DNA of 64,000 bases, taken from Eledone cirrhosa (Eukaryota). A program made the translations under genes and the position numbers. Shown piece after piece: positions 1-64,000 of this stretch (position 1 is its first letter; each line of letters opens with the position of its first letter). The DNA lies in contig OZ024742.1 in assembly GCA_964016885.1 (NCBI GenBank), positions 223,882,001 to 223,946,000 on the forward strand, given 5' to 3'. The notes below the pieces were generated by a model. That model searched no databases, was not told where the DNA came from, and worked only from the letters and a program-made list of their open reading frames with translations.

Positions 1-149
1 TGTATAGTGTTTAATGTGTGTTTGCGTTTAGGTGACTGTGTTTTGGTTATTGTATTCTATCTTAGTTTACTAGTGTGTGTTTGTTGTTATTGTGCTTGTG
101 TATATATTTATTTATATTTCTCTTAGGTCAGTATTGTTTGTTTGGGTGT

Positions 150-1525
150 TGTTATTCCATTAATTTTTTCTGTTTATCTTTGGCCTTCTAAGTTCTATTT
201 CACTGGCCTCTCTGATTGGCTATCTGCTGGGTCATTTCTATGTTTAGATATTATTTTAATTTCTATGTTGTTTACGTTACCGTCATCTTGTTGTTTGGCG
301 TGTTCGTATAGTACTGAACCGTTTTTTCTTCCTTTTAGTTCCCCCCCAGTGTTGGTCTATCCTTTCACCTATGCTACGAGCTGTCTTGCCTATGTATGCT
401 GTTGTCATGTTTCTGCAAGTACTTTGTGTACATCTTATGCTATAGACTACGTTTCTAGTTTTACAGTTTATCCTTACATATAATACATTTCCTATTAGTA
501 CAGTGGGTTTTCTTAAAAGGGTATGTTTTGCTGATCAGGGATTTTATGGTGGTTCCTGGCTTTTCTACCACCTTAATCTTTAAGTGGGTCTTTCTCAGGG
601 CCTTTCTACACCGGTTAGCTAATTTCCCTCCAGGGGTAGCGTCCACAAGCATGACACTCTGGTATCTCTGGTTGTCGTACCATGAGGTGGCTTTCCTTAT
701 CTTATGTTTAGTCCTATCTAAGCTATTCCATGATTTGCTCCTGTATAATGGGCAATTTCCTTTCATGTCCAGTTCTATGAGGGTCTTATACTTCTCCGTG
801 GCTCCTTCGTATACTCTGATTCAGTCTCTTTGGTTGTAGCCAGAGAACTGCATGCGGTTGATGAAGTGTTGGATGTGACTTTCCATTTCTGTTGGGTCGC
901 ACATGCTAGACACGTTCTTCATCACTCATACCAAGTCTGCGATCAGAATATTAACACTACTGGACATTGCTGAGTTTTTGAGTATCAGGTATTTGGAGGC
1001 CATGGGTTTAGCGTAGTGTGAGTGGAGAATTTGGGCTCTTTCGTCTATAGTGTTAGTCCAGAGTTCCGTGTCTAATACAGGTAGTCTATTGTTAGGGTGT
1101 TTGGAAGGGTAGTCGATAGTTACAGTTATACTCTGGTGTATGGAATTATCTATCTGCTGGATGCTTTCCATTGTGCTACATTCTAAATCATACTTGTTAG
1201 TACTCTCTTGTGGGGATGTCCTTATTACTATATCAATGTCGTCTACGTAATGAGAGTACATGATGAGGTCTATGGAGCTCTCATCAAGGAGATCTTTGAG
1301 TCTCCTTTCCCACCATACCATAAAAAGGTTGGCAACGTCACCAGCTATGCTGACGCCAATGGCTGCTCCCTCATTTTGGTTGTAGATCTTCTCGTTGAAT
1401 TTGAATATGTGGCCCTTTAGGGTAGTTTTAATACTAGCCCCTATTGCATGTGCGACCATTTTTCTTACCTGATCATTGTTTTTTTTTGGGGGGGGGGGGG
1501 GTCCGTATGGCTTTGGTCCACCCAA
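150..1525 (-). mobile_element. Penelope-like element remnant (RT + GIY-YIG endonuclease), disrupted
   Basis: ORF 926-1525 has RT motifs GAAIGVSIAGDVANLFM and HYVDD. Minus-strand 350-465 translates CKTRNVVYSIRC...AYIGKTARSIGERIDQH (GIY-YIG). A paralogous copy lies at 32480-33445. Confidence 0.85.
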
Positions 1526-1756
1526 TTCACCTTCCCATGGGAGTATTTTTTGGCATTGAGGTTATGGTCAGTCAGTGGTAAACATTGAGGACCGAACAAA
1601 TTAACTGATATAAAAGATACAGAAGCGAAAACCAACCAAACAGTGAGTGTGCTCTGTTATTAATTCTGGCAATATTATTACAACAATATGACCCTCCCCA
1701 AGTATAACAATATTTGTTTCGACACACGATTTCATATCAAAAACCTCGCAAAATAA

Positions 1757-2022
<266 letters not shown>

Positions 2023-2075
2023 GCTGCTCGGCAAGTGATTTTATTAGAGGTTGTGTCTGAAAACAGAAACAATTA

Positions 2076-2253
2076 CACACATATATGTAATACATGTGTA
2101 GATATTGTATATGTACAAAACATTCTTTTGACAGTATATATATGGTGTTGAGAATTACATTGTGGAAATATATTTCTCAACACCATATATATATATTGTC
2201 AAAAGAATTTTTTGTACATATACAATATCTACACATGTAATACATATATGTGT
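2076..2253. repeat. Long inverted repeat (about 80-bp arms, short loop)
   Basis: Left arm acacatatatgtaatacatgtgtagatattg...ggtgttgagaa is the reverse complement, with few mismatches, of ttctcaacacc...caatatctacacatgtaatacatatatgtgt. Confidence 0.9.
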
Positions 2254-2769
2254 GCATATATATATATATATGCACACATATATACACGCATTTCTCACTT
2301 AGCGTTGTATAGTGTGGTTGCTATGACAATTTAACTGCTTTTTTGTTTATTTCAACTTCAACTAGTTTTTTTTTTGTTTTTTTTTTGTTTTTTTTTGTTT
2401 TTTTTGTTGTTTTTTTTAAATGAACGTTTACATAATGAATAGATACATATTTGTCACTAATAATTTCTTTCATATTTGATACATCACAGACAAACCACAC
2501 ACACATATAGAGTCTTCATACAGCCAGACACACTTTCGACACCGCCACGAACAAAGTATAGACTACTCCATCAATATATACGTGATACACACAAAACATT
2601 AAAAACTTCACACACTCACTTGTCTCCTTTTTTCTATTTTTTTGTTTTCTAATCTCTCTACTACTGTACTCTCCTGATAAAGGACGAACGTCCAATACGT
2701 TGAACTTTTTTCACTCTTTCATTCAAAGTGGAACCTAATAACACTAATTTATTTTATATCTCAACAACA

Positions 2770-2990
2770 ATAACACCACCATCACTACCACTACCACCAC
2801 CACCAGCAGCACCATCACCACTATCACCACCATCATTACCTCCACCATCACCTCCAACATCACCACAACCACCCCCACCACTACAACCACCAACACCAAC
2901 ACCACCACCTCCACCTCTACCACTACAACCACCACCATCACCACCACCACAACCACCATACCACCACCACCACCAACAGCAACAACAACA
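2770..2990. repeat. Degenerate (CCA/CAC)n trinucleotide tract
   Basis: Read directly; accounts for the poly-Pro/Gly/Val pseudo-ORFs. Confidence 0.95.
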
Positions 2991-3194
2991 GAAATCCTTC
3001 AAACATGTCATCTAACATTCTAATCATTCCGTTTCCAGTTTTTTTACTTGTTTATGTCAGCAATTAACAGAGTATTCTGCTAAAATAGAGATGAATTAAT
3101 GAATACGTTTCATCATATTTTTATATAAATTAATTATTGTTATTTTATCATAGTTCTCGCATTTTATTGATAATATTTAGCACATTCTCTCACA

Positions 3195-3373
3195 CTCACT
3201 CAAGCCTGTTCTAAAACAAACACACACATGTATACCCTCATAAATACATGCTCATACACACGCCACACGCACAAACACATACACACACACAGACACACAC
3301 ATTAACTCATTCAAGCCAGTTCTGAAACAAATACACACACACACTCTCTCACACGCATACACACACACACTCA

Positions 3374-3410
<37 letters not shown>

Positions 3411-3600
3411 TCTCTCTCATCCACACACACCCACACACATTTACTAATTCAAGCCTGTTCTAAAACAAACACACTCTCTCTCACACACATTGACTCATTC
3501 AAGCCTCTTCTGAACATGTAAACTCATACACACACATAGTCATACACCCACCCACACATACACTTATTCACTCAAGCCTGTTCTGGAAATACACATACAC
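3195..3600. repeat. Five copies of an approximately 28-bp motif (ACTCATTCAAGCCTGTTCTAAAACAAAC-like) separated by variable (CA)n/(CT)n spacers
   Basis: Copies near 3197, 3305, 3443, 3493 and 3570. Confidence 0.8.
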
Positions 3601-3951
3601 ATTTCTACACATTCTGTTTATAGAAGTCTGTTGCCTCTCTAGTGTTGATAATATGTACCCAGTACACCGGTTAGCGGAAGGGCATCTAGCCATAGAAAAT
3701 TTGTGTGAAAGACATGACAATTGCCTTAGCGTTGGTACCATCATGAAATGCACATGGTTTACTCTATAGAGTGAAGAAACATATGTAATCATGATTGGAC
3801 CCTTTGTCTGCCTGAGATATCAGTGGCTCTGTTTTAGTACTGACTTGGTCTCTAACAACCCGTCCAACCCTACCTGGCAAGAAAAACAGATGTTAAATGA
3901 TGATGGTGGTGGTGATGATGATGATAATGATACACCTGTACACATGGTGGT

Positions 3952-4283
3952 ATGGTGGCTGCCAACTCGTTTTCGAGTACGGCCACTACTTTATATCCAT
4001 CTAGGAGAACCCCAACCGATGCGCTGAATGAGTGTGACATTTTAGTCCAGCCAGCAACTTGAAAACTCTGGTACAAACACTACACTTGTGACAATTATTG
4101 ACACATAGTGCTGGGCCCATGGTACCATGTGACGACAAGTGCAGAGAGATCTCCAGATACAAAGCAATGCCTGTGCCGTGAAGCTTTTATAGTGAGCAAA
4201 GGCACTGCACAGAGCCAGTCCCACTCTCTTAACCAAGATGATATTTACCAAAAAGAAGAACAAGTCAACATCATTGGATACCA
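3952..4283 (-). mobile_element. 5'-truncated copy of the non-autonomous RTE-derived zinc-finger element
   Basis: Reverse complement of the 3' half of the copies at 29690-30300 and 51214-51808. Confidence 0.85.
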
Positions 4284-5779
4284 ATGTACACATACATACA
4301 GACATATTCACATATACATTCATACACATACATACACATACATAAACATACATGCAAGCACACACTAACACACACAAACAGAAGAAACAACGATAAATAA
4401 TTATTTATTTTCTTGCAAAGCAAAAAGCCTTTCACTTCTGGGGTTGTAGAGGTTCATTCCTGATATATGGTATGGTGTATCTTGGGAATTTTAAACTTGG
4501 CGAAGCCCTTCCCTCTCCAGGTCTGAACACAGCTGATTTCTTCCAGAAAAGGAGTTAGAGAAAGATTGAAAGAAAGTGATAAAGAGAGATAAAAGACGAA
4601 ACAACCCAATAATAAACTGGTACTTGTTTTATCATCATCATCATCATCGTCGTCAACATCATCATCATCATTATCTTTACGTCCCTTTTTCCATGCTGGT
4701 ATGGGTTTGATAGGATGTATTGAGAATGTTTTACAGTGAGATGTCCTTCCTGATACCAACACTTTGTCACCTCTCACAACATGCAGCTGTACAGTATATC
4801 TATTCCAAAAAGTAGGATGCACACCTTGGAAGGAAAAAAAAAGGGCCCTAAACAGTTGATGGTGTTGTAGAAGTACTATTCTGACATAGTGTGTCTTGGG
4901 CAGTTGAAATCTAGCAGGGGCCCTTCTCTCTCCAGGAAAACAGCTGATTTCTTCCAGAGAAAGATAGAGAGTGAATAATTGTTTCTACTTAGAATGAAAA
5001 GTAAAGTTGACTTTGGAATGATTTGAACTTAGCACACACCACCCTATTCTTGATGACTACATCATTAACTAAGATAAGATCAAATTAATGATGATGATGA
5101 TGATGGTGATGGTGATGATGATATTATTGGAAGACAAGGCAGAGGTGGTGAGAGCTGATCTCAAATCACTGAAACTCACAATGGAGATTATGAAGGATCA
5201 CAATGCGTGGAGAGATGTTGTTTTGAAAAGGACCTGTCCAACCCATGCAAGCATGGAAAAATGAACGTAAAAATTATGATGATGTTGATGATAATAATGA
5301 TGTTTCTAATCCAGGCATAAGGTCTACAATTTTGAATGGAAGGTGTAGCCAAATAAATGCCCCAGTTCTTATGACTGGTGCTTTAATTTTATTGCCTTTG
5401 GAATGATGAAAGGTAAAGGTGACTACGGTGGGATTTAACCTCAAAATGTATAGAGCCAGAATAATAAATATCCCCGCTAATCACCTTTAATGACATGCAG
5501 GGGTATGGTGTACCTATTCTAAAACAGTCAATGTCCTTTATATACAGCCAAGGATGGATTAACCATATATTGGGCCCCTGCCTGAAAATTTCACATCCTT
5601 TGTGTCATATTTGTAGAGTATGGTCCCGTAAGTCCTGATGGAATAATAGGAGCACCATAGTGACCTACAGCATTTCTTAGGTGAAGCCCATTTCTCTCCA
5701 GGTCTGAATATAGCAGATTTCTTCCAGAGAAGGATAGAAAGTGAAAGAGAGGAAATGAGAAAGAGACATAAAGGAAGAA

Positions 5780-5930
5780 TCGACCCCAGTATTGGACTGA
5801 TACTTTTTTTTATTAACCTCGAAAAGAAGAAAGGCAAAGTTGACCTCGGCGAGATTTGAACTCAGAGAGTAGAGTGTTAGAACGAATACCATAAAGCATT
5901 CTATCTGACGTTCTAATGACTCTGCCAATT
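5780..5930 (-). mobile_element. tRNA-derived SINE with Nin/Deu-like domain (representative copy; others near 5340-5460, 8770-8910, 10920-11100, 12460-12620, 32310-32480, 44790-44975)
   Basis: B-box-like GAGTTCAAAT followed by GGTCAACTTTGCCTTTCATCC...GGTCGATAAAATAAAGTACCAG-like core in several copies. Confidence 0.75.
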
Positions 5931-6462
5931 CATATTATGGTAGCAAAATAAATGAATGTGCGTCCTTTAACCCTTTATCATTTCAACTGGCCATATCTGG
6001 CCAGAATTCTCTCACTCTTTCTGTTCAAACCCAGCTGTAACCGGCCACTCATACTGATGTTACGGTATTGTTCTCAAAATAAATAATATCAAAATCTCAT
6101 AGATGGTGGTGGTGATGATAGGTGAGTTAGAGAGAGAGAGCTGAATGAAGCTCCTACATGAGAGACACTTGCTAATGATTATGACCAACACAACCTCCAG
6201 CACCAAGACCACCACCACCACCACTAAACCCACCACCATCACTCCCACCCACCCCACAAACCCTATACCATGTTAAAAAACACAAAGTGAGTGATGACAG
6301 CTCATCTTGACTCCAATCAGTCTACAGTGAGACTGTGTTAACATAAATAGAGATATAAAGGTTAAAATTTATATGTATGAAACTAAACAGAAATAACAAA
6401 GCAAATGACAGAGTACAATGAAGAAATATATTAGTTTAACGCTTAAAATTATAGGAAAAGAG

Positions 6463-6498
6463 TCTTAACGTTTCAGACACTAGTCCTTCATCAGAGAG
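6463..6498 (-). ncRNA. Minimal type I hammerhead ribozyme motif within a dispersed repeat (about 6380-6600)
   Basis: Minus strand reads CUCU-CUGAUGA-A-GGAC(UAGU)GUCU-GAAA-CGUUA-AGA: hammerhead core, stem II, and palindromic AACGUU stem III. Confidence 0.7.
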
Positions 6499-7529
6499 AT
6501 AGAATGAGAAATAAAAGATTAAATAGAAAGATAAAAAGTGAGAAGAGGAAGGAACAGGGAAAAAAAAATTAAGAAAAAAACACGTGCATTTTCAGTCAGC
6601 CATTTTGGATAGATGCTGGTCATTGGGTATTTTAGGCGTTAGAGAGATTTAGGAAGAAAGGTAATCATTGTATATTTGGGGTGGACATGTATATGCAAAC
6701 ATATAGGTGTGGGGAGAGGGGTACGAGTATAAGTGTGTTTGTGTTTGGGCATTGGACCGTGACAGGCTGGTTGCTGTGAGAGTGTAGAGGTGTGAGAAAG
6801 CATGCATGCATGAACTGACCAGTGTAGAGAGATGCACAAAAGTGTATATCAATTTCTACAAATGCATACATGTGCACAGACACACACCCACACTTATATC
6901 AAAACAGGATTGGGTGCACAAGACGAAGACAATGGAAAAGACAATGAAAAATGAACAGTCCCTTCTCTTCAATCAACTTCTGGAAATCCCTATAGTTTTG
7001 GTTAATTAAGGTTGTTACTGTTCATTCCAGTGCACATTGGAACAGGGAGATAAGTTATGCCTTTTGGTGAATTACACAAATAAATGCTACAAGCCAATGT
7101 GCTTCAACTGAAAGAGAAGAGATAGAAACACAGTGCATGGTAACTTAAGTCAAAAGGAGAAAAAAATAGAAAGGAGAACAATAGAAAAAAATATATTTGA
7201 ACTATAGTTTTACACCAAGGAGGTGAAGGGAAAGGAAAGAAAAAAAGAAGGATGACAGGAAGATAGATATTGGGCAGTGAAAAGTCTATTTTATTTATAG
7301 ATGTAAAAAAGGCCTGTGTGGTTACAAATATCGAAAATGAATATAAAAAAAAAGGAGGCACACAAGACAAAGATAAAAGAAAAAACAATGGAAAAATGAA
7401 CAATCCCTTCTCTTCAGTCAACCTCTGGACATTACAATAGTTTTGATGCATTATCTACTTTGTCGCATCCCAATGTGCACTGGAATGAATAATATCAATC
7501 TTAATGTACAGGAAATATAATGATTTCCA

Positions 7530-7760
7530 GAAATTGACTGAAGACATGAGCAGTGAGTATAGAGGTTATGGGAGGACTGACAGAAATGAAGTGAGCATGC
7601 TCCAATGGATGTGTAATGTTAGTGTGCATGAATGACGAAGCATGGAGGAACTGAGAGAAAAACTAGACATAGGGGGAATCAGATATAGTGTACCAGAGAG
7701 AGGACTACACTGGAATCGACATGTGGTGTTATGGAGGAGGATTTTTGGGTGAAGTGGTGT
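7530..7760 (+). mobile_element. Decayed RTE LINE 3' fragment
   Basis: Translates RNEVSMLQWMCNVSV...EELREKLDIGGIR, homologous to the C-terminus of the RTE ORFs in this window. Confidence 0.7.
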
Positions 7761-9231
7761 GTGCTGATCATAAAACACGAAACCTCACATGATGAAAAAA
7801 TGCAGTAGATAGAGGGATGTTTTAGATAAATATACACCCTTTAAAACAAACAGCTGTGCATCAGTGATCCAGGGGTAGTTTCAGGCAGTTTGGTATCAAA
7901 AGTGTTAAACTAATGTTTGGAATACAACCTAAAAATGGTTCTTATATAAAATTATGATGGAAGGTTTTTAGATAAATATATATACTTTAAAGTAAACAGT
8001 TATGATAATGATCATTGTCATTTTTACGTTGACATTTCCATGCTAGCATGGGTTAGATGGGACTTTTTGAAGCAATGTTTTACAGCCAGATGCCCTTCTT
8101 GAAATCATTCCTTTTAATCACTTCTTATAACATGCAGACATACTGTGTACTTGTTTGAAATCAGATATAACAACCATAAACAGGATTGTAGCATAAAACT
8201 AAGGGTAGTTTCAGGTTGTTTTGTATCAAAAGGATTAACATGCAAGTGGTTAAATATTACAGAAATGTGAAGACTGAAAACAAATGAAAGAGGATCTTTT
8301 TTAGTTTGAGTCTTCTCAAGTTTTATACATGTTACTTGATCAGTGGTGGTTGTATGTGACATAGATTCCGTCAACTGAGGCATGATTGACATTTTGTCTT
8401 GTTGACCTCAATAAAGTCTCTCATTTAGGATGAATTATAATCACCAGCACATACTTTAATGCTTTTGTTACCATATTTGAAATGAAAGAAGCTCTCTGTG
8501 ATTTTTAAATAATTTTGAAAATAATCAAGAATTTGGAGGGATTTAGTAATATAACTTAACAAATGTTCTTACATAAAAATATGATAAACGGGTTTTAGAT
8601 CAATATAAATACTTTAAAACAAACAGTTTTGTATCGTAACCCAGAGGTGGCATCAGGTATCAAAATGCTTACAATAAACAGCAGTTTCATTTAGGTTGGT
8701 ATCAAATTGGTTAGTAATTTAACATATTTCTCCATACTAGATTGGTTATTATATGTAACATTTATTCTCTTTACATTTTGAGATCAATTTTACCGTCCAT
8801 CTTTCAGGAGTTGATAAAATAAAGTTCCAGTCAAGTTCTGGAGTCAATTTAATCAACTTTCCTCTACCCCGCCACCAAATTGTTGGCCTTGTGACTAAAT
8901 TCGAAACCATTCTTAGGTTGGTGGGTATTGTAAATGTATCCACTTGACTCTGTAAAGTGGTAATATTGGTGCCACAAAAAGGCACACCCAGTACCCGCTG
9001 TAAAGTGGTAGTGTTAGTGCCATGAAAAGAAAATGTGTCCAGTACAACCTGTAAAGTGACTGATATTAGAAAGAGCATCCAGCTGTAGAAGTCATGCAAA
9101 ATATGGAATGCAGGAGCAAGTTGTGGCCCCCTGATCAATCCAGCCTTAGAACGTGACAACCCATCCAATCCATTCCAGGATGGAAATGCAGATATAAAAA
9201 CAATAATTATGATGATAATGATGATGATGGC

Positions 9232-9274
<43 letters not shown>

Positions 9275-9469
9275 GCAATAATGACAGTGTTGATGATACA
9301 GGGTGCTCAAGTTGGCACAAAGTAGATAGATATTCAATAATTCATTGTATGTGATATATAAATCAATACATTGCTTAAATAGTGACGTATTGGGGTATTC
9401 ATAGAGTGAGAGAAAAATCTGCAGTATTGATGGAGACTGTTAACTGAACCTGGTTTGAACAGGATTTTC

Positions 9470-10900
9470 AACATAGAAAGCTGTATGCAATGGTATGGAC
9501 ATGTGAGGGTGTGTATAAAAGAGAAGACTGCAATGGTTTGGACATGTGATGGATATGTGATGGACATAGATGAGAGAGAAGACTGCAATGGTATGGGCAT
9601 ATGATGGGTGTGTACAAGAGAGAAGGCTGCAATGGTATGGACATATGATGGGTGTGTACAAGAGAGAAGGCTGCAATGGTATGGCCATATGATGGGTGTG
9701 TACAAGAGAGAAGGCTACAATGGTATGGACATATGATGGGTGTGTACAAGAGAGAAGGCTACAATGGTATGGACATATGATGGGTGTGTACAAGAGAGAA
9801 GGCTACAATGGTATGGCCATATGATGGGTGTGTACAAGAGAGAAGGCTACAATGGTATGACATATGATGGGTGTGTACAAGAGAGAAGGCTACAATGGTA
9901 TGACATATGATGGGTGTGTACAAGAGAGAAGGCTACAATGGTATGGCCATATGATGGGTGTGTACAAGAGAGAAGGCTACAATGGTATGGACATATGATG
10001 GGTGTGTACAAGAGAGAAGGCTACAATGGTATGGACATATGATGGGTGTGTACAAGAGAGAAGGCTACAATGGTATGGCCATATGATGGGTGTGTACAAG
10101 AGAGAAGGCTACAATGGTATGGACATATGATGGGTGTGTACAAGAGAGAAGGCTACAATGGTATGGACATATGATGGGTGTGTACAAGAGAGAAGGCTAC
10201 AATGGTATGGACATATGATGGGTGTGTACAAGAGAGAAGGCTACAATGGTATGACATATGATGGGTGTGTACAAGAGAGAAGGCTACAATGGTATGGACA
10301 TATGATGGGTGTGTACAAGAGAGAAGGCTACAATGGTATGGACATATGATGGGTGTGTACAAGAGAGAAGGCTACAATGGTATGGACATATGATGGGTGT
10401 GTACAAGAGAGAAGGCTACAATGGTATGACATATGATGGGTGTGTACAAGAGAGAAGGCTACAATGGTATGGACATATGATGGGTGTGTACAAGAGAGAA
10501 GGCTGCAATGGTATGGACATATGATGGGTGTGTACAAGAGAGAAGGCTACAATGGTATGACATATGATGGGTGTGTACAAGAGAGAAGGCTACAATGGTA
10601 TGGACATATGATGGGTGTGTACAAGAGAGAAGGCTACAATGGTATGGACATATGATGGGTGTGTACAAGAGAGAAGGCTACAATGGTATGGACATATGAT
10701 GGGTGTGTACAAGAGAGAAGGCTACAATGGTATGACATATGATGGGTGTGTACAAGAGAGAAGGCTACAATGGTATGGACATATGATGGGTGTGTATAAG
10801 AGAGAAGACTCTAATGGTATGGACATGTATGAGAGAGATGACTGCAATGGTATGGACATGTATAGGAGAGATGACTGCAATGGAATAGACATGTGATGGA
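9470..10900 (+). repeat. 44-bp minisatellite (about 32 units) derived from RTE coding sequence
   Basis: Unit gtgtacaagagagaaggctacaatggtatggacatatgatgggt; one frame reads CVQERRLQWYGHMM. Confidence 0.95.
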
Positions 10901-11374
10901 CATGAACAATTACAGCAGGTTTTAATTAATACACAAAGACAGTAATTTGGGGAAAAGGAAAAAAATTGCTTATATCAACCCCAGTTCTTGACTAGTAAGC
11001 TGATTTGGGCTAGATTTGAACTAAAGACATAAAGGGTCATAGCTAAATACCATAGGGCATTTTGTCCAACACTAACGATTTTGCAAATTCACTGCCATCA
11101 ACTAGCTAAAATATTAATAAGGCCACTGTTCGACATCTCTAATTCCTCTTCTGTGCCCAGCTTATGCCAGCATGGAAGAAAGATGTACCCCCTACTCTCA
11201 CTCACATCCCTGATTCACTTCCCTTCTCCAACCCCTGCCAGGCACACCTCACAATATGCTGCTAGACGCAACTCATTCCCTTTAACACCACGTCTATGAC
11301 CTGAAACTTCCACTTCCATGGTGGTAACCCCCCCCCCCCCCCCCTCCCCTACTCCCATCCATGCCTCTCCAGTG

Positions 11375-11702
11375 ATGGCGCCATGATAAAAATACACAGT
11401 CCATGATGGGTAAAGTGGTAGTGCTGATGCCACAAAAAAACGCACCCAGTTAACAATGTAAAGATGTCACAACAAAGAGTACCCAGTCATCCTATAAGTG
11501 GAAGTGGCAGAGTCATAATAGAATGCTCCCAGTACATATTGTAAAGTGGTTGGCACCAGGAAGGTCATCCAGCCATTGAAAGCAAGCTAAAAATGGAGCT
11601 AACGAGCATGACGTTGTCATCTGACTAGTCTAGTTTCACAAGCATGAAAAATAGGCATTAAAGAGTGATGATGATGATGATGACGATGATGATGATGATG
11701 GC

Positions 11703-11739
<37 letters not shown>

Positions 11740-11967
11740 CTGATGGTGATGGTGATAATGATGGTGGTGATGATGATGGTGATAATGATGGTGGTGGTGA
11801 TGATGATGATGATGATGATGATGGTGATGGTGATGGTGATGGTGATGATGGTGATGGCAATGATGGTGATGGTGATGATGATGGCGATGATGAGGATGAT
11901 GATGGTGATGGTGATGATGATGATGGTGGTGATGATGATGATGGTGATGATGATGATGATGATGATG
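11375..11967 (+). mobile_element. SINE (RTE-type body and tail) with an expanded, roughly 300-bp (GAT/GGT)n tail
   Basis: Body motif gtaaagtggttggcaccaggaaggtcatccagcc, then caagcatgaaaa and a GAT-based tract at 11665-11967. Confidence 0.75.
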
Positions 11968-12694
11968 AACAACACAACAAGTGATTTAAAGCAGAGGTTA
12001 GCCATATGGACACTCTATCACAGGCTTAATCATACTTATCACAGGGGCCTTTTTGAGGCAATGTTTTACAGCCAGATGCCCTTTCTGGCATCAACCCTTT
12101 TCAATACTTCTTGTGACACACATGGATACAGTGTACCTATATACTAAACTAGATACACACAGCAAAGGAAATAAGGAAATAAAAATCATTGGAAAGAGAG
12201 TATATTCACAAATATACTCTTTTACACTTTTATTCTTTTACTAATTTCAGTTATTTGATTGTGACCTTGTTGAGGCACAGTTTTGGAGGAATTGAGTCGA
12301 TCATATTAAACCCAGTGCAACAAGTACAACAATAACAACAATAAAGATAACAACACTAAAAAGACCACTTCCAACAACAACTAGATACAGAAAAACTTTC
12401 TATTGTTTTGGCATTAGAAATACATCTGTCTATATATCATTATCATCATCATCAAGGGTTAGACGCCATGCTTTCTAGCATAGTTACGTCCCTTTACAGA
12501 GTCTGAGTTCAAATCCCGCCAAGGTTAACTTTGCCTTTCATCCTTACAGGGTCGATAAAATAAAGTACCAGTAATGTACTGGGTAATTGCTGGCCTTGTG
12601 CCTAAAGTAGAAACAATTATCATCATCATCATCCTTGTCGTTTAACATCCATCTTCCATGCTAGCATGGATATATATATATATATATATATATA

Positions 12695-13655
12695 ACTTTG
12701 ATTTTATACCTAAGTGTGTATGGTTGACGATATATTTAATCGATTCCCACGTGCTATTGGAAATGCTGGGTAAATATTCTATGGCTGTTGATCGCGAATA
12801 GATAGCTGACGTTTATTTATCTATTATTTCTTCATAGGTGTCTTTTAATCTTATAGCCTGGTTTAATTGGTTTTTTGTGTGGTCGATTATGCTGATTGGT
12901 AGAGGAAATGGTGTATATATTTTATCAAATAATTCTATGGACATACTTTATTGTATATTGCTCTGATCGTTGATTATTTAATTAATTAATTCGTCATTGA
13001 GCCACACTGTGAATGGTTGCCAAAAACATATATATATATATATCTATGACTTTCTCTAGTTTGTGTATATGTAAATCTTTATATTTGATAATCTCCCATA
13101 TGGTTGAGATGCAATTTAGGCAATATTAGGCTGCGCTTTCTAGCAACCAGCCCACTTGCCGTAAGGCACCAATCACATTCTTTCTGACTTGACCACTGCC
13201 ACGTCACAGTTCTTAGCCATTTTGAATTTGTTTCTGCCGGGGATCATTTCAGAAAAATCTTCGTCAAAATGAGTTTGTTTCCTGATGATTTCAAAGCTCG
13301 TGAATTTATCCTTGATTGGATATTTCCAAAAGCGAATGAAACTCCATGGGGTAGACACGTAATTTTGGTATGTTTATATACATTTTTTCTTCTAACTTTG
13401 ATTTTATACCTAATTGTGTATGGTTGACGATATATTTAATCGATTCCCACGTACTATTGGAAATGCTGGGTAAATATTCTATGGCTGTTGATCGCGAATA
13501 GATAGCTGTCGTTTATTTATCTATTATTTCTTCGTAGGTGTCTTTTAATCTTATAGCCTGGTTTAATTGTTTTTTTGTGTGGTTGATTATGCTGATTGGG
13601 AGTAGAAATGGTGTATATATTTTATCAAATGATTCTATGGACATACTTTATTGTA
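12695..13655 (-). mobile_element. Decayed retroelement-like fragment with an approximately 260-bp direct duplication (12695-12958 and 13394-13655)
   Basis: The duplication is read directly. The minus strand is open over long stretches, but the family is not identified (possibly a Penelope N-terminal region). Confidence 0.45.
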
Positions 13656-13671
13656 TATATATATATATATA

Positions 13672-13848
13672 TATAAAACAAAGAAAGTGTGGTAAGGAAC
13701 CAGGTGGACCATAACGTACCAGAGTACTTGATACTTAGGGTAGTAGAGTGGGTAATAGGAAAAGAGTCAGGACCCCGACAGCTAGATCCGGATCTAGCTG
13801 TCGAAATGGCCAGAGCTCAGCCGTCGGGGTCCTGACTCTTTTCCTATA
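13672..13848. mobile_element. Short TA-inserted element ending in a fold-back hairpin (family also at 24238-24420 and 48470-48627)
   Basis: Shared body gtggtaaggaaccag.tggaccataacg.accagagtact..atacttagggtagtagagtggg plus a terminal inverted repeat. Confidence 0.75.
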
Positions 13849-14406
13849 TATCATGATCATCATCATCATCACCATTTTACATCTGTTCTTCCACGCTAGC
13901 ATGGGTTAGACGGGTTGTCCTGTTGTGGGCAGTGTCTGGTCGGCTGACCTTGTCTTGCTCATACGGGAACTGATTCTGGCTTGATTTCTACAGCTTGATG
14001 CCTTTCCTAACACCAACCTCATTTACAGTAAGTCCTGGGTGCTTTTTTTTTTTGCCGTGGCACCTCCACGACCACTTTGCAGTGGAATGATAGGGATCCC
14101 AGTCCTATCATCTCTTCTACAGCTGAGTAAACTGGAGCAATGTGAAATAAAGTGTCTTGCTCAAGGAAACAACACAGCATATATATCATTGGCAGTATCA
14201 GGTGAAATGAAATGTGACAGGCAAGTAGTGCAACACTTCACACACTGGCTGCTGGACAATGACTGATGCTTCCAGCAAGCTTGCAAAAAGTTTTGCATGC
14301 AGCTAGACTCTTTACATTTTTCTCTCCCTATCATCATTACTTTCCACAGGAAAAAATATACTCATATACTTTTTTGATATCTCTAATAAATTTCGACTTT
14401 ATCTCA

Positions 14407-16200
14407 TTTTCGTGGAGAGACACCTAACCTCGCCAAATAATGGCGACATCAACGGATGCGGGATTGGCCCCCGTCCCACGCAACGCTTCCGTCGTGGAAA
14501 CTACTCGCCGTCGGGACCCCCGAGTTGGGGCGGGCAGAACTAGGTCCTGTCGGGCCTGGGAGCTTTCTTGACAGCCGGGGTACGACCCTCCGCTTGGAGC
14601 ACTTGGCAGACCTAAACTGCGCTGTCTAGTTCCCAAACCGGGCCTGTGTTCGACCTTGTCAGCAAGACACGACGTTTGGGTATCCGTCGTGACTTGTCGG
14701 GATCGCGGCCAGAGCCGCTTGTCTGTTCCGGTTGTACAAGCCAGTTTACGCGTTATCCATACGTCCGGGGAAAAACTCCGCCGACCCCGTAGGGAGGGGC
14801 GTACCAGTGCGACGTCGCGTTTGTCCCCGCCTCGAAGGGTTGCCGGTGCCATTCTGTCCCAGCCGAGCTTCCTGTCTGTGGGAGGGGAGCTCAAGGCCGG
14901 TCACAGACGCGTCGGTATGTGGCGGGGATCTGTGTCTAAAACAAAGAGTGGGAAGCCGGATCGTTGGCGTCTGGAACTCACCGGACGACACTCGACCCGA
15001 TACGGGGGAGTTCGACCAAGGCGAGCTCTTGTTGCGGGGAAGACGCCCCCGATAGGCTCATTGGGTCTAAAACAAAACAAGGGAAGTCGTCTCGAGGGCG
15101 TCTGGAACTCACCGGACGACACTCGGCCCGGTGTGCAAGTGGGTGAGCTCAGCCAAGGTGAGTTTTACGGGGAAGACGCCCCCGATAGGCTCCAAAGGAT
15201 CTAATACAAAGGGCGGGAAGCCGGTTCGGTGGCGTCTGAAGCCCACCGGACGGCACTCACCGGGCGCGCGGAACGGCCGAGTTCGGCCAAGACGGGGGAG
15301 ACGCCTCGGAAAGGCTCAGTCACGCAGCATTTTCATGGTGTTGACCAAAGTGTGCCTACAGAGGTACCTCCGGAACGCGCTGCTTCCTATCCCAAGAACG
15401 TTCAGTGCCGCCTCGGCCCCAGCAGACCAGCTTCCGCATGCCTCGATCGGACATCCGTGCACAAAGACCGCCGTCTGGGGATCGCTACCCCGAAGCGATT
15501 CCGCCAGCGGGGAATATTTTGCCACCTTCTCCTCGGCCGCCCTCTCCAGAGCCGAACCCTGCTCGAGTTGTATCGTCACGTCTACCACGACTATCAAACC
15601 CGGCTTACTAAAAACCAGATCAGGGATCAACCTTCGGCCCCTCACGAAGAAGACCGGTTCCTCCACGACCGACCATCCCGAACGCTCTGCCTCCTTCCCG
15701 ATCCACCCACACACCGCGTTGTGCCTGTGGATCGCGCGCGCTTGAGTGTCGGGCACACTCCGCTCAGATGCAAGAGCAACTCAACTCTCGCCCCGCATCT
15801 TCTACACGTCCGGTCACCCCCCCCCCCCCCTCGCGAGGCACTCACGCGTGGGGAATGTGTTCGTACGGACCTTCAAACAGCACAGAAACGCCCATTCAGG
15901 GAGACGGCTGGAGCTGCCCCCGCATAACCAGTCGTTGCCTTCGGCGTTTCCGCGATAAGCGCCCGCACATACCCCCTGCACCGGCTGCGACTCCCATGCG
16001 CGCGAGTGGAACGCCCGGATACCGGGGTCATAAGGCAACTCTGGGTCCGCCGGCGGCACGGGCAGCCCGTATTTGGTGGCGATCTAGGCGCACCTCGTAC
16101 GAAGACCCGCCATGGACGCCAGCACACGGACCGCCTCCGAGCTGGAAACTTCGAGTCGGCGGTAGAGCCTAATCACGTTCGCTGGGATCGACCTCGCTAG
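14407..16200 (-). mobile_element. 5'-truncated R2-clade (R2-A-like) non-LTR retrotransposon: zinc knuckle, restriction-like endonuclease and long 3' UTR; frameshifted
   Basis: Joined frames read NDWL...LKVRTNTFPTRECLARG...CRRC-x8-H-x4-C...RARIHRHNAVC...PDLVF...VVDVTI...AAEEKVAKY. The block is GC-rich in AT-rich DNA and ends in ...CCACGAAAA. Confidence 0.85.
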
Positions 16201-16417
16201 TTCATGTTTTTTTTATGCAAGATATTCATAATGTTATATCATAACATTATCTGTATGAGTACCTTCTGATTTTGCTATTTTAATGTTAAATTTACATTGA
16301 GGAGTTATGTATGGTCAGCGAGTTGATATTTTCTATATCAATATAATATCATTGTATATATATATATATAACCAAATAAAGAGATATATGTATATATATA
16401 GAAAATATGTATATATA

Positions 16418-17966
16418 TAGAAAACTAGGTGTTGACGAATGGCTTGTGAGAGCTATACAAGCCATGTATAAAGAAACAGTTAGCAAGGTTAGAATTAACA
16501 ACGAATATAGTGAAGAGTTTAGCGTAAAAGTTGGTGTCCATCAGGGCTCCGTTCTTAGCCCCCTACTATTTATTATTGCCCTTCAGGCTATAACAGAGGA
16601 GTTCAAGACCGGCTGCCCATGGGAACTCCTATACGCAGATGATCTAACGCTCATAGCTGAATCAATGGCCGAGCTAGAGAAGAAATTCCAAACATGGAAG
16701 CACGGCTTAGAATCAAAAGGCCTTAAAATTAACCTGGCTAAGACTAAAGTTCTAGTTTGTAGGAAAGAAAATAAGGCGCTGGTCCCTTCTGGGAAATGGC
16801 CATGCTCAGTGTGTAGGAAAGGCGTAGGTAGAAACTCCATTTTATGTCCCAAATGCAAAGTATGGGTGCATAAAAGATGTAGTGGGATCACAGGTAAGCT
16901 AACTAAGAACACAGATTTTACATGTGGCCGGTGCTCTGGTGCAATAAGTAGCAGCAAGTGCTCACAAAATACTAACTCTTTCAATTGCGCAGAGGGTTCT
17001 ATAGAAATAGTGGACAGCTTCCGTTACCTGGGTGACAAAATCAGCAGTGGGGGAGGGTGCTCTGAAAGTACAGTAGCTAGAGTCAGAACTGGATGGAAAA
17101 AGTTCAGAGAGCTTATACCACTATTAGCCGCTAAAGGGTTCTCCCTAAGAATGAAAGGCAGGTTGTATGATGCCTGCATACGAACAGCAATGTTGCATGG
17201 CAGTGAGACCTGGGCATTGTGTGCAGAGGATATAGGCAGACTAGAGAGGAACGAAGCTTGCATGCTCCGCTGGATGTGTAATAGTAATATACGTGAACAG
17301 CAAAGCATAAACGAACTAAGGAAAAAATTAGAAATAAGAGGGATCAGATGTTGTTTACTCGAGAGAAGGCTACGTTGATATGGTCACGTGATGTGCATGA
17401 AAGACGACAGCTGTATAACAAAGTGCAGGGCAATAAAGATAGATGGTAGCCACGGAGTAGGCAGACCCAGGAAAACCTGGGACGAGCTGATAAATTCCGA
17501 CCTCACACACTTACACCTCTCCAAGACAATGTCACTGGACCGAGACCTTTGGCGGTACTCAGTAACAGAGAAGACCCGCCTTACCTAAATACAAAGTAAA
17601 ACCTACTAGTCAGTAGGCATCTCTAACAAAATACACCCCCGTCCCACCCCATCCACACCGCCCCCTTCAATGCAAAGTTATGTTGGTGTCACAACATCCA
17701 GGCCGAAACAAATGAGGTTGTGTAGGTGTCACGACAAAAAAACACACAGTCCACGCTGTAATGTGACCATGTAGGCAACACGGTAAAAACCTCCCAGCCC
17801 CACACTGTAAATGTGGTTGGTGTTAGGAAGGGCATCCAGCTGTAGAAAACCCGCCAGACAGTCCTATGCGAGCAAGACAACCACTCTTGCCTCAAGTGGG
17901 AAAACCCCCGTCCAAACCCATGCAAGCGTGGAACAGGGACGTTAAACGATGATGATGATGATGATG
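16418..17966 (+). mobile_element. 5'-truncated RTE LINE (family B) with SINE-like 3' UTR and (GAT)n tail
   Basis: [19 protein letters not shown]-like Cys/His cluster, FRYLG; premature stop at 17378. Confidence 0.95.
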
Positions 17967-18087
17967 ATATAGAGAGAGAGAAAGAGCCATATATCACACA
18001 AGAAACACGGTATATTGTATATATAACAAATAGATATTCTGCAGAGGAATACATACATATATATATATATATATATATCCATCTACA

Positions 18088-18380
18088 CCTAAAGTTATGT
18101 TGGTGCTACAACATCCAGTCCTAAATAAATGAGGTTGTGTAGGTGTCACAACAAAAAACACACACTCCACGCCGTAATGTGGCCGTGTAGGTAACACGGT
18201 AAAAATATCCCAGTCCACACTGTAAACGTGGTTGGTGTTAGGAAGGGCATTCAGCCGTAGAATACCCGCCAGACAGTCCTATACAAGCAAGACAACCAAT
18301 CTTGCCTTAAGTGGGACAATTCCCATCTAAACCCATGCTAGCGTGGAAGATAGACGTTAAACGACAATGATGATGATGAT
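18088..18380 (+). mobile_element. SINE / RTE family B 3' UTR fragment
   Basis: Similar to 17675-17966; ends in ccatgctagcgtgg...gatgatg. Confidence 0.85.
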
Positions 18381-18472
18381 TATGTATGTAAAAGGTAAAC
18401 AGAAACAACACAACCGGTACAGTATATGGAAGGGATATATTAGGTTAACGTTTGATATAGCAGGAAGAGGGA

Positions 18473-18507
18473 CTTAACGCTTCGGACGCTAGCCCTTCAT
18501 CAGAAGA
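18473..18507 (-). ncRNA. Hammerhead motif copy with GAAA mutated to GAAG
   Basis: UCUU-CUGAUGA-A-GGGC(UAGC)GUCC-GAAG-CGUUAAG; same repeat family as the 6463 and 23686 motifs. Confidence 0.55.
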
Positions 18508-18711
18508 AAGAATGAGAAATAAGATAGATTGAGAGGATGAGCGGGTTGGAATTGGAAAAAATGTCTTTAGATAAAAATAACAGGTCCATTCATGTTGACA
18601 TCTCTTGCAAAACTGTTGGTGCTGGCGTTTTGTGTATGATTTATTTTTTAGAGATGCTGTGCTGAATAGGACCCGTCCCACCCTTGCAAGCAGGGAAAAG
18701 CGGACGTAAAA

Positions 18712-18742
<31 letters not shown>

Positions 18743-19022
18743 ACGCGTCTACCTGAAATGGAAAAAAAAACGTTTCGTAAAAAGAGCTATACTTGTGCAC
18801 GTGCATAAGCATGTGTGTGTGTGTGCACGCTTATGTGAGAAAGTATACGTCTATGTACTATTAGGTATATGCGCGTGCTTGAGTGTGTGTATGTTTATGT
18901 TCTGGATATTTATCTATATATTTTTTCCCCTAATTCCTTTTTGCTCGTTTTTTCAGCCTCACTTTCACATTTCCTAAATTTTGTTTTCAAATCCATATTT
19001 AATAAAAACACCATGTTATTTA

Positions 19023-19082
19023 TTCATTCTGACGACTGAAGACAGACATAACATTGCCTTCAAGAAACCACTGGTAAATGAA
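19023..19082 (+). ncRNA. Type I hammerhead ribozyme motif
   Basis: UUCAUU-CUGACGA-[C UGAAG...CUUCA A]-GAAA-CCACUGG-U-A-AAUGAA: 6-bp stem I, stem II UGAAG/CUUCA, quasi-palindromic stem III, GUA triplet. Confidence 0.7.
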
Positions 19083-19176
19083 ATAATTATTTGATGTTGT
19101 TTATTACATAACTAATAAGCTCTGTAGCCTACATAGACCACTCTTTTTTCTTGTACCTTTCCGACGGAAATACTTC

Positions 19177-19265
<89 letters not shown>

Positions 19266-19266
19266 C

Positions 19267-19337
<71 letters not shown>

Positions 19338-19339
19338 TA

Positions 19340-20215
19340 CAGGGTGTAGACGATATTTGTTCGCAATTTTCAACTGCTAATTTTATGCAAATTTTTTTTA
19401 CTTCCGATGTCACTCTTGTCTTCATAAAAACAGTGACTATATTTCCACTATTTATTTTCAGAATAATTGATTATGAATAATTTGTGGAAGAGACACGGAG
19501 TTCTTCTTGGAATCCGCGCCGGGAGGACAAATAAGACCAGAAGATCAACTCCCAGAACAACAAGTTGCATGCTGTCTCATCCAAAGATGTGCCCAGAGTC
19601 ATGCAGACAAAGTTTCCAGCGACAACTTTGGTCTTAGGTGTCGTAAGCAGTCAAGGTGACGTCGTGCCACCTCACTTCTTCCCTGAGGGCCTCAAGCTCA
19701 ACACCAATGGCTACATCCGCGTTCTGAGCGAGGTAGTAAAGCCATGGATCGACCAGGTAGCTGCAGGTAGGCTGTACGTGTGGCAGCAAGACTCAGCGCC
19801 CTGCCATACCAGCCGAAAGACCCAAGCCTGGCTGTCAGAGAACTTCGTCGACCACACTTCACCTGACATCAGGCCCACCAGCTCGCCTGACTACAACCCC
19901 CTCGACTTCTTTGTGTGGGGCGCAGTGGAACGAGACACCAACAGATCTAGCTGCAATACGAAAGACGATCTGAAGGCCAGGATCACAAGTGCCTTTAGGG
20001 GCCTAAGTCGGGGGACAGTGACGAAGACCTGTAGCTGGTTCCGAGGCCGCCTTGAGGCCATCATGAAAGCCAATGGTGGGTTTATCAAATGAGATCGAAA
20101 GAACAAGTCATGAAGAGAAACTGACCCAAGTTTGATCAATAAATCTTAAAAAATAAAACTACTGTGTTATTTTTTCCCAGACAGTAATCTTGTGAACAAT
20201 GTCGTCCGCACCCTG
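19340..20215 (+). mobile_element. Internally deleted maT (DD37D) Tc1/mariner transposon
   Basis: Imperfect TIRs cagggtgtagacgatatttgttcgcaa / ttgtgaacaatgtcgtccgcaccctg with TA flanks. ORF 19565-20092 has WQQD...SPDYNPLD with 37 residues between the second and third catalytic Asp. Confidence 0.9.
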
Positions 20216-20321
20216 TATATATATATATATATACAAAACCAGCAGAAGGGGATTTTTTACAACCACTTTCTTAAACACCCTTATCTTGATGTCAACCTTC
20301 ACCATTTTCTGTGTGTATATA

Positions 20322-20357
<36 letters not shown>

Positions 20358-20644
20358 TTAATTCCTTTAAATCTTCATCAACACTCATTAACACCACACC
20401 TCACACCCCAGACACATCCAAATCTCTCTTATATATAGTCACACATCTCAACACAACCTGATCTCAGTTTGACAATCGCCACCGAAAGTTCTCCAACAAA
20501 GTTAACGAGGAATCTTTAAAATTCTGCCCACCGAAGTTAACAAAGAACTTACTAGATCTACCAACACATAATATTATAATATTATAAAATTAAATCAAAT
20601 TATTTAGCACTACAAGTGAAGTCATTCTTTTCCTTTTTTTCAAA

Positions 20645-22355
20645 TCATCATCATCATCATCATCAACGTTTAACGTCCGTGTTCCACGCTTGCATGGGTT
20701 TGGATGGGGGTTTTCCCACTTGAGGCAAGAGTGATTGTCTTGCTCGCATAGGACTGTCTGGCGGGTTTTCTACAGCTGGATGCCCTTCCTAACACCAACC
20801 ACATTTACAGTGTGGGGCTGGGAGGTTTTTACCGTGTTGCCTACACGGCCACATTACAGCGTGGACTGTGTGTCTTTTTGTTGTGACACCTACACGATCT
20901 CATTTGTTTCGGCCTGGATGTTGTGGCACCAACATAACTTTACATTGAAGGGGCGGTGTGGATGGGGTGGAGGTGGTGGGACGGGGGTGTATTTTGTTAG
21001 AGATGCCTACTGGCTGTAGTAGGTTTTACTTTGTATTTAGGTAAGGCGGGTCTTCTCTATTACTGAGTACCGCCAAAGGTCTCGGTCCAGTGACATTGTC
21101 TTGGAGAGGTGTAAATGTGTGAGGTCAGAATTTATCAGCTCGTCCCAGGTTTTTCTGGGTCTGCCTACTCCGTGGCTACCATCTATCTTTATTGCCCTGC
21201 ACTTTGTTATACAGCTGTCGTCTTTCATGTGCATCACGTGACCATACCAACGTAGCCTTCTCTCGAGTAAACAACATCTGATCCCTCTTATTTCTAATTT
21301 TTTCCTTAGTTCGCTTATGCTTTGCCGTTCACGTATGTTACTATTACACATCCAGCGGAGCATGCAAGCTTCGTTCCTCTCTAGTCTGCCTATATCCTCT
21401 GCACACAATGCCCAGGTCTCACTGCCATGCAACATTGCTGTTCGTATGCAGGCATCATACAACCTGCCTTTCATTCTTAGGGAGAACCCTTTAGCGGCTA
21501 ATAATGGTATAAGCTCTCTGAACTTTTTCCAACCAGTTCTGACTCTAGCTACTGTACTTTCAGAGCACCCTCCCCCACTGCTGATTTTGTCGCCCAGGTA
21601 ATGGAAGCTGTCCACTATTTCTATAGAACCCTCTGCGCAATTGAAAGAGCTAGTATTTTGTGGGCACTTGCTGCTACTTATTGCACCAGCGCACCGGCCA
21701 CATGTAAAATCTATGTTCTTAGTTAGCTTACCTGTGATCCTACTACATCTTTTATGCACCCATACTTTGCATTTGGGACATAAAATAGAGTTTCTACTTA
21801 CGCCTTTCCTACACACTGAGCATGGCCATTTCCCAGAAGGGACCAGCGCCTTATTTTCTTTCCTACAAACTAGAACTTTAGTCTTAGCCAGGTTAATTTT
21901 AAGGCCTTTTGATTCTAGGCCGTGCTTCCATGTTTGGAATTTCTTCTCTAGCTCGGCCATTGATTCATCTATGAGCGTTAGATCATCTGCGTATAGGAGT
22001 TCCCATGGGCAGCCGGTCTTGAACTCCTCTGTTATAGCCTGAAGGGCAATAATAAATAGTAGGGGGCTAAGAACAGAGCCCTGATGGACACCAACTTTTA
22101 CGCTAAACTCTTCACTATATTCATTGTTAATTCTAACCTTGCTGACTGTTTCTTTATACATGGCTTGTATAGCTCTGACAAGCGATTCGGCAACACCTAG
22201 TTTTCTAAGAGCCCACCAGATAATGGAACGGGGGACTCTGTCGAAGGCTTTCTCCAAGTCAACAAAAGCTAAGTATAGGGGTTTACTTTTAGCTAGGTAC
22301 TTCTCCTTTAGTTGTCGTACAATGAAAAGAGCGTCTGTGGTACTTTTGCCTGACA
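20645..22355 (-). mobile_element. 5'-truncated RTE LINE (family B)
   Basis: ORF 21037-22365 has [20 protein letters not shown] and the PHD insert; (CAT)n tail at 20645. Confidence 0.95.
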
Positions 22356-22399
22356 CAAGACACAAACCCGATATTTATATATATATATCTACATACATG

Positions 22400-22462
<63 letters not shown>

Positions 22463-22468
<6 letters not shown>

Positions 22469-23103
22469 TGTTGTTTACTCGAGAGAAGACTACGTTGGTA
22501 CGGTCACGTGATGCGCATGAAAGACGACAGCTGTATAAAAAAGTGCAGGGCGATAAAAATAGACGGTAGCCATGGAGTAGGCAGACCCAGAAAAAGCTGG
22601 GGCGACTTGATAAATTCCGACCTCACACACTTACACCTCTCCAAGACAATGTCACTGGACCGAAATCTTTGGCGTTACACAGTAATACAGAAGACCCGCC
22701 TTGCCTAAGTACAAAGCGAAGCCTACAGTCAGTAGGCACCTCTAACAAAAATACACCCCTGTCCCATTACCCCCACCCCATCCACACCACCCCCTTCAAT
22801 GTAAAGTTATGTTGGTACCACAACATCCAGTCCGAAACAAATGAGGTCGTGTAGGTGTCACAACAAAAAAAAAAACACACAGTCCACGCTGTAATGTGGC
22901 CGTGTAGGTAACACGGTAAAAACCTCCCACTCCACACTGTAAACGTGGTTGGTGTTAGGAAGGGCATCCAGCTGTAGAAAACCCGCCAGACAGTCCTATA
23001 CGAGCAAGACAACCAATCTTGCCTCAAGTGGGAAAATTCCTGTCCAAACCCATGCAAGCATGGAAGATGGACGTTAAACGATGATGATGATGATGATGAT
23101 GAT
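22463..23103 (+). mobile_element. RTE family B 3' fragment with 3' UTR
   Basis: [15 protein letters not shown]...KTRLA stop, then the SINE-like UTR and (GAT)n. Confidence 0.9.
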
Positions 23104-23118
23104 ATATATATACATATA

Positions 23119-23325
23119 GCTGGGTTTTTTACAGTATACTTTACTAGCTATATATATATATAAACGTTTGAATTTGTAAAGCCAAACAATGCAGGTTTGG
23201 ACATTGTTTGTCTTTACAAATTCAAACATTTATACCTCATTACACAATGCTTCAAGTGAACTATAACTTCCTCCATATATATATATATATATATAGACAG
23301 TAAAGTATACTCTAAAAAACCCAGC
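23119..23325. repeat. Nested inverted repeats (27-bp outer arms; about 33-bp inner arms at 23159-23233)
   Basis: Outer gctgggttttttacagtatactttact / agtaaagtatactctaaaaaacccagc; inner aaacgtttgaatttgtaaag...ctttacaaattcaaacattt. Confidence 0.85.
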
Positions 23326-23528
23326 AAAAGATATATCTAGATATTATGTCATGAATATAATTTGATAGTCAGAACTAACTAAACAAAAGACATTGAGTGT
23401 TTATGTAACACTGTGTTGTGTACAAAGGTTAGATATTATCTTAGCAATGTCACAATAACTAAAAATGTAAACATAAACATAATAATCATATGGAAAGTTT
23501 ATGTGTAGTTGTGTAACAATAACCCTTA

Positions 23529-23559
<31 letters not shown>

Positions 23560-23685
23560 TGGAGTCAACTCATATTCAATATATATATGTGTGTGTAAGT
23601 AAAAGGTAAACAGAAATAACAACACAATCGGTACAGTATATGGAAGGGATATATTAGGTTAACGCTTGATATAGGAGGAAGAGGG

Positions 23686-23721
23686 TCTTAACGTTTCAGA
23701 CGCTAGTCCTTCATCAGAAGA
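23686..23721 (-). ncRNA. Minimal type I hammerhead ribozyme motif in dispersed repeat (about 23595-23960)
   Basis: UCUU-CUGAUGA-A-GGAC(UAGC)GUCU-GAAA-CG-UU-AAGA; stem I UCUU/AAGA. Confidence 0.72.
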
Positions 23722-24237
23722 AAGAATGAGAAATAAGATAGATTTAGGGGACTGGCGGGTTGGAATTGGAAAAAATGTCTTTAGATAAAAATAACAGGTC
23801 CATTCATGTTGACATCTCTTGCAAAACTGTTGATGCTGGCGTTTTGTGTATGATTTATTTTTTAGAAAAGTGGATGATGGAGCGCGTCTACCTGAAATGG
23901 AAAAAGAAAACGTTTTGTAAAAAGAGCTATACTTGTGCACGTGCGTAAGCATGTGTGTGTGTGTTATTATACATCTGTACAAAGCTAAAAAGAAATGTGT
24001 GTGCATGTAAGTGCGAAGCTGTGAGCAATAGTATGTTAATATAAGGGTGTGTATGTGTGTATACAGAGCTTTGAAGGGAAAAGTGGAGTGAGCATATATA
24101 GTCGGTCTTTATTAGTTATAAGAGAAGATGTTAATGATCAAGAGAGAGCGATAGGAATCTAGGGGTGAATGTACAAGCGCGTGTGATAATGGACGGGGTA
24201 TTAAAGAAATTGGGGAGGTGAGTTGAATCCAATATAT

Positions 24238-24420
24238 ATAGGAACAAGTAGGACCCCGACGGCTGAGCTCAAGCCGTTTCAACGGCTAATCCAGAATTAG
24301 CCGTCGAAACGGCTTGAGCTCAGCCGTCGGGGTCCTACTTGTTCCTATTACCCACTCTACTACCCTAAGTATTGAGTACTTTGGTGCGTTATGGTCCATC
24401 TGGTTCCTTACCACATCTCC
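24238..24420. mobile_element. Hairpin-terminated element with an approximately 110-bp near-perfect palindrome (24238-24347)
   Basis: ataggaacaagtaggaccccgacggctgagctcaagccgtttc...gaaacggcttgagctcagccgtcggggtcctacttgttcctat. Confidence 0.8.
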
Positions 24421-24759
24421 TTCGTTATATATATATATATATACCGTCAATATATCATCACAATTTTTTCATTTTTTCCTGCTAGCAAGAGTTGGCTCTC
24501 TCATCACAGACCGGTCAGCACTCAAGTAGAACCGCTGACCACCAGGTGGGCAAGCAACCTGACATACATGCTGCATTCTACCAAATGCTTTTTATCATGG
24601 AATCAACAAGTTGTCATGTCCTTAACACAGATGAAAAATCTCAAACCTTTGTTTGGCAGGTTTTGCATGGTTGAACGCTCTTCCTATTAACGACTACTTT
24701 ACAGAGTGTACTGAGTGCATTTAAGATATAGATCACCAACTGTAGGAAGGTTGTTATGT

Positions 24760-25755
24760 CTATGGCAGGTACACAAGAGGTGTAGTAGGATAGAAGGTAG
24801 CTTATCAGAAAAGTTAAACTTTGCATGTAGCAGATGCAGAGGGATAGTTAATAGTAAGAGCATCAGTAAAATAATCGTTTTCCAATCCCAGGAAGGCTCC
24901 ATAGAAGTGGTAGCTTCTGCTACATAATTGATCAAATTAGTTTGTGAGGAGGCTTCATGGAGAGCATAGTAGCTAGAGAAAAAACAGGATGGAAAAAGTT
25001 CAGGGAGCTACTACCTCAGTTGACAATAAAAGGTTTCTCTCTATAAAAGAACGGCTGACTGTATGATGCCTGTTTTTGAAGTATGCTGTTGCATGGTAAT
25101 GAGACATGAGCAATAAATACAGAGGATATGCAAAGGTTAGAGAGAAAGGAAGCAAGTATGTTCTAAGGCAGGCATGTCAAACTGATGGTCCTCCGAGGGC
25201 CACATGGGTGACATGTGTTGGGGGGTGGCACACATGACAACTAATTGCGCACATTACAACTAATTTAAAAAAATTTATATTACAAAGATAAAACATGCTC
25301 GCGCTGTAAAAACCTTTGTGTGAGCCACAGGTGTGCTTGTAAAGGGCCACATGTGGCCTATGGGCCGCCTGTTTGACATGCCTGCTCTAAGGTATGTGTA
25401 GTGCTAATGTGTACGAAGAACAAAGCATGGAGGAGCTGTGAAAAAAAGTTGGGTATAAGAGGAATCAGTTATAGCACACAGGAGAGAAGACTGCACTGGC
25501 ATTGCCATGCGATGCATATGAATGATGATCGTTGAGTGAAGAAGTGTCAAGAAATTCCAATGGAAGGAATCTACAATAGCGGAAGGCCAAGGAAGACCTG
25601 AGCAGAGTTTATGAGAGCTGATCGCAAATTCCTGAAGGTCACAGTCAAGTTGACAAAGGACTGTGATGGGTGGAGGGATATGTTGAAAAAGACCTGTCCA
25701 ATCCATGCAAGCATGGAAAAATGAACATAAAACAGTGATGATGATGATGATGACA
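24760..25755 (+). mobile_element. Decayed RTE LINE 3' part, interrupted by a MITE
   Basis: VHKRCSRIEG...[16 protein letters not shown], and a tail ccatgcaagcatgg...gatgatg. Confidence 0.8.
25169..25384. mobile_element. hAT (Charlie-like) MITE, 216 bp
   Basis: Perfect 14-bp TIRs caggcatgtcaaac / gtttgacatgcctg; 8-bp TSD ttctaagg / ctctaagg. Confidence 0.9.
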
Positions 25756-26759
25756 CAACTAAAGAGTCCCCTAAACCTTTTGTTTGGCAAGTTTTCTATG
25801 ATTGAATTCCCATCCTATCACCATCTACTTTACAGAGTGTATTGGTTGTATTTATCACATTGAACACTAATACTAAAGAGGTTACCATGCTCCTGACACA
25901 ACTAAAAAGTCTTCTCAAACATTTTGGCATGGTTTCTACAGTGGGATGCTCTTCCTGTTGCCAATCACCTAACAGGGTGAACTGGATGCATTTTTAAAGG
26001 GATAAAGGTGGTATACATATAAAATCGCATGTGGAAAGGGTCCACAATCCCCAAAACAAAAAACATGTGTTGATCCATTTTCTAAGGGAGGTGACTCTTG
26101 TTTAATAATATGAATGTTTCTGATACTGTGTGTGTGCATTCTTTTGTTTATAATTTAACTCAATTGATAATGTGTTGTATGTTTTTGAAAACTGTGACTT
26201 GTGTGACTTGCAGAAAAGAATGTTTATGTGTTGGAATTATGGCAGTCTGTGCTGACTGGGTGTCGGCTGTGGGTCTTCCTTGAAGAAAGCAGGTATCTCT
26301 TGAGTCTTGAGGTGTAATCAGCTCTTGATCACCTTGTTCTTGGAGTTCAGGTATTTTTTTGCAATGAATTCAATCCCAGTAAAATCCTCTATTTTTCACT
26401 CAGGCAGAGGGAACATGTTTTTTTTCCTTTGATGCATGGTCTGGACAATTCTAGGATTCTCCATTTTATATTATGGAGGAAAGGTCTCCTTTATTTTAAC
26501 TGCCAGTTTGTAGAGAGCAGTGAAAGATATGTGGGCATGGTACAAGATGGTTTTAAACAACGATACTATTCTAATGTCCTTTAGGAACCCTAAAATGAAA
26601 ACCACCATGGCCTTGGAAAAAATGTCTGAAAAGGACAGTCTGTTAGAAAACCAATATTATTGGAAATATATATACTGTAGTACAAATTTGGTATAAATAT
26701 CCAAAGGTTAGAGCATTCAGTCCATAGGACGAGTTAAGTATTAGTTACAACAGTGACAT

Positions 26760-29225
26760 GTACAGGTACTTAGGTTTTGTTGGAGTCATCATCATCATCA
26801 TCGCCGTTTTACGTCTGTTCTTCCACGCTAGCATGGGTATTTACACCAACTCATTCAGTCTATCATATAAATGAAAATGGCTTCACACCATTGAAATTTT
26901 GGAAAGTATATGAGAGTTCCAAGGGTAGGTAAATAGACACATCCCTTGAATAATGTAAGTGAAAAGGGAGGTAACTATAAAAAAAATCTAAGGTAGGCAA
27001 CTTGTGTTACACAAAGAGCTCAGTGGTTAAATTAAAAAAATCAAAGAAAATAAATTCAGTTAATCTGGTCTAGACCATTATTTTAAAAACAAATTTTGCT
27101 TTATGAGGACAGTGACTGAAGCAGTCGAGATGGGTATTTAAGCAGCATTTCCCTGAAGCCAGTTGCAAGAGTATATTCCACTTCTCTGAGTTACACAGCT
27201 GGCAAAATTTTGTCCCATTGATATAGAGGGTGGATTTTTCCAGTATCCTCCATTTAATGGAGAATGCTATACTGTTATTTTTGAGGTTCCACACATGGTT
27301 CATTAGCTGAGTGGTATGTTTTTGTCAGGGTCTCTGAAGATTGTTTTGCAGTTCAGGAAACAGCTTTTGAACCAGCTCTTAGACATTCCTACATATGTCC
27401 AGGCTGCAGTTTGGTTGTTCTGGTTGATGGAGGTTACCTCTGTTTCATATATCACTGCCGGAATATTTCACTGTTGATCCAGAAGGCATACCTCTGGCCT
27501 TCTGCATGAGCATTTGTAATGTGGAAGGCTTTTACATTTGTTGGTGATGTTATGTTACTGGTACAAGAGTAGCTTATTTTCACTGTATGGCTGTTGAATA
27601 TTTGTCAGTATTTATTTCCTAAGGAAAGTTAAAATCTAGGAGGGCTAGGCATTTTCTATTCACTTTAGTCTTCACATTGAGCATGAACCACATGACGGCT
27701 TTGTCTAGGTTTTTTTCTTGTTAGATATAGGGCGGTAATCTGGAGAGTAAGTGATTCTCTCCAGAAACTGCTGTTGCTTAGGGCTGTCCTGTCAAAGATG
27801 GATTTGCTAGAAGAGAGGTTTAATACCCTCATGCTGATGTTATTAATGAGATTTTTAAAAATTATAGGGGGGTGATTAGAGTCCTTATGAATGTACCTAA
27901 GTTTTTCACTAGGTTTGTGGAATAGTCTGTATGTGTGTGTACATAGGTCTAAATTAACGTTTAGGAAGTTAACACTGGTGAGGTTGGTAATATTGTAATT
28001 TTTAGTCCTACATTGTTGAAGGTAGTAATCAGGTTTCTTCTAAAAGTGTCAAGGTCATGGCCACTTTTATGACATGATAATGCCAGATCATCATCACAAT
28101 ATAAGCCCCTATGGAAGTCAGGGAATTTCTTATGTAGTGTATTTAAGATAAAAAGGCTCACCAAATCGCATATATCAGCAGTCAAATCATCCCATCAGCA
28201 CATTGAATAGGTCATTGTAAGTGGATTTCTTTATCCAGTGGTCCACATTATTGAAGAGGAGGGTTTTCTTACAGTAGGATATTACTAACCAGTCTAACTT
28301 GTATATATTGGTGTAATAGCTTGTAAGGCCCTATCAAAAAGATCCTGGATATCAAAGGCTACAAGTCAACTATATCAAATTGTGTAAACTTAGCCTTCTT
28401 AAAGTGTTTGAGAACATTAAACCAATGTATAACTACTTGACTATTATCCCACTGTTTAAGATTGGACTGTTGTATAATGGCTCTATTAATTTTTCTAAGT
28501 ATGTCTTTAATAACAAGTCCAAATTCTGTTTTAGCAGTTGGTTTATTAAAGTCATCTTTATGGTCCTTAAGTGTAATATAAGCCTCTTTCCTAGCTAAGC
28601 ATTCTAACTTGCTGTTTACTTTGAGGGTGGTGACTACAAACTTCACCTCATCATTGATGGCATGGTAAATAGCAGGGGTCAGCTTTTTTATATTTAGACT
28701 GTATGGTCTTGTTCAGAAGTTGGTTGTGGGTAGAATGATCAAGTTCATAAAGATTGTTTGTTTTATCAGATATGATGAAGGTTTTATTAGAAGATCTGAC
28801 GTTTTTATGTCTCCACTTAGTTTATTCTGCAAGGAGTTGGGGTGTTTGTGGAGAAATATGCTAGCAACTAGATTAAGAAAATCAGCTTATAAAGGAGTGG
28901 GTAATTTATAGGTGGGTAATTTATAGACTTCAGATTGAAAATATTGGCTGAACTTGATGGTTTCCCTTCAAGGCCTGTGCCCTCCATCTCAATCACTTGA
29001 CCACATCTTTAACCTTTTGAAGGTGGAGCTTAGAATGAGTCCTGTTTGATGGGGTCAGTATATTTTTCAGAGAGTAATCAATCTCTTGGAACTCCATTTT
29101 CACGTTGTGTCAGGTATTCAGATATATAGAGTGCTCAATAGAAATAAAGGAGATCTTATTGGCAACATGACCCTCCCAAAGTATAACAATATCGGTTTCA
29201 ACACACGTTTTCAGATAACGAAATA
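26760..29225 (-). mobile_element. Near full-length but decayed Penelope-like element (second family)
   Basis: ATG at 29097 begins MEFQEIDYSLKNILTPS...LRWR; later EAYITLKDHKDDF, QFDIVD, GLYCDD, and GIY-YIG C-terminus IKWRILEK...CQLCNSEK. Many stops and frameshifts. Confidence 0.8.
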
Positions 29226-29265
29226 TATATATGTTGGACTTCCAACAAATTAAATACCCCTTCTA

Positions 29266-29373
<108 letters not shown>

Positions 29374-29520
29374 TATGTATGTATATATATATATATATGT
29401 ATATTATATATATATATATGTATGTATATATATATATATCATCATATCATCATTTTACGTCCGCTTTTCCCTGCATATATATATATGTTAATATATATAT
29501 ATAGGTATGTATATATATAA

Positions 29521-29613
<93 letters not shown>

Positions 29614-29689
29614 TATGCATTTATATGTGTGTATATATATATGTATATATATATGTATATATATATGTATGTATATATATATATATATT

Positions 29690-30300
29690 ATGTCAGGTCA
29701 CCAGTTGGTGCTACTGGTAACATGTATCCCAGTACAACCTGTCCCATGGTTGGGTAGTTGGCGACTAAACTGGCAACCCCACGAAGGTTTCTTGGTGAGG
29801 AGGGTGACTTTGGACATCCTGCAGGACTAAAAAGAAAACCTGTCAAAGGCAAAGGAGCTCTTCAGAGTCAATGGCCATCCAAAATCACCAAGAGAGATGA
29901 CCCCTTACCCTTTGTTAAGGCAGAATTCTAGGAGAAGGAAAACTCTGATGTAACACCTGCAACCCTAATGGTATCCAATGATGTTGACTTGTTCTTCTTT
30001 TTGGTAAATATCATCTTGGTTAAGAGAGTGGGACTGGCTTTGTGCAGTGCCTTTGCTCACTATAAAAGCTTCACGGCACAAGCATTCCTTTATATCTGGA
30101 GATCTCTCTGCACTTGTCATCACATGGTACCATGGGCCCAGCACTACGTGTCAATAATTGTCACAAGTGTAGTGTTTCTACCAGAGTTTTCAAGTCGCTG
30201 GCTGGACTAAAAAGTCACACTTGTTCAGTGTATCGGTAGGGGTTCTCCTACATGGATATAAAGTAGTGGCTATACTCGAAAACAAGTTGGCAGCCACCAT
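29690..30300 (+). mobile_element. Longest copy (about 610 bp) of the non-autonomous RTE-derived zinc-finger element
   Basis: 5' part resembles an RTE 5' UTR (gaaggaaaactctga). 3' part carries a remnant of CSVC-x3-F-x5-LKSH and ends gttggcagccaccat(at)n. Confidence 0.8.
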
Positions 30301-30309
30301 ATATATATA

Positions 30310-30622
30310 TATCATCATCATCATCATTTTACGTCCGCTTTTCCCCGCTTGCAAGCCTTGGACAGGTCCTATTCAGCACAGCATCTCTCCACTTGTCACG
30401 GTCTTTTTATCATCTCCTCCGTGAGATTCAGGGATCTGAGATCTGCTCTTACCACCTCCGCCCATGTTTTTTGTGGTCTACCACTACTGCATCTTCCTTC
30501 TACTGGGATTTTTTACCCAGTGGTCATCCTCCATGTGCATCACATGTCCATACCATCTCATATATATATATATATATATGCATATATATATATATATATA
30601 TATATATGCATATATATATATA

Positions 30623-30660
<38 letters not shown>

Positions 30661-30980
30661 AAGACACATATATATGCACATATACATATATCATCATCAT
30701 CATCGTTTAACGTCTATTTTCCACGCTAGCATGGGTTAGACAGGAATTGCCCCACTTGAGGCAAGATTGGTCGGGTGACTGTGTCTCGCATGTATAGGAC
30801 TATCTGGCAGGTTTTCTATGGCTGGATGCCCTTCCTAACACCTACCGCATTTACAGTGTGGACTGGGAGGTTTTTACCGTGTTACCTACACAGCCACATT
30901 ACAGCGTGGACTGCGTGTTTTTTTGACACCTACACGATCTCATTAGTTTGAACTGGATGTTGTGGTACCAACATAACTTT
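30310..30980 (-). mobile_element. RTE 3' fragment (30310-30560) and SINE/3' UTR fragment (30690-30980)
   Basis: [16 protein letters not shown] and (CAT)n tails. Confidence 0.8.
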
Positions 30981-30984
30981 ACAG

Positions 30985-31420
30985 GAGTATGGGATATCAA
31001 GGCAGCAAGAAGCTGAACATCAATCCCATATTCCTGCACAACCTTCCACAGCAGGTCTCGAGGAACGTAGACATATGCCTTCTCCAGGATGACAAAACAA
31101 GAATATACTTCTTGGCAATACTCCCATGATTTCTGAAATACCTGCCTCAGTGCGAATATTTGGTCAGCTGTGCTGTGTCCAGTACGAAAACGACACAGTT
31201 CATTAGCTAGCCGGACTCAACAATTTCCCCGCATCTCTTTGCCAGAAACTTAGCACAGGCTTTACCAGGGAGGCTTAACAAGGAGATCTCTCTATAATTG
31301 GAACAATCTCTCTTGTCTCCCTTTTTGAAAATTGGGATTATCACTCCCAATTGCCATTGCTTAGGTGCCTTTCCAGTGACCCAGGCCACCCAGCACACAC
31401 AAGTCAGCCAGAGAATACCT
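30985..31420 (-). mobile_element. RTE LINE internal fragment (family C)
   Basis: EGILWL...IIPIFKKGDKRDCSNYREISLLSLPGK; same family as 42120-43800. Confidence 0.85.
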
Positions 31421-32290
31421 TCAAAGCCAATATACAAAATTGGGGGAAGAAGTTTAAGACATACAGGACAGTGGAGAAACTCAATACAATATCTGAGGAC
31501 TGTCCTACCAACTCTTGATGACCTAGGGAGTGTACACAAGGAAATTGACATGGTCTGAAAGTCTGTTGAACAGACTAATAATGGGTCTCTCCACAGAAAC
31601 TTGCAAAAAGATTGTCAAAGAGAATCTTAAGAAGTACCTCTACTGAATACAGACTAAACAAAAGCTTACTAAGACAAACAGAAAGGTTATAGCTGAGAAA
31701 ATACTGGAGAAGATAGAAAACAACCCCAATTTTATGAATCTACTGTGGACCTCTGATGAAGCCCACTTTCACTTGGAGGGGAAGATCAACTCTAAGGATA
31801 ATGTGTTCTGATGGTCAAAGAAACCCACTGAAATCTCTCCACTTGGCTAAATGTACTACCTGAGCTGTAATTTCTAAGAGAAGGTTCATTGACCCATTCT
31901 TCTTCAAGGAAAATGGTATCACTGCTACAGTCTCAAAGGAATGCTATGTGGAGATCTTGGAAGACTTCAAAAAGGAGTTACAGACTCTCTCTAATGAATA
32001 AGTTCTGGTTCCAGCAAGATAGGACAAGCCTGCACAGCTCTAATGAGTTGCAAGAATGGCTGAAAAATAACTTTGGAAATTGTGTGATCAGTTTAAAAAA
32101 TGGTTTTGAATGGGCCCCACACAGCTCTGATTTAAGATCCCAGATTTCTTTCTTTGGGGTTATCTGAGGGATAAGTTATATGTCAACAACACACAGAACC
32201 ATCACCGAGCTAAAGGAAACATCAGGGAGAAGATCAGAACCATCACTAGGTCTGTTTGTAAAGACGTTATGCTAAACTTTATCAAATTTG
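31420..32290 (+). mobile_element. Decayed DD41D (rosa/VS-type) transposase fragment
   Basis: WTSDEAHFHL, FWFQQD...WAPHSSDL.., then DFFLWGY after a 1-bp frameshift; the restored spacing is 41 residues. Confidence 0.75.
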
Positions 32291-32479
32291 AGACCTATTA
32301 TCAAATTATTAGAATCATTAAAGCACGGGGCAAAATGTTTTACAGCCTTTGTTCTGGCTTTTTGCATTCTGAGTTCAAATTCCTCCAAGGTCAACTTTGC
32401 CTTTCATCCTTACAGGTTCACTAAAATAAAGTACCAGTCAAGTACTGAGATTGATATAATTGGCTTTCCCCTTCTCCCA

Positions 32480-33445
32480 AATTTGGTTGAAGTTCATTTA
32501 TGTTTATTGCCTCTGTGATTTGTCTAAACATTGCATCTTTTCTGTGTGTAGATTCTATTTTTATCTCTATGTTCTCTAATTTTCCCTTATGTTCTATTTT
32601 AGCATGTTGGTGGAGTATTGATGAGTCTTTTCTGGAGTTCTCGCCAGTGTTCATTTAATTGTTCTCCTATGCTACGAGCTGTCTCACCTATGTACATTAT
32701 ATTCTTATTTTTACATTGTCCCTCAGTACATCTTATGCTATATACTATGTTTCTAGTTTTACAGTTAATATGGGGACTTAGCTTACAGATTATGCATTTC
32801 CTATCTATACAGATTATGCATTTCCTATCTATACAGAGAAGTCTTTGAAAAGGGTATGTATTACTAATTAGTGTTTTTGTGGAGGTACCTGGTCTTTCCA
32901 CTATCTTAATATTTAGTTTAAGTTTATCTAGGGCCCTTCTAAATTTACCATGACTTTATTTTATTAACCTTATTCCTAGTTCTTTGTATTCTATTCCAAA
33001 ATTTGTTCCTATACAAGGGGCAGGTCCCATTTGTATCATTATTTACCATTTTTTCCCATTTGGTTCTGGCTCCTCTCTATATACTCTGATTTTGTCTCTC
33101 TGATTGTAACCATAGAACTGCATATGGTGGATGAAGTGTTGTATGTATCTCTCTAGTTCTTTGGGGTTGCACATGCGGGACACGTTCCTCATCACCCTTA
33201 CTAAATCCGCAATCAGTATGTTGATTTTGGTGTGATCTGAAACAGCTGAGTTTCGGTGGATCAGGTATTTAGAAGTCATGGGTTTGGCATAATGGGAATG
33301 GAGGATTTGTTTTTTGTTATTAATGGTTTCTAACCAGAGTTTTGTGTCTAGTACAGGTAATCGATGGTTGAGGTGTTTGCTTGTGTAGTCTATAGTAACT
33401 TTAATACTCTGGTGGATGGAGTTAGCTATTTGCTGGATGCTTTCC
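32480..33445 (-). mobile_element. Penelope-like element 3' remnant, same family as 150-1525
   Basis: RLPVLDTKLW, HYAKPM, CKTRNIVYSIRC...MYIGETARSIGEQLNEH, FRQITEAINI. Confidence 0.85.
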
Positions 33446-33446
33446 T

Positions 33447-34213
33447 GGAAGCGAAACCTAGTCAGTAGGCACCTCTTAATCAAATATACACCCCAATCCA
33501 CTACCCCTACCCTATCCTCCCACTCCCATCAACACCACCCTCTCTCTGTAAAGTTGGTGCCACAACATCCAGTCCAAATAAATGAGATGAGATCGAGATC
33601 GTGTAGTTGTCACGACAAAAAAACACACAGTCCACGCTGTAATGTGGCCGTGTAGGTAACATGGTAAAAAGTTGCCAGTTCCACACTGTAAATGTGGTTG
33701 GTGTTAGGAAGGGCATCCAGCTGTAGAAAACCTGCCAGATAGTCCTATATGAGTGAGACACGGTCACCCGACCAACATTACCTCAAGTGGGACAACTCCC
33801 GTCTAACCCATGCTAGGGTGGAAGATGGACGTTAAACGAAGATGATGATGATATATATATACATACAGATGGAGGCACATGGCTTAGTAGTTAGAGCATT
33901 GGGCTTGCAATCGAAAGGTTGTGAGTTCAATTTTCAGACCGGTGTGATGTGTTGTTTCCTTGAGCAAGACACTTTATTTCACATTGCTCCAGTTTACTCA
34001 GCTGTAGAAATGAGATGATAGGACTGGGGCCCATATCATTTCACTGCAAAGTGGTCGTGGAGGTGCCACAGCAAAAAAGCACCCAGCACTCACTGTAAAT
34101 GAGGTTGGTGTTAGGAAGGGCATCCAGCTGTAGAAATCAAGCCAGTATCAGTTCCCATCCCACCCTTGCAAGCAGGGAAAAGCGGACGTAAAATGAAATG
34201 ATGATGATGATGA

Positions 34214-34215
<2 letters not shown>
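33447..34215 (+). mobile_element. Two adjacent SINEs: an RTE-UTR type (33447-33852) and a tRNA-head SINE with RTE tail (33870-34215)
   Basis: A-box/B-box-like tggcttagtagttag and gagttcaatt; ccttgagcaagacactt core; tail matches the last codons of the full-length RTE. Confidence 0.8.
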
Positions 34216-34246
<31 letters not shown>

Positions 34247-34397
34247 ATATACATACATATGTATATATGTATGTACATATATATATACATACGTATATAT
34301 ATATATACATACATACATATATATACATACATAGATACATATATATATATACATAAATACATATATATATACATACATAGATACATATATAAATACA

Positions 34398-34445
<48 letters not shown>

Positions 34446-34544
34446 TATATATACATACACATATATATATATATACATACACATATATATACATTGATAT
34501 ATATATATACACACATATATATATACATACATCATCCTCCTCAT

Positions 34545-35005
34545 CATCATCATCGTTTCACGTCCATCTTCCTAACACCAACCACGTTTACAGTGTGGAC
34601 TGGGAGGTTTTTACCGTGTTACCTACACGGCCACATTACAGCGTGGACTGTATGTTTTTTTGTCGTGACACCTACACGCCCTCATTTGTTTCGGACTGGA
34701 TGTTGTGGTACCAACATAACTTCACATTGGAAGAGGTGGTGTGGATGGGGTGGGGGTAGTGGGGCCGGGGTGTACTTTTGTTAGAGGTGCCTACTGACTG
34801 TAGGTTTCGCTTTGTACTTAGGCAAGGCGGGTCTTCTGTATTACTGTGTAGCGCCAAAGATCTCGGTCCAGTGATATTGTCTTGGAGAGGTGTAAGTGTG
34901 TGAGGTCGGAATTTAGCAAGTCGTCCCAGGTTTTTCTGGGTCTGCCTACTCCGTGACTACCGTCTATTTTTATCGCCCTGTACTTTTTTATACAGCTGTC
35001 GTCTT
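34545..35005 (-). mobile_element. RTE family B 3' fragment
   Basis: Reverse complement of 22520-22960. Confidence 0.85.
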
Positions 35006-35010
35006 GTATC

Positions 35011-35086
<76 letters not shown>

Positions 35087-35540
35087 TATATACACATATA
35101 TACATATAAATATATATACATATATATGCATACATACACATATATATGCATACATATATATATATATATATATATTAGATATATTCACACACACATCTAT
35201 ATATATATATACACTCACACACGTATATATATAGCAGTATGAAACTCTCTGGAGAGCCGGACAGCAAATCTTGAAAGAACGCCCCTCCCCTCATATATTC
35301 ATTTATATATAAACGTGTTTATATATATACATACATACACACACATGCGTCTGTACAGTATACTAAAAATAATAACGAGAAGGATGCTATGGGTTCGATA
35401 GAGACAATAGGAGGACAAAATACGTGAGGACAGACGGCATGTAACGAATAATATAACATAACATAAAATAATATATATATAATACATATATATATAAATT
35501 AATAAAAATGTCTAAAAACAACGAAAAAAACAATACAGTA

Positions 35541-35640
35541 GCGACTGCGCAGACAGACGGTTAAGATCACGTGCTACGGTGACGTCAATTTTTCGCCTTC
35601 TTCCAAGGGCTTGTCGTCTCCCTTTCTTCCGTCACTCTCT
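35541..35640 (+). promoter_or_regulatory. Putative ZNRF promoter: TGCGCA, E-box (TCACGTG), full CRE (TGACGTCA) and pyrimidine-rich initiator-like tract
   Basis: TGCGCA 35546-35551, CACGTG 35568-35573, TGACGTCA 35580-35587; a CpG-containing non-repetitive patch about 1.2 kb upstream of the ATG. Confidence 0.65.
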
Positions 35641-36729
35641 AGCCTAGAGAAGAAGAAGGATGTTTTGTTCCACCTTACTGAATAGTTTGTAATCATGGCA
35701 GAGAGGGGAAGCGATGCTGGAGGAAAATTACTGATTCTTTACAACAACGAGAAGAGATATAACAACAACAATAATATCAATACATCTATCTCTACTACTG
35801 GAGTCATAGTGACAACACGTTTGGAACACTTGCCTACTACCACCTTCACCAACACCTCTAATATTCCTGTTACAGCATCATCATTGATATTATTATTATT
35901 ACTGTTGACAACGTCAACTGTGGCTGCTAATAATATTTTGCTTTCTCTTTTCTGTGTTCACAGTAGTCTGTTGCGAAATTACCAGAGTCAGCGTCGTTGT
36001 GTTTAGACTCTTTTTGCTGAACACAACCATTACCACCACCGTTAGAACACAACACACACACTTTATATATATATAAACAAATACACTTTCAATCTATCTA
36101 TATATCTTTGTTAAAAAAAACAAAACAAAAAACACGCACTGTCTGGGATATATTATATCAATATATAAATAAATATAAATATTTATTTACATATAAATAT
36201 ATATATTTATTAAGAAATAAATTTATATACACACATTTGTGTGCGCGCGCGTGTTAGTGTATGAATGGTCTGACTATATATGCGTACATATATATATATT
36301 TATAAACGGTTTAAGCTGGACACAAATATAGAACTATATTCACATTTAGTGCACCGAAGGTAGTGAAAAAAATTTATATATATATATGAAGTCGTAATTT
36401 CTTTGAAAAAGGCATTCTTGTGCTGTGATTATATATATATATATATATATATATAATTCTTGGTTGCTTTGAAAAAAAAAAATTTTTTAGTAAATAACCT
36501 TCTTCCGTATACCAAACAACGAAGACTTGTGTAAGGTAGACAGACACGTATGCTAGAGGCATTCTGAATGGATTTAGTAGACATAAACATATCTAAGGCA
36601 TGTATGTTTAGCATTAAACGGAAGAGGGAAGGGTAACGATTGAAATGTGTTGGTTAGATGTCTAGTAAAGCTGTTATTAATATCTGACCGACAGAAGAGA
36701 GAGAGAGAGAGAGAGATCTTACACATAAA

Positions 36730-36767
<38 letters not shown>

Positions 36768-36768
<1 letters not shown>

Positions 36769-37131
36769 TGGGAGCTAAACAAAGCTCAACTGGCCCTCGT
36801 ATGAGGACATATTCGGGCAGTGGCCAAAGTGGGCCAAGTACAGGCAATGCTGGCCATTCTGGAGGTGATTTGGCTGTTGTTGCAGGTTCTGCCGGAGCAG
36901 GTCAGGCCACAGCGGCCAGAGCCCGAGCTCGAAGCCTAGGCAGTTTTCATCCATCTGCGGGACATTCACCTTCTCTTAGTATACCAAATAACAACGGAAC
37001 TGGCGGAGTTAGCGGTGGAATAAGTTTGTTAGGGGCAATGTCTCCGGACTCGGATTCCAGCACACCAGAGGATGCACCGTTCGGACGTTCTTTCACACAT
37101 TCTTTGCCTGTGCACTTGTCTTTCTTCACGG
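36768..37131 (+). CDS. ZNRF2: First coding exon of ZNRF1/ZNRF2-type RING E3 ubiquitin ligase
   Basis: Myristoylation-type start MGAKQS; basophilic sites RMRTYS and RARSLG and the SLPVHL motif resemble vertebrate ZNRF2. Phase-1 donor G|GTACGT at 37131/37132, just before the expected zinc finger. Later exons were not found in the window. Confidence 0.88.
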
Positions 37132-37163
37132 GTACGTAGTCACTTATTTACTTCACTTTCTAT

Positions 37164-37312
37164 ATCATACATAAATGCATCTTTCATCATATATAAATGC
37201 ATCTTTCATCATATATAAATGCATCTTCCATCATATATAAATGCATCTTCCATCATACATAAATGCATTTTTCATCATACATAAATACATCTTTTGTCAT
37301 ACATAACTGCAT
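37164..37312. repeat. Approximately 22-bp tandem repeat (atcatatataaatgcatctttc), about 7 copies
   Basis: Read directly, just 3' of the splice donor. Confidence 0.9.
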
Positions 37313-37711
37313 CTGAAATATATACTTCAATTCAGCCCTATATTATACATAAATGCATATTTTACTACTACGACCAAACCCTGATATAATAGTAAAATAT
37401 TAGATAAATTTGACGAAATACAACACACATACTAAGGAATACTTCGTTTTAAGATCGCAGACAACTTCCGGTAAATGACAAATTCTAAGAAAAATATTTA
37501 TGATCGTAATCTACACCTTCGGAAATGTATTTCTTGCAATATATGCATTATTAAGAAACTTACAAGACAACAGTCAGGTGGGGTACTAAACTATATACAT
37601 ATATACACATAAAAATTGTATGTGTAAATATATATATATGTGTGTTATATTTATATGTATATACATAAAATCAGGTGGGGGAGAGGGTACTAAACTAGTT
37701 ATGTCATCTTA

Positions 37712-37763
<52 letters not shown>

Positions 37764-38120
37764 ATGTGCATAACTACGTATATAATTTACCGTCTACCAT
37801 GTATGTATATAATGATTCTAATGTTTATTTTTATTTATTTTCCTGGCACCTATGTCATGACCTTTCGTCTATTTGCTTATTAGATATTATATTGTATGAA
37901 CAATTTGGGTATTAGTTGCGTTGCTTAGTTAGATTCTAAGCTCAAGCTTGGTGACAATGGCACCATCAACATTGGTCTGACTCAAAAGTACGTTCCTCGT
38001 CGGCAACACGTATTTGAGTATAAATGTCTATTTGTCTGTCTGTTGGTAAATATTTAAAAAATAAATATGCAAAAGTACTGCACTCTTGGCTTCTCTCTTT
38101 CTCTTTCTTTCTCTCTCTCT

Positions 38121-38193
38121 GATTTCTACAGGACTAGAACTGTTTCATTCATATGATTTCATAGTAACGAAACAGATCTAGTCTGTAGAAGTC
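38121..38193. other. 73-nt intronic hairpin
   Basis: gatttctacag-g-actaga-a-ctgtttc pairs with gaaacag-a-tctagt-ctgtagaagtc. Confidence 0.7.
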
Positions 38194-38789
38194 ATTTCTA
38201 TACATGTAATATATATATATATGTGTGCGCGTGTGTATATATATGAATCTATGTATAATGGTTTATTTTTTATTATGTCTAAAACATCGTTCGATCGCTT
38301 CTATCATGTCATAATAAAATAATCAGCTAGTTGTTTCAATATTAGCTCCAGCAAAATGCAACGTGAGTTGGTTGCTTAAATATGTGGAACAGACACACAC
38401 ACACCGATATAGAAACAAACCGACAGACATACGCGCACACACTCTTAGACAGGCGTGTCTTGCACACAATCACACACACAGACGTCTGTCAGTCTTGTAA
38501 TGTCAAATCGCCTTTCTCTTTGATTTATCATTTTCGAAACTGAAGACCAAAGCAAAACCCTTCAGATAACTTTTAAAAATTTCAAGTACTTGTTATCACT
38601 ATCATTGTTGTTTATTTCTTTCGGGCACTGTTGTGGTATAATAAATAATGTGTAAATGTTTTTAAAACGATATACAATCAACTCGCACCATGTGTACAAG
38701 GAATATATATAGACATACGTACATACCAGACTAGATATTGTTTTGTGATAGCTAGCTCACGTATTTAGCTTCCTGTTTAAATTGAGCTG

Positions 38790-38841
<52 letters not shown>

Positions 38842-38991
38842 GTCATACAGGCCCTATAAGATGGTTTATTTGTATATATTGAGGGTAGCCAGTTAAATTT
38901 GATAGAGAAAGAAATCCACATTTTTTCAAAATTACGTAATTTACACGCATGTATAGTTGTTATTGATTTGTATCATGGTGTACTCATCATT

Positions 38992-39058
<67 letters not shown>

Positions 39059-39720
39059 CGTATATATTTGTATATATATATGTGTGTGTGCGTATATATT
39101 TGTATATATATGTGTGCGTATATATTTGTATATATATATGTCTATATATATACATACACACCTACATGTGTGTGTGTGTGTGTGGATGTGCAAGAGTGTA
39201 ATGTAATATAAGTGAATAATATATGGCACATGTGTGAATATTCTATAATGTACAAACGTATATACAACCAGTCAGCACACGCACCACGCACTTAACCATT
39301 GCTTCTTCCTCTTACCCTCTCCCTCTTTCATCACCTTCATCTTTTGATAAAATAAGATCTATATATCTATCTTCAAAACAGATTCTTGCTTAAAGAAGCT
39401 ATTTACTACCAGTTTTACTAATAAAACTGAAGCAGCCATCGATTTAGCTTTCGTAATATGTCTAATATGCTTAATACTTAAATATACAATACTTGCTTCT
39501 CTTGCGTTGGATTAAGAGATACATGCGATTTATCTCGCCTCTTGCCTTGAATATTAATAACTTTATTTGGCTGTATTTCAGTTTATTTTTTCCTAGAATA
39601 GATATCTAAAATGTTTTTTAATGAACTCAATTTCTCTTCGTCTCGGTTTGTTTCTATAGGGTAAAGGTTTATTTTATAATTATTAAAATTAATTTCTTTC
39701 TACGTGGTAGTTTATGTATA

Positions 39721-39760
<40 letters not shown>

Positions 39761-39840
39761 CAACGAGTTTGTTTTTACTCGAAACCTTTTTCCTTTTCCT
39801 TCCTCTTCTCTCTTTATTTCATCTTTTATTTCTCATTCTC

Positions 39841-39876
39841 TCTTCTGATGGAGGACTAGTGCTCGAAACCTAAAGA
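39841..39876 (+). ncRNA. Degenerate hammerhead motif copy (CUGAUGG core) in the same repeat family (about 39770-39960)
   Basis: tcttctgatggaggactagtgctcgaaacctaaaga; flanks homologous to 6380-6560. Confidence 0.45.
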
Positions 39877-40014
39877 CTCTTTTCCTACTACATCAAGCGT
39901 TAAACTAACATATTTCTTCATTGTACTGTGACGTTTGCTTTGTTTCTGTTTACTTTTTGCATTTATAAGATTAGGTATTCTGTGTATGTAAACGTACATA
40001 TACTGTTTGTGTGA

Positions 40015-40275
40015 ATGTGCCTGACTTGGTCAGTGTGCTTGGCTCATGATCGTAAGGTTGTTAGTTCGATTCCTGGCGGCGTGTTGTATCCTTGAGCAAG
40101 ACACTTTATTTCATGTTGCTCCAGTCCACTCAGCTGGCGCAAACGAGTTGTACATGTTATTCAAAATGTTACGCTGAATCTTCTCTTGAATTGCATTATG
40201 GATACACGTGCCTGTGGAATGCTCAGTCACTTGTACAATGATATTTACAAGCAGGCTGTTCCGTTGTTCGAACAA
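40015..40275 (+). mobile_element. tRNA-head SINE
   Basis: gttcgattcc B-box followed by ccttgagcaagacactttatttca core. Confidence 0.7.
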
Positions 40276-42119
40276 CTGGTACAATCATCATCGGAACTAC
40301 AGAACTTCCAACATACACCTACACACACACATAATATGGGTGAATTGTACTACTATTGTATCAACTGAATCTATGCTAATTTGTGTTAGTTCTTTGTTAT
40401 ATTTGTGGTGCCAACAACAGCTGTGTATACCTCCTGCATTAAATAGTCCTCGACTGGGCGGCCACATATAAGTTGTCTGTAGCTTCTTCTGTTGAATTAC
40501 ATTGACATAATATTTATTTTATTGGCTTTAAATTGTTGCTCCCATAACCTCCCATTTTATACAAGACAATGAGTGAGTTTTTTTGGGGTGTGTGTGTGGG
40601 GTGTGTGGCTGTCTGACACTGTCTAAAAAATCTTGGGACCTGACAACTTAATTACTACAGATCCACCTTAAACTTCTATTATTGTTTGCTATCCAGAAAA
40701 CCTTTCAATCACTTCGATATTATCTCATAAGGGCTGGTGTTAGGGTTTTGTTGGCTTTAGCTTAACAACAATAATCATTTTGAGGTGAATTTTCCTGCCA
40801 AAGCATGCTTTAACTTTGCTGACCCCAGACAGGAGCAGATTAAGCTTGCTTTGGGTCCCTGGTTCATAATTTCATTGGGGTCCTTCAAATATTGCTGCCT
40901 ACGACACACATGGATACGGTGTAACTATTCTTAACCAGATACATACTGGCCCTATGATAAGCTTCATACTCATCATGGGGGTCCTTTTTTGTCGCCTCCT
41001 ATACAACACGCATTGATATGGTGTACCTTTTCTAAATTGGATACGCAGTGATGTTATGTTTATGATAAGGTAAAAAAGATGCATTTGAATTATTTTGATT
41101 AAACCACAAGAGTTTTGCCTTCTTACAACAGTTAAGTGGAGGAAGCTGAGATATGTTAATGTAGCAAGATCCAATGTCCTTGCAAAAATATCCTTCAAGG
41201 AACTGTGGAAGTAAATATAGGCAGACAAAGAAAAAGAATGAACTGTCAAATCCTTAGCAGAAGTCCAACAGATGGGGAAGACTGGTGTCCCTAAGATTAC
41301 ATCAGGGGTTGAGAACATACAAGTATATTAATTAGTGACTGAACATGAGCTGTCCTTAATAAGCACAGATCTGTTTTAACTAAACAATACTAAGCAAGAA
41401 ATGATTTTTTTTTTTTTTTACTGTTTAGTCAGGGAGGGAAAGGCAGTACCCATTACTATTTTCAGGGTCTGTGCGACTGTCAGGAAGGAGATAGGTGGTA
41501 GTGCTGGTACCATGGTAAAATGCTTCCAGTACATAGTCAAAAAGGTATCCTCTGACTGAACACGAATCTGAATGATTACACTCACGGGCCAGGTGTTGGT
41601 GTTAAACTGGGTGATGGAATACATTTACCACACAAGATGGCCGCATCAGGATTTGAACACAGATTGTAGGGTGTAATTTGAGGGAGATTTGGATACTATT
41701 TTTATCAGGGCCATATTCAAAAGGCTGATTAGGAGTGCATCCTTTTTCTTCTATAATGGAGTGAAAGATTGAAGTGCTAGGGAGCCCCTCAGAATAACTG
41801 AAAACCTAAGAGGCTCAGCTTTGGATTAATATGACCCAGATTTGTAGGTTGATTGACCACAGAGGTGTTACTTGCAGAAGTAATGCTTTTATAGAGATAT
41901 TGGCAGGTAATTAACCCTTTTGATGCCAATTTGTCTGAAACTGCTGCTGGTTCTATGATACTAAATTGTTTATTTGAAAGTGGTTATATTTATCTAAAAA
42001 CCTCCATGATAATTTTATGCTAGAAGTTGTTACATTTGAAATGGAGCTCTTCTTTTTTTTCTTTTCCTTTTTCTTTCTTTTTCTTTTTTCTTTTTCTCTT
42101 TTTTTCTCAAAAGCTCCTT

Positions 42120-43800
42120 CCAGCTAGTCCTGTCAGAAGCAACTGATTCGGCTAGTTTCCCAAGTGAGATCAGCCAAGTTCATGGATGTTATTCAACCAT
42201 CTTGCTTGGGGTCTACCTCTGCGTCTCCTACCAGTTGGTTTTGCCTGTAATTCTGTCCAGTGATTCTTTCACAAGACATTCTAACTACATGCCTGTAATA
42301 TCGGAGCTGTGATGCCTCAATTCGGAGAAGTAGTGGATCTACCTGGAGTGACTCTCTAATCTCCTAGCTATGCACTCTATCAAGTAACGTTACTCCAAAG
42401 ACCCTCCAGAGGAACCTTATTTCAGCTGCTTGTATTCGCGATCATATTCTTTTGGTCATTACCAAAGGTTCATGACCATAAGTAAGGGTTGGCATAAATA
42501 CTGAATTGAAGATAGCAAGTTTGGCTTTTACATCTACCTCCCTTTTTCTGATTACCAAATGTTGAAGCTGGCACGTTAATACACCAGCTCCTGCAATTCT
42601 TGCACTTAATTCAGCCTCCTGCATTCTATCACTAGTGAAGATGGCCCCGAGATACTTGAACTTCTCTACCTGCTTCAGTGGAATTCCATTCACATGTAGT
42701 ACACTGCACAGGCTTCCTTGAGAGAATGAGCAACTCAGTTATCGCAGCACTGATTTTCATTCCAGCCATGCAGCACTTGGCATCAAACCAATCAAGTGCT
42801 AATCGGAGATCACCTTCTGTCGAGTTAAGTAATACCATGTCGTCTGCAAACACCAGCTGACTGATTTTACATCTGCCAGTCGTGATACCACTTCCAACCC
42901 AGCTGTGCATATCAATCCTGTTCATGAAAATAATGAATGAGAGATGACAGTACGCACTCTTGGTGGAGTCCGACTCCCATAATGAATAGTTTTGATTTAG
43001 CATAATTTATCGGAACACAAATACTCGTGCATTTGTATAGAGAAATCAGGACAGCAACTGGGCTTGACAATCTTGTTACATCTCTTTGTCAGACATTTAA
43101 CATAAACTTTACCAGAGAAGCTTAACAAGGAGACCTCTCTGTAATTGGAACAATCTCTTTTGTCTCTCTTCTTGAAAATTGGGGTTATCACTCCTGATTG
43201 CCATTGCTTAAGTGCCTTTCCAGAGATCCAGGCCATCTGCCACACACAAATCAGCCAGAGAATACCTTCTCTATTTAAGGCTTTTAACATCTCTGGCTAG
43301 ATTTCATCTTCCCCAGCAGCCTTGCTATATTTGAGCTGTTTACCTGCTCTTGTGTCCTCAGCCTCCGAGAGATTGTTTACTTCTCCCAGATGCACCTCAT
43401 GTACATCAGATGATGCTGTTGTGATTGGGTTTAGATGATCAGCAAAGTATTCTCTCCACCTCACGAGGATGCACCTTTCTGAAGAAAGAAGAACCCCAGG
43501 CATGCTCCTGATAGAGGTGTGAAGACTGACCTCTTATGAAGTCGGCAATGGTCTGCCAGAATACTTTATTTGCTGATCTAAATTCAAATTCCAGCTTAAC
43601 CCCAAAGTCCTCCCATGCTTTAACGCCTTTACTGTCTCTGCTGCGATTCTTCGTGCCTTCTTGTACTGCAAGTGCAAGGAGTATGACTTACTTCTAAGTC
43701 AAGCTTTGTAGGCCTTCTTTGCTTGGATGGCATCTTTGACCCCTTGATTGAAACAAGGGGTCCCCCTGACATCCGGTGCCACACCAAGCCTCCTTCTGCT
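42120..43800 (-). mobile_element. Decayed RTE LINE (family C), 3' two-thirds
   Basis: RWREYF, KAAGEDEI, CSNYREVSLL, LVFADD, VEKFKYLG, LTYGHE. Confidence 0.88.
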
Positions 43801-43829
43801 GAAGCAGAAACTGTCTCTCAACAGAGCTG

Positions 43830-44590
43830 TGCTGCTAGAGAATGGGTTGCAGGTGGCAGATAGCGATACAGCCACCAGATATGATGGTTAGTTGTGATAT
43901 AAGTGAGGAGCTAATGGACAAATAAGCAATCCCGGACCACCAGCAGTAAACTACTAGGGGAGATGGAGTAATGGGTGACACCTGTAGATCCCAAGAAAAC
44001 GCTCACAACCCAGTGATGTAGCTATAATAAGGTGAGTAAAGGCCACCTCTAAAAAAGCCTAGTCTTCATGGGTTTGAGAAAGTACCTGATAGGTGACTGG
44101 CGCAAATAGGATCACAAAAACTGCAATATGGTAAGAGGTACGGAAAAGAGCCATACTGCATTGTCCTTTGTGTGGGTTATCAAGGGTCCTGTTCAAGCCT
44201 TAGGTAGAGGGGCCTGTTCAAAAAATATATTGCAGTCTCCATTTTATGCTGCAAAAACTGGCTATGGGCCTGCAATCTGTCCTGGGAGGTGTGGGACGGA
44301 TGAACAAATAATGTGTCCCAAGACCCCAAAGAGGTTTCAGAAGGGAGCAAACCTTACAATTGGAATGTTGAACATCACAACCCTTACAAGTAAGGAGCAG
44401 GGACTAGTGGAGGAGGCTAGATACTACTGGCTATATATAGCTAGGGTTTCCATAACAAAGTTCCATGACTCTGGTATTGTAGATTTGGATGGAAGATGCA
44501 AACTCTACTATTCAGGTGTTAGGCCAGAAATGACTGTACAAGCAGGAGTGGGTATACTTTCAAGCCCCTAGCTATCAGAATGTGTTATGA
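43830..44590 (+). mobile_element. RTE 5' UTR and endonuclease N-terminus, inverted relative to 42120-43800
   Basis: LTIGMLNITTL...KLYYSGV...AGVGIL resembles the start of an APE domain. Confidence 0.7.
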
Positions 44591-45329
44591 ACTTCTTCCA
44601 AATTGTTTATTTCAAAATCGTAAATAGTGTATTTCATTAGAAATATATTAAAACAAATTTTGTTCTATTTTATTTGTCAACATGAAAATCTATATATATT
44701 GGGTTAGATAAGGGCTATATTGATCATAATAAACACTTGCGTATTAGTTGAAGCATATGGAACAGTGGTCTTTGTTATTATTGTAGGTGGTGGATTGGCA
44801 GAGTTATTAAAACGTCAGACAAATGCTTAGCAGTATTTGTTTTGGCTCCGAGGTCAACTTTGCTTTTTATCTTTCCAGGGTCGATAAAATAAAGAAGCAG
44901 TTATATAATGGAGTCGATATCGATTTTCCCTTTTCCTCCAAATTGCTTGACATGTACCCAGGTTAGGAACCATTATTGTAGGCTGTGTTGTGTTATTGTG
45001 GAGTAATTATATATTTTTTTCATTTCCTATGGTTTCGAGGTCACTCCTACTGTGTGGCACCTTGGTTAAGTTTCTTTTCCTCGGGTTGACTATTGAGTGT
45101 GGAATTTGGTAGATGTTATGTCTGGAACCCCTTCTGTGTTAGTGCTGGTGCTATGATAAAATTCTCCCAACAGATAAAGCATTAGGAAGGGCATCCAGCC
45201 ATAACGCCATGTGAAAAGTGAACCGGATGAGCTAGATGTGGTCATATTGGTCTAGAACTTGACAACTCAATTAATCCATGCAAGCATGAAAAGCGGATGT
45301 AATATGACTGGTGTGTGTGTGTGCGCACA

Positions 45330-45880
45330 CATCCATCGGAGCATGCAAGCTTCGTTTACGTAAGTCTACTGTTTCTACAAAGCCCTCCCAGAGTTTGGTG
45401 GTGCTTGTTTACTGTGGCTGTTTGCTGCTTGTGGCCCGGTGCAGCTGCTACATGTAAAGCCTACATTCTTAGCTAAGCTTCCTGAGATCCCACTACATCT
45501 CTTGTGTACCCATTGTTTGCATTTGGGGCAGAGGATGAAGTTCCTCCCTACACCTTTCCTACATACTGAGCAAGGCCATTTCCCTGAGGGGATCTGGGCT
45601 CTGTTTTCTCGTCTACTTACGAGGACCTTAGTCTTTGTCTGGTTGACTTTGAGACACTTTGTTTCGAGTCCCTACTTCCATATTTGGAATTTCTTTAGTT
45701 CCACCATAGATTAAGCTATAAGTGTGAGATCATCCGCATACAGGAGTTCCCATGGGCATCCTGTCTTAAACTCCTCTGTTATTGCCTGCAATACTATAAT
45801 GAACAGGAGAGGGCTAAGAACAGAACCCTGGTGGACACCGACCTGTATGCTAAATTCCTCGCTATAGTCATTGTTAATGA
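45330..45880 (-). mobile_element. RTE RT/PHD fragment
   Basis: Minus strand carries [17 protein letters not shown] and GKWPCSVCRKG. Confidence 0.85.
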
Positions 45881-45902
45881 TATATATATATATATATATA
45901 TA

Positions 45903-46130
45903 CTAGTAGAATGGCCCGGCGTTGCCCGGGCTTCTAAACATAGACGGCATGTTTATCCCTCCTTTCTGAAACAGTACAGAGAAGTACAGAATACCTCGGC
46001 GTACCACCTTTTGTGCTTATAAAAAAAATTTGTTGTAGATTACCAATATAATGATATACACCTGGACATAAGATATACGTTATATATACACACACATATA
46101 TTGGCATAATATATACAACACACATATATA
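45903..46130 (-). mobile_element. Helitron 3' end (5' boundary uncertain)
   Basis: Minus strand: hairpin cccgggcaacgccggg followed by CTAG, then T. Confidence 0.65.
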
Positions 46131-46677
46131 TATATATATTAAGTTTCGCAGGCTGCTTTTCAGCAGGTGTACCTGCTTCTTATGAGCCTCACATATCTCT
46201 TTCTCTCTCTCTCTTTCTCTCTCTCTCTTTCTCTCTCTCTCTTTCTCTCTCTCTCTTTCTCTTTCTCTCTCTCATGCTTCAGCCCCTAACTTCTACCATT
46301 GGGCCACACTCAGACGATATTCACTGTTGGACAATAAACAAGAGTGAACATGTATTACAAACAGTATTAAGAAGCTCTCTTGAGAGAGAGAAAGAGATGG
46401 ATAGGAAAAGGTCTCCAGCAAAAAAGAATCAGTCTTTTGGTCCTTAAGTTCTTAGATTCTAAGGGAGCCAGGCAGATGTCGTTCTCTGTTGGACAGTAAA
46501 CAGATAGTGAAACAGATAGTGTATTAGAAACACACACAATATGGCGATGTTGTTCACTGTTAGACGATAAACAAAGAGTGAACAAAACTACCTAGCTAGT
46601 ATATATATATGTGTGTGTTTTAGAAAAGGGATCTCACTTTTCACTTTCTTGAGCTGGAAGGAAACCCAGCCAAACTA

Positions 46678-46771
<94 letters not shown>

Positions 46772-46849
46772 AAAGGGACTACACCTTGTTGAGCCTGTAA
46801 GGAGTTGATTCAAACTAACTAGCATATATGTAAATATACTGTAAATTTA

Positions 46850-47358
46850 TGTTGGTACCACAGAACATCCAGTCCACACTGTAAAGTGCTCGTTTAGGTG
46901 ACATGACAAAAAGCATCCAGTCCGCACTGTAAAGTGCTCGTTTAGGTGACATGACAAAAAGCATCCAGTCCGCACTGTAAAGTGCTCGTTTAGGTGACAT
47001 GACAAAAAGCATCCAGTCCGCACTGTAAAGTGGTCGTGTAGGTGACATGGCAAAAAGCACTCAGTCCACATTGTAAAGTGGTCGTGTAGGTCACACGGTA
47101 AAAAGCACCCAGTCCACATTGTAAAGTGGTCGTGTAGGAGACATGGTAAAAAGGCTTCCAGTCCACACTGTAAAGTGGTCATGTATGAGACATGGTAAAA
47201 AGGCTCCTAGTCCACACTGTAAATGTGGTTGGCATTGGGTGGGCATCCAGCTGTAGAAAAACTGCAGAAACAGTTCTGTACAACCAATCTTGCTTCAAGT
47301 GGGACAAACCTGACCAACCCATACTAGTGTGGAAGATGGATGTTAAACGATGATGATT
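46850..47358 (+). repeat. SINE with an internal 48-bp unit expanded to about 8 copies
   Basis: catccagtcc(a/g)cactgtaaagtgctcgtttaggtgacatgacaaaaag starts at 46866, 46914, 46962, 47010 and continues in diverged form. Confidence 0.9.
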
Positions 47359-47359
47359 A

Positions 47360-48359
47360 TCTATATATATATAAAACTGAGGATGTCTGTCTGTGTGTAT
47401 GTGAGTTTGAATCCCTTAAACTCGAGAACCACCCAAACGACTGTTTTCAAACTTTACACATGCAATAGAGGTTGGTGTTAGGAAGGGATCCAGCTGTAGA
47501 AATCAAGTCAGAATCAGTTCCCGTCTCACCCTTGCAAGCAGGGAAAAGCGGACGTAAAATGAAATGAATGAATGAATACTTGTTTCAGGGAGTGTTCTGA
47601 GCGAAAAAATTTCAAATTTTCAATGCCCTAGGGACTGCATTTAGGCGATTTAGCGATCTTTCTATAATTGTTAGTCTTTCTCTTTTTAGATAGATACATA
47701 CACATAACGTCGCACCCTTATAATATCTGTCTGTATGTCTGCCTGCATTACGTCACTTCTCTGAGTGTGTGTGTGTGTGTCTCTGTCTGTCTGAGTTTGA
47801 ATCCCTAAAACTCGAGAAATACCCAACCGACTTTTTTCAAACTTTACATGTGTATTACTTATGTTTCAGGGAGTGTTATGCACATAAAAAAAATTCAACT
47901 TTTTGATCCCGTAGGGCTCGCATTAGTTTAAAAACTGCGTTATTTCAGGTTTTTAGGGTTTTTTTGAGTCGTTAAGTCAGACTGATTTCTTTGAAATTGT
48001 AACTATGTATTAGTCAGTCTCTTCTTCATAACGTGAGCAAAGAAAATCCAACTTTTTTATGGCCTAGGTGAAAAACTTCATTTTTTTCAGCTTTTTAGGG
48101 CTTTTTTGAGGCGTTACGTCTAGCCGATTTTCCCGAAATTTCAAGGCATATTATGCACATTAAAAAAATTCATTTTCTTGATCCCCATTAGGTGAAAATC
48201 TGCATTTTTCCTGCTTCATAGAGGAAATTCTTAAAGATTATCCTGCCATCAGAGTATTCGGTTTTCTTTACATATTGTCCATGCATGCAGTTCTTAGGTC
48301 TATTGGCGGCCCGCGTTCCAAAATACCTTATCCCGTGCAACGCCGTGTACCACTGCTAG
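47360..48359 (+). mobile_element. Non-autonomous Helitron (1.0 kb) with a nested SINE fragment
   Basis: 5' TCTATATATATATAAAACTG, 3' cccgtgcaacgccgtg hairpin plus CTAG, inserted between A and T. SINE tail at about 47468-47575. Confidence 0.8.
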
Positions 48360-48469
48360 TATATATATTTATTAAAATAACAGATTAAAGTTTAAGCAAA
48401 GAATCGTTGCTTTCACCTTTAACGGGATCTTCAAATTTATTATTACTATATTTATATATATATATATAT

Positions 48470-48627
48470 ATATAACAAAGGAATTGTGGTAAGGAACCAG
48501 ATGGACCATAACGCACCAGAGTACTCAATACTTAGGGTAGTAGAGTGGGAAATAGGAAAAAGTATGACCCCGACGGCAGAGCTCAAGCCGTTTCGACGGC
48601 TATTTCTGGACTCAGAAATAGCCGTCT
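48470..48627. mobile_element. Third copy of the hairpin-terminated element
   Basis: Same body; ends in the 14-bp stem gacggctatttctg / cagaaatagccgtc. Confidence 0.75.
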
Positions 48628-49049
48628 GATTGATTGATCAAGGCACACCACAGCTTTGTTGGGCCGTTTGCTTGCAAATGAATCGAATATTATTAATGTT
48701 CGATATAACCCGTACGTACGTGTGTGTGCGCGCGAGCGCGCGCTTACTTACATTTATGTATCAGCTGTGCTAGAGCGAGAAATAAAATTCTAATTCTATT
48801 TTTAATTTTCGGCAAGTCCAGCCATAACGCGTTTGGTATACATGAGGTTAATCAGCCAATGTATACTTCAGAAAATGCTATATATTTTCAACTGGCAGCA
48901 CAACACAGCATTGTTGGGCCGTTTGCTTGAAAATGTATCGAATGTCCGATATAACCAATACGTGCATATGTATATAAATTCGTGTATATATATATATATA
49001 TATATATATAGGAGGGGAGTTTTATTGTAGCACAATAAAGCAATCTTGT

Positions 49050-49903
49050 ATATTATATATATATATATATATATATGTACATATGTATAAGTGTGTATAT
49101 GCATACTTATATTTATATATTTGTTTGTATGTGTATATATATATGTATATATATATATATGTGTATGTATATATGTGTATATGTGTGTATACGTGTGTAT
49201 GTATGGATGTGTGTGTATATGTGTGAATGTATGGATGTGTGTATGTATGTATATATGTGTATGTATATATGTGTATGTGTGTATATATATGTGTATGTAT
49301 GTATATATGTATGTATATATGTGTATATATGTATGTATATATATGTATATATATATGTATGTATATATATGTATATATATATGTATGTATGTATATATAT
49401 GTATGTATGTATATATATGTATATATGTATATATATGTATATATATATGTATGTATATATATGTATATATATATGTATGTATGTATATATATGTATGTAT
49501 GTATATATATGTATATATGTATATATATGTATATATGTATGTATGTATGTATGTATATATATGTATAGATGTATGTATGTATGTATATATATGTATAGAT
49601 GTATGTATGTATGTATATATATGTATAGATGTATGTATGTATGTATATATATGTATAGATGTATGTATGTATGTATATATATGTATAGATGTATGTATGT
49701 ATGTATATATATGTATAGATGTATGTATGTATGTATATATATGTATAGATGTATGTATGTATGTATATATATGTATAGATGTATGTATGTATGTATATAT
49801 ATGTATAGATGTATGTATGTATGTATATATATGTATAGATGTATGTATGTATGTATATGTATGTATGTATGTATATATGTATGTATATATGTATGTATGT
49901 ATG

Positions 49904-49937
<34 letters not shown>

Positions 49938-50254
49938 TGTATGTATGTATATATGTATGTATATATGTATGTATATATGTATGTATATATGTATGTATGT
50001 ATATGTATATATGTATGTATGTATATATATATGTATATATGTATGTATGTATGTATATATATATGTATGTATGTATATATATATGTATGTATGTATGTAT
50101 GTATATATATATGTATATATATATATGTATATATGTATGTATGTATATATATGTATGTATGTATATATATGTATGTATGTATGTATGTATATATATGTAT
50201 GTATGTATGTATGTATATATATATATATGTAATGTATGTATGTATGTATGTATA

Positions 50255-50287
<33 letters not shown>

Positions 50288-50522
50288 ATATATATATGTA
50301 TGTATGTATGTATGTATATATATATATGTATGTATGTATGTATATATATATATGTATGTATGTATGTATGTATATATATATATGTATATATGTATGTATG
50401 TATGTATATATATATATGTATATATGTATGTATGTATATATATATATGTATGTATATATATATATGTATATATGTATGTATGTATATATATATATGTATG
50501 TATATATATATATATATGTATG

Positions 50523-50553
<31 letters not shown>

Positions 50554-51887
50554 ATATATATATATGTATATATGTATGTATGTATATATATATATATGTA
50601 TATATGTATGTATGTATATATATATATGTATATATGTATGTATGTATATATATATATGTATATATGTATGTATGTATATATATATATGTATATATGTATG
50701 TATGTATATATATATATGTATATATGTATGTATGTATATATATATATGTATATATGTATGTATATATATATATATGTATATATGTATGTATGTATATATA
50801 TATATGTATATATGTATGTATGTATATATATATATGTATATATGTATGTATGTATATATATATATGTATATATGTATGTATATATATGTATATATGTATG
50901 TATGTATATATATATATGTATATATGTATGTATGTATGTATATATATATATGTATATATGTATGTATGTATATATATATATGTATATATGTATGTATGTA
51001 TATATATATATGTATATATGTATGTATGTATATATATGTATATATGTATGTATATATATATATGTATATATGTATGTATGTATATATATATATGTATATA
51101 TGTATGTATGTATATATATATATGTATATATGTATGTATATATATATATGTATATATGTATGTATGTATATATGTATGTATGTATATATATATATGTATA
51201 TATGTATGTATATATGGTGCTACTGGTAACATGTATCCCAGTACAACCTGTCTCATGGTCGGGTCGTTGGCGACTAAACTGGCAACCCCACCAAGGTTTC
51301 TTGGTGAGGAGGGTGACTTTGGACATCCTGCAGGACTAAAAACAAAACCTGTCAAAGGGCAAAGGAGCTCTTAAGAGTCAATGGCCATCCAAAATCAGTG
51401 GGAGAGATGACCCCTTAGCCTTTGTCAAGGCAGAATTCTAGGAGAAGGAAAACTCTGATATAACACCTGCAACCCTGATGGTATCCAATGATGTTGACTT
51501 GTTCTTCTTTTTGGTAAATATCATCTTGGTTAAGAGAGTGGGACTGGCTTTGTGCAGTGCCTTTGCTCACTATAAAAGCTTCACGGCACAGGCATTGCTT
51601 TGTATCTGGAGATCTCTCTGCATTTGTCGTCACATGGTACCATGGGCCCAGCACTATGTGTCAATAATTGTCACAAGTGTAGTGTTTGTACCAGAGTTTT
51701 CAAGTCGCTGGCTGGACTAAAAAGTCACTCGTTCAGCGCATCGGTGGAGGTTCTCCTACATGGATATAAAGTAGTGGCCGTACTCGAAAACGAGTTGGCA
51801 GCCACCATATATGTATGTATATATATATATATGTATGTATGTATGTATATATGTATATATGTATATATGTATGTATATATATATATG

Positions 51888-51921
<34 letters not shown>

Positions 51922-52403
51922 TGTATGTATGTATGTATGTATGTATGTATGTATGTATGTATGTATGTATGTATGTATGTATGTATGTATGTATGTATGT
52001 ATGTATGTATGTATATATATATATATGTATATATGTATGTATGTATATATATATGTATGTATATATATATATATGTATATATGTATGTATGTATATATAT
52101 ATGTATGTATATATATATATATGTATATATGTATGTATGTATATATATATATATGTATATATGTATGTATGTATATATATATGTATGTATGTATATATAT
52201 ATGTATATATATATGTATATATATATGTATATATATATGTATGTATATATATATATGTATGTATATATATATATGTATGTATATATATATGTATGTATAT
52301 ATATATGTATATATATATGTATATATATATGTATGTATGTATATATATATGTATATATATATGTATATATATATGTATGTATATATATATGTATATATAT
52401 ATG

Positions 52404-52442
<39 letters not shown>

Positions 52443-52819
52443 GTATATATATATGTATGTATATATGTATGTATATATATATGTATGTATATATGTATGT
52501 ATATATATATGTATGTATATATATATGTATATATATATATGTATATATATATATGTATATATATATGTATGTATATATGTATGTATATATATATGTATGT
52601 ATATATATATGTATGTATATATATATGTATGTATATATATATGTATGTATATATATATGTATGTATATATATATGTATGTATATATATATGTATGTATAT
52701 GTATATATATATGTATGTATATATATATATGTATGCATATATGTATGCATATATGTATGTATGTATATATATATGTATGTATATATATATGTATATATAT
52801 ATGTATGTATATATATATG

Positions 52820-52859
<40 letters not shown>

Positions 52860-53326
52860 TATGTATGTATATATATATGTATATATATATGTATGTATAT
52901 ATATATATATATGTATGTATATATATATGTATATATATATATATATGTATATATATATGTATATATATATATATATGTATATATATATGTATGTATATAT
53001 ATATGTATGTATATATATATGTATATATGTATGTATATATATATGTATATATATATGTATGTATATATATATGTATGTATATATATATGTATGTATATAT
53101 ATATGTATGTATATATATATGTATGTATATATATATGTATGTATATATATATGTATGTATATATATATGTATGTATATATATATGTATGTATATATATAT
53201 GTATGTATATATATATGTATGTATATATATATATGTATGTATATATATATATGTATGTATATATATATATGTATGTATATATATATGTATGTATATATAT
53301 ATGTATGTATATATATATATGTATGT

Positions 53327-53360
<34 letters not shown>

Positions 53361-53371
53361 GTATATATATG

Positions 53372-53403
<32 letters not shown>

Positions 53404-54141
53404 TATGTATGTATATATATATATGTATGTATATATATATGTATGTATATATATATATGTATGTATATATATATGTATGTATGTATATATATATATGTAT
53501 GTATATATATATATGTATGTATATATGTATGTATATATATATGTATGTATATATATATGTATGTTGACTTGTTCTTCTTTTTGGTAAATAGCATCTTGGT
53601 TAAGAGAGTGGGACTGGCTTTGTGCAGTGCCTTTGCTCACTATAAAAGCTTCACGGCACAGGCATTGCTTTATATCTGGAGATCTCTCTGCACTTGTCCT
53701 CACATGGGCCCAGCACTATGTGTCAATGATTGTCCTACCATGGGCCTAGCACTATGTGTCAATGATTGTCACAGGTGTAGTGTTTGTACCAGAGGTTTCA
53801 AGTCGCTGGCTGGACTAAAAAGTCACACTCGTTCAGCGCTTCGGTAGGGGTTATCCTACATGGATGTAAAGTAGTGGCCGTACTCGAAAACGAGTTGGCA
53901 GCCACCATGTATATATATATATGTATGTATATATATATATGTATGTATATATATATGTATGTATATATGTATGTATATATATATGTATGTATATATATAT
54001 GTATGTATATATATATGTATGTATATATATATGTATGTATATATATATGTATATATATGTATGTATATATATATATATGTATATATATGTATGTATATAT
54101 ATATATATGTATGTATATATATATGTATGTATATATATATG

Positions 54142-54179
<38 letters not shown>

Positions 54180-54390
54180 TGTATGTATATATGTATGTAT
54201 ATATATATGTATGTATATATATATGTATGTATATATGTATGTATGTATATATGTATGTATATATATATGTATGTATATATGTATGTATATGTATGTATGT
54301 ATATGTATGTATATATATATATGTATGTATATATATATGTATATATATATATATATGTATATATATATGTATGTATGTATATATGTATGT
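49050..54390 (+). repeat. Giant (TA)n/(TATG)n array with embedded element copies at 51214-51808 and 53562-53908
   Basis: Read directly; includes higher-order units such as a 30-bp unit at about 49540-49850. Confidence 0.95.
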
Positions 54391-57300
54391 ATCATCATCA
54401 TCATCATCATCATCATCATTTTACGTCCGCTTTTCCCTGCTTGCAAGGGTGGGACGGGTCTTATTCAGCACAGCATCTCTCCACTCGTCACGGTCCCTCG
54501 TCATCTCCACCGTGAGCTTCAATGATCTGAGGTCTGTTCTCACCACCTCCGCCCATGTTTTTCGTGGTCTACCTCTACCACGTCTTCCTTCAACTGGCAT
54601 TTCCTGGCACTTCTTCACCCATCGGTCATCCTCCATGCGCATCACATGTCCATACCACCTCAGTCTCCTCTCCCGTACACTACATTCTATCCCTCTCAGA
54701 CACAGTTTCTCTCTCAACACATTTATGCTGGGTCGTTCACGCACATTTACACTGCACATCCAACGGAGCATGCTTGCCTCATTTCTCTCCAGCCGTCGCA
54801 TATCTTCTGCGGTAGCTGCCCATGTCTCACTACCATGCAGCATCGCGCTCCTCACACAGGCATCATACAACCGGCCTTTCGTACGCAGGGAGAAACCCTT
54901 CTTCGTCAACAGAGGAAGCAGCTCCCTAAACTTCTTCCAACCCGTCCTTATTCTAGATACTATGGCCTCGGAACACCCTCCTCCCATGCTAATCTGATCT
55001 CCTAGGTACCGGAAGCTATCCACCACTTCTATAGCGCCCTCTCGCATTTGAAAAATGTGTCTATCAGTGCGACTTCTACTGTCTAATTTCCCTGTACATC
55101 TACTGCATACATATTTCTCCCTACCTGTTAGTTTGCCTGCTATCCCGCTACATCTCTTGTGTACCCAGGACCTACATTGTGTGCATTTTATAGAATTTAT
55201 GCCAGTTCCTTTTCTGCATATCGAACATGGCCATTTCCCTGACGGAATCAGGGTTTTGTCCTCTTTTCTACTCATCAACCCTTTTGTCTTAGCTAGATTT
55301 ACTCTCAGTCCTCTTGCTTCCAACTGCTGTTTCCATAGCCGGAATTTATTCTCTAGCTCCTCTACTGATTCTGCCATAAGAGCCAGATCGTCAGCATAGA
55401 GAAGTTCCCATGGACAGCCAGTCTTAAACTCCTCTGTTATGGCTTGGAGGACTATAATGAACAAGAGCGGGCTGAGGACCGAACCCTGATGTACTCCTAC
55501 TTGTATCTGGAATTCCTCACTAAACTCCATTCCTACCCTGACTTTACTGAGAGTACCTCTGTACAAAGTTTGCACTGTCCTTACAAGCCATTCCTCAACA
55601 CCCAGCTTCCTTAGGGACCACCAGATGACAGATCGGGGTACCCTATCAAAGGCCTTCTCTAGGTCAACAAAGGCTAAGTATAGTGGCTTATTCTTCTCTA
55701 AGAACCTCTCTTGCATTTGTCTCACCAAGAAGAGGGCGTCTGTTGTACTCTTCCCAGGCACAAAACCAAACTGCATCTCATCTAGTTTGACCCTTTCTCT
55801 AATTAGTTGTGCTAGAATCCTTTCTGCCACTTTCATAACCTGATCTATCAGTTTTATACCCCTATAATTGCTCCTCTCCAAAGCATCCCCTTTACCTTTG
55901 TAGCAATTTATGAGAATACTGCTGCACCAGTCTTTGGGTATGACACCACCATATATAGCCTGATTGATTATGCGTGCAACCAGTTTAGTGCCTACGTCCC
56001 CTGATGCCTTCAGCATCTCAGCAACTATTCCCGATGGTCCGGCCGCCTTACCATTTTTCATTTCCCTAATCGCCTCTTGGACCCTATATTCGTCAATCTC
56101 AATAGCTGGTCCCTCTGTCGGATCTACCAAGGGTAATTTCTCTCTCTCCCATTCGTTCTCCACATTCATCAGTCTCTCATAATGACATTTCCAGGCCTCC
56201 TTTTTCTGGTCATTCGTGACACTAAGTACACCGGCATCATCCCGGACACATTTATCACCAACAACATCCTGATTTGCATTGACACACTGCCTTGCAATGT
56301 GGAACACCGCACGCCTCTGATCTTCCCGTCGCAGAACATTGGCAAACCTCCTACTCTCTGCCTCCCTGCGTGCTAAGTACACCTGACGTCTAGCTTCTCT
56401 CTTAGTGGCTGTATATTCTTCCCTACTCCCACCCTTATTCCAAGCCTTCCATGCTAGTCTTTTGTCTCTAATAGCCTTATCTACACTGCTGTTCCACCAC
56501 CAGGTCACTCTCTGTCTGGTTGGAGCTCTGCTCCAGCCACAGGTTTCATCAGTAGCCTTCAGCAAGTTGTCACGTAAGAACTTCCAGTTATTATCTATGT
56601 CATACGTCTCTAAATCGTCTTCTTTTTCGTCATATACATCTTGAAGGGCTTTCCTAAATTTGAATTTTAGTGAAAGGTCTTTTAGCTTCCAGACCTTTCT
56701 TCTCCACACCTTCCTATATGTCTCATTCCATCTCTTGCTTACTGAGATATCACTAACAACTAACCTATGCTGTGGGGTACATTCTTCCCCAGGGTATGCC
56801 TTGGTATTAGACACTATCTGCCTGTCCCGCTGCCTAACTAGCAGGAAGTCAATCTGGCTTATGTGCTCACCAGATTTGTAGGTTATTAGGTGATTGGCAG
56901 GTTTCTGGAAGTTTGTGTTGCAAATAGTCAATGTACTTGCATCACAAAATTCAAGAAGTCTCACTCCTTCTTCATTTCTTGAACCGCAACCGTGCCCACC
57001 ATGTACCCCAGTGTAACCATCCTGGAGCTGTCCAACATGACCATTGAAGTCTCCTGCTAGCATAACGATGTCTCCGTCCTCTGTCATTGTGGTTGTTTGC
57101 AAAAGTTGCTCATAAAAGCAGTCTTTCTCATCTTTGCCTAGGCCTGCTTGGGGAGCATAGACCGAGATGATTGTCAGTAGTCTCCTACCTACAACTAATC
57201 TAAGCTTAATTATTCGATTACTAACTCGAACTACCTCTATTGTCTTATTGATCCATTTCTCAGCCAGGAAAATGCCTACTCCCCCTAACCCATCATCCTT

Positions 57301-57680
57301 ACCTACCCAGAATAGCTTATAGCTAAGACGCTTGCCTACGACTAGTCTCGCAGAGGCACCCCTCCATCTCACCTCTTGCACGCAGCACACATCCACCTGC
57401 CTTCTCTCCAGCATCTCCGCTATTTCAGCAGACCTACCTCTGAGAGTGCCAACATTAAGTGTTGCAACTCTGAGATGCGACGTCTTCATATTTTTCTATG
57501 CTGTTTTGTTGCTGTGCTGATAAGCTTTTTGGCATTGATACACTGGTTGGATGCCCTTCCTAACACCAGCGCCACTTTACAGCATGGACTGGGTGCTTTT
57601 ATTTGTGCCACCAGCACTAGAGAGGATGTCTTACTAGACTCAAGGGCCCTCTCTACCCCTCCATTTTACAGCATGGTCAT
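54391..57680 (-). mobile_element. Apparently full-length RTE LINE (family A)
   Basis: About 190-bp 5' UTR, one intact ORF, and a (GAT)n tail directly after the stop codon. Confidence 0.95.
54421..57489 (-). CDS. RTE polyprotein, 1022 aa: APE endonuclease, reverse transcriptase and inserted PHD finger
   Basis: [36 protein letters not shown]; DLEKAFD, QGSVLSP, YADD, FRYLG. No internal stops. Confidence 0.95.
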
Positions 57681-57894
57681 TAAAAAAAAAAAAAAAAAAA
57701 AAGGAAACTTATTGACACGACTCACACACTAATACTCATGCATACAAACCACAACCACACATACCAACACTCATTCATGCATACAATCACGCACACCACT
57801 CACAAACATATATATATATACATATATTACCGACAGTACTGATACAAAATCAAAATCAAAGTCAAAATCAAAATCAAAATCGTCAAAATCGTCA

Positions 57895-59483
57895 ATATGT
57901 ATATATATATGTATGTATATATATATGTATGTATGTATATATATATGTATGTATGTATATATATATATATGTATGTATATATATATGTATGTATATATAT
58001 ATATATATGTATATATATATGTATATATATATGTATATATATATGTATATATATATGTATGTATATATATATGTATATATGTATATATGTATATATATAT
58101 GTATGTATATATGTATATATGTATATATATATGTATGTATATATATATGTATGTATATATATATATGTATGTATATATATATGTATGTATATATGTATGT
58201 ATGTATATATGTATGTATGTATATATATATGTATGTATATATATATGTATGTATATATATATGTATGTATATGTATATATATATGTATGTATATATATAT
58301 GTATGTATATATGTATGTATATGTATATATATATGTATGTATATATATATGTATATATATATGTATGTATATGTATATATATATGTATGTATATGTATGT
58401 ATGTATATGTATATATATATATGTATGTATATATATATGTATGTATATATATATCTATGTATATATATATGTATGTATATATATATGTATGTATATATAT
58501 ATGTATGTATATATATATGTATGTATATATATATGTATGTATATATATATCTATGTATATATATATGTATGTATATATATATCTATGTATATATATATCT
58601 ATGTATATATATATGTATGTATATATATATGTATGTATATATATATGTATGTATATATATATGTATGTATATATATATGTATGTATATATGTATGTATAT
58701 GTATGTATATATATATATGTATGTATATATATATATGTATGTATATATATATGTATGTATATATGTATGTATATATATATGTATGTATATATATATGTAT
58801 ATATATATGCACCAAGGTTTCTTGGTGAGGAGGGTGTCTTTGGACATCCTGCAGGACTAAAAACAAAACCTGTCAAAGGGCAAAGGAGCTCTTAAGAGTC
58901 AATGGCCATCCAAAATCACTGGGAGAGATGACCCCTTAGCCTTTGTCAAGGCAGAATTCTAGAAGGAAAACTCTGATATAACACCTGCAACCCTGATGGT
59001 ATCCAATGATGTTGACTTGTTCTTCTGTTTGGTAAATATCATCTTGGTTAAGAGAGTGGGACTGGCTTAGTGCAGTGCCTTTGCTCACTATAAAAGCTTC
59101 ACGGCACAGGCATTGCTTTATATCTGGAGATCTCTCTGCACTTGTCATCACATGGTACCAAAGGCAAAGCACTATGTGTCAATAATTGTCACAAGTGTAG
59201 TGTTTGTACCAGAGTTTTCAAGTCGCTGGCTGGACTAAAAAGTCACACTCGTTCAGCGCATCGGTAGGGGTTCTCCTACATGGATATAAAGTAGTGGCCG
59301 TACTCGAAAACGAGTTGGCAGCCACCATGTATATATATATGTATATATATATGTATGTATATATATATGTATATATATATGTATGTATATATATATGTAT
59401 ATATATATGTATGTATATATGTATGTATATATATATGTATATATATATGTATGTATATATATATGTATATATATATGTATGTA

Positions 59484-59516
<33 letters not shown>

Positions 59517-59529
59517 ATATATATGTATG

Positions 59530-59560
<31 letters not shown>

Positions 59561-59603
59561 GTATGTATATATGTATGTATGTATATATATGTATGTATGT
59601 ATG

Positions 59604-59636
<33 letters not shown>

Positions 59637-59671
59637 ATATATATGTATGTATGTATATATGTATGTATGTA

Positions 59672-59704
<33 letters not shown>

Positions 59705-59729
59705 ATATGTATGTATGTATATATGTATG

Positions 59730-59760
<31 letters not shown>

Positions 59761-59857
59761 ATATATATGTATGTATATATGTATGTATGTATGTATGTAT
59801 ATATGTATGTATATATGTATGTATGTATATATGTATGTATGTATATATGTATGTATG

Positions 59858-59891
<34 letters not shown>

Positions 59892-60028
59892 TGTATGTAT
59901 GTATGTATATATGTATGTATGTATATATGTATGTATGTATATATGTATGTAAGTATATATGTATGTATGTATATATGTATGTATGTATATATATATGTAT
60001 GTATGTATATATATATGTATGTATGTAT

Positions 60029-60081
<53 letters not shown>

Positions 60082-60365
60082 AAAGCTTCACGGCACAGGC
60101 ATTGCTTTATATCTGGAGATCTCTCTGCACTTGTCGTCACATGGTACCAAAGTCAAAGCACTATGTGTCAATAATTGTCACAAGTGTAGTGTTTGTACCA
60201 GAGTTTTCAAGTCGCTGGCTGGACTAAAAAGTCACACTCGTTCAGCGCATCGGTAGGGGTTCCCCTACATGAATATAAAGTAGTGGCCGTACTCGAAAAC
60301 GAGTTGGCAGCCACCATATATATATATGTATATATGTATGTATGTATATATATATGTATGTATAG

Positions 60366-60396
<31 letters not shown>

Positions 60397-60760
60397 TGTA
60401 TGTATATATATATGTATGTATGTATATGTATGTATAGATATGTATGTATGTGTATGTATGTATATATATATGTATGTATGTATATGTATGTATAGATAGA
60501 TATGTATATGTATGTATAGATAGATATGTATATGTATGTATGTATAGATATGTATATGTATGTATAGATAGATATGTATATATATGTATATATATGTATG
60601 TATATATATGTATATATATGTATGTATAGATATGTATATATATGTATGTATAGATATGTATATATATGTATATATATGTATGTATAGATATGTATATATA
60701 TGTATATATATGTATGTATATATATGTATATATATGTATGTATATATATGTATATATATG
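57895..60760 (+). repeat. (TA)n/(TATG)n array with embedded element copies at 58810-59328 and 60078-60318
   Basis: Read directly. Confidence 0.95.
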
Positions 60761-60761
60761 T

Positions 60762-62798
60762 ACCCCACAGCCAGGAATAAATTTCAAAGCATATTACTTG
60801 ATGCTTTCGACAGTAAGGAAGAACATTTAGAGTCGGACAATATAGAGGGAGAGTGGGAATTTCTGAAAGCAAACCTGCTGTTGGCGACAGACGAGGTCTG
60901 TGGCTGGAGCAGGCCTGTAGGCAGGAGGAGAGTAACATGGTGGTGGAACAGTAAGGTGGAGGGGTCAATTAAGGCCAAAAAGCAGGCTTGGAAAGTATGG
61001 CGGGATGGGGGAAGTAGAGAGGACTATCAAGTGGCCAGGAGGGAAGCTAGGAGACAAGTGTACTTAGCAAGAAGGGAAGCTGAGGAAAGAAAGTTCAAGC
61101 ATGTTCTACAACGCGATGACCAAAAACGTGAGGTGTTCAGGATTGCTAGGCAATGCGTCAAGGAAAACCGTGATATTGTCGGGGAGAAGTGTGTACTAAA
61201 CGACGATGGCACACTTGCCATCACTGACGCTGATAAGAAGGTAGCTTGGAAGTGTCACTATGAAAGGCTTCTAAATGAGGAGAATAATTGGGAGAAAGGC
61301 AGTCTCCCCCATATCGACCCAATAGAGGGACCAGCAGTGTTAGTCGAGGGGAGTATAATAAGTAAGGCAATCAAGGATATGAAGACTGGTAAGGCGGCTG
61401 GGCCTTCGGAAATAGTTGCTGAGATGCTGAAGGCATCTGGCACGGTGGGACACACCATGGTCACCCGCATAGTTAACCAAGTCGTACAGAATGGGGTTGT
61501 TCCGAAGGACTGGCATAGCAGCATCATCGTTAACTGTTATAAGGGTAAAGGAGACGCCCTAGATAGGAGTAACTATAGAGGCATTAAATTAATCGACCAG
61601 GTCATGAAGGTCACGGAAAGAGTAATAGCGCAACTAATCAGAGAGAGAATTGACCTAGATGAAATGCAGTTCGGGTTTGTGTCAGGCAAAAGTACCACAG
61701 ACGCTCTTTTCATAGTACGACAACTACAGGAGAAGTACCTAGCTAAAGGTAAACCCCTCTACTTAGCTTTTGTCGACTTGGAGAAAGCCTTCGACAGAGT
61801 CCCCCGCTCCATTATCTGGTGGGCTCTTAGAAAACTAGGCGTTGACGAATGGCTTGTGAGGGCTATACAAGCCATGTATAAAGAAACAGTCAGCAAGGTT
61901 AGAATTAACAACGAATATAGTGAAGAGTTTAGCGTAAAAGTTGGCGTCCATCAGGGCTCTGTTCTCAGTCCACTACTATTTATTATTGCCCTTCAGGCTA
62001 TAACAGAGGAGTTCAAGACAGGCTGCCCATGGGAACTCCTATACGCAGACGACCTGACACTCATAGCGGAATCAATGGCCGAGCTAGAGAAGAAATTCCA
62101 AACATGGAAGCACGGCCTAGAGTCAAAAGGACTTAAAATTAACCTGGCTAAGACCAAAGTACTAGTTTGTAGGAAAGAAAACAAGGCGGCGGTCCCTTCT
62201 GGGAAATGGTCGTGCTCGGTGTGTAGGAAAGGCGTAGGTAGAAACTCCATTTTATGTCCTAAATGCAAAGTATGGGTGCATAAAAGATGTAGTGGGATCA
62301 CAGGTAAGCTAACTAAGAACATAGATTTTACATGTGGCCGGTGCTCTGGTGCAATAAGTAGCAGCAAGTGCCCACAAACTACTAGCTCTTTCAATTGCGC
62401 AGAGGGTTCTATAGAAATAGTGGACAGCTTCCGTTACCTGGGCGATAAAATCAGCAGTGGGGGAGGGTGCTCTGAAAGTACTGTAGCTAGAGTCAGAACT
62501 GGTTGGAAAAAGTTCAGAGAGCTTATACCACTATTAGCTGCTAAAGGGTTCTCACTAAAAATGAAAGGCAGGTTGTACGATGCCTGCATACGAACAGCAA
62601 TGCTGCATGGCAGTGAGACCTGGGCATTGTGTGCAGAGGATATACGCAGACTAGAGAGGAACGAAGCTTGCATGCTCCGCTGGATGTGTAACAGTAATAT
62701 ACGTGAACGGCAAAGCATAAACGAACTAAGGAAAAAATTAGAGATAAGAGGGATCAGATGTTGTTTACTCGAGAGAAGGCTACGTTGGTATGGACACG
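60762..62798 (+). mobile_element. 5'-truncated RTE LINE (family B) with open frame running into an assembly gap
   Basis: VTWWWN, KAAGPS, YADD, PHD insert, RRLRWYGH; nearly identical to 16418-17388. Confidence 0.95.
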
Positions 62799-62998
62799 NN
62801 NNNNNNNNNNNNNNNNNNNNNNNNNNNNNNNNNNNNNNNNNNNNNNNNNNNNNNNNNNNNNNNNNNNNNNNNNNNNNNNNNNNNNNNNNNNNNNNNNNNN
62901 NNNNNNNNNNNNNNNNNNNNNNNNNNNNNNNNNNNNNNNNNNNNNNNNNNNNNNNNNNNNNNNNNNNNNNNNNNNNNNNNNNNNNNNNNNNNNNNNNN
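62799..62998. other. Assembly gap (200 N)
   Basis: Run of N. Confidence 1.
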
Positions 62999-63015
62999 GA
63001 TTGAACCCGGTATAA

Positions 63016-63112
<97 letters not shown>

Positions 63113-63219
63113 GTAGAACACTGGAAGGTAGTATCCGCTGAGGATTCGCTAAGGTGAAACAATTGTTCTCGGTATGGTGAACTAACTGTTGTGTAACCAC
63201 TTCTATATATATATACATA

Positions 63220-63294
<75 letters not shown>

Positions 63295-63355
63295 ATTTCT
63301 ATATATATATTAATTCAAAATATTAACAAAATAGATATTCTTGTGATCAAGTATA

Positions 63356-63418
63356 TTTTATTATACATATTTCAGAGGTACTGAGTTAAGTTCAACAGTA
63401 CGTCCTCATCAGATAAAA
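63356..63418 (-). ncRNA. Type I hammerhead ribozyme motif
   Basis: UUUUAU-CUGAUGA-GGACGUACUG(12-nt loop)CAGUACCUCU-GAAA-UAUGUA-U-A-AUAAAA: 6-bp stem I, 9 of 10 pairs in stem II, AUA triplet. Confidence 0.72.
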
Positions 63419-64000
63419 AAAAGATGATGCATGACATACCCTGATATAGTAGATGGTTAAGATTCAGACATCGAAACACGAGAAAGAAAATATATAATTC
63501 TTTTATACCCTCACGAAGGTAATCTTTACCAAAATTATTTATAATATTGACAACAGTTTATATAATATAATTTATAAAATAATTATAGTTATAATTATTA
63601 AAGAATTTATGGTTAAATAGTTTGAGTGCCTAAAGGATCAACCGGCCTTATAACTAAACTTAAAGAAGTCTGAATTTTTAATTATATATATGTGTTAATC
63701 AAAACATATACAAGGATTATAATGTCTAAAGACTTAAGTTGATACCTTTCCAATATATATAATATAATACAATAATATAATAATACAATATATTAAATAA
63801 GTTACTGAAAATATTGTTAAAAAAATATATATAGTTAAAATATATTGTTAAAAAATATATTGTTAAAAAATTAATGTTTTATATCAATTATTTTCATTTA
63901 GTTGATATATACTATAAACCAATAAGTCAACACTACATGAGTCCTAATGATAGGGGCTAGATACAACATAAGTATAAAAATAAAAATAAAAATAAAAATA

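What the first reader, a model, noticed from the sequence alone, without database searches (positions are those of the whole stretch)
14407..16200. R2-A-like retrotransposon inserted outside rDNA
Seen: CCHC knuckle, RHN motif, PD..D nuclease, PTRECLARG and VVDVT..E...AAEEKVAKY. From memory these most resemble vertebrate R2-A proteins. Known: R2 normally inserts at TTAAGG/TAGCCAAATG in 28S rDNA, and only a few lineages are reported to have lost or changed that specificity. Seen: neither flank is rDNA (3' flank TGAGATAAAGTCG; 5' flank AT-rich) and no TSD is evident. Inference: either a rare off-target insertion or a cephalopod R2 lineage with relaxed or altered targeting, which would matter for R2-based gene insertion tools.
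Basis: partly seen in the sequence, partly recalled or inferred. Interest (0 to 1): 0.75.

Follow-up and report, generated by a model that had tools for sequence, protein, structure and literature searches.

The report
Stray fossil of rDNA-targeting R2 retrotransposon
This is a broken, front-truncated copy of the R2 jumping gene sitting inside an ordinary repeat, while its full-length relatives in the same genome sit at the normal ribosomal-gene site, so it is likely an old misfire and not a lineage with a new target.

Summary
The remnant is real: the 3' 1.8 kb of an R2 element (14385-16203, minus strand), with a stop codon, two frameshifts and no rDNA in the window. It is lineage-A R2. An intact 1213-aa relative (three zinc fingers plus Myb) sits at the canonical 28S site in the same genome, and all 5 whole 5' ends of the family lie at 28S-linked loci. 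An empty paralogous site shows a 3-7 nt target deletion, no TSD, 2-nt 5' microhomology and a 3' end about 14 nt short. The site does not resemble the 28S target (14/50, background 15.8). Strays are common: 18 of 23 family loci lack rDNA, mostly scraps, from several subfamilies, with no shared site. Best reading: a fossil misfire of a 28S-targeting family, kept because rDNA purges old copies and other DNA does not. Non-rDNA R2 copies and octopod R2s are in print, and this scan noted R2 strays before, in sharks and elsewhere in this genome. An extinct relaxed subfamily is not excluded.

The parts
14385..16203 (-). 5'-truncated, decayed lineage-A R2 copy (about 1.82 kb of a 4.9-5.4 kb element)
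   Evidence: Limits from the empty paralogous site and from sister copies; full-length sizes
15316..16203 (-). ORF remnant: last 295 codons, from after the RT core (linker, zinc knuckle, RLE); one TAG and two compensating frameshifts
   Evidence: 82% identical to the C7 rDNA copy and 77% to the intact copy
15753..15806 (-). CCHC zinc knuckle, out of frame with the rest
   Evidence: frame starting 16259; indels placed
15526..15726 (-). RHN motif and PD-(D/E)xK restriction-like endonuclease core
   Evidence: aligned to R2Tg and 9nl2
14385..15315 (-). 3' UTR, about 930 nt; lacks the last ~14 nt found in rDNA-inserted copies
   Evidence: 83.5% to the C7 copy over the last ~450 nt
14931..15317 (-). 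About three internal repeats of ~125-130 nt in the 3' UTR, shared by the family
   Evidence: Self and cross hits
16203..16206 (-). 5' junction: target ends in CAT (16206-16204); CA also fits the element (2-nt microhomology)
   Evidence: bridged by contigs in 3 of 3 runs of one sample
14372..14389 (-). 3' junction: ambiguous over 14389-14384; the next 12 target bases match the missing element tail at 6-8 of 12
16204..16400 (.). Upstream flank: member of a dispersed AT-rich repeat; 94% to the empty paralog at G000:C3:242.85 Mb
   Evidence: (40 matches of 40 scored)
14186..14384 (.). Downstream flank, 97% to the same empty paralog

Best explanation
This is a dead, 5'-truncated copy of a 28S-targeting lineage-A R2 that sits in an AT-rich repeat with a few target bases deleted and no duplication, and it was likely written there by R2's own protein in an off-target event. 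Shown: the family inserts at the canonical 28S site; the copy replaced 3-7 bases of an intact site; its last ~14 nt are missing; the site is no 28S look-alike; most of its divergence arose under selection. Inferred: an RNA made from an rDNA-resident master was reverse-transcribed at a nick or break here, with the RNA tail pairing loosely to the primer strand. Synthesis then stopped early and was joined by 2-nt microhomology. The master subfamily was later lost from rDNA by array turnover, while the stray, having no Pol I promoter or ribozyme, simply decayed. Strays pile up because only rDNA purges old copies.
For: Sister copies end exactly at the 28S target at C2:251.16, C2:166.89 and C9:0.42 Mb. 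An intact 1213-aa ORF with CCHH-CCHC-CCHH plus Myb lies in an rDNA unit; best solved-structure hits are R2Tg and 9nl2 (E 1e-141, against 8e-84 for 8gh6). 5 of 10 matches to the 5' end cover it whole, all 5 at 28S-linked loci. An empty paralog gives the junctions. The missing tail matches the target at 8, 8, 8, 6 and 6 of 12 for five sister tails (background p 0.004 to 0.09), like engineered R2 off-target sites, which share only primer-complementary bases downstream of the nick (PMC11371274, passages). Changes private to the window copy give 44 synonymous in 229 sites and 44 nonsynonymous or stop in 653, a ratio of about 0.35, while the flanks differ from their paralog by 25 of 505 bases. Strays sit beside rDNA copies on several branches, e.g. 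C2:289.07 is 97.7% identical to the intact copy. Two other strays also interrupt a continuous repeat with a short deletion. Five Drosophila species have incomplete non-rDNA R2 copies (PMC2718515, passages).
Against: By count, strays outnumber rDNA loci: 18 of 23, plus 4 of 4 further 5'-part loci. No member of the window's own subfamily was found in rDNA: its closest relatives (92-93% at C1:145.19, 91% at C1:104.18, 85% at C7:13.61) are short strays. The 3' end is not precise, so TPRT is not shown for this copy. The closest sister's tail matches only 6 of 12 (p 0.08). A second family has two nearly full-length strays at 94-97% to an rDNA copy. The genome search scores only its best candidates, and the rDNA arrays are probably collapsed (1 uninserted site of 23).
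Confidence: 0.72

Rival explanations
1. The copy comes from a now extinct subfamily with relaxed specificity (R2NS-like) that inserted widely and left mainly strays.
For: The window copy and its 3 closest relatives are all outside rDNA. An older branch (C1:36.68, C3:130.58, C6:20.46; support 84) holds only strays. 13 of 20 stretches fetched for second-family hits hold R2 without rDNA. Loss of specificity is known in flatworm R2NS families (PMC5035012).
Against: Only one substantial copy of this subfamily was found; the others are 71-231 bp. No whole 5' end of the family lies outside 28S-linked loci. Old on-target copies are expected to vanish from rDNA (established knowledge of rDNA turnover). 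The published R2NS families have copies >98% identical to consensus at random sites; none such here.
Confidence: 0.13
2. No R2 nicking or priming took place here: an R2 cDNA or a piece of an rDNA copy was captured during repair of a DNA break.
For: Both ends are truncated, with microhomology at each, a small deletion and no TSD. No resemblance to the 28S target (14 of 50). Many strays are internal or inverted scraps.
Against: The break point falls within ~14 nt of the natural 3' end of a 5-kb element, which DNA-level capture would rarely give. Three more family strays end at the natural 3' end. No 28S sequence came along.
Confidence: 0.12
3. The family has a second fixed target, either this AT-rich repeat or a 28S look-alike, as other notes of this scan report for sharks.
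For: A 10-of-12 match to the 28S upstream sequence lies in the 5' flank (seen). Two other stray sites show weak likeness: 17-19 of 50 in 4 family members and 15-23 of 50 in 7. TAG follows the element in 2 of 7 strays with near-complete ends.
Against: The 10-of-12 match is about 17 nt out of register with the 3' junction; in register the site scores 11 of 60 (background 14.8). None of 12 other members of the repeat carries R2 at this spot. Flanks of 11 strays share no common site. Only 1 of the 11 scored family members passes p 0.05 clearly.
Confidence: 0.03

Closest known systems
Vertebrate lineage-A R2 proteins (R2Tg, PDB 9dou and 9nl3; 9nl2)
   Same: Three zinc fingers (CCHH, CCHC, CCHH), Myb, RT, knuckle and RLE align over the whole intact relative; same 28S site.
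   Different: Only about 35-42% identical to the nearest database proteins; long 3' UTR with internal repeats; the window copy is a truncated stray.
Octopod R2s of Hassan et al. 2026 (R2-1_OVu, R2-1_OSi, R2-1_ORu, R2-1_ECi; PMC13188248 Table S2)
   Same: 28S-flanked three-finger R2s with a similar 5' head, read by eye from the 4 rows.
   Different: Their visible N-termini resemble this genome's second family (B), not the window's family, which is about 55% identical to B in DNA. A motif search for the window's family found 0 hits, but cells were cut and files 13-16 were not searched. 'Octopus' and 'cephalop' do not occur in the main text.
Non-rDNA R2 copies of Drosophila (Stage and Eickbush 2009, PMC2718515)
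   Same: Often incomplete copies outside 28S beside an active rDNA population; microhomology and deletions at 5'-truncated junctions.
   Different: Those were 1-2% diverged; here strays span 2-35% and several subfamilies.
R2NS-1_SMed, R2NS-1_CSi and oyster R2-1_CGi (Kojima et al. 2016, PMC5035012)
   Same: R2-clade elements found outside rDNA; the oyster family had 1 of 2 copies next to 28S.
   Different: The two flatworm families (clades D and C) lost specificity and have young dispersed copies; this family keeps 28S targeting.
Off-target insertions of engineered avian R2 (PRINT, PMC11371274)
   Same: Little likeness to the rDNA target apart from primer-complementary bases just downstream of the nick.
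   Different: Engineered RNA with a designed tail, at about 0.1-1% of junctions; here a natural fossil, rate unknown.

Membership tests
R2 non-LTR retrotransposon | Single ORF with RT, CCHC knuckle and C-terminal RLE | tested here: met
   Knuckle and RLE in the window; whole 1213-aa ORF in the relative L040
R2 non-LTR retrotransposon | Family inserts at the canonical 28S site | tested here: met
   3 sister copies end exactly at the site; not met by the window copy itself
R2 non-LTR retrotransposon | N-terminal Myb domain (separates R2 from Utopia, per PMC13188248) | tested here: met
   Relative L040 aligns to the R2Tg finger-Myb region, E 6e-12; lost from the window copy
R2 non-LTR retrotransposon | 5' HDV-like self-cleaving ribozyme | tested here: inconclusive
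   A pattern built from these heads shows P3, a 7-nt L3 and a P1 strand complementary to 28S in family A, B and short elements; Rfam gave no ribozyme hit; catalytic C not assigned; absent from the window copy
R2 lineage A | Three N-terminal zinc fingers CCHH-CCHC-CCHH | tested here: met
   (relative L040)
R2 lineage A | RT-RLE phylogeny groups with lineage A | tested here: inconclusive
   FastTree of 153 proteins puts L040 among three-finger proteins (support 0.81 for the enclosing clade, 0.55-0.57 for its nearest nodes), but the references are unnamed; solved-structure scores favour lineage A
Non-specific R2 (R2NS type) | Young dispersed copies and no 28S insertions | tested here: not met
   28S insertions present; no close copy of the window element among 37 matches
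Retargeted R2 (R8, R9 type) | A fixed new target shared by copies | tested here: not met
   Stray flanks unrelated; 0 of 12 repeat members carry R2
NeSL, Utopia, Hero, R4 | Grouping with these clades in a named tree | not testable with these tools
   No named references were returned; the 28S target and three fingers plus Myb argue against
R2 non-LTR retrotransposon | Site-specific nicking and TPRT activity | not testable with these tools
   Needs a bench assay

The most novel reading that the evidence does not exclude
Octopod lineage-A R2s include subfamilies that are markedly leaky: they prime at unrelated sites by loose pairing of the RNA tail, and even full-length copies land outside rDNA. 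The window copy would be the trace of an extinct subfamily that had largely lost its 28S specificity, and this genome would hold a datable natural series of R2 off-target sites with recoverable empty alleles.
Probability: 0.15. Interest if true: 0.55.

Novelty: new member of a known kind. Interest (0 to 1): 0.27.

Why it matters
Modestly. R2 lineage-A proteins are used for gene insertion, and natural off-target sites with a known empty state are seldom described. This one fits the pattern seen with engineered R2: no target likeness and some pairing next to the nick. The genome also yields an intact ORF of an R2 family that I did not find among the visible octopod rows of the latest survey. It does not show a changed target.

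Tried and rejected
A non-autonomous element with a fixed 5' end: suggested, rejected because the sisters continue upstream. A 28S pseudo-target in the 5' flank: out of register. A 'TA at the junction' signature for the window copy: my first alignment was wrong, since those bases are target DNA. A TSD of A residues: rejected by the empty site. A shared hotspot: none among 11 strays; upstream flanks of 10 strays score 15-19 of 45, background 16.2. An empty site for the C3:130.58 stray: no match reached the junction. An empty allele at the window locus: the empty form in contigs carries 9 other letters and the paralog's flank, so it is the paralog. Contig depth over the ORF was flat at 8.5-9.8 with no deep close relative, but depth is no copy number and the three runs are one sample, possibly the source of the assembly. 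No RNA holder was listed, and the RAD run did not cover the element. Pfam found nothing for 4 pieces of the remnant. A full-length protein search returned 3 weak hits. Cluster look-ups named 3 of 20 proteins, none as a clade reference. Rfam found no ribozyme (one search failed). Paper searches: 'octopus' + 'R2 retrotransposon' + '28S' gave 0 papers; one search listed nothing on natural off-target R2 fossils among 15 of 283 shown.

Full report
Observation. The GC-rich island at 14.4-16.2 kb holds, on the minus strand, the last 295 codons of an RLE-type ORF and a 930-nt 3' UTR. A TAG at 16086 and two compensating frameshifts (near 15830 and at 15734) break the frame, and the knuckle lies in the shifted part. 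One of three contig sets lacks one base in the G run, so that shift may vary. The nuclease piece matches R2Tg and 9nl2 at E 1e-14 to 2e-14 and 8gh6 at 2e-5. The window has no rDNA.

The family. A search of the own genome gave 37 matches, which group into 22 loci; a protein search added one. Three sister copies end exactly at the canonical 28S site. One of them, at C2:166.89 Mb, lies in an rDNA unit with 18.5 kb of rDNA-matching sequence in 30 kb read and encodes an open 1213-aa protein with CCHH-CCHC-CCHH fingers, Myb, RT, knuckle and RLE. It aligns to R2Tg from the fingers on (E 4.5e-142; 8gh6 8e-84) and falls among three-finger proteins in a tree of 153 unnamed relatives, with weak local support. 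Of 10 matches to the family's 5' end, 5 cover it whole, and all 5 are at 28S-linked loci; one of these loci, the C18 array, has only 388 bp of upstream 28S. The heads carry helices of an HDV-like fold by a pattern that I built from them; Rfam did not confirm it.

The insertion site. Both flanks match one place 19 Mb away on the same contig, which lacks the element. The paralogy covers 505 bases with 25 mismatches. Comparison gives the junctions: the target runs to 16204, the element starts at 16203 with 2 bases that fit either side, and it ends at about 14385, some 14 nt before the end seen in rDNA copies. Three to seven target bases are gone and nothing is duplicated. The quoted '3' flank' is UTR. 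The site is part of a dispersed AT-rich repeat; none of 12 other members read carries R2 there. Against the 28S target the empty site scores 14 of 50 at best within 2 bases of register, background 15.8. The 12 bases after the junction match the missing tail at 6 to 8 of 12, depending on which of five sister tails is used (p 0.09 to 0.004; the nearest sister gives 0.08). Contigs from one sample bridge the 5' junction in 3 of 3 runs and one short contig spans the 3' junction.

Age and source. The copy is 82% identical to its nearest rDNA relative in the ORF. Its private changes are 44 synonymous in 229 sites and 42 nonsynonymous plus 2 stops in 653, a ratio near 0.35. Most divergence therefore arose in an active subfamily, with a few percent of decay in place, in line with the 5% between the flank paralogs (inference; assumes insertion after the duplication). 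The closest relatives are short strays at 85-93%; none was found in rDNA.

How many strays. 18 of 23 family loci have no rDNA in 7-64 kb read; 11 of these hold under 250 bp and 7 hold 417-3172 bp. Four further 5'-part loci also lack rDNA in about 3 kb. In the ORF tree of 16 family sequences and 3 outgroups, strays sit beside rDNA copies on several branches, and one older branch holds only strays. A second family (B) and short non-coding derivatives fill most assembled 28S sites: 22 of 23 exact target matches carry an insertion. Of 29 matches to the B-type 3' end, 3 lie outside rDNA-linked loci, two of them nearly full-length and 94-97% identical to an rDNA copy. For two strays the flanks join into one continuous repeat with a short deletion, so they are true insertions; their likeness to 28S is weak (17-19 and 15-23 of 50). 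All counts are lower bounds, because the search scores only its best candidates.

Mechanism. Most likely (0.72) the R2 protein, carrying its own RNA from an rDNA master, primed at an off-target nick or break with loose tail pairing, stopped early and was joined by microhomology. The target deletion, microhomology and short 3' end are shown; priming by R2 itself and loss of the master from rDNA are inferred. Without the rDNA promoter the copy could not spread (established knowledge of R2). Rivals: an extinct relaxed subfamily (0.13), capture in break repair (0.12), a second fixed target (0.03).

What is known. PMC2718515 (passages): five Drosophila species have often incomplete non-28S R2 copies, and truncated 5' junctions show microhomology and deletions. 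PMC5035012 (parts 1-3 of 5): two flatworm families lost specificity, and the oyster family had 1 of 2 copies at 28S. PMC7650587 (abstract): non-site-specific R2-like elements in a cockroach. PMC13188248 (passages, section 6, Table S2 rows with cut cells, files 13-16 not searched): four octopod R2s at 28S, whose visible N-termini resemble family B. PMC11371274 (passages): engineered off-target sites. PMC3414825 (abstract): short internally deleted R2 elements. Four searches found no paper on octopod R2 copies outside rDNA. Notes of this scan report R2 strays in sharks and another stray in this genome; the look-alike hotspot they describe was tested here and not found at this site.

Verdict. A real, well-resolved off-target fossil of a genuine lineage-A R2; a new member of a known kind; interest 0.27.

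Noticed in passing
G000:C2:166887597-166892542 (L040:3597-8542): Intact full-length R2 of the window's family in an rDNA unit, 1213-aa open frame; not seen among the visible octopod rows of PMC13188248 Table S2.
   Followed up: partly
L118, L119, L121-L124, L127-L129, L131-L133 (C3, C4:352, C6, C12:25, C25:22-23 Mb): 12 of 23 upstream 28S sites carry a 1.16-1.37 kb non-coding R2 derivative; only 1 of 23 is uninserted. Already noted by this scan as e1-8667571.
   Followed up: partly
G000:C18:15044100-15076200 (L032-L035): A 32-kb tandem array of alternating family A, family B and short R2 derivatives behind a 388-bp 28S fragment. Several heads begin with a copy of the downstream target, which may let new copies insert in front of old ones.
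   Followed up: partly
G000:C5:54.456-54.461 Mb (L155) and C18:32.768-32.773 Mb (L151): Two nearly full-length family-B R2 copies outside rDNA, 94-97% identical to an rDNA copy; L151 interrupts a dispersed repeat with a deletion of about 9 bases.
   Followed up: partly
G000:C7:22.097-22.098 Mb (L169): A whole 1.2-kb non-coding R2 derivative inserted in an (AC)n microsatellite outside rDNA.
   Followed up: no
window 16380-17590 (+): Truncated RTE-like LINE with a PHD finger inside the RT region (Pfam); absent from the empty paralog, so this spot took two insertions 190 bp apart. The PHD-RTE family is already noted by this scan.
   Followed up: partly
G000:C1:145194351-145194580 (L220): The window copy's closest relative (92-93%) is a 230-bp inserted scrap made of two 3' UTR pieces in opposite orientation.
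   Followed up: partly
L062 (G000:C1:80945660): 28S target site whose last bases are replaced by a short insert of about 13 nt of unknown origin.
   Followed up: no
window 19535-20092 (+): Tc1/mariner-like DDE fragment (Pfam DDE_3, E 0.0016, below cut-off).
   Followed up: no
window 10131-10896 and 12690-13660: Short tandem copies of a LINE-like C-terminal piece, and a 300-bp AT-rich direct duplication.
   Followed up: no
window 49000-61000: Long (AT)n/(ATGT)n simple-repeat tracts with GC skew near 1.
   Followed up: no
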